Source: a virus (lineage: Duplodnaviria; Caudoviricetes). From it: DNA of 48,652 nt. Positions 1 to 48,652 of this stretch are shown here, in pieces (the first letter of the stretch is position 1; every line of letters starts with the position of its first letter). Where the stretch lies: positions 1 through 48,652 of the IMG/VR virus record IMGVR_UViG_3300023218_000070. The stretch is one strand, 5' to 3'. The notes beneath the pieces were generated by a model. It made no database searches, was not told the origin of the DNA, and was given only the letters and a program-made list of their open reading frames with translations. The position numbers were made by a program, and so were the translations under genes.

Positions 1-127
1 GCACTCACCTCTGCTGGGCTGCGACCCAACAAAAGTTGGGAGTCAGCGGAGTCAGCGGAGTCAGCCCCCAAAAATCCGCGTTTCAAGCCTGTGAGGGCCG
101 ATTTGCGCGACTCCCAGCTGACTTCCA
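1..127. repeat. Right part of the duplicated ~269-bp iteron/inverted-repeat element (terminal copy)
   Basis: 1-127 is identical to 26233-26359 by direct comparison. Confidence 0.95.
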
Positions 128-149
128 GAAGATATTCTCCCGTATTTGG

Positions 150-178
150 TTGCCAAGTTGGGAGTCAGATTGCATACT
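150..178 (+). promoter_or_regulatory. Sigma70-type promoter TTGCCA-N17-CATACT
   Basis: TTGCCA at 150-155, 17-nt spacer, CATACT at 173-178. The same hexamers and spacing recur at 29768-29796, 46778-46806 and 48480-48508 on the minus strand. It lies just upstream of the 202 ATG. Confidence 0.8.
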
Positions 179-201
179 TGGAGTAGGAAGGATGGTGAGT
201 G

Positions 202-450
202 ATGGACTACCAGGTTGTTGTACTGAACGGAAACGTGCCGGAGATCGACGAAGAGTTCCAGATCCACCGAAAGGGATGCCGTGACGTGAAGCGGTTGCGT
301 CGATTCCACGTCAACGTATATACCGCCCGGGGAGATTCCCCAGAAGCGGTCCGGGATATGGAGGCTGCGGAGATGGCAGACATGGATTACCTGCCCGAAC
401 ACTTCCGCATCATGCCTTGTTGCAGGGAGTCTCCGGTGGGGAAAGGTTAG
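202..450 (+). CDS. Hypothetical protein (the only convincing plus-strand gene)
   Basis: ORF directly downstream of a promoter-family copy, with purine-rich GGAAGGATGG upstream. It converges on the stop of 447..2024. Alternative GTG start at 199. Confidence 0.65.
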   Translation: MDYQVVVLNGNVPEIDEEFQIHRKGCRDVKRLRRFHVNVYTARGDSPEAVRDMEAAEMADMDYLPEHFRIMPCCRESPVGKG

Positions 451-2024
451 CGCAGTGACCTCCAGCCCTGCTTCTGCATAGTAACTATCGATCGCTTGCC
501 CGTGGGATAGGTGATGATGTGACTGTGAGACCAGCTACTTGGCCCTGAGTTGTACTTCAGGTCCAATTCACAAGACACACCAGCCGCGTACAAGCCGTCC
601 CAGATGCCTGCCGAATGGCAGTGGCCGATGTTGGATCTCCGGCCTACCAGCCGAAGCTGACGAGGGCTACCTCGTCTTCCATCGACGCCTAGGTGGCCAT
701 GCATCCCACACTCCACACCCGCGACAATGAAAGACTCATCCTCCAGCAGGAATCTTGCTGTACCCTTTGGGAGGCCAACTAGTTCGAGGGCGTGCTTGAG
801 GGCATGGAACCTGCGCCCATCGCGCGCCGCTTCGTACCAGGCCAAGTTCAGTTGGAGCCAAATGATCGCATTCGCCGGGTCGGATCGCCCGTCCTGTTCC
901 CGCATCCACCGTTCCAGCCATGGTCTGTCGTGATTTGAGTCAACCACGATCGTGTCAACGTCTTCGCGCGCTATTGATCGGAGGAAGTCCGAGCAGCCCG
1001 CCAACTCATGCTCAAGACTCGACCATCCATGCCCACGGATATACCTCATGTACTGCTCGTGTAGGTTGCGGGTTGAGTGGGGGTTGCTTACGGATCCCAG
1101 CATGACGTCGTGTGCGAATTGATATCTGGGCCGTAGCGCATCAAGCATGTCGTGCATTTCAGATTCGACGTCTGGGTCGAGCAGCAAAGCATGAGCATCA
1201 CCCCACGTGATGGCCTCTACGCGCTGCCCTGTGCGGACCGTGCCATTCTTCACTACGACGTCCAAGTCCTGCATCACACCGTCGTCTGTGCAATGCAGCT
1301 GCCGCACCCACCACCCATTGGGCTTGGCCTCTACGATCAGTCCTCCGTAGGTATGGTGATGCTCGGCCCGGAGTCCTGCCCTCTTTGGTACATAGTTGCG
1401 TTTCGTCACACATCCCGTGGTGTATGTGTGTTTGGCAGGCACGCCTTTCACGCCTGCCGCGATGCTCCGCATGGCGATCTTGGCATGAGGGAAAATCGCC
1501 GAAGCCTGCCCGCTGTAGGTTTCGAAACCGGCCAAGGGATCTACCGCTGTTGGCAGGATGTTCATCTCCCCGCACCACTGCAATCCGGGTGCAAGTTCCA
1601 GACGTTCATCACGGATATAGGGTTCGATATGCGGGTCGTACCAAAGATCCTTCTCCTTAGGGGCGTCTTTGCCCCTCTTGGTAGAGAGCTTGCCGTACGC
1701 TCCCCGGTTGTACGAGAATGTACCGACCAGGATCTCCGCTCCCAGGTGATCGGCCAAGGCCTGAAGATTCCGCCATGTCTCTTTGTGGATGTAGGTGTTA
1801 TTCTGGGCGGATGTGATGATGTAGGTGCGTCCCTCTTCCGGGACAGGCATCTCGGTGGGCTGCATCGCTGCTACCCGTCCCTCAGCAATCGGGTTGCTAC
1901 GGCCTACGCCTGCGGCCCGGAGACGATCGTGCGCTGTCGAGCGGGCAATTCCCAGTTCTCGCGCAGCAGCAGCGATGTTGCCACCGTTCCGGTGGTATGC
2001 AGCGATCAGTTCATCATTCGACAT
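447..2024 (-). CDS. N-terminal Fis-like HTH fused to a calcineurin-like metallophosphoesterase-type domain
   Basis: GGNIAAAARELGIARST HTH; metal-ligand-like motifs WGDAH, HDVM, DSNHD, HGH and GHCH. Confidence 0.7.
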   Translation of the reverse strand: MSNDELIAAYHRNGGNIAAAARELGIARSTAHDRLRAAGVGRSNPIAEGRVAAMQPTEMPVPEEGRTYIITSAQNNTYIHKETWRNLQALADHLGAEILVGTFSYNRGAYGKLSTKRGKDAPKEKDLWYDPHIEPYIRDERLELAPGLQWCGEMNILPTAVDPLAGFETYSGQASAIFPHAKIAMRSIAAGVKGVPAKHTYTTGCVTKRNYVPKRAGLRAEHHHTYGGLIVEAKPNGWWVRQLHCTDDGVMQDLDVVVKNGTVRTGQRVEAITWGDAHALLLDPDVESEMHDMLDALRPRYQFAHDVMLGSVSNPHSTRNLHEQYMRYIRGHGWSSLEHELAGCSDFLRSIAREDVDTIVVDSNHDRPWLERWMREQDGRSDPANAIIWLQLNLAWYEAARDGRRFHALKHALELVGLPKGTARFLLEDESFIVAGVECGMHGHLGVDGRRGSPRQLRLVGRRSNIGHCHSAGIWDGLYAAGVSCELDLKYNSGPSSWSHSHIITYPTGKRSIVTMQKQGWRSLR

Positions 2025-2033
2025 GGTAAGTCC

Positions 2034-2294
2034 TCACGATGAGAGAAGTTGGCGAACGCCCAACCAGAGCGAAGCAATCGCTCCTGCCACCAAGGTAGTG
2101 ACAATCGTCAGTGTGATCTTTCCTCGTACCATTTCCGATCCCTGTCGCCATTCCCGGACGAAGGTGAAATCGCGCCGGAGTTCAAACGTGTCTGTTGCAT
2201 CGACACCAATGTCATGCAGAACCCTTCTGGTTACACGTTCGACGAGTTGTTCGAGTTCCTTCTCGGTGACTGTGAGTGTCTTTTCCTCAGACAT
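2034..2294 (-). CDS. Small membrane protein with one C-terminal TM helix; holin-like by position
   Basis: Hydrophobic ITLTIVTTLVAGAIASLWLGV; follows the last tail gene. Confidence 0.55.
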   Translation of the reverse strand: MSEEKTLTVTEKELEQLVERVTRRVLHDIGVDATDTFELRRDFTFVREWRQGSEMVRGKITLTIVTTLVAGAIASLWLGVRQLLSS

Positions 2295-2302
2295 GCTTAT
2301 TC

Positions 2303-5080
2303 CTATGCGACAAAGATCGCGAATGCCCCTTCAGGGTTCGACGGAGCGATAACTTCCACGATGGTCTCGTCCCGTGTACTCCCAAAGTCTAGTCCGGTGG
2401 CACGCACCTCCACGATGTCGCCAGCTGTAACTGAGGATAGCGTGCCCGTAGATGCGCCGGAAGCGATCACCTGCTGCCACGCTCCTCCATTGATGCGGGC
2501 TTCTATCGTGCCGCCGCTGTTCGTTGTGCCGATATCGAAGCCGTAATCCCCCGTGTCGGGCGCAGTCCATGAGCTGGAGATGTCTCCGGCTTGCAATACG
2601 CCGAAGAAGAAATAGCCCGATAGGTCTGAACTGACCGGGAACGTGTGCGAGGAAGGCTGAAGCGCGTCGAAGTCGTCGCCCCCAATCATGTGTCGGGTCT
2701 CGACGTCCGCCCGGAGTTCAGAAGGTACCCCTCCGCTGAAACGCAGTACCTTGGTGCGATCAATGAAGACGGTATTAGCCCCACCGTTGAAGTTCTCAGC
2801 GAAAAGTTCCATTCCAGACTCAAATACCCTGACTCGATAGATGGTTGTATTGTTCGATGGTGCCGCGTCACCTTCCAAGTGACGGGCATTCTCCTGGTCC
2901 TCGTCAAAGTCCCGCCTGATGAAGCCAACCGAGATGCCTGAGTCATCCAGGCTGCCATTCGCGTCTAGGGAAACGGGATTGGTGGGATACTCTACCGACC
3001 CGTTCATCGTCAGTCCAATTGGGGGGTACGGCCGAAGATGTCGATCTTGCATGACGGCTTGCAGCGTCTGAGCATCGGCTTCATCGAGTTGCGTGTCTTC
3101 GGATCTAGGGATCAACTTGACATCAACAACATCGCCGTTCTGGAATGTGCGGTCACCAATCCCGCCACCAAGTAGAAGCAAAAAGACATCAGCACCAGCT
3201 TCGTGCGAAGCAGCCGCGCTATCCAGCACTCCTCTAAACACATTCTCGATGTCGTTCCCGCTGCCCGCCCCGACCAGCATGAACTCATCATCAACCAAGA
3301 TCAGTTGGCTCAGTCGTCGGCCATTGATCACGTCATCCACGGCTTCAAAGACATCGACCATGTCCGGATCTGGGATCAATGTAATGGCTGTGTTGGTGGT
3401 GGAGGCTGGTAGATTCGCCGCGAGCGTGCCAATCCGCAGGAAACTCTGCACGGTTCGTTCCGTGACGAATGGGTCAGTCCCAGTCCTAGTGCGAATCCCG
3501 AACTCAACAGCTCCATCGCCTTGATTCCTGGCTCCAGCCCAGACCCGGTTCGGAAGGCCGTTTGTGATAAAGTCAGGATCAAGTTCGATGAACTTCTTCG
3601 GTGCCTCGAATGCCACGCTCTCGTCGGTGGGAATCGGCACAACCTGATTGAATGGAGGCTCCCATCTCGTGCCTTGTGGTGGTGCGAACGACCCATCGGC
3701 AATCGCGAAGACGTCCTGGATAAGAGAAAGACGGATTACGCCATCTGTCAAAGATCCAGTGTCTACCTGCGTGACCCGCATCACCAGGTCCTCTACGCCG
3801 AGGGTGGTGGCAGTAATCTTGACGGGATCCCCGGGCACTGCATTCCAGAACTCGCGATTTACGGTGATCGTTGCCTTTGCCAGTGGGAAAGCCAGCACTC
3901 GCAGTTCCCGCCAGGCAAGGATGTTTGCCAGTGTTGCATTCTTGACACCAGGGAACCGTAGGTTCGACTTAGCCAATCCGCGGATTCTCATTGACGCCAT
4001 ATCCTGCGCCATGGCATAGGTGCCGAAATAGTCTAGGTCGCGATCGACGAACTGGAACGTGACAAAGTTGGTCGTGTCAGCCCAAGCGCCGCGCGTGAAC
4101 TCTTCGATCTCAACCAGGTTCGTCTCGTCGATCTGCGGGATCGTTTCGATGTCGAAGTCATCACGCACAAGTTGGATTCGCCATTTGCCCGTGGCAGGGT
4201 CGATGAATACCGTACCATCAATCTGCTCCTGGATCAACTCCACGATCCGCCCGAGTTCGGTGGGCTGATCTACGATCATGGAAAATCCGTTCCCTTCGTT
4301 CTGAAGGGTAGTGGCCGCAGCATTGAAGGTGGCGATGTCGATGTCCGCTGTGGGGAAGCCCAGTCCCCACTCGTCGTTTGTCAGAATCTCGAAAAGCACG
4401 AATGCCGGATTTGAATCGGCATCTCCGTTTACGCCCAACGCAGCCCCGCTTGGGCCGCGTGCCAACCTCCGCACCTCGAAAGACCAGGGCTGAATCTGAG
4501 TATTCGTGCCAATGAATCCCTGCTCCCAGACGCAATATGCGGTACCTCGGTACGCGGGCGTGTCGCCGCCTTGCTGCTGGAACTGAGATAGGTAGGCACT
4601 GGCTTCCTGTGATTCGGTGCCTCGGAAGAACGCCAGTGTACCCTGAACCCCACCCTGCCCGAGATCTTCGCCTCCGAACAACTCAGGTTCGTCGATGAAG
4701 ATGTCGGCCTCTGAAGAGACATCACCTTCCCAAGCGAGTTTGTCACCTGCCCAGATGCGGAAGATATTGTCCAGCGGTCCTCGCGAGAGGGCAAACTGGA
4801 TTCCGATAAAGAAACGGAATCCGACAGTCACACCGCCGCCGAACAGGCCACCGCCGCGTTTGATTGCTTCACGCCGGAGATCGCCATACCATACGACATT
4901 CGGCCCTTGTAATTTCACGGTCCCCCATACCAACGGAACCACTCGTTCCTCGGTCGCTGTAGGGAATCGAAAATCTCCCAGGCTGGGTGCCTTCGCGCCT
5001 TGATTGTCTGGCTTTGGGCGGAGGATCTGGCTCAACAGTGATAGTCCAGCCAGCAGGAACATTGTGATGAAGAACCCCAT
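2303..5080 (-). CDS. Central tail tip/hub protein (Phage-tail_3, J-like host-specificity protein)
   Basis: 925 aa; N-terminal FPTATEERVVPLVWGTVKLQGPNVVWYGD, plus PAYRG and DSNPAFVLFEILTNDEWGLG; last large tail gene. Confidence 0.85.
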   Translation of the reverse strand: MGFFITMFLLAGLSLLSQILRPKPDNQGAKAPSLGDFRFPTATEERVVPLVWGTVKLQGPNVVWYGDLRREAIKRGGGLFGGGVTVGFRFFIGIQFALSRGPLDNIFRIWAGDKLAWEGDVSSEADIFIDEPELFGGEDLGQGGVQGTLAFFRGTESQEASAYLSQFQQQGGDTPAYRGTAYCVWEQGFIGTNTQIQPWSFEVRRLARGPSGAALGVNGDADSNPAFVLFEILTNDEWGLGFPTADIDIATFNAAATTLQNEGNGFSMIVDQPTELGRIVELIQEQIDGTVFIDPATGKWRIQLVRDDFDIETIPQIDETNLVEIEEFTRGAWADTTNFVTFQFVDRDLDYFGTYAMAQDMASMRIRGLAKSNLRFPGVKNATLANILAWRELRVLAFPLAKATITVNREFWNAVPGDPVKITATTLGVEDLVMRVTQVDTGSLTDGVIRLSLIQDVFAIADGSFAPPQGTRWEPPFNQVVPIPTDESVAFEAPKKFIELDPDFITNGLPNRVWAGARNQGDGAVEFGIRTRTGTDPFVTERTVQSFLRIGTLAANLPASTTNTAITLIPDPDMVDVFEAVDDVINGRRLSQLILVDDEFMLVGAGSGNDIENVFRGVLDSAAASHEAGADVFLLLLGGGIGDRTFQNGDVVDVKLIPRSEDTQLDEADAQTLQAVMQDRHLRPYPPIGLTMNGSVEYPTNPVSLDANGSLDDSGISVGFIRRDFDEDQENARHLEGDAAPSNNTTIYRVRVFESGMELFAENFNGGANTVFIDRTKVLRFSGGVPSELRADVETRHMIGGDDFDALQPSSHTFPVSSDLSGYFFFGVLQAGDISSSWTAPDTGDYGFDIGTTNSGGTIEARINGGAWQQVIASGASTGTLSSVTAGDIVEVRATGLDFGSTRDETIVEVIAPSNPEGAFAIFVA

Positions 5081-5895
5081 CAGTCGATCCCCACCTCAAA
5101 GAGATTTCTCAACGGAACGAAAGCAAAGCCGCCGTAATTGACGACGTTGTTGAACTTATCCTTGCAAGTTGGCAGGGTGTGATCGCAGCCGGCAAAGATT
5201 GTCACCTCCGACCCGACGACGTTGCCAGCGAATGGCAGCAGTAGGTCCAGGGTATTGCCGATGTGACGAAGGATCAGCCGGAAATCACCATTCGCCAAGC
5301 GAGCGAAACCCCCGTTGTAGAAGCCGTCCACCTCATTTGACGCAATGGGTACGATCACGCTGCTCCCATCTGCGCCGCTGATGTTGTCAGTCGCCGAGAA
5401 GTCTTCCTCGACCACCTTGCACCTCGAATCATAGAGGACGTGGTTGCAGAGACCCTGGAATGTGAATCGTGGGGCTTCAGCAGATAGACCTTCGGTCAAC
5501 GGTGCAACTACCAGCGTCGCTCGCCCCCCGTCCACTGCGTAGCCGACCGTTCGGACAATGCCCTTGAAGATGACGACCGTTTCCGGTACAATCGGATTCG
5601 CATCGTTTCGATGAAGTCTGCGGATGGTCAGAGTCAGCTGCTGCCCCGGAACGATCCCGACGAACTGATCGGCAGGCGGCAACGCCCTGGGCATCGTGAC
5701 CTGCACCACATCCTGCCGAATCTCAGGACCGAAGCTCAGTGCGCTGCGGGAGATTTCAGCCGGGATGAAAGTCAGGCCAGAGACCAATACGGCTTCCCCG
5801 GTGGTATACGCAAACGTCGTACCTCCCAGGTTGAACTCGTACAGCTCAATTGGCTGACCGCTCGCTTGGCTAAGTTCAAAGTCCGTGAATGCCAT
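5080..5895 (-). CDS. DUF2163/BR0599-family tail tip protein (Cys-ligated Fe-S type)
   Basis: CNHVLYDSRC and C-terminal GCDHTLPTCKDKFNNVVNYGGF. Confidence 0.88.
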   Translation of the reverse strand: MAFTDFELSQASGQPIELYEFNLGGTTFAYTTGEAVLVSGLTFIPAEISRSALSFGPEIRQDVVQVTMPRALPPADQFVGIVPGQQLTLTIRRLHRNDANPIVPETVVIFKGIVRTVGYAVDGGRATLVVAPLTEGLSAEAPRFTFQGLCNHVLYDSRCKVVEEDFSATDNISGADGSSVIVPIASNEVDGFYNGGFARLANGDFRLILRHIGNTLDLLLPFAGNVVGSEVTIFAGCDHTLPTCKDKFNNVVNYGGFAFVPLRNLFEVGID

Positions 5896-5898
5896 ATA

Positions 5899-7275
5899 TC
5901 ACTCATCAAATACGGTAAGAACCGGAAACGTAGTACGCGCTTGACCAGCTGGATCCAGGTGAGTGATACGGATCTCATCCGTAGCCGATCGCACCAGTTC
6001 CACGTAGTCGATTCTATCGACTTCTTCTGTGGGAATGTCCTCTGGCCACGGGAGATCAACCGTGATCTGCTCAGTGGAATCATCAACTTCAAGCACCGTG
6101 GAAACGAACCTGGTCAGAATTGACCCGTCCGTCTTGCGAACCCGAATCAAGTTGCGTGACGGCGCACGTCCCTTGGTGAATTCGGCGAACCCAACGTTAT
6201 CGACTTGGAGTAGAGTGCTACCGCTAATCAAGTCACCAGACGGAACCAGTTCATCAAAGAATGTTGGCAAGAAGAACGATTCCTGCCTACCACGGAGATC
6301 GTGCAACAGCCGCCGCACTGCCCACAAATCTTCGCGATTCGTTGTCACGAACCCCTTGGCCGAAGCTCGTTTGGATGTCGGCCATGGCGAAACCTGGGAT
6401 CGTTTACCCGTCTCATTATCCAACTCGATCAATCTGCGTTGGAGCGTCACTGACAGCCTTCGACCTACGGCATTGGGGCCATCAAGTAGGACCTTACCCT
6501 CAAGAGTAGGGAATGCACTGGAGTCGGCGAAACCCTCACCGACGTCATTGTCCTGCACGAGGAACCGGATGGATAGCTCCTCGTCGTTTACTGGGGCGAG
6601 GCTTCCCTGGATTAGTTCTCGGGCATTGACTCTCCGCGCTGGGTATACAGTCGTCCCTGCCGGGAAAGCATTCCTCAGTGGCGTACTGAAAGATACCTGC
6701 AACGCATCGATCTCTGTCACGTCAATGATATTGGAGATTCCATCGGATCGCAGCAAGATAGCCAGTCCGCCAATGCGCAGATCTGCGAAATCGATGGATG
6801 TCAAGTCGATGCTCGTGTCTTCCACCTCACCGCCTGAGGCGAGCGCTAACGGCTCGGTCCAGACCGGCAGCACTAGTTCCTCATCCTGCTTATCGTAAAG
6901 GATATTCTCCAGCCGTCGCCGATCCTTGCCCTCCAGTCGATAAGTCAGTTCAAAGATCTGCCTTGGGTTCTTACGCAAAGAGATCCTCTGTTCCGAACCA
7001 TCAAGAACTTCGATGATTTCTGTGAGGAACTCAAGGATCTCAGCAATCGGCGCTTCCGGCACGATTGTCAACGCTGTGCCCAGGTTGGGGGTCGGGTCAA
7101 CAAGCCTTGTCCCCAGGACGTCAAATCCAGTGGTGATGACGAAAGGATCGGGAGGACGCGCCAATCGCCAAGTGAGTGGTGGTGCATCCTGACCGGGCGG
7201 GACATGCCGATCAGCACCAAGACTACCAAGTAGCCCAGATCTATCATCGATGAAGCTATGTAGATCCGCCACCAA
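5899..7275 (-). CDS. Virion structural protein (distal tail region)
   Basis: EILEFLTEIIEVLDGSEQRISLRKNPRQ and LRGRQESFFLPT motifs typical of YuA-like tail proteins; synteny. Confidence 0.7.
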   Translation of the reverse strand: MVADLHSFIDDRSGLLGSLGADRHVPPGQDAPPLTWRLARPPDPFVITTGFDVLGTRLVDPTPNLGTALTIVPEAPIAEILEFLTEIIEVLDGSEQRISLRKNPRQIFELTYRLEGKDRRRLENILYDKQDEELVLPVWTEPLALASGGEVEDTSIDLTSIDFADLRIGGLAILLRSDGISNIIDVTEIDALQVSFSTPLRNAFPAGTTVYPARRVNARELIQGSLAPVNDEELSIRFLVQDNDVGEGFADSSAFPTLEGKVLLDGPNAVGRRLSVTLQRRLIELDNETGKRSQVSPWPTSKRASAKGFVTTNREDLWAVRRLLHDLRGRQESFFLPTFFDELVPSGDLISGSTLLQVDNVGFAEFTKGRAPSRNLIRVRKTDGSILTRFVSTVLEVDDSTEQITVDLPWPEDIPTEEVDRIDYVELVRSATDEIRITHLDPAGQARTTFPVLTVFDE

Positions 7276-8293
7276 TGATCTTCCGGTATGCGATAAAGAG
7301 GTTCCTACTCACGCCACTTCGGTCATTACTGCCTTCGTCGAGTGTTTTTCGTGCATGCGGAAAGACTTGATAAGTATCACTGCCGATAGTAAATTCATCC
7401 GCAGGATGATAGTTGCGCCCATTGAAGATGGCAACGTCGGGCTGAAACCCCATTAGATATGCCTCTGGTGGAGAAACAGAGACGTCTGTGTAAAAAATCC
7501 CGAGCGGTGAAAGCGGCAGGAATCCTTGCCCAGCATCGGCTGTCATCTGAAGGAATACTGTGCCGAACACGCCACCTGGAGCGCCGCCATCAAATCGCAC
7601 GCGGGGGTTCCCCGCTCGATCGGCACCCATCTCGGAGATTGTGTCTTGGACCAGGAAGACTCCCCACTTGGATGTGGGATCCTGATTCGGTAGGCCCTCT
7701 GCGTGAATAGTTGCGAATGATTCCCGGCTTAGTGTTGAAGTGCCGCTAGATGCGAGTAGGCAATCGTAGTTATCCGCTTTCGGATCAGGGATTCGCGCTG
7801 TGTGGGCGTAGCAATACTCTCCGCCGGTCCAGTCCCACGATTTGTCCAAGGTGCCAAACCCAAAGTGGCGAAACCGTCCGGGAGAGAATTCCAGTACAAT
7901 GTGTACGTAGTCACCATCGCCGTAGAACCAGTAACTCTCGTACGGCCCAGACCCGATATTGGCGATCGCCCTCTCCTGGAGGATGGTACTGTCAGACCAG
8001 AACTCGGATGGTTCGCTATCCTCACCATTACCGCTATCTTCAGGATGCTCCCACTGATCAACCTGGCCGTCGAATCCCAAAGATTGATACATGCTAATAT
8101 GGTTGGCCTCTCCTTCATTCCACGCGAAGTGGATGTGATTCGAGCCTTTCGCCAAAGACAATTGACCATCGGTACCGCCGAAGCCGGTATCGAGTGTGAG
8201 CCGATTCTCAGTCCAACCCAGCAGCTGTGCAAATGAAGAGAGCGATGCCATCAAGTCATTCATGCTTGTAGGCGTGTTGGTCTCGAATGCCAT
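7256..8293 (-). CDS. Virion structural protein (tail)
   Basis: Long ORF in the tail block, coupled to its neighbours; N-terminus resembles that of 8293..9882. Confidence 0.7.
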   Translation of the reverse strand: MAFETNTPTSMNDLMASLSSFAQLLGWTENRLTLDTGFGGTDGQLSLAKGSNHIHFAWNEGEANHISMYQSLGFDGQVDQWEHPEDSGNGEDSEPSEFWSDSTILQERAIANIGSGPYESYWFYGDGDYVHIVLEFSPGRFRHFGFGTLDKSWDWTGGEYCYAHTARIPDPKADNYDCLLASSGTSTLSRESFATIHAEGLPNQDPTSKWGVFLVQDTISEMGADRAGNPRVRFDGGAPGGVFGTVFLQMTADAGQGFLPLSPLGIFYTDVSVSPPEAYLMGFQPDVAIFNGRNYHPADEFTIGSDTYQVFPHARKTLDEGSNDRSGVSRNLFIAYRKIIGGGST

Positions 8294-9882
8294 TAGGCTT
8301 CCTCCACTGCAAAGTGCGCGTAGCTAGCGGTGTTGCCTCCCATTCGAAACACACGCATGAATCTACTCCCTGACTGGATGCGATCACCTACCTGGAGGCT
8401 ACCCTCCCGATTCACCCAAAACAACCCCCTCAATGCTCCAAGCGGACGCTTGCTGACTGGATCCTCCCGCTGGTTGGGCGCGTTTTCACCCAGATCGCGA
8501 AGAAGTAGGCAAGGCACAGGCCAATACGTACTGCCTTCGACAGAATCGGGGGACGGAAGCAGTCGGATTTCTGAAGCCCCTACTCTCGTAGATGGGATGA
8601 AAGATCGAAAACTGAGCCCCAGATCGGGATCATTGAGTTCATCAATCGGATCCATCCCCTCCTGCGTAACTCTTCCGCAAGGATATATGGGGTAGATTTG
8701 CTGGATATTGCCAATTGTCGACGAACCCTGCCCATTCCTCACTGACTTCCAGGACGCATCACCTTCGCGCCAGAACCCTGGCCCCTTGTCGATGCTCCCA
8801 CTGGTTACAGGTGCTGCTGTCGGGTCTGCTGGCCCTCTCGATGCCAATCCTGCCGATGCTAGGTTGATGTTGAACCTTGACGAACTTCCGCATACCAGCA
8901 TGGGGTAGGGGATTTCAGCGTCCGTGCCGAACGCATCCACAAGCCCAAGGTAAGCGGATTGCTGATTGCCGCCCGCATCAACCACCACGATGATGCGATC
9001 AGTGGTGGCAGCAAACCAGAAAGACATCGTAGACGTGGACAGCAGCAAAGCTGCGCCATTCTCGTTCTTGAAGTCGTTTCGCCCAGGGGAGATGCCAGGC
9101 TGCGATTCCCAATCACTAGTCCCGTTCCATCCCGTGAATCCAGCGAGTTCCCACAGAACCTGATCTTCGTCAGCGGAGAAGCCCGACCGTGCGCCGACCA
9201 CTACGCCGTTGCTACTCTCCCACAGGTACTCATCTCGGACAGGGATCCATTTTGGCCTAATCTCCAAGCCTGATCCTGAGCCCCCGGTGGTGCTTTCTGT
9301 GCCCCCGATCGCCCCAGCAGTTTCGTAATCACCCTCATCTTCGAGGCTGATTGAGATTACATCACTGTTGCTGAATAGTGCTTTGTCGGTGAAATCGATG
9401 CGAAACTGGGCCTTCTTTGTGGAAGGCACTGTATCGGCTAGCGTTACGATGTCGCCATCCACATAGCCACTGCCGTTATTGTCGACGAATCCATCACTAA
9501 CCACCACCCTGGACGTGGCGCTGGAGATGTTTCGGATTCGGTTCAACCAGCCAGTGTCCGCGACGGTCAAGCTGAAGGAAGCTCCACTCCCTGTGCCGCC
9601 CGTGGCTAGATTCCCAGAAGTCGGTGGGTCAGCAGAATATGCCCCGGCATCGAAGACTCGAATGCCGGTGATGTCGCCTGTAGCTCCGATGGATGTAACT
9701 TCTAGCCGTGCTATCATTCCTCCCACCACTGTCCCTCCGGCAACAGTAAGTTGATCACCGGTGGAATAGCCCGCACCTGGCGAGTCGATAACTACGGTGG
9801 CTACGTGCCTATTGGTTAGGAACTGGTCGAGCTTGTCCAGTAGGTCTCTGTAATCGCTGGATGTACCTCGCGTAAAAGCCAT
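8293..9882 (-). CDS. Virion structural protein (tail) with two internal Gly-rich beta-domain repeats
   Basis: Directly follows the tape measure gene; repeats G(A/S)GYxxGDxxT...GxY...GGxGSG. Confidence 0.72.
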   Translation of the reverse strand: MAFTRGTSSDYRDLLDKLDQFLTNRHVATVVIDSPGAGYSTGDQLTVAGGTVVGGMIARLEVTSIGATGDITGIRVFDAGAYSADPPTSGNLATGGTGSGASFSLTVADTGWLNRIRNISSATSRVVVSDGFVDNNGSGYVDGDIVTLADTVPSTKKAQFRIDFTDKALFSNSDVISISLEDEGDYETAGAIGGTESTTGGSGSGLEIRPKWIPVRDEYLWESSNGVVVGARSGFSADEDQVLWELAGFTGWNGTSDWESQPGISPGRNDFKNENGAALLLSTSTMSFWFAATTDRIIVVVDAGGNQQSAYLGLVDAFGTDAEIPYPMLVCGSSSRFNINLASAGLASRGPADPTAAPVTSGSIDKGPGFWREGDASWKSVRNGQGSSTIGNIQQIYPIYPCGRVTQEGMDPIDELNDPDLGLSFRSFIPSTRVGASEIRLLPSPDSVEGSTYWPVPCLLLRDLGENAPNQREDPVSKRPLGALRGLFWVNREGSLQVGDRIQSGSRFMRVFRMGGNTASYAHFAVEEA

Positions 9883-12836
9883 TAGCCATTCACCTCTCTG
9901 ATTGCGCGGCGGTTGCGTCGAATCGTATTGAGAATCACCCGCTCCCCTTCAGGCGTTCCCATCACAGACGTGATCTCATCAGGATCTGTGATATTGACAA
10001 CGCTTACATTCACCTGCGGAGGCTGCTGTGGGGCTTGCGTGGGGGTGATCATACCCGGCATTGCCGGTGTGAAGAGTTCAGGGCCACGCTCCCCAACAAG
10101 GAACGACTGACCGGGGTCCACCGGACCTCCCGCTGCCCGTCCGCCACCAAAGAGGAATCCGCCCAGACTGCCGGCGAAGCCCGCAGAGCCACCAGTCAAT
10201 CCACCGATCACACCGCCGACAGCCTGCTGAAACGCCAGTCTGGCCAAATCAGAGATCATCGAATCGATCAGGTTGCTGAAGCTGAACTGGCCGGTCGAGA
10301 CAAAGTCCACGAACGCATCCTCTGCGCTGCGGAAAGCATTAACCAACGTGGTTTCGGCTTGAACTGAGAAATCGTTCAGCAATTCGTTGATCTGAGCAAA
10401 CCCGCGCACGAACCCAGCCTGCACGGATGTGGAAGACTCCAAAGCTATTCGCTGGAGACGCGAGAACGCGATCGCAGCCTGCCCAGCAGTAATCGACCCC
10501 TGTTCCAGCCTGGTAGTCAACTCCTCCTGGGCGGCAGCCAGATCAAGCTCCGAGCCCCGCACTTCATCGAGCACTGTATTGATTTCATTCAGCTGACGCA
10601 GTTGCCGCAACTCAGCTTCAAGTCGTTCGCGTCCTTCTGCATCCAGCTGGACGCCTTGATTGATCAATTCGTTTTCGATTCTTAGTAGCTCATTACGCAC
10701 TTCCCTCTCAGCGGAACTCAGGCGTAGCAGTTGTGCTTCGCGGTCAAGCCTGGCCAGCGCCTCCTCCAAACCGCGAGCCGCTGGAGCGGGCGTCTGAGGA
10801 CCTCCAGTGCCTCCCTCGCCTCTAGTCCCTTCAGCAGCGACCATAGCGGCACGCTCCTGGGCAATCCGCTCAGCTTCTTCAAACAGGCTGTCAAGCAGAC
10901 TTCCGATCGGGGTACCCACCTGGGCGAAGCCAATCGCAAATCCCTGCTGGATGGCAGCCGCGATTCTCTCTGATGCGGAGACTGAACTTTGCTCAAGGCG
11001 AGGAATGAGGGTATCATCTCCCAAATCCTGCAATGCTTGGGAGATGTTAGCGCCGATACGCGCCGTGATGCCTTCCGTACCAGCCTCGATCTGGAACAAG
11101 GCATCCCGGATCGATTCGGCAGCATTGCCAAATTCACCTCGTGCCAGCTGATCCAAGGCCTGGCCCAGAGAGAGAAGAGCAAGGCGGATGCGTCCACCGA
11201 ACGATTCGAAAGTCCTACCGATTCCCACGAGAACTGCGGAGATCGAATCCACGACGTTTTCGAAGATATTGATGATGGAGTTGGCGATCCCAGCGAATAC
11301 GTCTTGTAATGCCGGACCGAGCGCCCTACCAACTTCCAATATGGCCCTGGTCCCACCCACCCAGAGAGAGACGTATGTATCAATTCCGGCTGCCGCAATA
11401 TTCAGGAATCCCTCCAGGCTGAATTCGAAGCCTTCGAAGACCCCTTCGAACAGCCCTGAGATATCAGGGAAGGTAGCCTGGAGAAAGGAAACGAAATTCC
11501 TGATCAATTCTTGGAGCCGATTGAAAATTGCGGTGCCGAGATCACCCAGGGTGGCCAATCCATCAGAAGTGATGCGAATCCGGTCACTAAAAGAAACCAG
11601 TGCTGCCACCGCCGTGCCAAGCAATACCACAATGGCTCCCACCCCTGAACCGATCAGGGCGACTCGCAGCGCCTGCAACGCAACAATCGCTCGGGGGATC
11701 GCGAATGCTGCAAGACGCACGCCGATCAGGGTCGCGAGGATTTCCACGTTATCGGCTGCAAACGTAAGAATTCTGGCAAGGGCACGCAATGCCAAAGTCA
11801 GAGCGTTGGTTGGTCCAGCATCACCAAACGCCAAGACGAGAGACTCAAATCGAGATCGCACCGCCAGCAACGCACCGTTCAGATTATCGTCCATGATCCT
11901 GGCGATCTCGTCGGCAGTACCGCCTGCGTTATCCAGCTCCTCGGTCATTCTCACAACCTGAGGAATCGAAGATGACAGGACCTCGAAAGCCGGACCACCT
12001 CTGTCTCCAAAGATCTGGAGAGCCTGCCCCGTATCGACTCCTGCATCTCGCAGTGCGATCAAAGCATTGGTGAGCCCGACTTGCGAGATCCTCACATCGT
12101 TAGCTTCCAGCCCCAGGCTTTCGAGGATTCGCCGTGTCTTGCTCGCTGGGGATTCCAGTTCAGAAATCACTCGCCGCAAACCCGTTCCAGCAAGAGTGGC
12201 CTGCAACCCGGCATCGGAGAGGGCACCAATCGCCGCCGCCGTCTCCTCCATTTCCACACCAACGCCCGAAGCCACAGGCGCAACGAATTTCAAAGCATCG
12301 CCCAGTTGCTGCACGTTGGTGTTTGAGTTGTTCGCCGTGAACGCCAAGACATCCACCGCTCGCCCCGTCTCAGCGGCTTCCAGACGGAATCCCCTGAGGA
12401 CATTGGAGGCGATGTCAGCCGCTGTGCCCAAGTCGAGGGCACCCGCCTGGGCGAGCTTCAGCGTCCCCTCAAGGGAATCCAGCTGCTCCTCAACGGTGAA
12501 TCCAGCGCGTGAGAGAAATACGAGTCCGCTCGCTGCCTCACTAGCTGAGAAACGGGTAGTGGCCCCCAGGTCTCTTGCTGCACCTTCTAGCTCCCGTAGC
12601 TGACTGGCGGAAGCTCCGGAGATGGCCTCGACAGTCGAAATCTGCTGCTCAAAGTTCGCGAGCGTACCAATCGTCGATCGCAAGATTGCAGCTCCGCCAA
12701 GGCTCAGCAGGGCGGATCGCAAAAGGTTCACACCGCCCGCCGAAGATGCAGCAGCAGTACCGACGGTAGCCAATCGTCGCTGCACTGTGCGGGTACCGCT
12801 CTCCTGAACTACGACATTGATGCGTTCAGTGGTCAT
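9882..12836 (-). CDS. Tail tape measure protein (TP901-type core)
   Basis: 984 aa, Ala/Leu-rich helical; ARDLGATTRFSASEAASGL and C-terminal RAAGGPV...FLVGERGPELF. Confidence 0.95.
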   Translation of the reverse strand: MTTERINVVVQESGTRTVQRRLATVGTAAASSAGGVNLLRSALLSLGGAAILRSTIGTLANFEQQISTVEAISGASASQLRELEGAARDLGATTRFSASEAASGLVFLSRAGFTVEEQLDSLEGTLKLAQAGALDLGTAADIASNVLRGFRLEAAETGRAVDVLAFTANNSNTNVQQLGDALKFVAPVASGVGVEMEETAAAIGALSDAGLQATLAGTGLRRVISELESPASKTRRILESLGLEANDVRISQVGLTNALIALRDAGVDTGQALQIFGDRGGPAFEVLSSSIPQVVRMTEELDNAGGTADEIARIMDDNLNGALLAVRSRFESLVLAFGDAGPTNALTLALRALARILTFAADNVEILATLIGVRLAAFAIPRAIVALQALRVALIGSGVGAIVVLLGTAVAALVSFSDRIRITSDGLATLGDLGTAIFNRLQELIRNFVSFLQATFPDISGLFEGVFEGFEFSLEGFLNIAAAGIDTYVSLWVGGTRAILEVGRALGPALQDVFAGIANSIINIFENVVDSISAVLVGIGRTFESFGGRIRLALLSLGQALDQLARGEFGNAAESIRDALFQIEAGTEGITARIGANISQALQDLGDDTLIPRLEQSSVSASERIAAAIQQGFAIGFAQVGTPIGSLLDSLFEEAERIAQERAAMVAAEGTRGEGGTGGPQTPAPAARGLEEALARLDREAQLLRLSSAEREVRNELLRIENELINQGVQLDAEGRERLEAELRQLRQLNEINTVLDEVRGSELDLAAAQEELTTRLEQGSITAGQAAIAFSRLQRIALESSTSVQAGFVRGFAQINELLNDFSVQAETTLVNAFRSAEDAFVDFVSTGQFSFSNLIDSMISDLARLAFQQAVGGVIGGLTGGSAGFAGSLGGFLFGGGRAAGGPVDPGQSFLVGERGPELFTPAMPGMITPTQAPQQPPQVNVSVVNITDPDEITSVMGTPEGERVILNTIRRNRRAIREVNG

Positions 12837-13234
12837 CAGGAAGTATCAATGCTCGCGCCCCGAATGCTGGCAACGCCCTGCTGAACTGCCGCCTGCACAA
12901 ACCCAGCCGGTGCTTGGGCGGAGCTACCCTCGTTCAGTCGTCCGATGTAGGGTAGATTGTTCGTGATGTGAATGGCCTGTCCCCGCACCCTCCGCTCAAT
13001 CTCCTGCTGAGCCCTGGAGAGGGCTGCTTGCTCAGAAGTAGGTCCAACTGTCTCTCCGCTCGGAGTCCCCAGCGACACGATCCAGTTGGATCTTGCACGC
13101 CCGGTATCTACTGGAGTGGATGTGACCAGGGTCTGATCAATAGCAATCGCCGCTCGTTTGACGACGTTACCTACCTGTCCTTCGAGGCGATTTGCCCTTA
13201 GGCGCATTCTTCCGCTGAAGCTTTCCAGACTCAT
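12836..13234 (-). CDS. HK97 gp10-like tail completion protein
   Basis: TPVDTGRARSNW and NNLPYIGRLNEGSSAQAPAGFV; start revised to the ATG at 13234 (MSLESF). Confidence 0.85.
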   Translation of the reverse strand: MSLESFSGRMRLRANRLEGQVGNVVKRAAIAIDQTLVTSTPVDTGRARSNWIVSLGTPSGETVGPTSEQAALSRAQQEIERRVRGQAIHITNNLPYIGRLNEGSSAQAPAGFVQAAVQQGVASIRGASIDTS

Positions 13235-13553
13235 CCTTACTTCGATGATAGTCGAGCCAGCAGCCATCCAAAGCCCGAACGAAGTAAAACAAGTCCCCTC
13301 TTTGCTCCTCGTCCACCCCCAGGGAATCCGCGTAATCGGAGATCGCTGACCACGGAATAGGCTGTGCGCCCCAACCTGATGGCCGGCAGGTGTGAAGATC
13401 CTGGAACGCCCCGTAGTAAAGCTCCATGCCAAGGCAGAGCTCCGGGGCATCCTGGATGCGCTGCGGCAAAGGCAGCCGCTCCCGCATGCATTGCTGGATG
13501 ATCTGCCGCTCGTATGGTCCTTGCTCCAGCGCGTAGAGCAGGACCTTCTTCAG
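13167..13553 (-). CDS. Tail assembly chaperone C-terminal extension (gpT-like; -1 frameshift product)
   Basis: The -1 frame is open from the slippery site (LKKVLLYALEQGPYERQIIQQC) into MRERLPLP...PIPWSAISDYA. Confidence 0.8.
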   Translation of the reverse strand: MKKVLLYALEQGPYERQIIQQCMRERLPLPQRIQDAPELCLGMELYYGAFQDLHTCRPSGWGAQPIPWSAISDYADSLGVDEEQRGDLFYFVRALDGCWLDYHRSKDESGKLQRKNAPKGKSPRRTGR

Positions 13554-13993
13554 TTTCCCGCCAGCTCTTCGTTGATCTCCGCTCGGAACAGGGCGGAAGA
13601 CTGAGCCTGCTGCTGAAGATCAGCGAAGAAGTCTGGCAGGTACTCGAACACCCGCTGTCGGTTCTCTGGAGTGTCCGGCAGAAGCTCATCACCGCTTTCG
13701 CCCACATCGGCTGGGTCAATGCCGGTGCGCCATTCTCCATCCACGCGGGTCTCCCAGCTGAGTACAACCGCCTCAGCATACGCTTGAGCCAGGATGGTCC
13801 GCCCTCGTTCCTCGTCCAGTGACCCAGCCGCGATCGCCCGCCTCAGCGGACGCGTCTTCTGGTCCAGAACGCGGGTGAATCGTCTGTTTGAGCCGCCGGC
13901 CCGTGCGATCCGCACTCGCACATCGCCATAGTCGATCACGATTCCCTGCGTTTCGAGATCTGTGTCGGTCGCGAACTGTCGCTTCAGTGCCAT
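13550..13993 (-). CDS. Tail assembly chaperone (gpG-like)
   Basis: Follows the tail tube gene; RIARAGGSNRRF; ends GCG GGA AAC TGA. Confidence 0.85.
   Translation of the reverse strand: MALKRQFATDTDLETQGIVIDYGDVRVRIARAGGSNRRFTRVLDQKTRPLRRAIAAGSLDEERGRTILAQAYAEAVVLSWETRVDGEWRTGIDPADVGESGDELLPDTPENRQRVFEYLPDFFADLQQQAQSSALFRAEINEELAGN
13553..13559 (-). other. -1 programmed ribosomal frameshift heptamer G GGA AAC
   Basis: X XXY YYZ in the correct phase just before the chaperone stop; the -1 frame stays open to 13167. Confidence 0.8.
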
Positions 13994-14007
13994 TCGTGTC
14001 TCCTAAT

Positions 14008-15591
14008 TCAGTCGGCGAGATTCGGGAGATAGTCCCAGAACACCATGAGCATGGTGTGGTCAAGTGCCGGGTCGATCTTGGAACCCGTCGCTGCCTCGTT
14101 TGTGAGTGGGAGCGTGATTGCCTGATCCTGCTCGACGTTGGCGCGGCCATCGCCGAGCGTAATGAGGGGAAGATCGATCGAGATGCCGCCATTCTGCTTG
14201 ACCAAGTGCATGTCAAGCGTGATGTCGGAGTTGTTTCGAACCGCCTGAACTGCCGCCACGTTTGCGAAGTAGGCCGTGATGTCGCCGCCCACCTCAAACG
14301 TACCTGCTGTGGAATCAAAGGCTCCCAGAACGCCCGCTGCCTTGTTCGGCGACACGTTGTTGTTCAAACTGATCGTAATGTCAGTCGCGAACGCAAACAG
14401 CGGATCAGGGTTCGAACTTTCCGGATCAATTACCGACATCTTGACCCTGGTCAGATCGGAACTGGTATTGAAGGCATCTGCCTCCGGGAGCGAGACCCGC
14501 GTACCGGGCTTCGGGCCAAGGGTGCCGTCGCGTTGCTCATTATCCTGTGCAACGAACGACAGATCGGCTGTCAACTTGTCAGCAGTCGTGACGTTCAAGG
14601 TAAATTCGTTCGGGATCGAGCCAACGAGATACTCGGCCTGATCATTCGGATCGTCTGTGTCTGCTTTGCCCAGGGTGCGCTCAAGCTGATAAGAACGTCG
14701 GACGATGGAACCGGCCAACTCATTCTTCAAGACGCGGCCAAAGAACAACTGAATAGTCAATCCGGTACCGTCTTCGGTTACGATTGTCGATTGGGTCTTG
14801 TCAAACTCCAGGCGATTGGCCGCGATCGACCGGACCCGGGCGAATCCAGAATTCGCAGAGTCACTGAAGGCAGTTCCGGACGCATCGCCGCCAATAAACA
14901 CCCACTCCCCGACAATGAGCCCAAGAGATGTGAAGTCGAGCAACGTGCTGGTCAAAGCCGGGCGTGAGCCACCAGCGTCCATACCCAGGTCATCAGACCC
15001 TGCTTCAAACCCTACTTGAACAATCGACACAGTATTGACTGGCCCCTCATCCACCAGAGTGGCGAGAGTTCCGGATCCATCTGCTACCGACAGCTCAAGG
15101 GTTGTCGTGGTGACAGCAGAGACAGCAAACAGCCCCCGGTTTTCCGGATTGTTTGCGCCGTCAATGAAGACCAGATCCCCGACGGAGAACTGGGTAGTCA
15201 GGTCGATGGCCGGAGATCCGGAACGTGTGACCAGGCTATCCACGCTCGTGAAGGTGAATTCCAGGGTGGTGATGCCGATTTCATTCTGCGCCTCACCCTT
15301 CCGCCGCAAATTAGCGAAGAAGAACCCTTGGAGTAGGTCCTGGAGATTTCGCCGTGTAACATCTGTGGCAAACCCACCGCTCGCGTCGAGATCGGTGATG
15401 ACTCCCTTGCGCCGCTGACGAGATGCATTGATCGGATTGCGGGCGACGGTTGAGATCTCGCCGCCAAAGTTGTCGTATGAGTTCGGCTCAAGTGCGATCC
15501 AAACCGGAGTCATCGGCAGTACATTCAGCGATTCCTCTTCTGCGTATGAAAGTCCAGTGATGTTCGAATCGATCTTGCTGACTGGAGGCAT
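14008..15591 (-). CDS. Major tail tube protein
   Basis: 527 aa; KIDSNITGLSYAEE and ARNPINASRQRRKGVITDLDASGGF; lies between the terminator and chaperone genes. Confidence 0.88.
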   Translation of the reverse strand: MPPVSKIDSNITGLSYAEEESLNVLPMTPVWIALEPNSYDNFGGEISTVARNPINASRQRRKGVITDLDASGGFATDVTRRNLQDLLQGFFFANLRRKGEAQNEIGITTLEFTFTSVDSLVTRSGSPAIDLTTQFSVGDLVFIDGANNPENRGLFAVSAVTTTTLELSVADGSGTLATLVDEGPVNTVSIVQVGFEAGSDDLGMDAGGSRPALTSTLLDFTSLGLIVGEWVFIGGDASGTAFSDSANSGFARVRSIAANRLEFDKTQSTIVTEDGTGLTIQLFFGRVLKNELAGSIVRRSYQLERTLGKADTDDPNDQAEYLVGSIPNEFTLNVTTADKLTADLSFVAQDNEQRDGTLGPKPGTRVSLPEADAFNTSSDLTRVKMSVIDPESSNPDPLFAFATDITISLNNNVSPNKAAGVLGAFDSTAGTFEVGGDITAYFANVAAVQAVRNNSDITLDMHLVKQNGGISIDLPLITLGDGRANVEQDQAITLPLTNEAATGSKIDPALDHTMLMVFWDYLPNLAD

Positions 15592-15603
15592 TCGACTTCT
15601 CCG

Positions 15604-16029
15604 CTATTTGATCTCGTCGTACTCAAACGAGGCTACGACGTTCACTTGGAACCATTCTCTATCTGAGCCAATCTCCGAGATAGCTACAGAACGGAAGATC
15701 ACGCCTCCGGGAGTCGTAACACCCTCGTAGGCATCCTGCACGATCTTAGGTAGATCCTCGTCAGAAGGCAACCCCTCACCCACGGGGGTGAAGATCTGCA
15801 CGGTGATGGAGCCGGATCGGCGAAACCTTCGGTTTCCAGCGACACCAGACAGGGTGGCTTGCTCAGACGTTGCATGCCGAAGAACCACCCGTGCCCAGGG
15901 GGATGTGGTGGTTGGTGGCGGGGAGATAGCGCCGACGTTGTCGTACTTGACTGGGTGTCCAGTCGGAGACCATGCTCCATGGAATACCGTCAGCATTTCG
16001 TCGATGGCTTCGGCGCGGGTAAGCGACAT
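15604..16029 (-). CDS. Tail terminator protein
   Basis: WARV, VQIFTPVGEG and WFQVNVVASFEYD; synteny. Confidence 0.78.
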   Translation of the reverse strand: MSLTRAEAIDEMLTVFHGAWSPTGHPVKYDNVGAISPPPTTTSPWARVVLRHATSEQATLSGVAGNRRFRRSGSITVQIFTPVGEGLPSDEDLPKIVQDAYEGVTTPGGVIFRSVAISEIGSDREWFQVNVVASFEYDEIK

Positions 16030-16430
16030 CAGCGATCCACTCCAATGACGTAGAGCAATGTGGCAGTGTTGGGCCGCAGTACTTCCACGGTTGTGATTCT
16101 TCGCCTCACGCCACCCTCGTCGATGATCTCGTGCGCCGTTGTCAGGTCGAACGGAGGATCAATAGTGCCTGGAGCGACAATGCAGATAGCACCTGCTCGG
16201 CGGAGTAGGTCGTTGTCGGAAACGTCAAATCCAAGTCCTCCACCACCGGCAGGAACGAACACCGCATCGACTATTGCTTCGGCATCAACGTCGTCGCGAG
16301 GATCAGCGGGGCCGAGCCATGGCTTATCTGGATCCTGCAAACCTTGCGCGAAACGGATGAAGGTGACTTCGCGTCCGTTCTCTGCCACGAGAGAAGCCGC
16401 AATGTTTGCTAGCTCCGAGAAGTCAATCAT
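16029..16430 (-). CDS. Head-tail joining/closure protein
   Basis: LVAENGREVT and DPDKPW; position between adaptor and terminator genes. Confidence 0.68.
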   Translation of the reverse strand: MIDFSELANIAASLVAENGREVTFIRFAQGLQDPDKPWLGPADPRDDVDAEAIVDAVFVPAGGGGLGFDVSDNDLLRRAGAICIVAPGTIDPPFDLTTAHEIIDEGGVRRRITTVEVLRPNTATLLYVIGVDR

Positions 16431-17257
16431 GCTCGGATGACTCCACCAACCCTGACGAACTCTCGAAGCAACCTATCTGCTGATGGAAATGGCCGGAGTT
16501 CGGTGATAATGCCTTCCTCGGCGAATTCCGTTTCCGTCTCGATGGGTCCAACCTTGTTGCGAGTGCGGGTAACACGAGCCCCCGTCGGATCTACCGACGG
16601 GTCCGGAGCCAGTGATACATCCTTCGCTCGCCACGCATACTCATGGGTGCCTTGGCGGAGCTTCAGCGGCACGCCCGTTACCCACTCGCCGTTGCGATCT
16701 CGCAACTCAGATCTCGGGAATTCCAAAGGCTGACGCAATCCACTGAAGCCGCTGGTCGCGCTCTCGGACCACGTACCAACGGTACTACTCAAGGCAATAC
16801 CATCCATCGTAGCGAAGATGACGACGAAGGGTAGATCCGGATTGGGGAACTCCGCACCTGTCACGTCATCGTTCTCACTACCAACAATGACATCGGCGAG
16901 ATTTGCGATCGTCTTGAGAATCGTGGTGCCGATTTCCGTTTCGTCCGTTTGGGATGGATCATCACGAAACGTATACGTCACATCGCCAAACGTCACAGTA
17001 TCACCATCCACTGGCTGCGACGACAACGAGTAGGTACCGCGGCTCAGCAGAGACTCCCACCGCCGATTGCCCAGGAAGAGTGGTCCCCAGCGAAAATCGA
17101 TGTAGTCAGTTGCCAGGATCAGCGCGTACTGGATGTTGTCATCGGTCAGGCCCGATACATCACGTCCTCGCTCCGTGTGGTAGTCGCGGAACTCCTGCAC
17201 GGTGGCGTACGAATTGGCATTCTTCACGCCTGAGCCATCTTCCACGACAAACGCCAT
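16427..17257 (-). CDS. Head-tail adaptor (DnaT-like phage family) with an internal inserted domain
   Basis: MAFVVEDGSGVKNANSYATV, ALILATDYID, QPLEFPR and KVGPIETETEF. Confidence 0.82.
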   Translation of the reverse strand: MAFVVEDGSGVKNANSYATVQEFRDYHTERGRDVSGLTDDNIQYALILATDYIDFRWGPLFLGNRRWESLLSRGTYSLSSQPVDGDTVTFGDVTYTFRDDPSQTDETEIGTTILKTIANLADVIVGSENDDVTGAEFPNPDLPFVVIFATMDGIALSSTVGTWSESATSGFSGLRQPLEFPRSELRDRNGEWVTGVPLKLRQGTHEYAWRAKDVSLAPDPSVDPTGARVTRTRNKVGPIETETEFAEEGIITELRPFPSADRLLREFVRVGGVIRA

Positions 17258-17874
17258 CAGGACACCTCAAGAAATTGACGAGGAACCTGTCCGAGAGCCG
17301 CATCAAGCGGAGACACCACTGCCGCGTCGCTAAGAGGAACACGGTCAGCTGGATCAATACGGTTCGTGACGGTGCCCGCAACCTGCGCGATGCTGCCATC
17401 CCCTGAGTCGGCCCACTCGGCGGTAATTCCTTCCATCGCAATCACCAAATCACTTCCAACCCACAGGCGCGCTTTGCCGGCAGCGGGTTGGATCGCGAAC
17501 GTAATTGCCAAGCGTTGCCCTTCGCTTACGACGGGTCCCACCCCCTCTGGGCCTGTCATGGAATCTCCCGCCGCAGCCCGCAGGGTGCGATCTGCTGACG
17601 CGATCCATACCGCTAGGCCGTTGCCCGCGGAACCGAGTTCAAACACTACACCTACCGGAGATGCACCAGTGATGACCAAACTGATGTGGAAAGTGATGCT
17701 TTTCGCCCGGTCGGGGAAGAATGCATCCGTATCGATCGAGCCACTCAAGAATGAGTGGGTCTGAAACAGACCAAGGAAGGGATTCGCTCGGCCCCTTCGC
17801 GACTCGCGTGCGTGAAATTGGGCTGCCTGTTCACGAGCCGTGCCAACCCCGTGCTGACGGAATAGTCGTGCCAT
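17257..17874 (-). CDS. Hypothetical virion-associated protein, possibly a ConA/LamG-like beta-sandwich
   Basis: Beta-rich ORF in the head block with coupled start/stop; the fold is a guess. Confidence 0.5.
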   Translation of the reverse strand: MARLFRQHGVGTAREQAAQFHARESRRGRANPFLGLFQTHSFLSGSIDTDAFFPDRAKSITFHISLVITGASPVGVVFELGSAGNGLAVWIASADRTLRAAAGDSMTGPEGVGPVVSEGQRLAITFAIQPAAGKARLWVGSDLVIAMEGITAEWADSGDGSIAQVAGTVTNRIDPADRVPLSDAAVVSPLDAALGQVPRQFLEVS

Positions 17875-17877
17875 CCG

Positions 17878-18249
17878 TCACTCCTTCGGCGGTAGTTCTC
17901 TCCGAGGACGTTCGGTGCCGCGCTGAGTCTTTCGCGACATTGCTTGATCGACGGGAGATCGCGGGTCTAGATCTTTCGGGTTGATGCCCTTGAGGGCTTC
18001 CACCTGACGGGCTCGCCGAAGCCCTCGGATCTCCGCCTGCTTCCGGATGTATTCCATCCTGGCTTGGGTATCACCCTTCGATGTCCCATCTTGGTATTCA
18101 GAAGTGTGAAGGCGATCTCGTTTTCGTTGAAGGATGGAGATTTCTTTCTCCAATTCATCGCGCTGCTGAGATAGCTGGCTGATGCGCTCGTCAAGATGGA
18201 ACTTGGTCTGCTCCTCAGAGTTCGCCTCGCTGATGTCTTGCTTTTCCAC
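17878..18249 (-). CDS. Hypothetical coiled-coil protein
   Basis: Heptad-like LDERISQLSQQRDELEKEISILQRK; GGAG upstream of the GTG. Confidence 0.6.
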   Translation of the reverse strand: MEKQDISEANSEEQTKFHLDERISQLSQQRDELEKEISILQRKRDRLHTSEYQDGTSKGDTQARMEYIRKQAEIRGLRRARQVEALKGINPKDLDPRSPVDQAMSRKTQRGTERPRRELPPKE

Positions 18250-18260
18250 CTAGGAACTCC

Positions 18261-18737
18261 TCATATCAGATCGTCGATATCCGACGTATCCTGGATTCTA
18301 TTCGTGCTGACACCCTGCCGGACGTGCTCGACAATCGCCTGATCAACAGTGGCCGGAGTCAGGGTGTGGGTACCTGATCCACTACCGGAGATCGCTGCCG
18401 CCCTGATCCCTTGCACTGCATCGTTCCGGGTAAAGTGAAGCTGAATTGCATCGGCGTCCACCGCCGAAACCCAATACAGCGTATCAGCCTGAAGCCCACC
18501 CGGCAGGGTACCGGTGGTTGTGATCGCAAACGGACCATCACCAGACGAATGGCCGTGGCCCGCAATATCCAGTTGATTGTCAGCGATGTCCGCCGTGAAA
18601 TTCTGGCCAGTTCCAGTCCCATCCAGAGTTCCAGAGACCGCCGACAGCCACCTCTTCAGGCGACGTCGGCGATTTCGGGCGAGGCTCCGGATGCCTTTGC
18701 GTAGGTGCTGGAGATTTGGGATTGTAATTACTGCCAT
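18261..18737 (-). CDS. Putative head decoration/accessory virion protein
   Basis: AGGAGG RBS; directly after the MCP; HGHSSGD...GTLPGGLQADTLYWV...IQL beta-module common in virion proteins. Confidence 0.6.
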   Translation of the reverse strand: MAVITIPNLQHLRKGIRSLARNRRRRLKRWLSAVSGTLDGTGTGQNFTADIADNQLDIAGHGHSSGDGPFAITTTGTLPGGLQADTLYWVSAVDADAIQLHFTRNDAVQGIRAAAISGSGSGTHTLTPATVDQAIVEHVRQGVSTNRIQDTSDIDDLI

Positions 18738-18772
18738 CTAACCTCCTGGAAGGATGTCCCCGGTTCCGCCAA

Positions 18773-19852
18773 TCAGGCCTCGCGAGTCCGGAGAACCGCG
18801 AACTTGATCTGCTTGCGCTCAGGGAACCTGCGGCTCCAATTGGCCGCAGCCGCGAGATTGGTGTTGCTCGGGCCGCCGTCAGGAATCGATCCCTGGATGA
18901 AAGCATGTCCCGTCGGATGGATAGTCCAGATCCGTCTAGTAGTAAGGATCTCCTGTCCGCCACCCTTACCCGCAAGGGGCTCACGGTGGACCTCAGTGGG
19001 GACATCCGCGTTTGCGGACCCAAGCTGGGCCGCGTCAGACCCGAACAGCCACGTGTCAAAGACATTGTCGGTCCTCGGAACGCCGTCGTCAACGATAACC
19101 TCGCGACCCAGGAAAGTCGGAATCATGGTCCGGCCCTCGGCGTCGGGGATAAAGTCGATTAGATTGTTCTTCTGCATGCGATTGAAGACCACGCTGTGAA
19201 CCATCACAGCAGTCAGATCTTCCATCGAATCACCCATCGTGAGCGCCGTATCCAGGAACGCCTCAGCCGAGAAGTTCGTAACACCATCGGTGAAGCTCGA
19301 ACCACTGATATCATTGACGAGATCGCCCTGCGCATGGGTGTCCCCGCCAGACGGGCTGGCCAGATTGTCCGCGATCACGCCATTCCACGTGGACACAAAG
19401 ATACGCTGAAGTCGCCGGGTCCAGTAGAACGCCACCCGATCGGCAATCGCCTGCATCGGGTCAGCGCCAGCAAGCTCACGAGCAAGCCCCGTCGAACTCC
19501 AGGCCTTGGCGCGGAACAGGCGGACCGCGACTTCCTGACTGGATCCGATCTTCATCGGAGTCAGGTCACCCCGGTTCGCGTCGGTCGGAGTTCCGTTCTC
19601 GAAACTCGCCTCCTGGATGTCGGAGATGTCATCGGTCGCGACCTCGTCAGCGCCGGTAGCATCACTCGCATCCAGATCCTGGAACGAAGGCACATCGAAT
19701 GTCTTGCCGCCACCAGCCAGAAGCTGGGAGAGGATAGGACTTGTCGACAGGATCCCACTCTGCACCAGGCGAGCCTTCTGCTCCGTCAGCTGTTGCGTGT
19801 ACGGGGTGAAAACGCGGGGGACGATGATATCGGAAACTTGGACAGCGGGCAT
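18773..19852 (-). CDS. Major capsid protein
   Basis: VSDIIVPRVFTPY, LAGADPMQAIADRVAFYW, VMVHSVVF and TFLGREVIVDDG; start set to the ATG at 19852 after an AAGGAG RBS. Confidence 0.93.
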   Translation of the reverse strand: MPAVQVSDIIVPRVFTPYTQQLTEQKARLVQSGILSTSPILSQLLAGGGKTFDVPSFQDLDASDATGADEVATDDISDIQEASFENGTPTDANRGDLTPMKIGSSQEVAVRLFRAKAWSSTGLARELAGADPMQAIADRVAFYWTRRLQRIFVSTWNGVIADNLASPSGGDTHAQGDLVNDISGSSFTDGVTNFSAEAFLDTALTMGDSMEDLTAVMVHSVVFNRMQKNNLIDFIPDAEGRTMIPTFLGREVIVDDGVPRTDNVFDTWLFGSDAAQLGSANADVPTEVHREPLAGKGGGQEILTTRRIWTIHPTGHAFIQGSIPDGGPSNTNLAAAANWSRRFPERKQIKFAVLRTREA

Positions 19853-19956
19853 TTCTATCTCCTTTGCTGGTATTGTGTTCAGCAGCAGAGCCATCACAGC
19901 CCCTGACGCCCACCATGGGGTGAACTGCCATCATCTCATGGTATCCCCAATAGGAC

Positions 19957-20763
19957 TCACGGGGAAAGCGACGTTCCAGCAGCGCGAGCCATTTGCTCCG
20001 CGACTTCCTCGCCGCGCTCCTTGATGACCTGGCCCTGCTCCGTCAGGTTCCATGTATCCTTAGCCCAGGGATTGTTGGCGAAGCCACCGCCCTGCCCCGA
20101 GCCCTGGGCACCGCCGCCAGTGCTGTTCGGCCACCAATGCGGGCGCTTGTCCTGCATCTCACCGATGAAGACATCCGGACTGAGCCCAGGGGGGATCCCA
20201 AACCGGTTCTCACGAGTTAGGACCTGTCCGTCCTCTCCAAGCTCGAACACTGCTGATGCGAGAAGGAGGACATCGTCAAGTGCCTCTGAACGAATCTTGG
20301 CCTGGGAGGCAGCTTCCCGGACACGATCGTTGATCTCGCGCCGGGTCTTCTCCTGCCGCAGAGTCTCGACTTCTGCCTGCAACTCTTCGGCTTGGCGACG
20401 AACGGTCTTCAGTTCTCGCTCGGTTGGGGCAAGGCGACTTTGAGCCCGCTTCTCCGCAAGCTCCTCCAGCCTTTGGTCCATGTCTTCCTTGGATCCCTTG
20501 GCGGCAACTTCAAGCTCATCAAAACGATCCAGCTTTGACATGACCTCATCGAAGTCATAATCATCCCAGACCTTGTACTTCTGTCGCGTCGCTTTGTGAT
20601 CCTCGCGTTCCTTGCGTAGAGCCTCCTGCACACGGTCTACGTCTTCCTGTGTCTTGATCCCCTGAACACCAGTCAGGCGGAACTTGCCATCCTCCTCGGC
20701 GTAGAGGTCTCGATACTGCTCCGGGATCTCGTCGATCGAATCATGAATCAACTTCAGCGCCAT
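19957..20763 (-). CDS. Capsid scaffolding protein
   Basis: Coiled-coil; IDEIPEQYRDLYAE and C-terminal NNPWAKDTWNLTEQGQ; directly upstream of the MCP. Confidence 0.82.
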   Translation of the reverse strand: MALKLIHDSIDEIPEQYRDLYAEEDGKFRLTGVQGIKTQEDVDRVQEALRKEREDHKATRQKYKVWDDYDFDEVMSKLDRFDELEVAAKGSKEDMDQRLEELAEKRAQSRLAPTERELKTVRRQAEELQAEVETLRQEKTRREINDRVREAASQAKIRSEALDDVLLLASAVFELGEDGQVLTRENRFGIPPGLSPDVFIGEMQDKRPHWWPNSTGGGAQGSGQGGGFANNPWAKDTWNLTEQGQVIKERGEEVAEQMARAAGTSLSP

Positions 20764-20799
20764 CGCTTCTTCTCCTTTTCTGGCACCATTGCCACGAAA

Positions 20800-22008
20800 C
20801 TATAGTTCTACCCCCGCTTCCCTGAATGCTTGGGCTTCACGTTGCGCCAACTGGCTCAGCGGAATCTCGTCACCGCGACGATTGACAAACTTGTCAAGAG
20901 TCAAATTACCTTGGCGAAACAGCCGAGCCCGCGTAGGTCCAAGCACATCATCTTGAAACGCTGCACTCTGCGTACGGAGCCATTCATCGTATGTGACCTT
21001 AGCCGGAACGCGGCCAATACGATTGCGAATCGTCCTGCGAGCAAACTCATCGAAGCGTCCGCGAGTGCCTCGGGGCAGGGCACTTCGAGCGAATCGCATC
21101 AAGTTGAGTCCCTCCTGCTCGCTAAACTCCTCAACTAGCTGGCGTTCCGTGGTGGACTTGAAGGGTCGCTGCCCAATCAAGTCCTCTTCAATGATCTGGA
21201 CTCGCACGCACCGGCATCCGATGTGCGCCGGAGGCTTCCGGCCTTCACCAATCTGGAATCGTTGTCCGTCCAAAGCTCGACAGATCGGACACGTTCTGCT
21301 ATCGAGCGTAGCGACCCAGACTTCGCGAGTCGCGATATTTCGATTCTGAAGGAAGAACTCTTCGCGAGCACTGTTGGTGAAATGAATCACTGCTGTCCTG
21401 GTGAGTGCTGCCGCATTACCCCTTGTGATCTGCGTGACGCCATCCGATCCGCGCAGCCTCGCTGTACCAACAACACGCCTCGCGATTACATCAACTGGCT
21501 CGCCTTGCGTTACGCCGATGCGAATCTGGGCGCTGATACGATCGATGTCGGCCTGTCGAATATTCCGTGCCCAGTCGCGGAGTGTCCGGCCTTCGAATGG
21601 CCTCTCCCGAACCAACGCCCGCAGCGTAGCGCCAGCGGGAATCGCGGTTTCCAACTCCACGGGCACCAATCCCCGGATTGTACTGGAAGCGAAGTTTGCT
21701 TCCATAACCACCAGCTCACGGAATCTCTCTAGCCAGAGATTCTCCGTAGCAGTCATAGCCGCAGCCCGCAGATCCCGAATCTCTTGGATGAGCGCCTCCG
21801 CACGCTGTAAGTTCGGACCCGCCCGGAGCCGGTCTCGAATCCGAGATCGCAAATCAGCCTCGGATTCGTTCAAGATCTCAATAATGTCATTACGCACCGA
21901 CCCGGCAGTGCGCAGCAAGAAGATCTGGTGACGGACGAGCGCGTCGAACCATCGCTCATTGACGGTGTTGCGATCACCTGGTAGTTGCTTTTCCGGATCA
22001 AAGACCAT
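20800..22008 (-). CDS. Minor head protein (SPP1 gp7 / Mu F family)
   Basis: WVATLDSRTCPICRALDG...PPAHIGCRC. Confidence 0.9.
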   Translation of the reverse strand: MVFDPEKQLPGDRNTVNERWFDALVRHQIFLLRTAGSVRNDIIEILNESEADLRSRIRDRLRAGPNLQRAEALIQEIRDLRAAAMTATENLWLERFRELVVMEANFASSTIRGLVPVELETAIPAGATLRALVRERPFEGRTLRDWARNIRQADIDRISAQIRIGVTQGEPVDVIARRVVGTARLRGSDGVTQITRGNAAALTRTAVIHFTNSAREEFFLQNRNIATREVWVATLDSRTCPICRALDGQRFQIGEGRKPPAHIGCRCVRVQIIEEDLIGQRPFKSTTERQLVEEFSEQEGLNLMRFARSALPRGTRGRFDEFARRTIRNRIGRVPAKVTYDEWLRTQSAAFQDDVLGPTRARLFRQGNLTLDKFVNRRGDEIPLSQLAQREAQAFREAGVEL

Positions 22009-23416
22009 CTGGGCTCAGCGGAAGTTCCTCGCCGCCTTCAGAGGCGATCTGCTCCAACTCCTCCTCAAAGTCAAGCTCCGTGATGTCGCGTTCCTGAAGC
22101 AATCGGTGAATGGATCGGTTGCTCAGCGGAGCACCCATGGTCTTAGCTGCCATAAAGTCCACCAGAGTCTTGCCCTCCAGGCTCCCTTCAGCGAAGTCTA
22201 GGTTGGGGGCGACCCTCACCTGCTCCGGATCGGAACCTACCCACTCCGCCATAATTCGCAGAAGTTGCTGCAAACCCTCAGCGCCTGCCAGGGCGATCTG
22301 ATGAAGAGTGGAAGTACGGGCGGCAACGCGGATCCGGAGAGCCTCACCAGACTCAGCCCCACCTCCGCGATTATCCAGCATCTTCCCACCAAGCTCAGCT
22401 GCATTCTTCTCGTCGTTCTGGATCGCCAGTCGTTGCTCCTCAAGACCATCGGAACTGACGCCAATATACTTCGCATCACCGCCTTGGCCCAGGCGGACGG
22501 TAGCACCTGCCCCAGCGCGGATGTCTTCGTCGCTGGTGTCGCCGATGATGACGAGGGTATCCTGGCCTTGAAGAAAGAGTCCCTGTCGGTAGTCGGCTTC
22601 CCCTCGGTAAACACCCAGGGCGAGGCGAGCAAGGCCCATCAGTGGTGGGTCGTCCGGGGTGGTGACAATGTCAGATGGATTGATGAACACGAACGGGATC
22701 TTGTTAAGCGTGCGACCGGCGATCGACGGCTCGATGAGCTGTGCCTCATTGAACGTGGCCTGTGTGTCTTCGAAGACGCCCATCCGGTAGGGCCCAACAG
22801 CCTCATTCACCCGGGTGGCGCCGAGAATGAGGACGCGATACTGCTGTTGGTGCTCCCAATCGAAGTCGTGTGTCCGCACGAATTCGCTTTCGTCAAGAAT
22901 CACCAAGTTCAGAACCCGTTGCCGCAACTCCTCCCGTTCGCCATCATCCCAGTTGATGATCGATTCGGCTCGATAAGTGGCCACGTGCGGTAGGACACCT
23001 GCCGGAGCACCGTTCCGCACGTCCGCCATAATGCCGACTCGGCCAGTAGTGAGCTGCTCCTCGTTGATACGCCGTAGCAGCATCTCTAAGGATTCGCCCC
23101 GGACAGTAGAGTTCTCGCGGAGTGGCTCAAGTCGGGCGGGTAGTTCAATAGTGGGCGGCTTGTGGTGCATCACACCGATCATTGATTGGATGGCTTGTGA
23201 CACAAAGCTCGGAAAACGTGCACGAGTCTTATAGGCATTGAATGCCTGGCGTCCACGCTGACCAGTATCCATACCATCAAGGATCATACCGGCAGTTGGG
23301 GGAAGATACCTGGTGCCGCCATCCTTGATGGTACGCTCCCCACGATACGTATCACGCATCGTGATCCAGTCGTCAATGTGTTGGGTGTATAGCGGATGCC
23401 GAGACGTAATACCCAT
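21998..23416 (-). CDS. Portal protein (DUF4055 type)
   Basis: HPLY, GERTIKDGGTRYLP, IPFVFI, PPLMGLA and AESGEALRIR; follows terL. Confidence 0.9.
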   Translation of the reverse strand: MGITSRHPLYTQHIDDWITMRDTYRGERTIKDGGTRYLPPTAGMILDGMDTGQRGRQAFNAYKTRARFPSFVSQAIQSMIGVMHHKPPTIELPARLEPLRENSTVRGESLEMLLRRINEEQLTTGRVGIMADVRNGAPAGVLPHVATYRAESIINWDDGEREELRQRVLNLVILDESEFVRTHDFDWEHQQQYRVLILGATRVNEAVGPYRMGVFEDTQATFNEAQLIEPSIAGRTLNKIPFVFINPSDIVTTPDDPPLMGLARLALGVYRGEADYRQGLFLQGQDTLVIIGDTSDEDIRAGAGATVRLGQGGDAKYIGVSSDGLEEQRLAIQNDEKNAAELGGKMLDNRGGGAESGEALRIRVAARTSTLHQIALAGAEGLQQLLRIMAEWVGSDPEQVRVAPNLDFAEGSLEGKTLVDFMAAKTMGAPLSNRSIHRLLQERDITELDFEEELEQIASEGGEELPLSPDGL

Positions 23417-23422
23417 GCGCGA

Positions 23423-24967
23423 TTATAGCCCCACTACCCGACCTCCACGAACCCTTGTGCCAGACGCCATTACACGGTATCGCGTTTCATCTTGAATATG
23501 ATCCTCAGCCGTAGTATCGACGTCGTCCGGAATCCGTTCTGAACGTGGCGTGACTGGGAACAGCCTCCGGAAATCCTTGCACCCAGAACAAACGAACAAC
23601 CCCGGCTTCTCTCGCATCGCCTCGCCGGGCGGCTTACGAGACTGCCGCAAATACAATCGCACAGCCTCCCAGCCAGGCTGCCTCGCATTCTTGGCGCGGA
23701 TCCAACTCACGCCATTCTTTGACATCATGGCCGCGATGCTTGGGCTACCATCCGAAGTCCAGATGGCAGGGTCTGCTGGTCCCGGCTTGACGCGATCATG
23801 GATGCCCCATAACTTCTCTCGATCCACGATGCCTTGTGCGATGTCAGCCGGGCTCATGCGAATGCCTTCATTGGGCTGACCAGAAGTGCCATACCACTCC
23901 GCAAATCGAAACAGGTCACCACGGACGGTATGGAACTGTCGTCCGTCGCTCATCACAAGTGGCGTACCATCCGACTCAGCCCACCAGCCTACGCTAAAGG
24001 GTGCCGAGCTACCCCAGTCGAACGATCGATCAATACGCCACGTCCTTGGAATCTGGAAGTCGGGGACCACGTGGACTGATTGATCCCACAAGTCATCGAA
24101 CATCCCCCCCGCTACGATATCCCAGCTACCATGCAACCACGCATCAAGTTCCGCTGGGCTGCGAGCAGCACTGCGTAGCCGGTCTTTGTAATCTGGGTCA
24201 GCGGTCAAGAGGATTCGATTCTCATCCAAGTGCCCATGAATGGCGATGCGTTCGGGCTCGCCTGCTTCTTGTACAAGATCCCCCTCGATCCGCCCAGGGG
24301 GGGTGGGCAGGTGGTACCGCCGCTTGACCCAGTTGTGGCCCGGACCATACGGGTTCGTTGTGGCTCGAATCTTGCGAGGCATGTCTGCCATTGTGGATCG
24401 GCAGCAAGAGATCATCTTGAGGAAGAACCGTGGGTCAGGCCAGGTGGTGAGTTCCTCGAAGCCAATCCACGAGAACGAATGGCCATGGTATTGCCAGTAG
24501 TCAGCTTCTTTAGCGCCATACGCCAGCCGCAACGACTCGCCGGTTGGCCATGTCCACACATGACTGGAGCGATTGTACTTGGCTCCCGGGAACAGCAGCG
24601 GGAACCACTTCTGCGTCTTCGCGATGACGTCGCTCAGCTGTGGGTAGGTCTGGCGGAACAGGATCCCTCGCCATTCCGCTCCCCATCCCGACCATCGCTC
24701 CCCAGCAGCTGTCTTGACTTCTGGCCCGCAGTGCTGGGCGAAGTCCATGAGTAGGCAGTCAGTCTTGCCCGGGCCGCGTGTGCCCTCGTAGAGGGCCTCA
24801 CACGCCCTGCAAGCAAGAAATCGTTCTTGGCTACCTGGCTGTGGTGCCCAGGTGGCAGGGGATGCGGTGCCGTCATCTCGGACGAGGAATGGCTGAACGC
24901 CAGATTCTGTCTCACGCCATTCAAGACTCGCCACTGAGGTACCTACGCAACTTCGGTGATCTAACAA
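23423..24967 (-). CDS. terL: Terminase large subunit
   Basis: Walker A EGTRGPGKT, Walker B WIGFEELT, ATTNPYGPGHNWVK, nuclease SFDWG and EDHIQDETRY. The true start may be the GTG near 24934. Confidence 0.95.
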   Translation of the reverse strand: MLDHRSCVGTSVASLEWRETESGVQPFLVRDDGTASPATWAPQPGSQERFLACRACEALYEGTRGPGKTDCLLMDFAQHCGPEVKTAAGERWSGWGAEWRGILFRQTYPQLSDVIAKTQKWFPLLFPGAKYNRSSHVWTWPTGESLRLAYGAKEADYWQYHGHSFSWIGFEELTTWPDPRFFLKMISCCRSTMADMPRKIRATTNPYGPGHNWVKRRYHLPTPPGRIEGDLVQEAGEPERIAIHGHLDENRILLTADPDYKDRLRSAARSPAELDAWLHGSWDIVAGGMFDDLWDQSVHVVPDFQIPRTWRIDRSFDWGSSAPFSVGWWAESDGTPLVMSDGRQFHTVRGDLFRFAEWYGTSGQPNEGIRMSPADIAQGIVDREKLWGIHDRVKPGPADPAIWTSDGSPSIAAMMSKNGVSWIRAKNARQPGWEAVRLYLRQSRKPPGEAMREKPGLFVCSGCKDFRRLFPVTPRSERIPDDVDTTAEDHIQDETRYRVMASGTRVRGGRVVGL

Positions 24968-25235
24968 GTGCCTCTGTCATGCCCATCGAGAGGACGCTGA
25001 TAATCCTCTCCTCGTCGTCACCCTCTCGAAGGCAACCAATGTCCCATACAGCGTGCATGATCTCATGAATCAGCGTCGCCCGCTCATCCACGGGATTCGG
25101 ACCAACCACCATCTTGATGTGCCGCCGCTCGCTGCTGTATGCACCGTGGTATGTGCTGAACTGTTCGTCACGCTCCGACCAATCGATATTGATCGTGACC
25201 CCGCCAAGAGCGATGGAATCCGGGCGATCAGCCAT
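24921..25235 (-). CDS. Small HEXXH zinc-metallopeptidase-like protein
   Basis: TLIHEIMHA plus a downstream EE; start at the ATG at 25235. Confidence 0.65.
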   Translation of the reverse strand: MADRPDSIALGGVTINIDWSERDEQFSTYHGAYSSERRHIKMVVGPNPVDERATLIHEIMHAVWDIGCLREGDDEERIISVLSMGMTEALVRSPKLRRYLSGES

Positions 25236-25512
25236 TTCGTTGACCCCTTCTGAGCTGCGCCACATTCTCCGCGTAGCCCACAATATCCAACCAACCATCA
25301 TCGTGAGTCCCTTCCGCCAATCGGCTTGCCTTCTGGAGCACGTTGATCATACACACATCCTCAGGGCTGAGCGCGACGTCAACTCCGAGTCGGTTGGAAA
25401 GCCACAACGACAGCAGATCAGCGGTCAGCTGGTGATTCTTCTCGGGTGGAGCGTAATCCTTCTGTCTCTGCGTCATGGTTTCCCTGATGCGATCGACGAA
25501 CGATTCACTCAT
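25228..25512 (-). CDS. DUF6378-like protein
   Basis: RQKDYAPPEKNH...DVCMINVLQKASR...DGWLDIVGYA. Confidence 0.75.
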   Translation of the reverse strand: MSESFVDRIRETMTQRQKDYAPPEKNHQLTADLLSLWLSNRLGVDVALSPEDVCMINVLQKASRLAEGTHDDGWLDIVGYAENVAQLRRGQRNG

Positions 25513-26056
25513 CGGTCTTGCCTCGCTTACGCATCCATTCTTCCCTGGTGTCGGCGGGAGCAGGGATCAGCAGCACGCCCCCGTGATGAACCACGTCAGT
25601 CACTGACTTGTCATGATAGGACGAATCGTGCTTCTTGAGTTGCAATTCCAGCATTCGATCGGAATACCGCCGCACAGTACCCACCTGCTGGCCCTGATAC
25701 CAAACCGGCTCCTCCCAGCCTTCCACTCCGCGACGGTGTACCGCGCAGACAACGCGCTGACGATAGAGATCGAGTGCTTCCTGCCACAAATCCTCAAGTG
25801 CGGGCAGCTCACGTCGGAGGTACAGCACCCTACGGATCCGAAGCCCGTAAGCCCGGGCAGCGGTCTCCGCGACGCCGGTACGGGTGATCTCGTTGAGCAT
25901 GTGGGTGATCATCTCGGGCGTATACATCACAGGCTGATTGTGGCCCTTCAGCTTGGACGTATCGCCATCGGATTTCTCCCGTCGCTGCTGCATGACGGGT
26001 TCCATCACCGCTTCGACTTCCTCGACTGTGAACGGGTTTTCTACGTCTCGTTGCAT
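25505..26056 (-). CDS. terS: Terminase small subunit
   Basis: HTH-like N-terminus and RRGVEGWEEPVWYQGQQVGTVRRYSDRMLELQLK; first gene of the morphogenesis block. Confidence 0.82.
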   Translation of the reverse strand: MQRDVENPFTVEEVEAVMEPVMQQRREKSDGDTSKLKGHNQPVMYTPEMITHMLNEITRTGVAETAARAYGLRIRRVLYLRRELPALEDLWQEALDLYRQRVVCAVHRRGVEGWEEPVWYQGQQVGTVRRYSDRMLELQLKKHDSSYHDKSVTDVVHHGGVLLIPAPADTREEWMRKRGKTDE

Positions 26057-26090
26057 TACCCCTGATAATAGCCCAGGGAGGGGTGGGTGC

Positions 26091-26359
26091 GGTTGGAAGT
26101 CTTGGGAGTCAGCTGGGAGTCAGCTGGGAGTCGCGCAAATCGGCCCTCACGTGCCCGTCAAGGGGGTTTTTGTGCGCCTGACTCCCAAGACTCCTCTCTT
26201 TTTTATAGTTAAAAAGAAAATATAGTATGATAGCACTCACCTCTGCTGGGCTGCGACCCAACAAAAGTTGGGAGTCAGCGGAGTCAGCGGAGTCAGCCCC
26301 CAAAAATCCGCGTTTCAAGCCTGTGAGGGCCGATTTGCGCGACTCCCAGCTGACTTCCA
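26091..26359. repeat. ~269-bp element with a 33-bp perfect inverted repeat, GAGTC iterons and an AT-rich core; putative replication origin or packaging site
   Basis: 26118-26150 is the exact reverse complement of 26323-26355. GAGTC/GACTC at 26106, 26117, 26128, 26180, 26189, 26272, 26281, 26290, 26341 (and 26363 just outside). AT-rich core about 26199-26232. The repeat is certain; the function is inferred. Confidence 0.85.
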
Positions 26360-26395
26360 ACTGACTCCCAACTCCCTTGGGCCTTTGTGGCGATG

Positions 26396-26445
26396 TTTTG
26401 ATCAAAGACTTTGTAGAAACATTTTGACCAAAGACTTTGCAGAAA
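26396..26445. repeat. Two 24-bp direct repeats, each containing the palindrome CAAAG-A-CTTTG
   Basis: TTTTGATCAAAGACTTTGTAGAAA (26396-26419) and TTTTGACCAAAGACTTTGCAGAAA (26422-26445). Confidence 0.8.
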
Positions 26446-26453
26446 GCGCATGG

Positions 26454-26482
26454 AGAAACCCCCGCCCACCGGGCGAGGGGGG
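26454..26482 (-). terminator. Putative intrinsic terminator ending the replication-module transcript
   Basis: Minus strand CCCTCGCCC-GGT-GGGCGGGGG stem followed by TTTCT, about 20 nt after the 26500 stop; the U-tract is short. Confidence 0.45.
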
Positions 26483-26499
26483 AGCGTCACCAACAATCC

Positions 26500-27159
26500 T
26501 CAGGCCTCGTCGATCTTCTTCGCTCGGGCGTCGTCGCCCAGAGATGTTCGCAGCTGAGCCAGCGCAGCCTCGGCTTCAGGCTGGCCGGCAATCGTTCGTT
26601 TAAGGATGCTCAGTGCCTCCCGAGTATCATCCCTCTCCTGGGCAACACCATCCCGTTCCCGCTCGATCCGGGATCTTAGCCATTCAGCCCCGCAATACCC
26701 CACAACTCCCAGGATTGCGAGGACAATGGACGCGATTGACCATGGAACTGTCTCGATTGTGACGCCAAGTGCGATTGCCCCAACGCTGAATCCGCCGATA
26801 ATGGCTGCTCCTCTGAATCGTCTGAGTGGGTAGGCCAAGAAGGCTGCCCCAAGCACCAAGATTCCTCCGATAATGAACAGCGGGTTCGGCATGGACGCTG
26901 TTACGTCCGTCGAGCTGCCCGATCCCAACGCGCTACCACCGCCTGGCAATCTCAGTTCAGGGGCCGCCACATCCATCGCTGCATCCGCATCTCGCGATCT
27001 GAGTCCAGGACCGATGGCAGATCCTGAGTGGTCCGACATCCTCGTTCCCTCATCCCATGTTTGTTTGGTTTCGATTCGTACTTCATGAGCATCTTCCAGC
27101 AACGAGTCGATGGAAGGCGGTTGTAGCAACAGGCTACCGATCAGCATCGTCGTCAGCAT
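26500..27159 (-). CDS. Membrane protein (hydrophobic N-terminus, about three TM helices, C-terminal coiled coil)
   Basis: LFIIGGILVLGAAFLAY, AAIIGGFSVGAIALGV and WSIASIVLAILGVVGY, then IERERDGVAQERDDTREAL. Confidence 0.7.
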   Translation of the reverse strand: MLTTMLIGSLLLQPPSIDSLLEDAHEVRIETKQTWDEGTRMSDHSGSAIGPGLRSRDADAAMDVAAPELRLPGGGSALGSGSSTDVTASMPNPLFIIGGILVLGAAFLAYPLRRFRGAAIIGGFSVGAIALGVTIETVPWSIASIVLAILGVVGYCGAEWLRSRIERERDGVAQERDDTREALSILKRTIAGQPEAEAALAQLRTSLGDDARAKKIDEA

Positions 27160-27325
27160 CGTTCTTCTCCCTTCTGATGATTGTGATGGTCGTCTTCAGT
27201 GTTCTCTTTGGGCGCTGCTCCATCTCTCTCGCCTCCAGGCTCGTGGACGATGGCTCAATCTTCGTCGTGCTGGCACAGCCTGCAAATACAAAACAGCACC
27301 CAACCGCAATCAGAATCTTCTTCAT
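27134..27325 (-). CDS. Small lipoprotein
   Basis: MKKILIAVGCCFVFAG-C lipobox; GAGGAGG RBS. Confidence 0.7.
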   Translation of the reverse strand: MKKILIAVGCCFVFAGCASTTKIEPSSTSLEAREMEQRPKRTLKTTITIIRREKNDADDDADR

Positions 27326-27327
27326 GA

Positions 27328-27636
27328 TCAGTCCTCCTCGGCCATTCGCGCCAGCACATCGCCATGACACGGTTGTGGTTTACACCAACACGCCAGCCGC
27401 TTGCCTCTAAGCATCTTGATGTTCTCCAGCATCCACTTGCGGCGTTCCTCAGTTGCGTCTTCACACCCCATCGCATCTCCGGTCATGATCCACCAACCGA
27501 ACATGTTGATGTTCTCAACGTGAGTGCCGCTGCGGAAAGGGTTTCCGAAACCCCACTCCTCGGAGTCTCGAAGACGACGACCGATGTAGATGTCCCATGT
27601 GTTGCCGGTGCGGATATTGATGACGCGAGTAGGCAT
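27328..27636 (-). CDS. DUF4326-family protein
   Basis: DIYIGR, FGNPF and LRGKRLACWCKPQPCHGDVL; start at the ATG at 27636 after GAGGAG. Confidence 0.85.
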   Translation of the reverse strand: MPTRVINIRTGNTWDIYIGRRLRDSEEWGFGNPFRSGTHVENINMFGWWIMTGDAMGCEDATEERRKWMLENIKMLRGKRLACWCKPQPCHGDVLARMAEED

Positions 27637-27763
27637 GATCAATCTCCTCAAGACCTTCAGAAAGGTACACATCGAAGATTGGGCCGTAATCAACCGAAGC
27701 GACATTTGAACTCTCCGGAGCTGTGCAGCCGCCCAGGCAAAGTGCGAGCAGTAGGATTCTCAC
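27515..27763 (-). CDS. Possible small lipoprotein
   Basis: GTG start overlapping the previous stop; MRILLLALCLGG-C lipobox; 3' end overlaps the DUF4326 gene. Confidence 0.45.
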   Translation of the reverse strand: MRILLLALCLGGCTAPESSNVASVDYGPIFDVYLSEGLEEIDHAYSRHQYPHRQHMGHLHRSSSSRLRGVGFRKPFPQRHSR

Positions 27764-27858
27764 AGGATGTCCGATGCTCGTTCCAGGGCAGCGAAGACTT
27801 CGCTGATGATCCAAAGCCCGAACCCGATTCCGATCAGTCCCATCAGTAGCTTGCTCAT
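27760..27858 (-). CDS. 32-aa single-TM peptide
   Basis: Hand-translated MSKLLMGLIGIGFGLWIISEVFAALERASDIL; GGAG upstream; below the ORF-track size cutoff. Confidence 0.5.
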   Translation of the reverse strand: MSKLLMGLIGIGFGLWIISEVFAALERASDIL

Positions 27859-27890
27859 AACCACTCCATCGGCGCTCTCACGGACCGACT

Positions 27891-28109
27891 TTAGCCTAGT
27901 TCCTTTTTCATTTGGTCAATCGACGCTTGGAGGGCGGCATTGAAAGATCGCAGACGGGCCGTTGCCTGGACCACGTAGTTGCGTTGATCGTCAACGTCGA
28001 ATTCAGACAGTAGATCGCCGAATTCTCCAACCTTGTCTTCCATCTCATGGATCGTTTCGCGCAACCTCTTGACCGCGAGGATCGATTTTCGGATTCCTTC
28101 TTCATCCAT
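27891..28109 (-). CDS. Hypothetical coiled-coil protein
   Basis: MDEEGIRKSILAVKRLRETIHEMEDKV; start overlaps the end of the upstream ORF. Confidence 0.55.
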   Translation of the reverse strand: MDEEGIRKSILAVKRLRETIHEMEDKVGEFGDLLSEFDVDDQRNYVVQATARLRSFNAALQASIDQMKKELG

Positions 28110-28305
28110 TCTCGTATGCCTTTGCCAGTGATCGGACAGCCTCCTCAGCACGCTCCGCCTGTGAGCGAAGGTACAAAGCTGCTTGCCCGAAGCCTTCCTT
28201 TTCGAGCATTTCGGCCATGGAGTTCCACCAGAATGCCCTCTCCATGAGGATAGGTCCAGTAATGCCGAGCAGAGCGCCATACTCCCTGTTGAGAGCGTCG
28301 CCCAT
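28102..28305 (-). CDS. Hypothetical protein
   Basis: MGDALNREYG...; the ATG overlaps the TGA of a 15-codon upstream ORF (28305-28352). Confidence 0.5.
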   Translation of the reverse strand: MGDALNREYGALLGITGPILMERAFWWNSMAEMLEKEGFGQAALYLRSQAERAEEAVRSLAKAYENG

Positions 28306-28358
28306 CAGCACAGAGCCAGGAAAGCAAGGATTGTCAGTTTCAGGACGCTCATACTACA

Positions 28359-28387
28359 AATATCCTTTCTTCAAAGCGAATTGGCAA
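28359..28387 (-). promoter_or_regulatory. Variant promoter TTGCCA-N17-GATATT
   Basis: Same -35 and spacing as the family; an ATG (28352) follows the -10 after 6 nt. Confidence 0.45.
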
Positions 28388-29048
28388 GCCAATCTTCCGG
28401 ATTTTTTACCGCATCGCGAAGTTTTGTCAATGCATCTTCCCTCACCTGACCGATGCGTGCTCTCGAAAGCCCAACGATCCGTCCGATCTCAGTCAAACTT
28501 TTCTGTTTGGCTTCCCCCAGCCCATAGTGCATGCGGATTGTGAATGCTTCGAGATCGTCGAGTCCCGCAGCAGACATGATCGCAGCAGTATCAATTTGTT
28601 CATCAGACTTCGGAGCCGGTGCCTCGGTGTTCTGCACATCCTGATCCTCGTATCGTCGGTCCCATTTCCTGGTCTGAGACTCGCCTTGTTTGGAGATTTC
28701 GCGAACAATAGCCGTACACGCATAGGTACTGAAGCGATAACCCCGCTCTACGTCAAACTTCTCAGCTGCTGCGACCAATCGCTCCAGCCCAATCGACACT
28801 TTCTCATCCATTGATAGATTATTCGTCCTAGAACGCCTTGCCATGCTGACTGCCAGCGGAAGATGTGCTTCAACGATTTGATTGCGGATCCTCCGGTAGT
28901 CCCTGCAATGGGTCGCCGCAGCCCTCCCGGCAGGCAGCGATTCGATCAGCCTTTTCTTCGCATCCAAGAGGCGAAAGAGTCTCACTTCTTCCTCACGGGA
29001 CATCCCTCGGGGGGCGTTGTGGAGCAACGCCTTCTGCGGATTCACCAT
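28371..29048 (-). CDS. Phage-encoded RNA polymerase sigma-70 family factor
   Basis: Region 2 RNQIVEAHLPLAVSMARR...AAEKFDVERGYRFSTYA; region 4 SLTEIGRIVGLSRARIGQVREDALTKLR. Start at the ATG at 29048. Confidence 0.92.
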   Translation of the reverse strand: MVNPQKALLHNAPRGMSREEEVRLFRLLDAKKRLIESLPAGRAAATHCRDYRRIRNQIVEAHLPLAVSMARRSRTNNLSMDEKVSIGLERLVAAAEKFDVERGYRFSTYACTAIVREISKQGESQTRKWDRRYEDQDVQNTEAPAPKSDEQIDTAAIMSAAGLDDLEAFTIRMHYGLGEAKQKSLTEIGRIVGLSRARIGQVREDALTKLRDAVKNPEDWLANSL

Positions 29049-29761
29049 GACAGCCTCTCCTTCATCAAATCGCAATACTTAGCATTTCCGTCCAAGCCGA
29101 TGAAATGCCGATCGAGTTTCCGGCAAGCAACACCCATAGACCCACTACCCGCGAATGCATCGAGGACGGTGTCGCCGGGTCGAGTCCATCCTCTCACGAT
29201 CCGCTCAAGCGGCTCAGGCGGCAGCTGAGCGGGATGCCAGCTCATTCGGTCCGAAGCGTTACCCTGGAGCCGCCGCGTTCTCCAGACGTGCCCAGGGACT
29301 CGACCGTTAGGGCAAGCTCGTGGGTCGCCTCGGCGCTGTCGCTCGCTTTCCTCTCGGATTTCGTCTGGGAAGAATGTCAGCTTCGAACGATCACCAATCA
29401 CTACCGGAAAGAGTAACCGGTAATCGCGAGTCAGGCGCTTGGATTGGTACTGGCTGAATCGTTCATGCCAGATGATGGGTTGATCCCAAAGCAATTCCCC
29501 GATCTTGCGTAGATGCTCCCACACCCACCAGCCATCATGCCCGGGGCAAAGCCACCAGAGGGTACCGCCGTCTCGCACGAGATTAGCACATTCTCCCATG
29601 ACGTATACACACCACTGGCGGTAATCGTGGACATTCCGGGTGTCGTCCACTCCGTCGTATTTCACGCCGTAGTTATACGGTGGGTCGGCGAACACCAAAT
29701 CCACCAAGTCTTCGATCGGCGGATCCGGCTCATCAATTTCCCAGTAATGGTGAATGATCAT
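29042..29761 (-). CDS. DNA methyltransferase, N4-C/N6-A, beta-class order
   Basis: N-terminal DLVFADPPY, then HPAQLP and C-terminal VLDAFAGSGS. Confidence 0.92.
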   Translation of the reverse strand: MIIHHYWEIDEPDPPIEDLVDLVFADPPYNYGVKYDGVDDTRNVHDYRQWCVYVMGECANLVRDGGTLWWLCPGHDGWWVWEHLRKIGELLWDQPIIWHERFSQYQSKRLTRDYRLLFPVVIGDRSKLTFFPDEIREESERQRRGDPRACPNGRVPGHVWRTRRLQGNASDRMSWHPAQLPPEPLERIVRGWTRPGDTVLDAFAGSGSMGVACRKLDRHFIGLDGNAKYCDLMKERLSW

Positions 29762-29767
29762 GACCAG

Positions 29768-29796
29768 AGTATGCGCTCCGAATTGCCGATTGGCAA
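29768..29796 (-). promoter_or_regulatory. Sigma70-type promoter TTGCCA-N17-CATACT (predicted leaderless MTase-sigma transcript)
   Basis: Exact hexamers fill the primase-MTase gap; the MTase ATG follows the -10 after 6 nt. Confidence 0.8.
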
Positions 29797-29802
29797 ATTA
29801 TT

Positions 29803-32115
29803 TCAGAAGGGAATTTCGTTGTTTGATGCTGGTAGGGCGGGTTGGAATCCCCATCCCTCCCCGTTCCTCTTGACCCAGTGCTTTCGGCACTCCCCAAGAG
29901 ATGGGAGCAGAAGGTAGTACGGTCGCGGGATGGTGCGATCGCCGATGATCAGGGCGTCTCGCTTCTGGATACGCTCTACACCTGGAACCATCTGGTTGAT
30001 GAAGTTCTGGAACTTCGATCGGGTAGCTCTTGTGGCCCGATTCCACTGCATGTGCTCCAGGAAGTCCTGCATCAGCATTTCGACTGCGACCTCCCGTTCC
30101 CAGCCGTCGTGCTCTGGTAGGATTCGGCCATCAAGCAGCTTGTGATACCACCAGTCTTGATACGCATCCAGCGACTCGCGCTTCTGGTCCAACAGTGCTT
30201 CGGTTTGGGGCAACCGACCAGGGTACCACCCAGACAGATCCATGTGAGTCAGGTAGTGAAGTAGGTGTGAGTAGCCACCATTGCGTAGGTCTTGTGCGAT
30301 GCCGCCGAAGTAGTTGTGATCCTGGATGCGATGGTCTGCGGCATCCAATACCACGAACCTACGTTCCCTCATCTCCGCCGGGACTACCCAGTCCTCGTTG
30401 GAAGCCATCATGATATGCAGGCAGTTCGGCACGACGATTGAGTCAACCCCCTTGGGCTCAACAACAAGCGTGTCTTCGGTAATCAACGACTTCAACGCGC
30501 CCGATGACTTTCGGTCGCCGCCCCAGAATGCCTCGTCACAGAACAATACACAACAGTCTCGCAGATGGGCGTTGAACTGCCCGGTGAGGCGATTGGTCGA
30601 TGATACAGCAATGTAGTGTCGACCGAACAGGTGGCCAAAGTGCTTCGCGAAGAACCCCTTACCGGTCCCCTGATTTCCTCTCATTACGATCGCTGTCTCA
30701 CCTGGCAGGCCCGGTAGCTGCACTGCCCGAGCGAGCCAACGTACTACGTATTCGTACGACCCATCATCGCCGCCGCAGATGTTCTCGTAGACGTGCTCAA
30801 GGAATCGCTCATGGAGATTGCCGGGTTCTGGTGGGACAGTGAAACCTTGCCAAAGGTTGTAGCAGCCTGGAGCATCTTGGCCCGGCAGGAACACGATCGA
30901 ATCATACTCGCGACGGTTAGGGTGCTCCAACCACCAGTGGCCCTTCCGCATCATCTTCGGATTACCTTGGGCGTCCTGACCAATGCTGACCCTCTGATGC
31001 ATGAACTTTTCTCGGAACGCCTCGAACGACATGGCCCGAAGCTCGGAACGCCGCATCGCCGGATCCCACCGTTCCGTGACAACGCGCATTCGGTTACCTA
31101 CCTCAACCACAGCGAACTTGTCATTCAGCTCCACGAGTTCCGGGGCAATCGCCTTCTCTCTGGCGCGCTCAATCTGCCGGATCGCGTAGCGGTCAGCTGA
31201 TCCGCGCTTTTCACGAATCGAGTCGCTGATCCGATAGTCTGAGTCAGTCAGGACTGCGAAGATCGTGTCATCATCACACCCGCCCCGGACCATCTCGCAG
31301 CAGACAAAGAACACGGCTTCACTGCGGGAAGGAAACCTGGTAGCGTCGTCAGGATCTGTACCTTGGACGATCACGACCTTACACAGATCGCTGACAGGTA
31401 GGGCGTTCACGTCATCGACGCGAGCCACATTGCCTGATACCTGCACATTGGAATATCCTGGCCGGGAATCGCCGGTCTGCACGGAGTTCGCTGGCTTGAA
31501 CTGAGAGATGTCATAGACACGATCGTGCCATTCGACCACTTCGGCCAACGCTTCCACGCGCCCTTTCTCGCGTTTACGTCGATCTGGGCGGTTCACCGTC
31601 CCCGGCAAACGCATGATGCGATCCACGTTATGGCATTGGTCAGCGCCGAAGGCTAGCTCTAACGCCTGGTTGTATCGGGCAGCTTCGAGATAAGCCTGCT
31701 CTGCACCGTCGATAGGTAGCGGTGAAGACAGCTTCCAGAACCCTTGGTAGCCTCCGCCACTGAACACGATCACAGTAGGCGGAGGGATACCTTCTGGTGG
31801 ATTCTGGAGCAATTCCAAGGCGCGCTCTTGCTCGGCCTGAAGATCTTCGCCATTTCGTGGGTCAATATCTACATGGAGCCAATCAAGAGATGCGATATCC
31901 TCACGCGACGGTTTTTTGGCCACGTCGTGACGCACCGAGTTGACAGTGAAGTAGACATTGTCGGTGGCTCCAATGCGATCGATCCATTTGCGCATCTCAG
32001 CGACGTTCCTGAAAGTCTGCGTATGGAGCCGCTTCTTGTCCAACGAGATCGACGTCAGGACCCATGGCTCCTGTCGCCATCTTTGCAAGAATTCAATCGC
32101 GGCTTCTGTCTTCAT
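29803..32115 (-). CDS. Primase-helicase (RepB'-like AEP primase plus C-terminal DUF5906/SF3-type ATPase)
   Basis: WLHVDID, FSGGGYQGFW and RIMRLPGTVN; Walker A GNQGTGKG, LFCDEA and IMMASN. Confidence 0.88.
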   Translation of the reverse strand: MKTEAAIEFLQRWRQEPWVLTSISLDKKRLHTQTFRNVAEMRKWIDRIGATDNVYFTVNSVRHDVAKKPSREDIASLDWLHVDIDPRNGEDLQAEQERALELLQNPPEGIPPPTVIVFSGGGYQGFWKLSSPLPIDGAEQAYLEAARYNQALELAFGADQCHNVDRIMRLPGTVNRPDRRKREKGRVEALAEVVEWHDRVYDISQFKPANSVQTGDSRPGYSNVQVSGNVARVDDVNALPVSDLCKVVIVQGTDPDDATRFPSRSEAVFFVCCEMVRGGCDDDTIFAVLTDSDYRISDSIREKRGSADRYAIRQIERAREKAIAPELVELNDKFAVVEVGNRMRVVTERWDPAMRRSELRAMSFEAFREKFMHQRVSIGQDAQGNPKMMRKGHWWLEHPNRREYDSIVFLPGQDAPGCYNLWQGFTVPPEPGNLHERFLEHVYENICGGDDGSYEYVVRWLARAVQLPGLPGETAIVMRGNQGTGKGFFAKHFGHLFGRHYIAVSSTNRLTGQFNAHLRDCCVLFCDEAFWGGDRKSSGALKSLITEDTLVVEPKGVDSIVVPNCLHIMMASNEDWVVPAEMRERRFVVLDAADHRIQDHNYFGGIAQDLRNGGYSHLLHYLTHMDLSGWYPGRLPQTEALLDQKRESLDAYQDWWYHKLLDGRILPEHDGWEREVAVEMLMQDFLEHMQWNRATRATRSKFQNFINQMVPGVERIQKRDALIIGDRTIPRPYYLLLPSLGECRKHWVKRNGEGWGFQPALPASNNEIPF

Positions 32116-32519
32116 CGGTGCGCTTTCAGGTGCTCGACCAACAGCTGACTAGCTAGCCCCCTCGTACATCTCCATTCGGCGAGTTCACGTAACCGATCGA
32201 CTGTGACCGAGCCTAGATGATCGGCAGCGATATCGCCACGAAGCAGTAGCCACTCCCTACGACATTGCAGCATTACCCAGCACAAACCGCCTCGCGCCGT
32301 CCGACGAAGCAGCCATACTCGTTGTTGCGGTGTGAGCGGATGCTTCAGCTTTACGGGCGTATCCTCACGTTTCGGCCATTCCTGGACCCATTTGCATTCG
32401 ATCCACCCAGCCGTGCACTCGATGTCAGGCGTGCCTGGGCAGGCGGGGTTCTCGACAGCCACCGCGTCGAGTTCCCGCAATGCCAACACGAGTTTCGATC
32501 TCATGTCGGATTCGGACAC
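32112..32519 (-). CDS. PD-(D/E)xK nuclease, VRR-NUC/Holliday-junction-resolvase-like
   Basis: MSE...VEN...PGTPDIE...WIECK...LTPQQRVWL. Confidence 0.82.
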   Translation of the reverse strand: MSESDMRSKLVLALRELDAVAVENPACPGTPDIECTAGWIECKWVQEWPKREDTPVKLKHPLTPQQRVWLLRRTARGGLCWVMLQCRREWLLLRGDIAADHLGSVTVDRLRELAEWRCTRGLASQLLVEHLKAHR

Positions 32520-32935
32520 ACTTCTACTCCAGCTTCTTCAAGGATTATCAATGTTCGATTGAAAGATTCGGACCATCGCTCCAAGACATCTGGCATTGGC
32601 TCTGGGAACACGCACCTCTTGATGCCTGTCTGAACTATGTGCACCGCGCAGCGGCAACATGGCATACATGGCCATGTGTACAACATGTGTCCGTGGAGCG
32701 GTTCCCGGGCGTGCAGAATCGCGTTCATCTCAGCATGGATCATGAGTTCATACTTCAGTTCGCGACAATGCAGCCGGTCATCGTCAGCGATGCCTCGGGG
32801 GAAACCATTGTAGCCCAGGGAGGCGATTGTGCCATCAGCACGGGCAATGACCGCACCAACTTTCGTCGAAGGGTCCTTGCTCCAGGACGCGATGCTTCGG
32901 CACAGGCCCAAGAAACGGTCACCCCATTTATTCAT
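32501..32935 (-). CDS. dCMP deaminase
   Basis: SKDPSTKVGA, GYNGFPRG, IHAEMNA and PCCRC zinc motifs; start at the ATG at 32935. Confidence 0.93.
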   Translation of the reverse strand: MNKWGDRFLGLCRSIASWSKDPSTKVGAVIARADGTIASLGYNGFPRGIADDDRLHCRELKYELMIHAEMNAILHAREPLHGHMLYTWPCMPCCRCAVHIVQTGIKRCVFPEPMPDVLERWSESFNRTLIILEEAGVEVCPNPT

Positions 32936-33104
32936 CGATTTCCTCCCATTCCCACGAGAAAGATTCATGCCACCCATAGGAGTGGAGATGTTCGCGATCG
33001 TCAACCTGATATAGCACCCAACCTGCGCTGTCAGGATGAGGCTTCACCATGGCAGTCTGCCCAGCCAACGAAGCACGATTACCCACGTATCGCATTCTCT
33101 TCAT
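32928..33104 (-). CDS. Hypothetical protein
   Basis: ATGA overlap with the polA stop; fills the gap to the deaminase gene. Confidence 0.55.
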   Translation of the reverse strand: MKRMRYVGNRASLAGQTAMVKPHPDSAGWVLYQVDDREHLHSYGWHESFSWEWEEIDE

Positions 33105-35005
33105 TTCGCTTCTCCCCAACTTGGGCCAATCTCCACGTCAACCATTGATGGCACCTCAAGTTCTACGCACGATTCCATGATCTTCGCCAGCTGCGATGCC
33201 TGCTCAGGAGAATCTATACTCATCCCGATCTCATCATGCACTTGAATCTGCAACCTCAGACCAGCCGCATCAGCTTCTACCATAGCAAGCTTAGTCTGGT
33301 CGGCGCTGCTGCCTTGGATGAGTCGGTTCAGTGCCTTGTGTGTCCAGTCATACCCACCATTTGTCAATGTAGGAAACCTACACTTGCGACCGAGCAAGGT
33401 GTGGATGTATCCTTGTTCCTTCGCCCGGGCTTCCGTCGTCCTTGCGAGCTGACGAACGAATGGAACTTGTCGATTGAACAGATCGATGATGCCTTGAGCT
33501 TGATCACCCGCCACCTCAATCTGGCGACCGGCGCGATTCTTTATGAACTTGGTGGGTAGGCCCAACGACTTTGCCAAAGTAGCCCCGCCCATGCTGTAGC
33601 AGAGACCCAGGAAGATGATCTTCGCATCGGTCCGATGCTTCTTGCTCGGCTGCTCATCTGGGCGGTAGCCGAAGATCTTCCTGGCCAAGAGAGTGTGATT
33701 GTCGGTCTTTGGATCACTACGGTACGCATCCGCGACCTCTTCTGCTCCGACACAGTTGGTTATGGCGGCATAATGCGTCAACATTCGCGGCTCTTGCTGC
33801 GAATAGTCGGCGGCGCACCACAAGTCTCCGTCAGGCACGTAGATAGATCGCCACGCTGCGGCAAAGTCTTCACGGGATGGTTGCTGTTGGAGGTTTGGAT
33901 CTGTCGAAGACAACCTACCATATCGTGCGCCCCGGTTCGAACCATCGTCTGTCCTACGTAGCTGATTGAAAGTGCAATGGATCCGGTCCCCACACAGGTA
34001 GTGCCTAACAGAACTCGCGAACGTGGTGCGGAGCTTGTTTACGCGCCGTGCTCTGTCGATCATGGAGGCGACTGGCACCTTGTCCTTCAAGTTATCTAGC
34101 AACTCCTTGTTGACCTGAGGCTTACCCGACTTCGGTGTTGTGGCTAGATCCACACCGGACTTGCGGAGCGCCTTGGCGAGGGCTCCAGGCTTCCATACGT
34201 CTCCCAGCCGGATGCGGACCCCAGTCTCATCGAAGATATTGTCAAGTTGGCTCTGCTCCTCAGTTTCAGACCATTGCTCGATGCGATCCAACGCATTCAA
34301 GTCAACTCGGATGCCTCGGCGTCTCATCTTGACAAGCACAGGGAGAAGACGACTCTCCAAGTCGTAGACTTCTGTGATGCCTTGGCGTCTGATCTCCTTT
34401 TCTTGGTGTGCGAGAATGTCCAGCACCAACGATGCATCCCGTGCGGCATATTCTGCAACGTACCGGGCCGGTAGCTCGTACATTTGGGCCTTAGCACTAA
34501 CTCCCCAAGCAGATGCGGCGTCCCGTAGCACACTTTCATTCTTGCCAGGGAACCCCCATCTCTTGGCGATAGCGTCGAGCGAGTAGGAATCATGGAGTTC
34601 GTCAATCAACGGATCCGCAACCTGAACATCGCGGAACCACTTGGCTCGACGAAACACGACCCCGGCTTGGGCGAGAAAGTCCAAGTCGTACTGCATGTTG
34701 GCGCCAGCGATCGTTCCCGTGAATACAGCAGCTTGCTCACGCAGGTACCGGAGAACTTGCTCGGGATCCAGGTTGTCGCCACCGCGATGGCGCATCGGCA
34801 GGTAGACACTCGGACCACCTGAGATGCTAAACGACACGCCAACAATGTAGGCACCACGCCGTACGCCTGGGCCGAGACGCTTCAAGTCTGGGTCGTGGGT
34901 TTCGATGTCAATCCCGACGAGTTCCGCGCACCTCCAGCTGGGTAGCTGGCTCAAGTTCGGTGGTTGATAATCCACTTTTGGTTGGAACAGGGGCATTTCT
35001 GTCAT
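33101..35005 (-). CDS. polA: Family A DNA polymerase with 3'-5' exonuclease
   Basis: Exo I DIET; GRLSSTDPNLQQ; motif A DYSQQEPR, motif B RTDAKIIFLGLCYSMG, motif C QVHDE. Start at the ATG at 35005 (ATGA overlap). Confidence 0.95.
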   Translation of the reverse strand: MTEMPLFQPKVDYQPPNLSQLPSWRCAELVGIDIETHDPDLKRLGPGVRRGAYIVGVSFSISGGPSVYLPMRHRGGDNLDPEQVLRYLREQAAVFTGTIAGANMQYDLDFLAQAGVVFRRAKWFRDVQVADPLIDELHDSYSLDAIAKRWGFPGKNESVLRDAASAWGVSAKAQMYELPARYVAEYAARDASLVLDILAHQEKEIRRQGITEVYDLESRLLPVLVKMRRRGIRVDLNALDRIEQWSETEEQSQLDNIFDETGVRIRLGDVWKPGALAKALRKSGVDLATTPKSGKPQVNKELLDNLKDKVPVASMIDRARRVNKLRTTFASSVRHYLCGDRIHCTFNQLRRTDDGSNRGARYGRLSSTDPNLQQQPSREDFAAAWRSIYVPDGDLWCAADYSQQEPRMLTHYAAITNCVGAEEVADAYRSDPKTDNHTLLARKIFGYRPDEQPSKKHRTDAKIIFLGLCYSMGGATLAKSLGLPTKFIKNRAGRQIEVAGDQAQGIIDLFNRQVPFVRQLARTTEARAKEQGYIHTLLGRKCRFPTLTNGGYDWTHKALNRLIQGSSADQTKLAMVEADAAGLRLQIQVHDEIGMSIDSPEQASQLAKIMESCVELEVPSMVDVEIGPSWGEAK

Positions 35006-35433
35006 CGCACCATCCTCAACCTGCCCAGGTGGGGGTTTACTAGGTGCGGGTCCAAACACAGCGGGATCATCCACCTTAGGTTAGGAATCACATCGTCCCA
35101 GGGAACCTCGCTGAGCGGCAGAACAGAAACTTCCTCGTGCGTTGTCGTCTTGGCATCGAGCACGTCGTCCGATCGAATGTGGAAGAAATGAACTTGGTAT
35201 TCGTCCGTGAAGAGGGTAGTCAAGTGACGCCATGCTCGGCTGTCAGTCCGCACACCCGTTTCCTCGCGGAATTCCCTTGCCATGGCATCGTGAGGCATTT
35301 CGCAAGATTCTACCTTGCCACCCACTCCATTCAACCAACCAATCACGGCTGTAGGACCAGTCTGTTTTCTGATGAGTACGGTCTCAGTGTCCTGCTCGTC
35401 GAAAGCCAAGCCGACTACGTAAGTTTTCATCAC
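35002..35433 (-). CDS. Nudix hydrolase
   Basis: Nudix box GGKVESCEMPHDAMAREFREETGV. Confidence 0.9.
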   Translation of the reverse strand: MMKTYVVGLAFDEQDTETVLIRKQTGPTAVIGWLNGVGGKVESCEMPHDAMAREFREETGVRTDSRAWRHLTTLFTDEYQVHFFHIRSDDVLDAKTTTHEEVSVLPLSEVPWDDVIPNLRWMIPLCLDPHLVNPHLGRLRMVR

Positions 35434-35786
35434 GGCTGATTGTCCCGGTGAGTGGTTTTTGCTGCCTCCGCACCCATTGCCTGAGCCTCTGCTTCAACCA
35501 GTAGTAGGTATCTCCGCAGATCGCGGATATCGTCGATCAAACCTTCGGAGCGTTCGTCTGCCAGGATGTGGCCAAACACATCCCATTGCGTAGCGCCGTC
35601 GGTCTTTGATACCCGTCTCTCGATACGATCCCATTTGCGAGCAAGCATCATGAAAGCGCCAGCTCCGCCTCGCAACTTCCAGCTATTACCGTACTCCTTC
35701 TGGGCCGCTTGCAAACCCGCGACATCATTCTGAGCAATCTCACTGAGATGGAGCAGGTAGTCGTTGGTATTCGGATCACTGTACAT
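35430..35786 (-). CDS. Nucleotide-modification-associated all-alpha protein (Nmad1/MazG-like pyrophosphatase)
   Basis: EYGNSWKLRGG...MLARKWDRIE...DDIRDLRRYLLL; adjacent to the TS homolog; start at the ATG at 35786. Confidence 0.65.
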   Translation of the reverse strand: MYSDPNTNDYLLHLSEIAQNDVAGLQAAQKEYGNSWKLRGGAGAFMMLARKWDRIERRVSKTDGATQWDVFGHILADERSEGLIDDIRDLRRYLLLVEAEAQAMGAEAAKTTHRDNQP

Positions 35787-36795
35787 TCTGCTTCTCCTCC
35801 CATGCTTCGCGCTTCTGACGAAGCCAAGTCTCCGCCGCGATTCTCCAATCGCAATCCTCAGGCATCTCAGCCACCCTCCCGAGACCGCGATCGTATTTGT
35901 CGGGTGGCTCGTTGGCAACAAACGCAGCTACCGCCATCTTCATCGGCAAAGCCACCTTCCGCAGAAACGGATCTGTGTGGCCGAGATCGTAGGGGCTATT
36001 GACCCACGAGTGTACATCTTGATAAGAGAACGTCGCCGGATACGGTCGCACGTGGCCAGCTGCATACCGATCGGTGAGGCGGTATATATTGGATGGAAAA
36101 GCGTATTGCGCCAACTCTTCCATCAATCCCGCGTGCCGGTCCGTGTATAGGTGGAGATTGTTCGTGACCTGCCAATACCTCCCTACATCACATCCGATTT
36201 GGTGCGCCAGGAACTCCTGAAGCACGCTGAAGTGAACCACGTTCGCGCCCAACGCTCCCCAGACAACATCGTTGCTCCGGTTGCAGACCGTCATGTTCAG
36301 CACACCATCACGATCCCGGCTGAAGTACACGTGTGTGTTGCAAGGCACGTCCTTGCTGCGAGAAGACAAGTCGGCTGTTGCTGACCACATTGACAGGACC
36401 TGCCGCCTGCAATCAGGGTTCTTCTTCAGGTTATCAGCAATCGCTTCCAGCTGGTCGAAATCGAACCATTTCCGCCACCGATGGCCGTAGGCACCGTGGA
36501 ACACATCCCCATTATCAGAGAACTGCTTGATGCTCGGCACTATGGATGCCAAGAACTTGACGTCGTTCCGTCCGGCAAGCATCCATAGTGCCTCAAGAAG
36601 ATGGAAGAATGGATTAGCCGACCGCTCCGGCCAGAACACAACCCTCTCCAGCGGGCAGTCGAACACCATCGTCGTCGGCTCTGTAAGCTGCAAGACTGGT
36701 CCGTTGCGACTCTGCCGCTTCTCTCCTTTCTGCTTGAGCTGGTGCATCACTTCCGGCAACATCTGGTGCGCGTTACGCGCTCGAATCACGTTCAT
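35776..36795 (-). CDS. Thymidylate-synthase homolog, probable dUMP hydroxymethylase
   Basis: SRNG, NPFFHLLE, catalytic DVPCN, RSNDVVWGALGAN (Asn at the dUMP-specificity position) and NNLHLY; clustered with 5-hmdU kinase genes. Confidence 0.85.
   Translation of the reverse strand: MNVIRARNAHQMLPEVMHQLKQKGEKRQSRNGPVLQLTEPTTMVFDCPLERVVFWPERSANPFFHLLEALWMLAGRNDVKFLASIVPSIKQFSDNGDVFHGAYGHRWRKWFDFDQLEAIADNLKKNPDCRRQVLSMWSATADLSSRSKDVPCNTHVYFSRDRDGVLNMTVCNRSNDVVWGALGANVVHFSVLQEFLAHQIGCDVGRYWQVTNNLHLYTDRHAGLMEELAQYAFPSNIYRLTDRYAAGHVRPYPATFSYQDVHSWVNSPYDLGHTDPFLRKVALPMKMAVAAFVANEPPDKYDRGLGRVAEMPEDCDWRIAAETWLRQKREAWEEKQNVQ
35890..35918 (-). promoter_or_regulatory. Possible internal promoter TTGCCA-N17-TACGAT upstream of the Nmad1-Nudix-polA genes
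   Basis: Family -35, 17-nt spacer and a good -10, but it lies inside a CDS. Confidence 0.35.
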
Positions 36796-36800
36796 TGGAA

Positions 36801-37382
36801 CTACTCCTCTGCTGGCAAGCCCAGCTTCTCACACACAAACCTATACGCTGCTTCACGATCCAGAACTTCCACAGGGATACCGAGCCTCTGGCGCTTATGG
36901 AGTGTCCTAGTAAACTTTCTATATTTCGATTCCGTATTGCTGGGGTCCAAAGGTTTGAATTCACGCCTCAATTGCTCAGCCCTCACCCTACGTCTCTCGT
37001 TGACGGAGTTGATACACTGCTCAAGAGGGGTATCCAACTGAACTTGGATTAGGCCAAAGCCGTTCAGGCGACGTAGCCTATCCATTCCCCACATTGCTAC
37101 TAGAACACCCTCCATGAGTACGCGACGTCCTCGCTGCACTTCCTCTTTCACCGTCGATTCGAGATCATATGCGGCTCCTCGCCAAGAGAACGCATCGCAC
37201 CCGCCGCAAGCATTCTCGTCGTAGCGTCCCATGACTGTAAGCCAGTTGTCATAGACCACACCAACAGGGACTTTCTTTGGTCCAGCGAAAATTTGAGAAC
37301 CCCCGGGCTCTAGTTTCGACAGAATTCTCCTCACAAGGGTAGTCTTGCCCGACCCATGTGTGCCGCAAATCATCAAGATCAT
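36801..37382 (-). CDS. P-loop kinase, probable catalytic subunit of a 5-hmdU DNA kinase
   Basis: ICGTHGSGKTT, GRY...CGGCD, LMEG and LDTPLEQCINSVNERRR; gene context. Confidence 0.8.
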   Translation of the reverse strand: MILMICGTHGSGKTTLVRRILSKLEPGGSQIFAGPKKVPVGVVYDNWLTVMGRYDENACGGCDAFSWRGAAYDLESTVKEEVQRGRRVLMEGVLVAMWGMDRLRRLNGFGLIQVQLDTPLEQCINSVNERRRVRAEQLRREFKPLDPSNTESKYRKFTRTLHKRQRLGIPVEVLDREAAYRFVCEKLGLPAEE

Positions 37383-37789
37383 CTCTGCATCTCCATAATG
37401 CGATCAACGAACACCGGGTTTGCCAAGGCACGCGGACGCACCTGTCGGATGGTATCAATCGCCTCGCTTGGTGTCATTCCATACTGCCGAATCAGGACAA
37501 CTGCCGAAACTGCCGGGCTCCGGTTCCGTCCCGCATGGCAATGAACCAACACGGTGTGGTTATTGTCAAGCCATTGAATCACATCCTGTATCGCTGCCTC
37601 GAACAGGATCCCGTGCCAACGTTTCCCATCGGGGATTGCGTAGTGGGAATACTCCTTCACGATGTTCTGAACTTCTTGTGGTGTACCTTTCTTGACGCAG
37701 GACACAATCGCACTCGCCCCGCACTGTCGAACCATCTGCGGAGTAGGCATACTGCCAATCCATAGCTCATCGATGATGTTGCGCAGCAT
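37379..37789 (-). CDS. Dual-specificity/PTP-like CX5R phosphatase
   Basis: VLVHCHAGRNRS active-site loop; AIPDG acid loop. Confidence 0.9.
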   Translation of the reverse strand: MLRNIIDELWIGSMPTPQMVRQCGASAIVSCVKKGTPQEVQNIVKEYSHYAIPDGKRWHGILFEAAIQDVIQWLDNNHTVLVHCHAGRNRSPAVSAVVLIRQYGMTPSEAIDTIRQVRPRALANPVFVDRIMEMQR

Positions 37790-38775
37790 TAGCCCGTTCT
37801 CCGCACAGGATTTGCCAAGTCCGTTGTTGCAGCATAGTCATACACTAGATCTGACCACGTGTAGTCGTACTCCAGAATAACACTACCTAAGCCGCGTCGG
37901 CCATCCCACCTATTCCCGATCTCACCCAGGCAGTGATGCGGGAACAGCGTTCTACGCGCCTCCCACAACTTCAGGTGCACCTCTGGAAACGCTGCCTCGA
38001 TCTTTCTGGCACGGCCCAACTCGCTGTCGTGCGCGCGTCCTGGGTACTGACCACCGTCGTAGGCCTGCTTGTATTCACACAGCAAGACTTCAGACTCGAA
38101 CCAATCCAGGTCGATGCCATCTTGGTCCCGAAGCCTATTCTTCTCTTCTTGGGCGATCTCATTCACCCGGACCAGGGTATCTGGACGGTTGCCCCCACAG
38201 AGTATCTCGACTTCTTCGGGGCGCAGCCATGCCAACGCCTGCCTTGGGGAATCACCGCCGCGAGGGCGGATGTCTGGGAATGGGTGGTGAAATAGCCCAA
38301 CCCGACGTAGTACTTCATAGAGCTTGGTACTGCCATACCTCCCATTACCCGGCACCTGCGTCACTCGATGCCATCCGGTTTCGAAATCCCTCACCCCCTC
38401 GAATGGATTGGTCTGTAGCCACTTGGCGTATCCCACCATGTGGTCGGCGAAGCGTTTCGCTCCATAGATTGCTCTGCGTTCACGACGCATCTGGAATCCG
38501 TCGTAGTTGGAGGCCATCCAAGCACGGAAGTCTGCCTCCTTCTCCACAACATCCTTTGCAGTTCGCCAGTCTTGAAGAATCACTTCGCCTGTAGCGATTA
38601 CGTAGGGTCCGATGTAGCATCCACACCACCAAGCCACGTCTTCAACACGCGGATCATTCCAAGCGATCCATTGCGCGATCTTCATGTGTGGATCAGGACC
38701 ACCGCCAGCTATCTCCCACACACAGAATTCCCGCATGAATCGCCGGTGTGTCTCTGGGTCACCCTTGATCACCAT
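37789..38775 (-). CDS. Amino acid:DNA transferase-like protein (AADT / aGPT-Pplase2, HhH-glycosylase fold)
   Basis: RERR, GNGRYGSTKLYEVL and ESEVLLCEYKQ...YPG motifs; position in the 5-hmdU cluster. Confidence 0.72.
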   Translation of the reverse strand: MVIKGDPETHRRFMREFCVWEIAGGGPDPHMKIAQWIAWNDPRVEDVAWWCGCYIGPYVIATGEVILQDWRTAKDVVEKEADFRAWMASNYDGFQMRRERRAIYGAKRFADHMVGYAKWLQTNPFEGVRDFETGWHRVTQVPGNGRYGSTKLYEVLRRVGLFHHPFPDIRPRGGDSPRQALAWLRPEEVEILCGGNRPDTLVRVNEIAQEEKNRLRDQDGIDLDWFESEVLLCEYKQAYDGGQYPGRAHDSELGRARKIEAAFPEVHLKLWEARRTLFPHHCLGEIGNRWDGRRGLGSVILEYDYTWSDLVYDYAATTDLANPVRRTG

Positions 38776-39839
38776 GGCAGTTGCCCATTCTTCTTGAGCA
38801 TTGACCGGGCTTCATGGTCATTCATCTGCACTGGTGGTGACTTCATGTAATATGCTGATGGAACCGGCAAAGCTCCACTCTCGCCTCTATCCAAAGCAAG
38901 CTTCGCAGATCTAATCGCATCCATCACAACCCCAGCCGAATTGGGGCTATCGTGCACCTCCAGCTTTAGCTCGATATTGGTCGGCGCACCACCGAAACCT
39001 TCCGCTTCCAGCCTGATATAGCACCACTTTCGATCGTCCAGCCACTGCACGTGATCGCTTGGCCCAACGTGCACATCCCTCTCCGGCAACTCTCGGCCAA
39101 TAGCGCTTGTCACTGCCTGTGTCTTGCTTTTCCGCTTACTGGCAAGGCGATCCTGGTCAAGCATGCCAAGGAAGTCTGTGTTGCCGCCGACGTTGAGTTG
39201 ACTTGTCCGCTTCAGACGAACACCGCGAGCTTCCATCAAGTTCGCCAGGACGCGATGCACAATGGTTGCACCGACTTGGCTCTTGATGTCATCACCGATG
39301 ATTGGCAGCTTGGCCTCCTCGAACTTCTTAGCCCAGTCGGGGTCGGAAGCCAGAAATACCGGCACGCAATTGATATATGCGCACCCAGCATCCAAAGCCG
39401 CCTGAGCGTAATGCCTCACCGCTTGCTCGGAACCCACTGGGAGATAGCCTACGACAATCTGGGCACCCGACTTACGCAGCTCTTCAGCTACGTTCACTGG
39501 CTCCAGGCTGCTCTCACTGACAACGCTTCGAAGCGATGGGCCGATGCCATCGAGTGTAGGACCTCGACGCACCACTGCACCCGTCAACGGCATTCCATCG
39601 GAGAACTGGTAGGTGCAGTTTGGTGGCGACCAGATCGCTTGGACAACGTCGAGCCCGATCTTTCGATCATCGACGTCGAACGCTGCCACCACCTCGATGT
39701 CATGCGGGTAATAACCGCCGAGCACAGGCTCCATCACCCCATCTGGTTTCATGCCTGGCTGGGAGTAATGGTGCAATCCTTGCACGAGGGCTGATGCACA
39801 GTTCCCGACGCCCACGATCGCGATCTTGATGGCACTCAT
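38769..39839 (-). CDS. ino1: Myo-inositol-1(3)-phosphate synthase, bacterial type
   Basis: IAIVGVGNCASALVQG, YLPVGSEQA, GDDIKSQVGATIVHR, QLNVGGNTDF, SKRKSKTQAV, DSPNSAGV and YYMKSPP; the ATG at 39839 overlaps the upstream stop. Confidence 0.95.
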   Translation of the reverse strand: MSAIKIAIVGVGNCASALVQGLHHYSQPGMKPDGVMEPVLGGYYPHDIEVVAAFDVDDRKIGLDVVQAIWSPPNCTYQFSDGMPLTGAVVRRGPTLDGIGPSLRSVVSESSLEPVNVAEELRKSGAQIVVGYLPVGSEQAVRHYAQAALDAGCAYINCVPVFLASDPDWAKKFEEAKLPIIGDDIKSQVGATIVHRVLANLMEARGVRLKRTSQLNVGGNTDFLGMLDQDRLASKRKSKTQAVTSAIGRELPERDVHVGPSDHVQWLDDRKWCYIRLEAEGFGGAPTNIELKLEVHDSPNSAGVVMDAIRSAKLALDRGESGALPVPSAYYMKSPPVQMNDHEARSMLKKNGQLPW

Positions 39840-40666
39840 GCCTGGAATCTCCGCTTCAATCTTTGACCATAGTGCTCTGCTCGGCACCACTTGGCGAATT
39901 CACACAACCAGTGCTCCACTTCTCGCATCTCCCAGCTAGGCCATTCGCTTGGCCAGTAGGTGTGGTGCTGACTCAGTGAGAGAAGATGCTGCATCATAGT
40001 GATGCGCGATGTGGCCTTGTTTGAGAATCGAAGATCATGGTCAAGTATTGACAAACCCTGTATTGCTCCCGGTCCAGGATTCGCCCACGTGAGGACGTCA
40101 GGCGCATCCTTCAACATCGAAGTCCATCGCAGGTCGCTCGTAATCTCATACGCAATGAATCCCCCGACGTAAGGAACAGACTGCAACATCTGCCAAGTTG
40201 ATTGCAAGTTCTTCGCATTTTCCCACACCACTGCTTCGATCTCGTGCACACCGTCCACGATCCAGGCAACCCCATGCACTTTGCTGCGGGAAGCTGGCGT
40301 GTTGATGCGGTATGCCCCGGTCACGACCGAGTGGCAAGAATCCATCACTTCAATGGCGCGTCGCGCATCCCAATTGTGGAAAAGGCCAGCCTCATGCAGC
40401 TTCTCCATCGTCGAGATGCGATTCGTCAGCCTCGCCAACGCCATAGCAGTGACGACGCGCTGTTGATCCCACAGGGGATCGCGGATGTTCTCACGCACCC
40501 ACTCAGTGGTACGGTCGTGCTCCCTAAACACATTGCAGAATCTCCATCTCTGAAACGTCTGGCTGTCCGTCCACGGTGGCGGTTCTCCGCGACGCCGACG
40601 TAGAAAAATTTGATACCGCTCGCGGGCAGTAGTAAAAAACTCTCCGATAGCATCTTCACCAATCAT
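39836..40666 (-). CDS. aGPT-Pplase1 / 5-hmdU DNA kinase helical-domain protein
   Basis: RERYQI, PPWTD..FQRWRFCNVFREHDRTT, GGFIAYEITSD, NPGPGA and EVEHWLCEFAK. Confidence 0.88.
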   Translation of the reverse strand: MIGEDAIGEFFTTARERYQIFLRRRRGEPPPWTDSQTFQRWRFCNVFREHDRTTEWVRENIRDPLWDQQRVVTAMALARLTNRISTMEKLHEAGLFHNWDARRAIEVMDSCHSVVTGAYRINTPASRSKVHGVAWIVDGVHEIEAVVWENAKNLQSTWQMLQSVPYVGGFIAYEITSDLRWTSMLKDAPDVLTWANPGPGAIQGLSILDHDLRFSNKATSRITMMQHLLSLSQHHTYWPSEWPSWEMREVEHWLCEFAKWCRAEHYGQRLKRRFQA

Positions 40667-42441
40667 GAATCACAATCCTTCCGACCCGTGGCGGGATCGA
40701 CGATACAAGCAGCAGCGTCATCGTCCGCTGACTCAAGGATTCCAGACCGCTTACCACCCGTTTGATAGGTGGTCAATCCCTTACATCCCCTTGCCCAGGC
40801 ATTGATGTATAGCCTTTGGAAGTCGACCCACGGCGTGTCGGCGGGGACGTTGCATGTCTTACTCACTGCCGAATCCACCATCTCTTGGGCAGCCGCCAGA
40901 ACTGACAGGTGTTCGTCAACCGTGACCTCGTGACATCGCTTGCCTTCCACGCCGAGTTCACGATACCCATAGTCATCAAACTCTGTCTCGATCCGTCCTT
41001 CCGGCATCTCCACGATCCGCTTCTGCCTGTACGAGAAGACTGGTTCGATACCAGAACTGACGTTGTCGGCGCACATCGAGATCGTCCCTGTTGGCGCGAT
41101 GGATGTTAGGTGACTGTTGCGGATCCCATACTTCCCAATCAGATCCCGTGCGTGCGGATCCAGCCCTGTGATGAACTCACCAGCGAGATATTCCTTCTCG
41201 GAGAACAACGGGAATGATCCCTTTTCCTCTGCCAGCTTCGCTGAAGCAATGTAAGTGCAATCACGTAGGATCCTGAGGATCTTGCTCTCATTCGCGATGA
41301 ATGAATCGCTACCATAGGGGTGCCCCATAGCTTCAATCGCGTTCGCCAGTCCTGTGACTCCCAAGCCCATTCTGCGCTTGGATTGGGCTTCCTTCTCTTG
41401 TTCGTAAAGTGGGTAGCGTGCCTTATCCACTACGTTGTCCATGGCACGAACTACGATCGGAATGTCACAGCGGAACCTGTCGTAATCGAAACCCCCCTCG
41501 CGAACGTATCGGGCAAGGTTGAACGAGCCCAGCAAGCAGGCACCGAACGGGGGCAATGGTTGTTCTGAGCACGGGTTGGTAGCTGCGATCTGCTCGCAAT
41601 ACCACAAGTTGTTCATTCTATTCATCGCATCGATGAAGAGGACACCCGGTTCAGCCCAGTCCCAAGTCGATCGCATGATGAGGGTGTAAAGCTCATTCGC
41701 GTCAACGCGGCGGTATTCTCGTCCACCAAAGCGGAGCGAAAAATCTACACCCTGCTCGACAGCCTGCATGAACTCGTCCGTCATAGCCACACTGACGTTG
41801 AATCCAGTCAAGCGGTACACAGCCTGCAACGCCTCATACCACACCGCCCACTCCTCCGAGCCGGGTGTGTGCTTCGACAGCATTTCGAGGATTGGCTCTG
41901 CTGCTCGGCCAGGTTGCTTCGCCCTGACAAACTCCTCGATGTCCGGATGGTCAACCCTCATCACACCCATCTGTGCTCCGCGCCGGTGGCCGGACGAAGA
42001 CGTGCATCGGCAGATTGCATCATAGACTTGCATAAAGGAAACCGGCCCAGATGAGTGGGAATCGAGACGCTTGATCAGATCCCCTCTAGGACGCAAGGTG
42101 CTAAAGTCATATCCGATCCCACCGCCCATGCGCATGGTCGCTGCTGCCTCCGCCGCGCGAGCCATGATGGAACCCGACCCGTCCACAAACGAGTCCTCGA
42201 TCACTCCTGACACAAAGCAGTTGTAGGGGGTGACGTTGCGCGTGGAGCCGATGGCAGACTGGACCCTGCCAGCTGGAAGAAATCGCATGTCCAGTAGCGT
42301 GTCTCGGAAGGCTCGGAAGTGTATCTTGTCATCGGACAATGTTGCCGCGATACGGTTCATGGCCTCGCGGAACGATTCGCCCCTGCCTCGATACTTTTCC
42401 TGGTGTAGCTGCTCTGAAAAAGGAAGTCTCGGTCCTTGCAT
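40663..42441 (-). CDS. nrdJ: Ribonucleotide reductase, class II (B12-dependent)
   Basis: FLPAGR, NCFV, RRGAQM, TNPCSEQ, CLLGSFNL, SIAPTGTIS and a C-terminal Cys pair. No beta-subunit gene seen. AGGAGG RBS before the ATG at 42441. Confidence 0.88.
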   Translation of the reverse strand: MQGPRLPFSEQLHQEKYRGRGESFREAMNRIAATLSDDKIHFRAFRDTLLDMRFLPAGRVQSAIGSTRNVTPYNCFVSGVIEDSFVDGSGSIMARAAEAAATMRMGGGIGYDFSTLRPRGDLIKRLDSHSSGPVSFMQVYDAICRCTSSSGHRRGAQMGVMRVDHPDIEEFVRAKQPGRAAEPILEMLSKHTPGSEEWAVWYEALQAVYRLTGFNVSVAMTDEFMQAVEQGVDFSLRFGGREYRRVDANELYTLIMRSTWDWAEPGVLFIDAMNRMNNLWYCEQIAATNPCSEQPLPPFGACLLGSFNLARYVREGGFDYDRFRCDIPIVVRAMDNVVDKARYPLYEQEKEAQSKRRMGLGVTGLANAIEAMGHPYGSDSFIANESKILRILRDCTYIASAKLAEEKGSFPLFSEKEYLAGEFITGLDPHARDLIGKYGIRNSHLTSIAPTGTISMCADNVSSGIEPVFSYRQKRIVEMPEGRIETEFDDYGYRELGVEGKRCHEVTVDEHLSVLAAAQEMVDSAVSKTCNVPADTPWVDFQRLYINAWARGCKGLTTYQTGGKRSGILESADDDAAACIVDPATGRKDCDS

Positions 42442-42445
42442 GTTT

Positions 42446-43618
42446 TCAATTCCTCCTGCTGATAATGACAGAATCGGATGCCCTCGTGACTGCTGTATAC
42501 AACCACTTCCAGCGATCCGACTTGAAAATCCACCCCTCATCGAACACACAGACTCTTGGCCACTGGCTACCCTGTGACTTGTGTGCAGTCAATGCATATC
42601 CATAATCGAAACAGTCCGCGTCTCGAATCTCGTAGAAATCAGGCTCGTCCCCCTTGAAGTATTGCCGGTGAATGATTGTATCGACAGCTCTGCCCTCCTC
42701 ACATCGAAGTGTCACTCCCACCTTCACCCTATCATCCACGTGCTGGATGTCCACAATCCACCACGTCGTTCCGTTCAGAAGCCCGGTCTCGTGGTTATTT
42801 CGCAGGCAAACCAGCTTGTCCCCTACCTCGGGTCCCAGACCGCGCCCAGCAAGTTGGCGGACATGACTATTGACCGATCGACGGGTCTTGTTGGAGCCTA
42901 CGATGATCTGATCGCAACTCTCCACTAGCTCCCTAGATGGCTTGCCAACTATCACCTTCGAATCACCATAGCAGCCTTCGCCTGGCATCTTGTGGCTGCG
43001 GATCCGGGTGGCTAGGTCAATGATCGGATTGTCCCGGGCTTGGCGATGAATCTCCGTAAGCATCACATCTGGTTTGCGGTCAGTGAAATAGCCGCCCCCT
43101 CGAACGGGCGGGAGCTGCGCCGGGTCGCCCAACACAAGGATCGGAACGCCGAACGACTCCAAATCTCGGCCAATCCGGCTATCCACCATCGAGCATTCGT
43201 CAATAACGACCAGATCCGCTTCTCGCACTTTGCTGTTAGGGTTTAGACTCCATCCCGGTCGTCTCAGCGCCTGCTTCTCGGCTTCAATCTCCTTGATGAT
43301 CTGCTTCCGTTCTTCCCCTTCACTTTTTTCCAGAGCCTTCTGAAGTTCACGCAGGTGTACACGAGACTTCTCATGAACACAGTAGATCAGCCGGTGGATG
43401 GTCGTGGCCGCATAACAACCGTTCTTTCTCATCACGGAGGCAGCTTTGCCTGTGTAGGATGCGTATAACACCCGCCCAGCAGATTCAGCCAAGTGACGAG
43501 CAAGGGTGGTCTTGCCTGTGCCGGCATAGCCTGCCAAATAGAACGTCTGCTGGTCCGTCCGCTGCAGCCATGCAGAAACGGATTCCAGCGCTTTCGCCTG
43601 TTGCGGAGACCACTTCAT
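42446..43618 (-). CDS. SF1B RecD/Dda-like helicase
   Basis: GYAGTGKTT, VIDECSMV, LGDPAQLPPV, EIHRQ, TAHKSQGSQW and YTAVTRA; start at the ATG at 43618. Confidence 0.92.
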   Translation of the reverse strand: MKWSPQQAKALESVSAWLQRTDQQTFYLAGYAGTGKTTLARHLAESAGRVLYASYTGKAASVMRKNGCYAATTIHRLIYCVHEKSRVHLRELQKALEKSEGEERKQIIKEIEAEKQALRRPGWSLNPNSKVREADLVVIDECSMVDSRIGRDLESFGVPILVLGDPAQLPPVRGGGYFTDRKPDVMLTEIHRQARDNPIIDLATRIRSHKMPGEGCYGDSKVIVGKPSRELVESCDQIIVGSNKTRRSVNSHVRQLAGRGLGPEVGDKLVCLRNNHETGLLNGTTWWIVDIQHVDDRVKVGVTLRCEEGRAVDTIIHRQYFKGDEPDFYEIRDADCFDYGYALTAHKSQGSQWPRVCVFDEGWIFKSDRWKWLYTAVTRASDSVIISRRN

Positions 43619-43620
43619 AA

Positions 43621-43695
43621 AGACGGTATCCGGGATTCGAACCCGGCACAGCCCCATTATGTGGGGCAGCGTGTACCCACCACGCCGCTACCGTC
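43621..43695 (-). ncRNA. tRNA-like cloverleaf (non-canonical; not assigned as a decoding tRNA)
   Basis: Minus strand GACGGTA-GC-GGCGTG GTGGGTA CACGCT-GCCCCA CATAA TGGGGC-TGTG-CCGGG TTCGAAT CCCGG-A-TACCGTC-T. Perfect 7-bp acceptor stem and canonical T-arm; fills an intergenic gap. Confidence 0.72.
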
Positions 43696-43702
43696 CACCG
43701 CG

Positions 43703-44491
43703 TCAGAAAGGAACTTCGTCGCCCTCAGGGGAAGGTTCCTGCGACTCATACGCCGCCCGGGCGTGGCCCTCGCAGATGGCCTGATGCAGGGCAAAGCCCT
43801 CGTCCAGAAGACCAGCAGCCGGGGAATCAGGAAGGATGATCGATTCCGAGACAGATCCGAAAAGAGGCTCCAGCTTGAAGTTCTTGTAGGGCTGGTTCTG
43901 CTTGTTGCGCTCGTCGATGGACGAGATCGCCACCCGGTGAGCAAACAGTGGTAGATTGCCCTTGACCGTGCGCAGTTTCGTCATCAGTTTCCGATACGCC
44001 TTGATCTTGGTGGAAGTGAAGGCGATGACAATCGGCGACACCGACTCCGTGGCATCCTTTTCGTCCAAGCGGAGAGCATACATGTAGAACGTCTGAATCA
44101 GGTCGTTTCCGGCCTCGGTCTGGAGAGACCTGCCAACAGCGTTTCTGCGGGCCTCAGTGACGACGTCAGAGCCAAGCTGATGCACAGCGACCAATCCCCC
44201 ACCCGTGTCACGCGGGACCCACTCGACGTATACCTGTGCCGTGTAGCATGGCACGATGGCGACTGGAGACTTGAGAATCTCGCCCGCCACCGTATCGATC
44301 AGATCACCGGGCTTGGCACCCTCGATTCTGCTCGGGTCGCCATCCTGAACCTGCGGGCTGAGAGCTTGCAGCAGGCCCAGAAAGGGGATTGCCATGTCTT
44401 CGGAAGTCTGGCTCTCAAAGCCGACTCCTCCGTATTCTCCGTAGTCGAGATTCGCCAGTTCGGCTTTGTTCTTCTTCACCACTTCACTCAT
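43703..44491 (-). CDS. Putative ssDNA-binding/annealing protein
   Basis: EDMAIPFLGLLQALSPQV and YVEWVPRDTGGG; acidic C-terminal tail EGDEVPF; replication context. Confidence 0.6.
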   Translation of the reverse strand: MSEVVKKNKAELANLDYGEYGGVGFESQTSEDMAIPFLGLLQALSPQVQDGDPSRIEGAKPGDLIDTVAGEILKSPVAIVPCYTAQVYVEWVPRDTGGGLVAVHQLGSDVVTEARRNAVGRSLQTEAGNDLIQTFYMYALRLDEKDATESVSPIVIAFTSTKIKAYRKLMTKLRTVKGNLPLFAHRVAISSIDERNKQNQPYKNFKLEPLFGSVSESIILPDSPAAGLLDEGFALHQAICEGHARAAYESQEPSPEGDEVPF

Positions 44492-45026
44492 TTCGATCTC
44501 CTTGCTTCACTTGAGCGACCCTTCGCTCGTGTACCCCGAACACGTCCAGGGGAATATCTTCCCCGGATTCCAGCTGCTCCCGAACCCATGCCGAGAGCGT
44601 TGATGGTTCTACCTTCATATGTTGTCGAACGGTTGCATCATCAAATCTATCACGAAGTTCCTGTAGCAACTGCTCCGCATCCTGGCTGTCTTGCCGCCCG
44701 AACTGAGCTTCGATGCTGCGTTTGATCAGAGCACCATGTCCGTGGGATTGGAGCCACTCAAATGCGGCTCGCTTTCTACTACCGATCGATGCCTTGATTG
44801 AACGTCGCACCTTCACCTGGAATCCGGAAGGTGCCTTGAACTCTTCCATTCCGAGCGAGTCCATCAATTCGGGAATGTCTTCTTCCTCGATCTTCCGCTT
44901 CACCTTCTCGGCGTCGGCCAAACGCTGCTCGGCATCAGAGACGCGCTCTTCAGCCTCCAAGAGTTGATTGACCAACGCCTCAAGGTGCTTGATCTGTTCG
45001 TTGCTCGTGCTTACCTGATACGCCAT
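44484..45026 (-). CDS. Conserved phage replication-region protein (N-terminal coiled coil)
   Basis: EEDIPELMDSLG, AFEWLQSHGHGALIK and VEPSTLSAWVREQ; the ATG at 45026 overlaps the helicase stop. Confidence 0.65.
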   Translation of the reverse strand: MAYQVSTSNEQIKHLEALVNQLLEAEERVSDAEQRLADAEKVKRKIEEEDIPELMDSLGMEEFKAPSGFQVKVRRSIKASIGSRKRAAFEWLQSHGHGALIKRSIEAQFGRQDSQDAEQLLQELRDRFDDATVRQHMKVEPSTLSAWVREQLESGEDIPLDVFGVHERRVAQVKQGDRNE

Positions 45027-46447
45027 CAAATCCACTCCTTCAACTTATCGCCTGTGATCTGAGAAGCCACATCAACCTTCTTCCGTAGCGACTCAACGAT
45101 CCTCTCATCAACTGTTCCGGAACAAACCATATCGATGTAGTGCACCGCATGGCGCGTACCGATACGGTGAGCGCGATCCTCCGACTGGAGCCGATCCGAC
45201 AGCTTGAATGAGTTTGAGTAGTAAATCACAGTCTGAGCTGAATGGAGTGTGACGCCGGTTCCAATCGCAGCAGGGTTCGCAACCAGGAACTGCACGTCAC
45301 CACTCTGGAAAGACTCAAGTGCAAGCCCCCTGGCTTGACCGCAAACCGACCCATCCACTACCACACAACGATCCTGGAACGTCGGATGCGCTGAAATCCG
45401 CTCGATGTCTCGGCGAAAGCGCGCCCAGATTATAGCCTTGTGCGCAAGATCATCACACAAATCTGCGAGAGTTGTGAGTCGGTTTTCCGGAAGTACCTGG
45501 AGCTTGCCATCATCGGTCGGTATGTACCCGCAGGCGATTTGCTGAAATCTCAGAAGACGGGTGATTGCCAAGTTCGCTGTTACCAATCCTTGCTCGAACT
45601 CCACCATGTAGTCATCTGACAACGTTCGATAAGCCTTGCGCTGGGCGGGCGTCATTTCGACGTATCGCTTGCTATACAGCTTCTCTGGTAGATCCCTCAA
45701 GACTTCACTCTTGGTAATTCTCCGTCCAAGAGTAGACATCGCTTCCTGAAGATCCTCCAGGTTCCTGTAGGCGACGCACTTGGGAAACGCACCATTGGCA
45801 GTCTGCCAGGTTTCCCAGACTCCGTATTTCATCTTGAACGCAGCGAACGTACGCAACCCGCGCCGGTTCCACACTTCCGGATCCAAAAACTTGAGCTGGT
45901 TGTAGATGTCAAACGGAGAGTTGTCAATCGGAGTGCCGCTCAAGCACCTTCTGTACGCAGCGGCTTTGCTGGATGGCATAATTCGACGTGACACCTTCGC
46001 GCCAGGATTCTTGATCTTCTGGCTTTCGTCGAGCACGTAGAGGCACTTGCGCCTTTGCAGGAACTTCTTCCAGGCTGTCTGGCCCCGTTTCGTCATGACC
46101 GCGTTGTATGACATGGTGAGTACGGCCAAGCCCGGGTGCTTTAGCGCCCGCTCATAGCTCTCCAGGTGCCACTTCGCATCTGTACTCCACCACGTATGGC
46201 ACAGCACGTCAACATCGTCTGGCATGTGAGTCGGAATCTCGTCGGAGACCCAGTTCCGATGCACCCCATTGGGCGCGATGACGAGCAGCCCATCGATTTC
46301 GCCTTCGGCGTAGAGGAATGCTGCTGTATCCACCACGACCTTAGTCTTGCCGGTTCCCTGCTCCCAAGGCAAGATCCTAGCAGCTGTCTTAGCGTGTTCC
46401 TCAAACTCCGCCAGCTGGTATGGGAATGGCTTGGTCTTGAATTTCAA
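45026..46447 (-). CDS. SNF2-family (SF2) helicase
   Basis: EQGTGKT, VLDESQKIKN, LSGTP and QSEDRAHRIG; TTG start at 46447 with an AGGAGG RBS. Confidence 0.92.
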   Translation of the reverse strand: MKFKTKPFPYQLAEFEEHAKTAARILPWEQGTGKTKVVVDTAAFLYAEGEIDGLLVIAPNGVHRNWVSDEIPTHMPDDVDVLCHTWWSTDAKWHLESYERALKHPGLAVLTMSYNAVMTKRGQTAWKKFLQRRKCLYVLDESQKIKNPGAKVSRRIMPSSKAAAYRRCLSGTPIDNSPFDIYNQLKFLDPEVWNRRGLRTFAAFKMKYGVWETWQTANGAFPKCVAYRNLEDLQEAMSTLGRRITKSEVLRDLPEKLYSKRYVEMTPAQRKAYRTLSDDYMVEFEQGLVTANLAITRLLRFQQIACGYIPTDDGKLQVLPENRLTTLADLCDDLAHKAIIWARFRRDIERISAHPTFQDRCVVVDGSVCGQARGLALESFQSGDVQFLVANPAAIGTGVTLHSAQTVIYYSNSFKLSDRLQSEDRAHRIGTRHAVHYIDMVCSGTVDERIVESLRKKVDVASQITGDKLKEWI

Positions 46448-46671
46448 GCTTCCTCCTGTTCGAATCTGCGCGGGTCGTCCAGGATCATCTGCTCGATAGC
46501 ATCCCCAAGCCAATCCGGCGGATGATCGTGATCGCAGAACCATTCCAGGTTATCCACCATGGTCCAAGGTGGTTCCGCATAGCGGTCCTCGACGATGAAT
46601 GCCTGGAAAGAGACTTCGATCTCGTCGTCATCGAACTCGAAGGTAGCATCCCCGACAACTCTCATTATCAT
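46444..46671 (-). CDS. Small acidic hypothetical protein
   Basis: Asp/Glu-rich 75 aa; its stop overlaps the helicase TTG. Confidence 0.6.
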   Translation of the reverse strand: MIMRVVGDATFEFDDDEIEVSFQAFIVEDRYAEPPWTMVDNLEWFCDHDHPPDWLGDAIEQMILDDPRRFEQEEA

Positions 46672-46757
46672 TTCTGCACCGCCCTACCGTTGCCATGATG
46701 TCCACCATAGAGCCCATTCACGAGTTTCGCTTCGGCCTTCCACTGTTCCATCGTCAT
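46668..46757 (-). CDS. 29-aa hypothetical peptide
   Basis: AAGGAG RBS right after the 46778 promoter; ATGA overlap with the next gene. Confidence 0.45.
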   Translation of the reverse strand: MTMEQWKAEAKLVNGLYGGHHGNGRAVQK

Positions 46758-46777
46758 TGTTCGCTCCTTCCACCCCA

Positions 46778-46806
46778 AGTATGCCAAACGATTCCACGGT
46801 TGGCAA
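46778..46806 (-). promoter_or_regulatory. Sigma70-type promoter TTGCCA-N17-CATACT (with TG extension)
   Basis: Part of a ~50-bp repeat shared with 48474-48526 and, in deleted form, 47260-47294. Confidence 0.82.
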
Positions 46807-46885
46807 GTGAAGTAGGTGGAATTTTCGTCACCGTCGCCGCGATGGCCTTCAGGCTCTCATCCACAATGTGTTCCTTCATACGAAG

Positions 46886-47119
46886 TCATAGCCTTCTCAG
46901 GAATCGATCCCGGGTTTCGGGATCGCGAGCCCAATACGACCACCGCCGATTGCTCTCCACGGGTCGATCACCATGCCAATCCCAAACCACGATGCCCCCT
47001 GATCGGAACTCGCACTGCTGGGCATCGCAGTCAATATCATCTCGCTCCGGTTCACCGAGCAATTCCACCAGCCGGTAATAGTCAGCGAACAAGATGCCCT
47101 GTTTATGCGTCATAATCAC
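46886..47119 (-). CDS. Hypothetical protein
   Basis: 77-aa ORF, YYRLVELLGEP...VVWDW...WS, in the early region. Confidence 0.55.
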   Translation of the reverse strand: MIMTHKQGILFADYYRLVELLGEPERDDIDCDAQQCEFRSGGIVVWDWHGDRPVESNRRWSYWARDPETRDRFLRRL

Positions 47120-47265
47120 GCCTCATGGCCAGAGCATCGCCTTGACCCGCTCGGGCGGGTGTGAGGGGAGTCTTTATGCCTCGTTACCGGATTCGGCTCT
47201 TGCCCCGGCCATCTCCGTCGCCCAAGCCACCAGATTCCGTCCTCCAATGGTTCATGCTCACCCCA

Positions 47266-47284
47266 AGTATGCCACGGTTGGCAA
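47266..47284 (-). promoter_or_regulatory. Promoter-repeat copy with a 10-bp spacer deletion (TTGCCA-N7-CATACT)
   Basis: Flanks match the other copies, but the spacer is ACCGTGG instead of ACCGTGGAATCGTTTGG. Confidence 0.7.
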
Positions 47285-47303
47285 GTGAAGTAGGAAGAAA
47301 AAA

Positions 47304-48287
47304 TTACACCAGGGCCATTGCCTCTTGGAACCCCACCTGCTTGTCTCGGGCGGAACCTCCGAAGAGATTTGAGTGGACGCGAGCATCGGAGGAACTGACG
47401 GGCAGATACCGTCCGCGCTGATGATCATGCCACTGACTGACCGCGTTGTATGCGGCCCAAGCCGTACCTCGGATCTCCTTCAGGGCATCCTCCATGTTCT
47501 CTTCCCAGCTAGTGAGGATCTTGTCGCGATGCCTTAGCTGCCTCTCAAACCCGTCAGGAATCACCCCCCAAGTCCGATCATAAACAGTCCGGAAGTACTG
47601 TCGGACTTGGTCGGCCTTCAGATGCTGGGCCGCAAGCAGCCGGACCTTCGACTCAAAGTGAATCGACGCCTGCGTAGCAATGCCCAGGGCGAGGCGGGCA
47701 TGCTCCAGCTTGGTCTTCAGATCCCCGGTGTGCCAGATTCGGATCCCCTTGGATCCGTCTCGCTCGCTCATGCGGAGCGTATTGGCGCAGACCACCCGCA
47801 CACTGGTGGGGTGGACGCTAAATGCCGCACCAGCGTCGTGATTGTTGCGGACGAGGATGTAGTTGTGCAGAATGTCCTCATCCGTCACCTCAATCGTGTG
47901 CGGAAGCCGTACGAGGGCAAAGACCACTCGACCTTCTCGCAGACTGCCAGCAGTCTCCACTTCGACGCCCTCCTCAACACCCGAGATGGCGTCGGCAAAC
48001 TCGGCCATCTCCATATTGTCAACGGGCTGGTACTGCTGCGACACGATGCCTAGAGGGGTGTGTGTGTCGAGACGGTAGTGAAGCCTGTGACTGCTCACGG
48101 GCAGTGAGTCGCCTTCCTCGGTCTGCGCGACCAGATCAGCCAGCCCGGTCTTCCAATCCAGACCGATCTCTCTGAAGCCCTCAGTCGCCTTCAGTCCCGC
48201 AGGAAGCTCCTGACCCAGCCCATGCCACGCACGCTGGCCGACGTAGCCGAAACGATCCGATTCCGTGATTCTGTGTCCCATACTCAT
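47304..48287 (-). CDS. DUF932 (phage/plasmid LGT_TIGR03299-like) protein
   Basis: AWHGLG, ETAGSLREG, PTSVRVVCANTL and GTAWAAYNAV. Confidence 0.88.
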   Translation of the reverse strand: MSMGHRITESDRFGYVGQRAWHGLGQELPAGLKATEGFREIGLDWKTGLADLVAQTEEGDSLPVSSHRLHYRLDTHTPLGIVSQQYQPVDNMEMAEFADAISGVEEGVEVETAGSLREGRVVFALVRLPHTIEVTDEDILHNYILVRNNHDAGAAFSVHPTSVRVVCANTLRMSERDGSKGIRIWHTGDLKTKLEHARLALGIATQASIHFESKVRLLAAQHLKADQVRQYFRTVYDRTWGVIPDGFERQLRHRDKILTSWEENMEDALKEIRGTAWAAYNAVSQWHDHQRGRYLPVSSSDARVHSNLFGGSARDKQVGFQEAMALV

Positions 48288-48460
48288 CCTCCCCTCGAAA
48301 GAATCCAGTTTCCCTTGCGACCGACCCGACGCCAGACTGTGATCCGCTTCCCGGTCTTGAGAACCGCCTTCGCATACTTGTATGCCCCGACGACGATCAC
48401 GGTATCGAGCTCAAGTTCAGCCTTGTCCATGTCATCGCCGTTCCAAACCTTGATCATCAT
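48284..48460 (-). CDS. Small early hypothetical protein
   Basis: AGGAG RBS just after the 48480 promoter; ATGA overlap with the DUF932 gene. Confidence 0.55.
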   Translation of the reverse strand: MMIKVWNGDDMDKAELELDTVIVVGAYKYAKAVLKTGKRITVWRRVGRKGNWILSRGG

Positions 48461-48479
48461 GACTGATTCTCCTACCCCA

Positions 48480-48508
48480 AGTATGCCAAACGATTCCATG
48501 ATTGGCAA
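48480..48508 (-). promoter_or_regulatory. Sigma70-type promoter TTGCCA-N17-CATACT heading the early/replication transcript
   Basis: Exact hexamers and 17-nt spacer; an RBS and ATG follow. Confidence 0.82.
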
Positions 48509-48539
48509 GTGAAGTAGGTGGAATTTCTTCGCAAGCCCA

Positions 48540-48652
48540 GGTTGGAAGTCTTGGGAGTCAGCTGGGAGTCAGCTGGGAGTCGCGCAAATCGGCCCTCACG
48601 TGCCCGTCAAGGGGGTTTTTGTGCGCCTGACTCCCAAGACTCCTCTCTTTTT
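48540..48652. repeat. Left part of the duplicated ~269-bp element (terminal copy)
   Basis: 48540-48652 is identical to 26091-26203. Confidence 0.95.

Follow-up and report, generated by a model that had tools for sequence, protein, structure and literature searches.

The window examined here, the whole 48,652-nucleotide stretch of DNA from a PaMx11/M6-like phage, carries a run of eight minus-strand genes whose ends overlap or abut (Table 1). In run order they encode an HMUDK-helical protein, a myo-inositol-phosphate synthase (MIPS), a homolog of the ADDT transferases, a CX5R cysteine phosphatase (DSP), a 5-hmdU kinase, a thymidylate synthase (TS)-fold enzyme that is likely a hydroxymethylase, an Nmad1-like protein, and a Nudix hydrolase. 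The tight coupling of starts and stops proposed in an earlier note on this DNA was confirmed on the minus strand for all eight open reading frames and every junction. ATGA joins the ribonucleotide reductase and HMUDK-helical genes, the HMUDK-helical and MIPS genes (true MIPS start, 39839), the DSP and kinase genes, and the Nudix and PolA genes, where the PolA start codon (ATG, 35005) shares bases with the stop of the Nudix gene. The Nmad1-like and Nudix genes meet at GTGA and the transferase and DSP genes at TAATG; MIPS overlaps the transferase gene by 7 nt and TS overlaps the Nmad1-like gene (start 35786) by 11 nt, while 5 nt separate kinase from TS. Counts of promoters and terminators were at the chance level.

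Table 1. Genes of the modification cluster and its flank, with supporting matches
Product	Coordinates	Strand	Evidence
HMUDK-helical / aGPT-Pplase1 protein, 276 aa	39836..40666	-	PF18723 E 9.5e-39 (Pfam)
Myo-inositol-phosphate synthase (MIPS/Ino1), 356 aa, full length	38769..39839	-	PF01658 E 8.7e-34 (Pfam)
ADDT/aGPT-Pplase2-family transferase, 328 aa	37789..38775	-	PF18724 E 6.8e-5, 23.1 bits (cut-off 26.2)
CX5R cysteine phosphatase (DSP), 136 aa, HCHAGRNRS	37379..37789	-	DSPc E 2.6e-14, over cut-off
P-loop 5-hmdU DNA kinase homolog, 193 aa	36801..37382	-	PF18748 HMUDK E 3.2e-5, below cut-off
Thymidylate-synthase-fold enzyme, likely dUMP hydroxymethylase, 339 aa	35776..36795	-	TS E 9.3e-27 (Pfam)
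Nmad1-like protein, 118 aa	35430..35786	-	51% to Pam3 gp54, E 7e-40
Nudix hydrolase, 143 aa	35002..35433	-	PF00293 E 1.1e-10
Family A DNA polymerase (PolA)	33101..35005	-	PF00476 E 7.9e-57
dCMP deaminase	32501..33004	-	PF00383 E 5.9e-18

Thymine-modifying enzymes and the tailoring slot

The gene identities suggested earlier were upheld by Pfam, HHalign, structure, and identity matches to M6 and PaMx11 proteins. The kinase is 35.7% identical over 96% of its length (E 6e-19) to PaMx11 gp49, which Table 1 of PMC8989533 includes among the 5-hmdU DNA kinases, and its Walker A and EG motifs align with those of M6 gp54. The pyrophosphate product assumed for such kinases in the earlier note has to be abandoned, since Lee 2022 found solely the monophosphate, 5-PmdU (PMC8989533). 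The TS-fold enzyme has its best match in PaMx11 gp51 (52.7%) and is 47% identical to M6 gp58, with which it has the RSND..GAN motif in common; by orthology it is likely a dUMP hydroxymethylase rather than a synthase. The HMUDK-helical protein is 41% identical to PaMx11 gp50. Its positional equivalent in M6, gp55, is dispensable for group transfer in vitro, and in the transferase clade described below the gene is found near 22 of 50 lineages, with a mobile position in the cluster. As for the accessory genes, the Nmad1-like frame had no match in Pfam, and its Pam3 gp54 match is annotated 'nucleotide modification'. The Nudix gene, which most such clusters do not share (a tblastn match in one of 162 loci, L006), possibly functions in nucleotide-pool control, and the dCMP deaminase would be a source of dUMP.

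A similar cluster lies between ribonucleotide reductase and PolA in the Pseudomonas phages PaMx11 (5-AcNmdU) and M6 (5-NedU) (PMC8989533), with a homologous kinase (36%), TS-fold enzyme (47-53%), HMUDK-helical protein (41%), and an ADDT-family transferase with a catalytic cysteine. The difference is in the tailoring genes: the PLP, radical-SAM, FAD, and acetyltransferase genes of these phages are replaced here by the DSP gene, and MIPS is added. The slot between transferase and kinase is filled by PLP and radical-SAM genes in M6, by FAD-lyase and acetyltransferase genes in PaMx11, and by DSP here. Both MIPS and the phosphatase had been assigned to the PLP/radical-SAM slots; this holds for DSP, whereas MIPS lies upstream. 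The reported lack of PLP and radical-SAM genes was borne out across the record (estimated 76% complete), in which PF00291 and PF04055, as well as models for FAD-oxidoreductases (PF01266) and DHFR (PF00186), had no match.

Transferase, phosphatase, and inositol-phosphate synthase

We assign the transferase to an uncharacterised clade of the ADDT/aGPT-Pplase2 family and predict that it is an inositol(-phosphate):DNA transferase. Its own PF18724 score is below the cut-off, but other clade members exceed it (e.g. 49.4 bits), the clade aligns to that of M6 with an HHalign probability of 96%, and an Atlas model has a TM-score of 0.84 to an ADDT cluster; the profile had no match among solved structures. 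With 16-18% identity to the M6 and PaMx11 transferases, the protein belongs to a separate long-branched clade (SH-aLRT 99 in a quick tree) with 268 representatives at E<=1e-30. Among genome_contigs, 22 pattern matches yielded no confirmed relative, and tblastn with three clade members as queries found no cultured phage with this clade, returning either nothing or just actinophage homologs of 24-30% identity (11 records). Three of the latter, which were inspected, fall outside the clade on the tree and have neither DSP nor MIPS.

Cys-233, aligned with C247 of M6 gp51, is invariant in the clade (93/93). Glu-229, a candidate for the essential glutamate expected near this cysteine in the family, aligns with M6 E243, a position where glutamate is invariant in the M6 clade (62/62), whereas here it is occupied by Glu in 52, Gln in 33, and Ala in 8 of 93 proteins, with E, D, or N at position 234. 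In view of this variability, the chemistry may differ from that of M6. Five arginines (R97, R146, R178, R274, and R293) are near-invariant, and a conserved C-terminal extension reaches beyond the end of M6 gp51; these features could form the binding site for a phosphorylated acceptor.

The obligate partner of the transferase is DSP, not MIPS. The phosphatase residues C84 and R90 are conserved in 95/95 sequences and the general-acid Asp (D54) in 88/95; transferase and DSP are fused in 14 of 150 representatives, and their distances are correlated (rho 0.63, n=20). The best matches of the DSP clade profile are generic DSPs, and most proteins related to DSP by structure are protein phosphatases of a generic kind, with PTEN and PTPMT1 among the weak PDB matches. 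A PTEN-like basic residue directly after the cysteine was considered and rejected, as this position is variable and only R/K at +4 is kept (87/95). In 7 of 50 lineages a HAD phosphatase accompanies DSP, so that either enzyme may remove a given phosphate.

MIPS aligns over residues 3-349 (347 residues) with inositol-3-phosphate synthase (PDB 1gr0, E 1.3e-127) and, with 429 bits, is far closer to it than to 6k96, against which it scores 185 bits. Examined as a member of the Ino1 family, it has full-length NAD-binding and catalytic domains with the conserved Lys and Asp residues. D183, D184, K186, N220, D222, K235, K239, D269, K271, and K333 are invariant in 35/35 transferase-linked MIPS; these are active-site residues of the enzyme. 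The score against the mycothiol-specific model TIGR03450 (472) is below its cut-off (638). The correlation of MIPS distances with those of the transferase is weak (rho 0.14, p 0.04); it is better with those of the kinase (rho 0.35) and TS (rho 0.27). A scan of viral contigs with a single MIPS sequence gave no match, but an alignment-based scan did find viral MIPS. PMC9025141 lists phage MIPS only among genes presumed to come from bacteria.

Gene neighbourhoods in related viruses

Neighbouring genes were counted in 50 lineages of the clade with enough flanking sequence, and in 45 lineages of the M6/PaMx11 clade as a control. DSP is present in 50/50 lineages of the former and 0/45 of the latter, and MIPS within 6 kb in 26/50 and 0/45, respectively (Fisher p 8e-10, a value that overstates the contrast, as two clades are compared and their lineages are non-independent). 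Conversely, PLP, FAD-lyase, and M6-type radical-SAM genes occur in 12, 27, and 14 of the 45 control lineages and in none of the 50. In 24 of the 26 lineages with MIPS, it either immediately precedes the transferase gene (12) or lies one gene off (12), and in 11 of these last 12 the intervening gene encodes a small-molecule enzyme: FkbM methyltransferase (4), HAD phosphatase (4), radical SAM (2), or class I methyltransferase (1). Searching the PDB with the radical-SAM and FkbM partners yielded no informative match.

Since the MIPS-ADDT-DSP order is repeated across lineages and missing from the control clade, it reflects more than chance. The recurrent linkage of MIPS, transferase, and phosphatase, set beforehand in the earlier note as a check, was therefore found; as constant partners, however, only DSP stood, whereas MIPS is missing nearby in 24/50 lineages. 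MIPS was found elsewhere in none of 19 whole records of MIPS-less loci, only two of which are at least 90% complete. The median GC content is higher in the MIPS-less loci (0.61 vs 0.55, p 0.003), a weak hint of other hosts.

The reverse comparison started from the 80 best of 429 viral MIPS, i.e. those most similar to the phage enzyme, a choice that favours relatives. Among the 48 lineages of these best 80, 41 are in DNA-base-modification clusters: 28 adjoin a transferase of the present clade and DSP, 8 belong to QueC/FolE clusters, 4 to TS and HMUDK-helical clusters, and 1 to a TET and ADDT cluster. In two cultured phages, Caulobacter phage Cr30 and Ralstonia phage RP13, MIPS of a separate clade goes together with another ADDT clade; the uncharacterised clusters of both likewise have MIPS beside an ADDT-family gene and hmU-kinase-type genes. 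In Cr30, the places of TS and DSP are taken by a TET/JBP gene and a gene for a small phosphatase, labelled HAD-like from its DxD motif. A passage of PMC13697223 describes RP13 DNA as heavily modified in an unidentified manner.

Proposed pathway and alternative readings

Because an intact MIPS gene and a small phosphatase gene are tied to thymine-modifying enzymes, in a layout found in dozens of other phage lineages, the phage likely puts inositol on its DNA. The inositol adduct itself we infer. In the proposed pathway, dCMP deaminase and the TS-fold enzyme would produce hmdUMP, as the 47-53% identity of the latter to the M6/PaMx11 enzymes suggests, and 5-hydroxymethyluracil is likely incorporated into phage DNA, where the kinase, like its homologs (PMC8989533), would form 5-PmdU. 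The conserved Cys-233 would then add to C6, a mechanism supported for M6 gp51, and the phosphate would leave to give an exocyclic methylene. A ring hydroxyl of the inositol-3-phosphate made by MIPS may attack this methylene, and DSP may strip the phosphate from the inositol on DNA; relatives lacking MIPS could draw on host inositol phosphate. We consider it reasonably probable that the phosphate of 5-PmdU gives way to inositol phosphate and that DSP trims the adduct to inositol-O-methyl-dU. By arithmetic, the 5-(myo-inositol-O-methyl)-dU nucleoside would be of about 420 Da (500 if phosphorylated), isobaric with hexosyl-hmdU such as base J. The modification probably serves nuclease resistance, by analogy.

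A precedent for the oxygen nucleophile is Salmonella phage ViI (5-NeOmdU), where gp247 links serine through its hydroxyl as an ether at the C5 methylene (PMC8989533); there, unlike in the predicted base, an amino acid is attached, which a PLP enzyme subsequently decarboxylates. Base J and glycosylated hmC or hmU also have a C6 polyol on the 5-hydroxymethyl group, with the same nominal mass increment (+162) as the predicted adduct, but they are glycosides made by nucleotide-sugar glycosyltransferases, whereas the predicted base would be a cyclitol ether formed via a phosphorylated base. A cyclitol ether base would resist glycosidases. The open-licence papers searched describe no inositol-bearing nucleobase.

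The absence of MIPS from 24/50 lineages that all keep DSP, and from the rest of the 19 MIPS-less records, would also be expected if another phosphorylated nucleophile of host origin (e.g. glycerol phosphate, sugar phosphate, or phosphoserine) were installed and trimmed by DSP, with MIPS an optional extra that works for a different enzyme (the HMUDK-helical protein, for instance) or for the metabolism of the host. The closer tracking of kinase and TS by MIPS points the same way, as do four other viral lineages with MIPS beside an HMUDK-helical-like gene and no recognised ADDT. Yet MIPS is missing from 45/45 M6-clade lineages, though 39 of them have the HMUDK-helical gene, and in 24/26 it is either the immediate neighbour of the transferase or separated from it by a single gene. 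Furthermore, none of the conserved columns printed holds a residue that splits MIPS-plus from MIPS-minus transferases, and both kinds are scattered among each other in the tree, a pattern that fits a single common substrate whose supply is optional; we regard a different nucleophile as unlikely.

The remaining readings retain inositol or a relative and differ in the linkage. If the inositol were bound through its phosphate oxygen (T-CH2-O-P-inositol), DSP would merely clear the phosphate of unreacted 5-PmdU; phosphate-bridged polyol or sugar chains on thymine are described for SP-15 and Carin-5 in PMC12686479, and an anionic nucleophile could be favoured by the E/Q/A variation at position 229. 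M6-type systems, however, make the same 5-PmdU with DSP in 0/45, the fusions and co-variation of transferase and DSP fit a product-specific step better, and the glycosyltransferase blocks that build SP-15-type chains were not seen in the window, so that this phosphodiester is quite improbable. An N-linked base made from an inositol-derived amine or another cyclitol (an inosamine, or a non-myo-inositol product of the MIPS family) we find more improbable still: amines are used by the M6, PaMx11, and PhiW-14 transferases (PMC8989533), DegT-family aminotransferases flank MIPS in three other viral loci (L226, L230, and L233), and one member of the MIPS family (6k96) is a synthase of a five-membered cyclitol, but the 35 annotated proteins of recurrent neighbour clusters include no aminotransferase, and the MIPS score strongly favours 1gr0 over 6k96.

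Returning to the trimmed inositol ether, a broader proposal, which we put forward tentatively, is that the whole clade consists of inositol-phosphate:DNA transferases with a dedicated DNA-adduct phosphatase, and that phages use inositol as a module for decorating DNA, which methylation or radical chemistry may elaborate further. Two transferase clades would have brought it onto thymine independently, and it would have been recruited separately onto 7-deazaguanine. If real, the inositol adduct would be a candidate for the modification of RP13, would account for the presence of MIPS in phages, would add a carbohydrate-like nucleophile to those used by the 'amino acid:DNA transferases', and would give a cysteine phosphatase its first role on a DNA adduct. 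On the broader proposal, there would be a family of cyclitol-bearing DNA bases that could be mistaken, by mass alone, for hexosylated ones.

Gene cluster and genome setting

The window is a whole linear IMG/VR virus record of 76% estimated completeness, and all genes examined in it lie on the minus strand. A first block encodes tail, tape measure, capsid, portal and terminase proteins, and the next comprises a sigma factor, methylase, primase, dCMP deaminase, PolA, the cluster, ribonucleotide reductase and helicases, the replication-block gene order being that of Pseudomonas phages PaMx11 and M6. The eight coupled ORFs claimed in the earlier note are real, with neighbouring genes overlapping or standing no more than 5 nt apart, and the myo-inositol-phosphate synthase (MIPS) starts with ATG at 39839 and has 356 aa. 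The lack of PLP and radical-SAM genes, also noticed before, holds for the whole record (estimated 76% complete), which gave zero matches to these families or to FAD-oxidoreductase and DHFR.

Because the Pfam scores of the transferase and the kinase fall under the cut-offs, both were checked further. Across 96% of its length the kinase shares 35.7% identity with PaMx11 gp49, which PMC8989533 lists among the 5-hmdU DNA kinases. The transferase aligns to M6 gp51 via the ERR, G-x-x-x-x-x-K and E-x-x-L-C motifs, HHalign between the transferase-clade and M6-clade profiles gave 96% probability, and its Atlas model matches an ADDT cluster (TM 0.84). The top phage match of the TS-fold gene is PaMx11 gp51 (52.7%). 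Active-site residues of MIPS are invariant (35/35); the CX5R cysteine phosphatase (DSP) keeps C84, R90 and mostly D54. In the transferases C233 is kept in 93/93, position 229 is filled by Glu (52), Gln (33) or Ala (8), position 234 by Glu, Asp or Asn, and R100, G145, R146, Y147, D250, G284 and E285 are invariant in the clade.

Elsewhere in the window, between the primase and packaging genes, the phage encodes its own factor of the sigma-70 family and an N6/N4 DNA methyltransferase. A 58-nt intergenic repeat is present three times (identity 93% and 60%), and its copies are likely early promoters; in two of them the minus strand has a sigma-70-like site, TTGCCA-17-CATACT.

Coordinates of the features in the window and of related viral or metagenome loci
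Feature	Location
Kinase	36801..37382
DSP	37379..37789
Transferase	37789..38775
MIPS	38769..39839
Sigma-70-family factor and N6/N4 DNA methyltransferase	28371-29075 and 29042-29761
58-nt repeats	46767-46824, 47245-47302, 48469-48526
QueC/FolE-type MIPS loci	L201, L210, L221, L228, L229, L231, L236, L238; L002:7098-12624 (Stenotrophomonas phage Mendera)
ParB-like gene with MIPS	L226, L230, L232, L233, L234, L243
TS, MIPS, then long HMUDK-helical-like protein	L227, L244, L247, L251
ParB-TET-kinase clusters with transferase-DSP pair	L008, L011, L025, L033, L036, L049, L051, L053, L061, L103, L150, L153
RP13 cluster (Ralstonia phage)	L004:1805-13532
Putative DSP-kinase fusions	L035:9050-10114, L041:3139-4128

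Neighbourhoods of the transferase and of viral MIPS

An alignment of 49/52 transferase homologs retrieved 159 loci (79 viral and 80 metagenomic, one shared identifier counted once), which clustered at 80% identity into 102 groups; 52 of these had less than 3 kb on either side and were left out, leaving 50. The synteny search proposed in the earlier note indeed revealed recurrent neighbourhoods, with DSP near the transferase in 50/50 groups and MIPS in 26/50, where it abuts the transferase in 12 and is separated from it by one gene in another 12. Other neighbours are FkbM methyltransferase (10 groups), HAD phosphatase (7) and twitch/SPASM-type radical SAM (5), and 0/50 groups contain a PLP, FAD-lyase, acetyltransferase or M6-type radical-SAM gene. 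By cluster type, MIPS is present in 18/28 TS-type, 1/12 TET/ParB-type and 7/10 groups of neither type. The control comprised 87 loci of the M6/PaMx11 clade (from the best 80 of 285 and best 80 of 233 matches; 60 groups, 45 informative), in which MIPS and DSP were each found in 0/45 groups, in contrast to FAD (27), radical-SAM (14), PLP (12) and acetyltransferase (10) genes. The DSP profile came from the forward-test loci, but a profile of this family picks up generic DSPs at E 1e-21, which makes poor sensitivity an unlikely cause of the zero in the control; the test and control sets are two clades, so the contrast does not represent many independent events. The ParB-TET-kinase clusters, one of them with MIPS, also hold the transferase-DSP pair; several adjoin terminase genes, and the TET, kinase and ParB genes are oppositely oriented in three of the 12.

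In a quick tree the transferases form a single clade separate from the M6-type and actinophage enzymes (SH-aLRT 99). Members with and without MIPS nearby are mixed within it (for example, L140 with L029/L046, and L064/L068 with L020/L021), and among the conserved columns listed none tells them apart. Transferase-linked MIPS proteins fall into two groups beside bacterial MIPS, and those of phages Cr30, RP13 and Mendera form a clade apart (FastTree). Mantel comparison of 20 complete clusters gave rho 0.63 for transferase-DSP, 0.14 for transferase-MIPS, -0.03 for transferase-kinase, 0.35 for MIPS-kinase and 0.58 for kinase-TS; these values point to the transferase and DSP travelling as one unit and to MIPS acting as a supply gene. 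Among the 18 long proteins checked from the best 150 library representatives, 14 are transferase-DSP fusions and none is a MIPS fusion. Two putative DSP-kinase fusions were seen, that in L041 by length and position only, and three database proteins (P0054, P0055, P0261) contain internally duplicated MIPS or ADDT regions, possibly assembly artefacts.

Conversely, an alignment search for viral MIPS gave 429 matches, the best 80 of which formed 62 groups, 48 of them informative. In this sample (best 80 of 429) MIPS adjoins the transferase and DSP in 28/48 groups, is surrounded by QueC/FolE-type 7-deazaguanine genes in 8/48, is ParB-linked in 6/48, and lies beside TS and a HMUDK-helical-like gene in 4/48 and beside TET and a Cr30-type ADDT in 1/48; no modification gene was seen around it in 1/48. 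MIPS is also present in 19 cultured-phage records, of which three were inspected: Mendera (FolE, MIPS, QueC-like, QueE), Cr30 (TET, ADDT at E 1e-52, MIPS, kinase) and RP13 (ADDT-like, HMUDK-helical, MIPS, HMUD2). The ADDT-like gene of RP13 matches that of Cr30 at E 6e-13, and its kinase-family gene HMUD2 matches PF18747 at E 1.4e-13, in contrast to PMC13697223, which reports no 5-hmU DNA kinase detected in RP13 and describes its DNA modification as not yet identified. From these neighbourhoods, viral MIPS is mostly a DNA-modification accessory in the best 80 of 429 plus the three cultured phages.

The position of MIPS within QueC/FolE-type clusters suggests an inositol-bearing purine. A small HAD-like phosphatase is often found in these loci, and FkbM or another methyltransferase sometimes. 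For ParB-linked loci with DegT the product could be an aminocyclitol; all three loci scanned have the DegT aminotransferase immediately upstream, and two a PAPS-reductase-like gene. Among the four loci with TS, MIPS and a long HMUDK-helical-like protein, dCMP deaminase and a small HAD-like gene are each present in three, and ADDT was recognised in none.

Proposed product of the cluster

The analysis established which genes the cluster contains, how they are coupled, that their catalytic motifs are conserved and that they co-occur specifically. Within the 5-hmdU kinase/transferase pathway the cluster represents a real and conserved branch, uncharacterised so far, and its product is probably an inositol-bearing thymine. 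In homologs, formation of 5-PmdU and Cys-dependent group transfer have been demonstrated (PMC8989533). The pyrophosphorylation of 5-hmdU assumed in the earlier note has to be replaced, the kinase product in that paper being the monophosphate 5-PmdU, with pyrophosphate not observed by its authors. Transferase activity there requires one cysteine and one glutamate and proceeds via an exocyclic methylene intermediate, trapped by glycine nitrogen, serine oxygen, mercaptoethanol or borohydride; M6 gp55 is dispensable, and the word inositol has zero occurrences in the text and supplement. The earlier note knew of no characterised inositol-modified DNA base, and none is described in the open-access phage DNA-modification literature searched: inositol appears only in homolog names or as a bacterial-origin gene in the accessible parts of PMC13326640, bioRxiv 2023.12.21.572611 and PMC9025141, and has zero occurrences in PMC13229309 and PMC13697223.

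Thymine is very probably hypermodified via 5-PmdU, and the final base likely contains inositol or a derivative, with ether-linked inositol or its phosphate a somewhat favoured form. The nucleophile would be inositol or inositol phosphate, and DSP would trim the adduct on DNA; the exact order of transfer, then trimming, is somewhat less likely than not. The enzyme removing inositol phosphate may be other than DSP, since HAD phosphatase and DSP co-occur in seven lineages. Besides this co-occurrence, two observations count against the inositol reading: PDB matches of DSP give no pointer to an inositol substrate, and MIPS is missing nearby in 24/50 lineages and was found elsewhere in 0/19 MIPS-minus records searched (two near complete; five further records are outside this count). 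Phages with no MIPS nearby would draw their inositol supply from the host, and the modification would serve anti-restriction.
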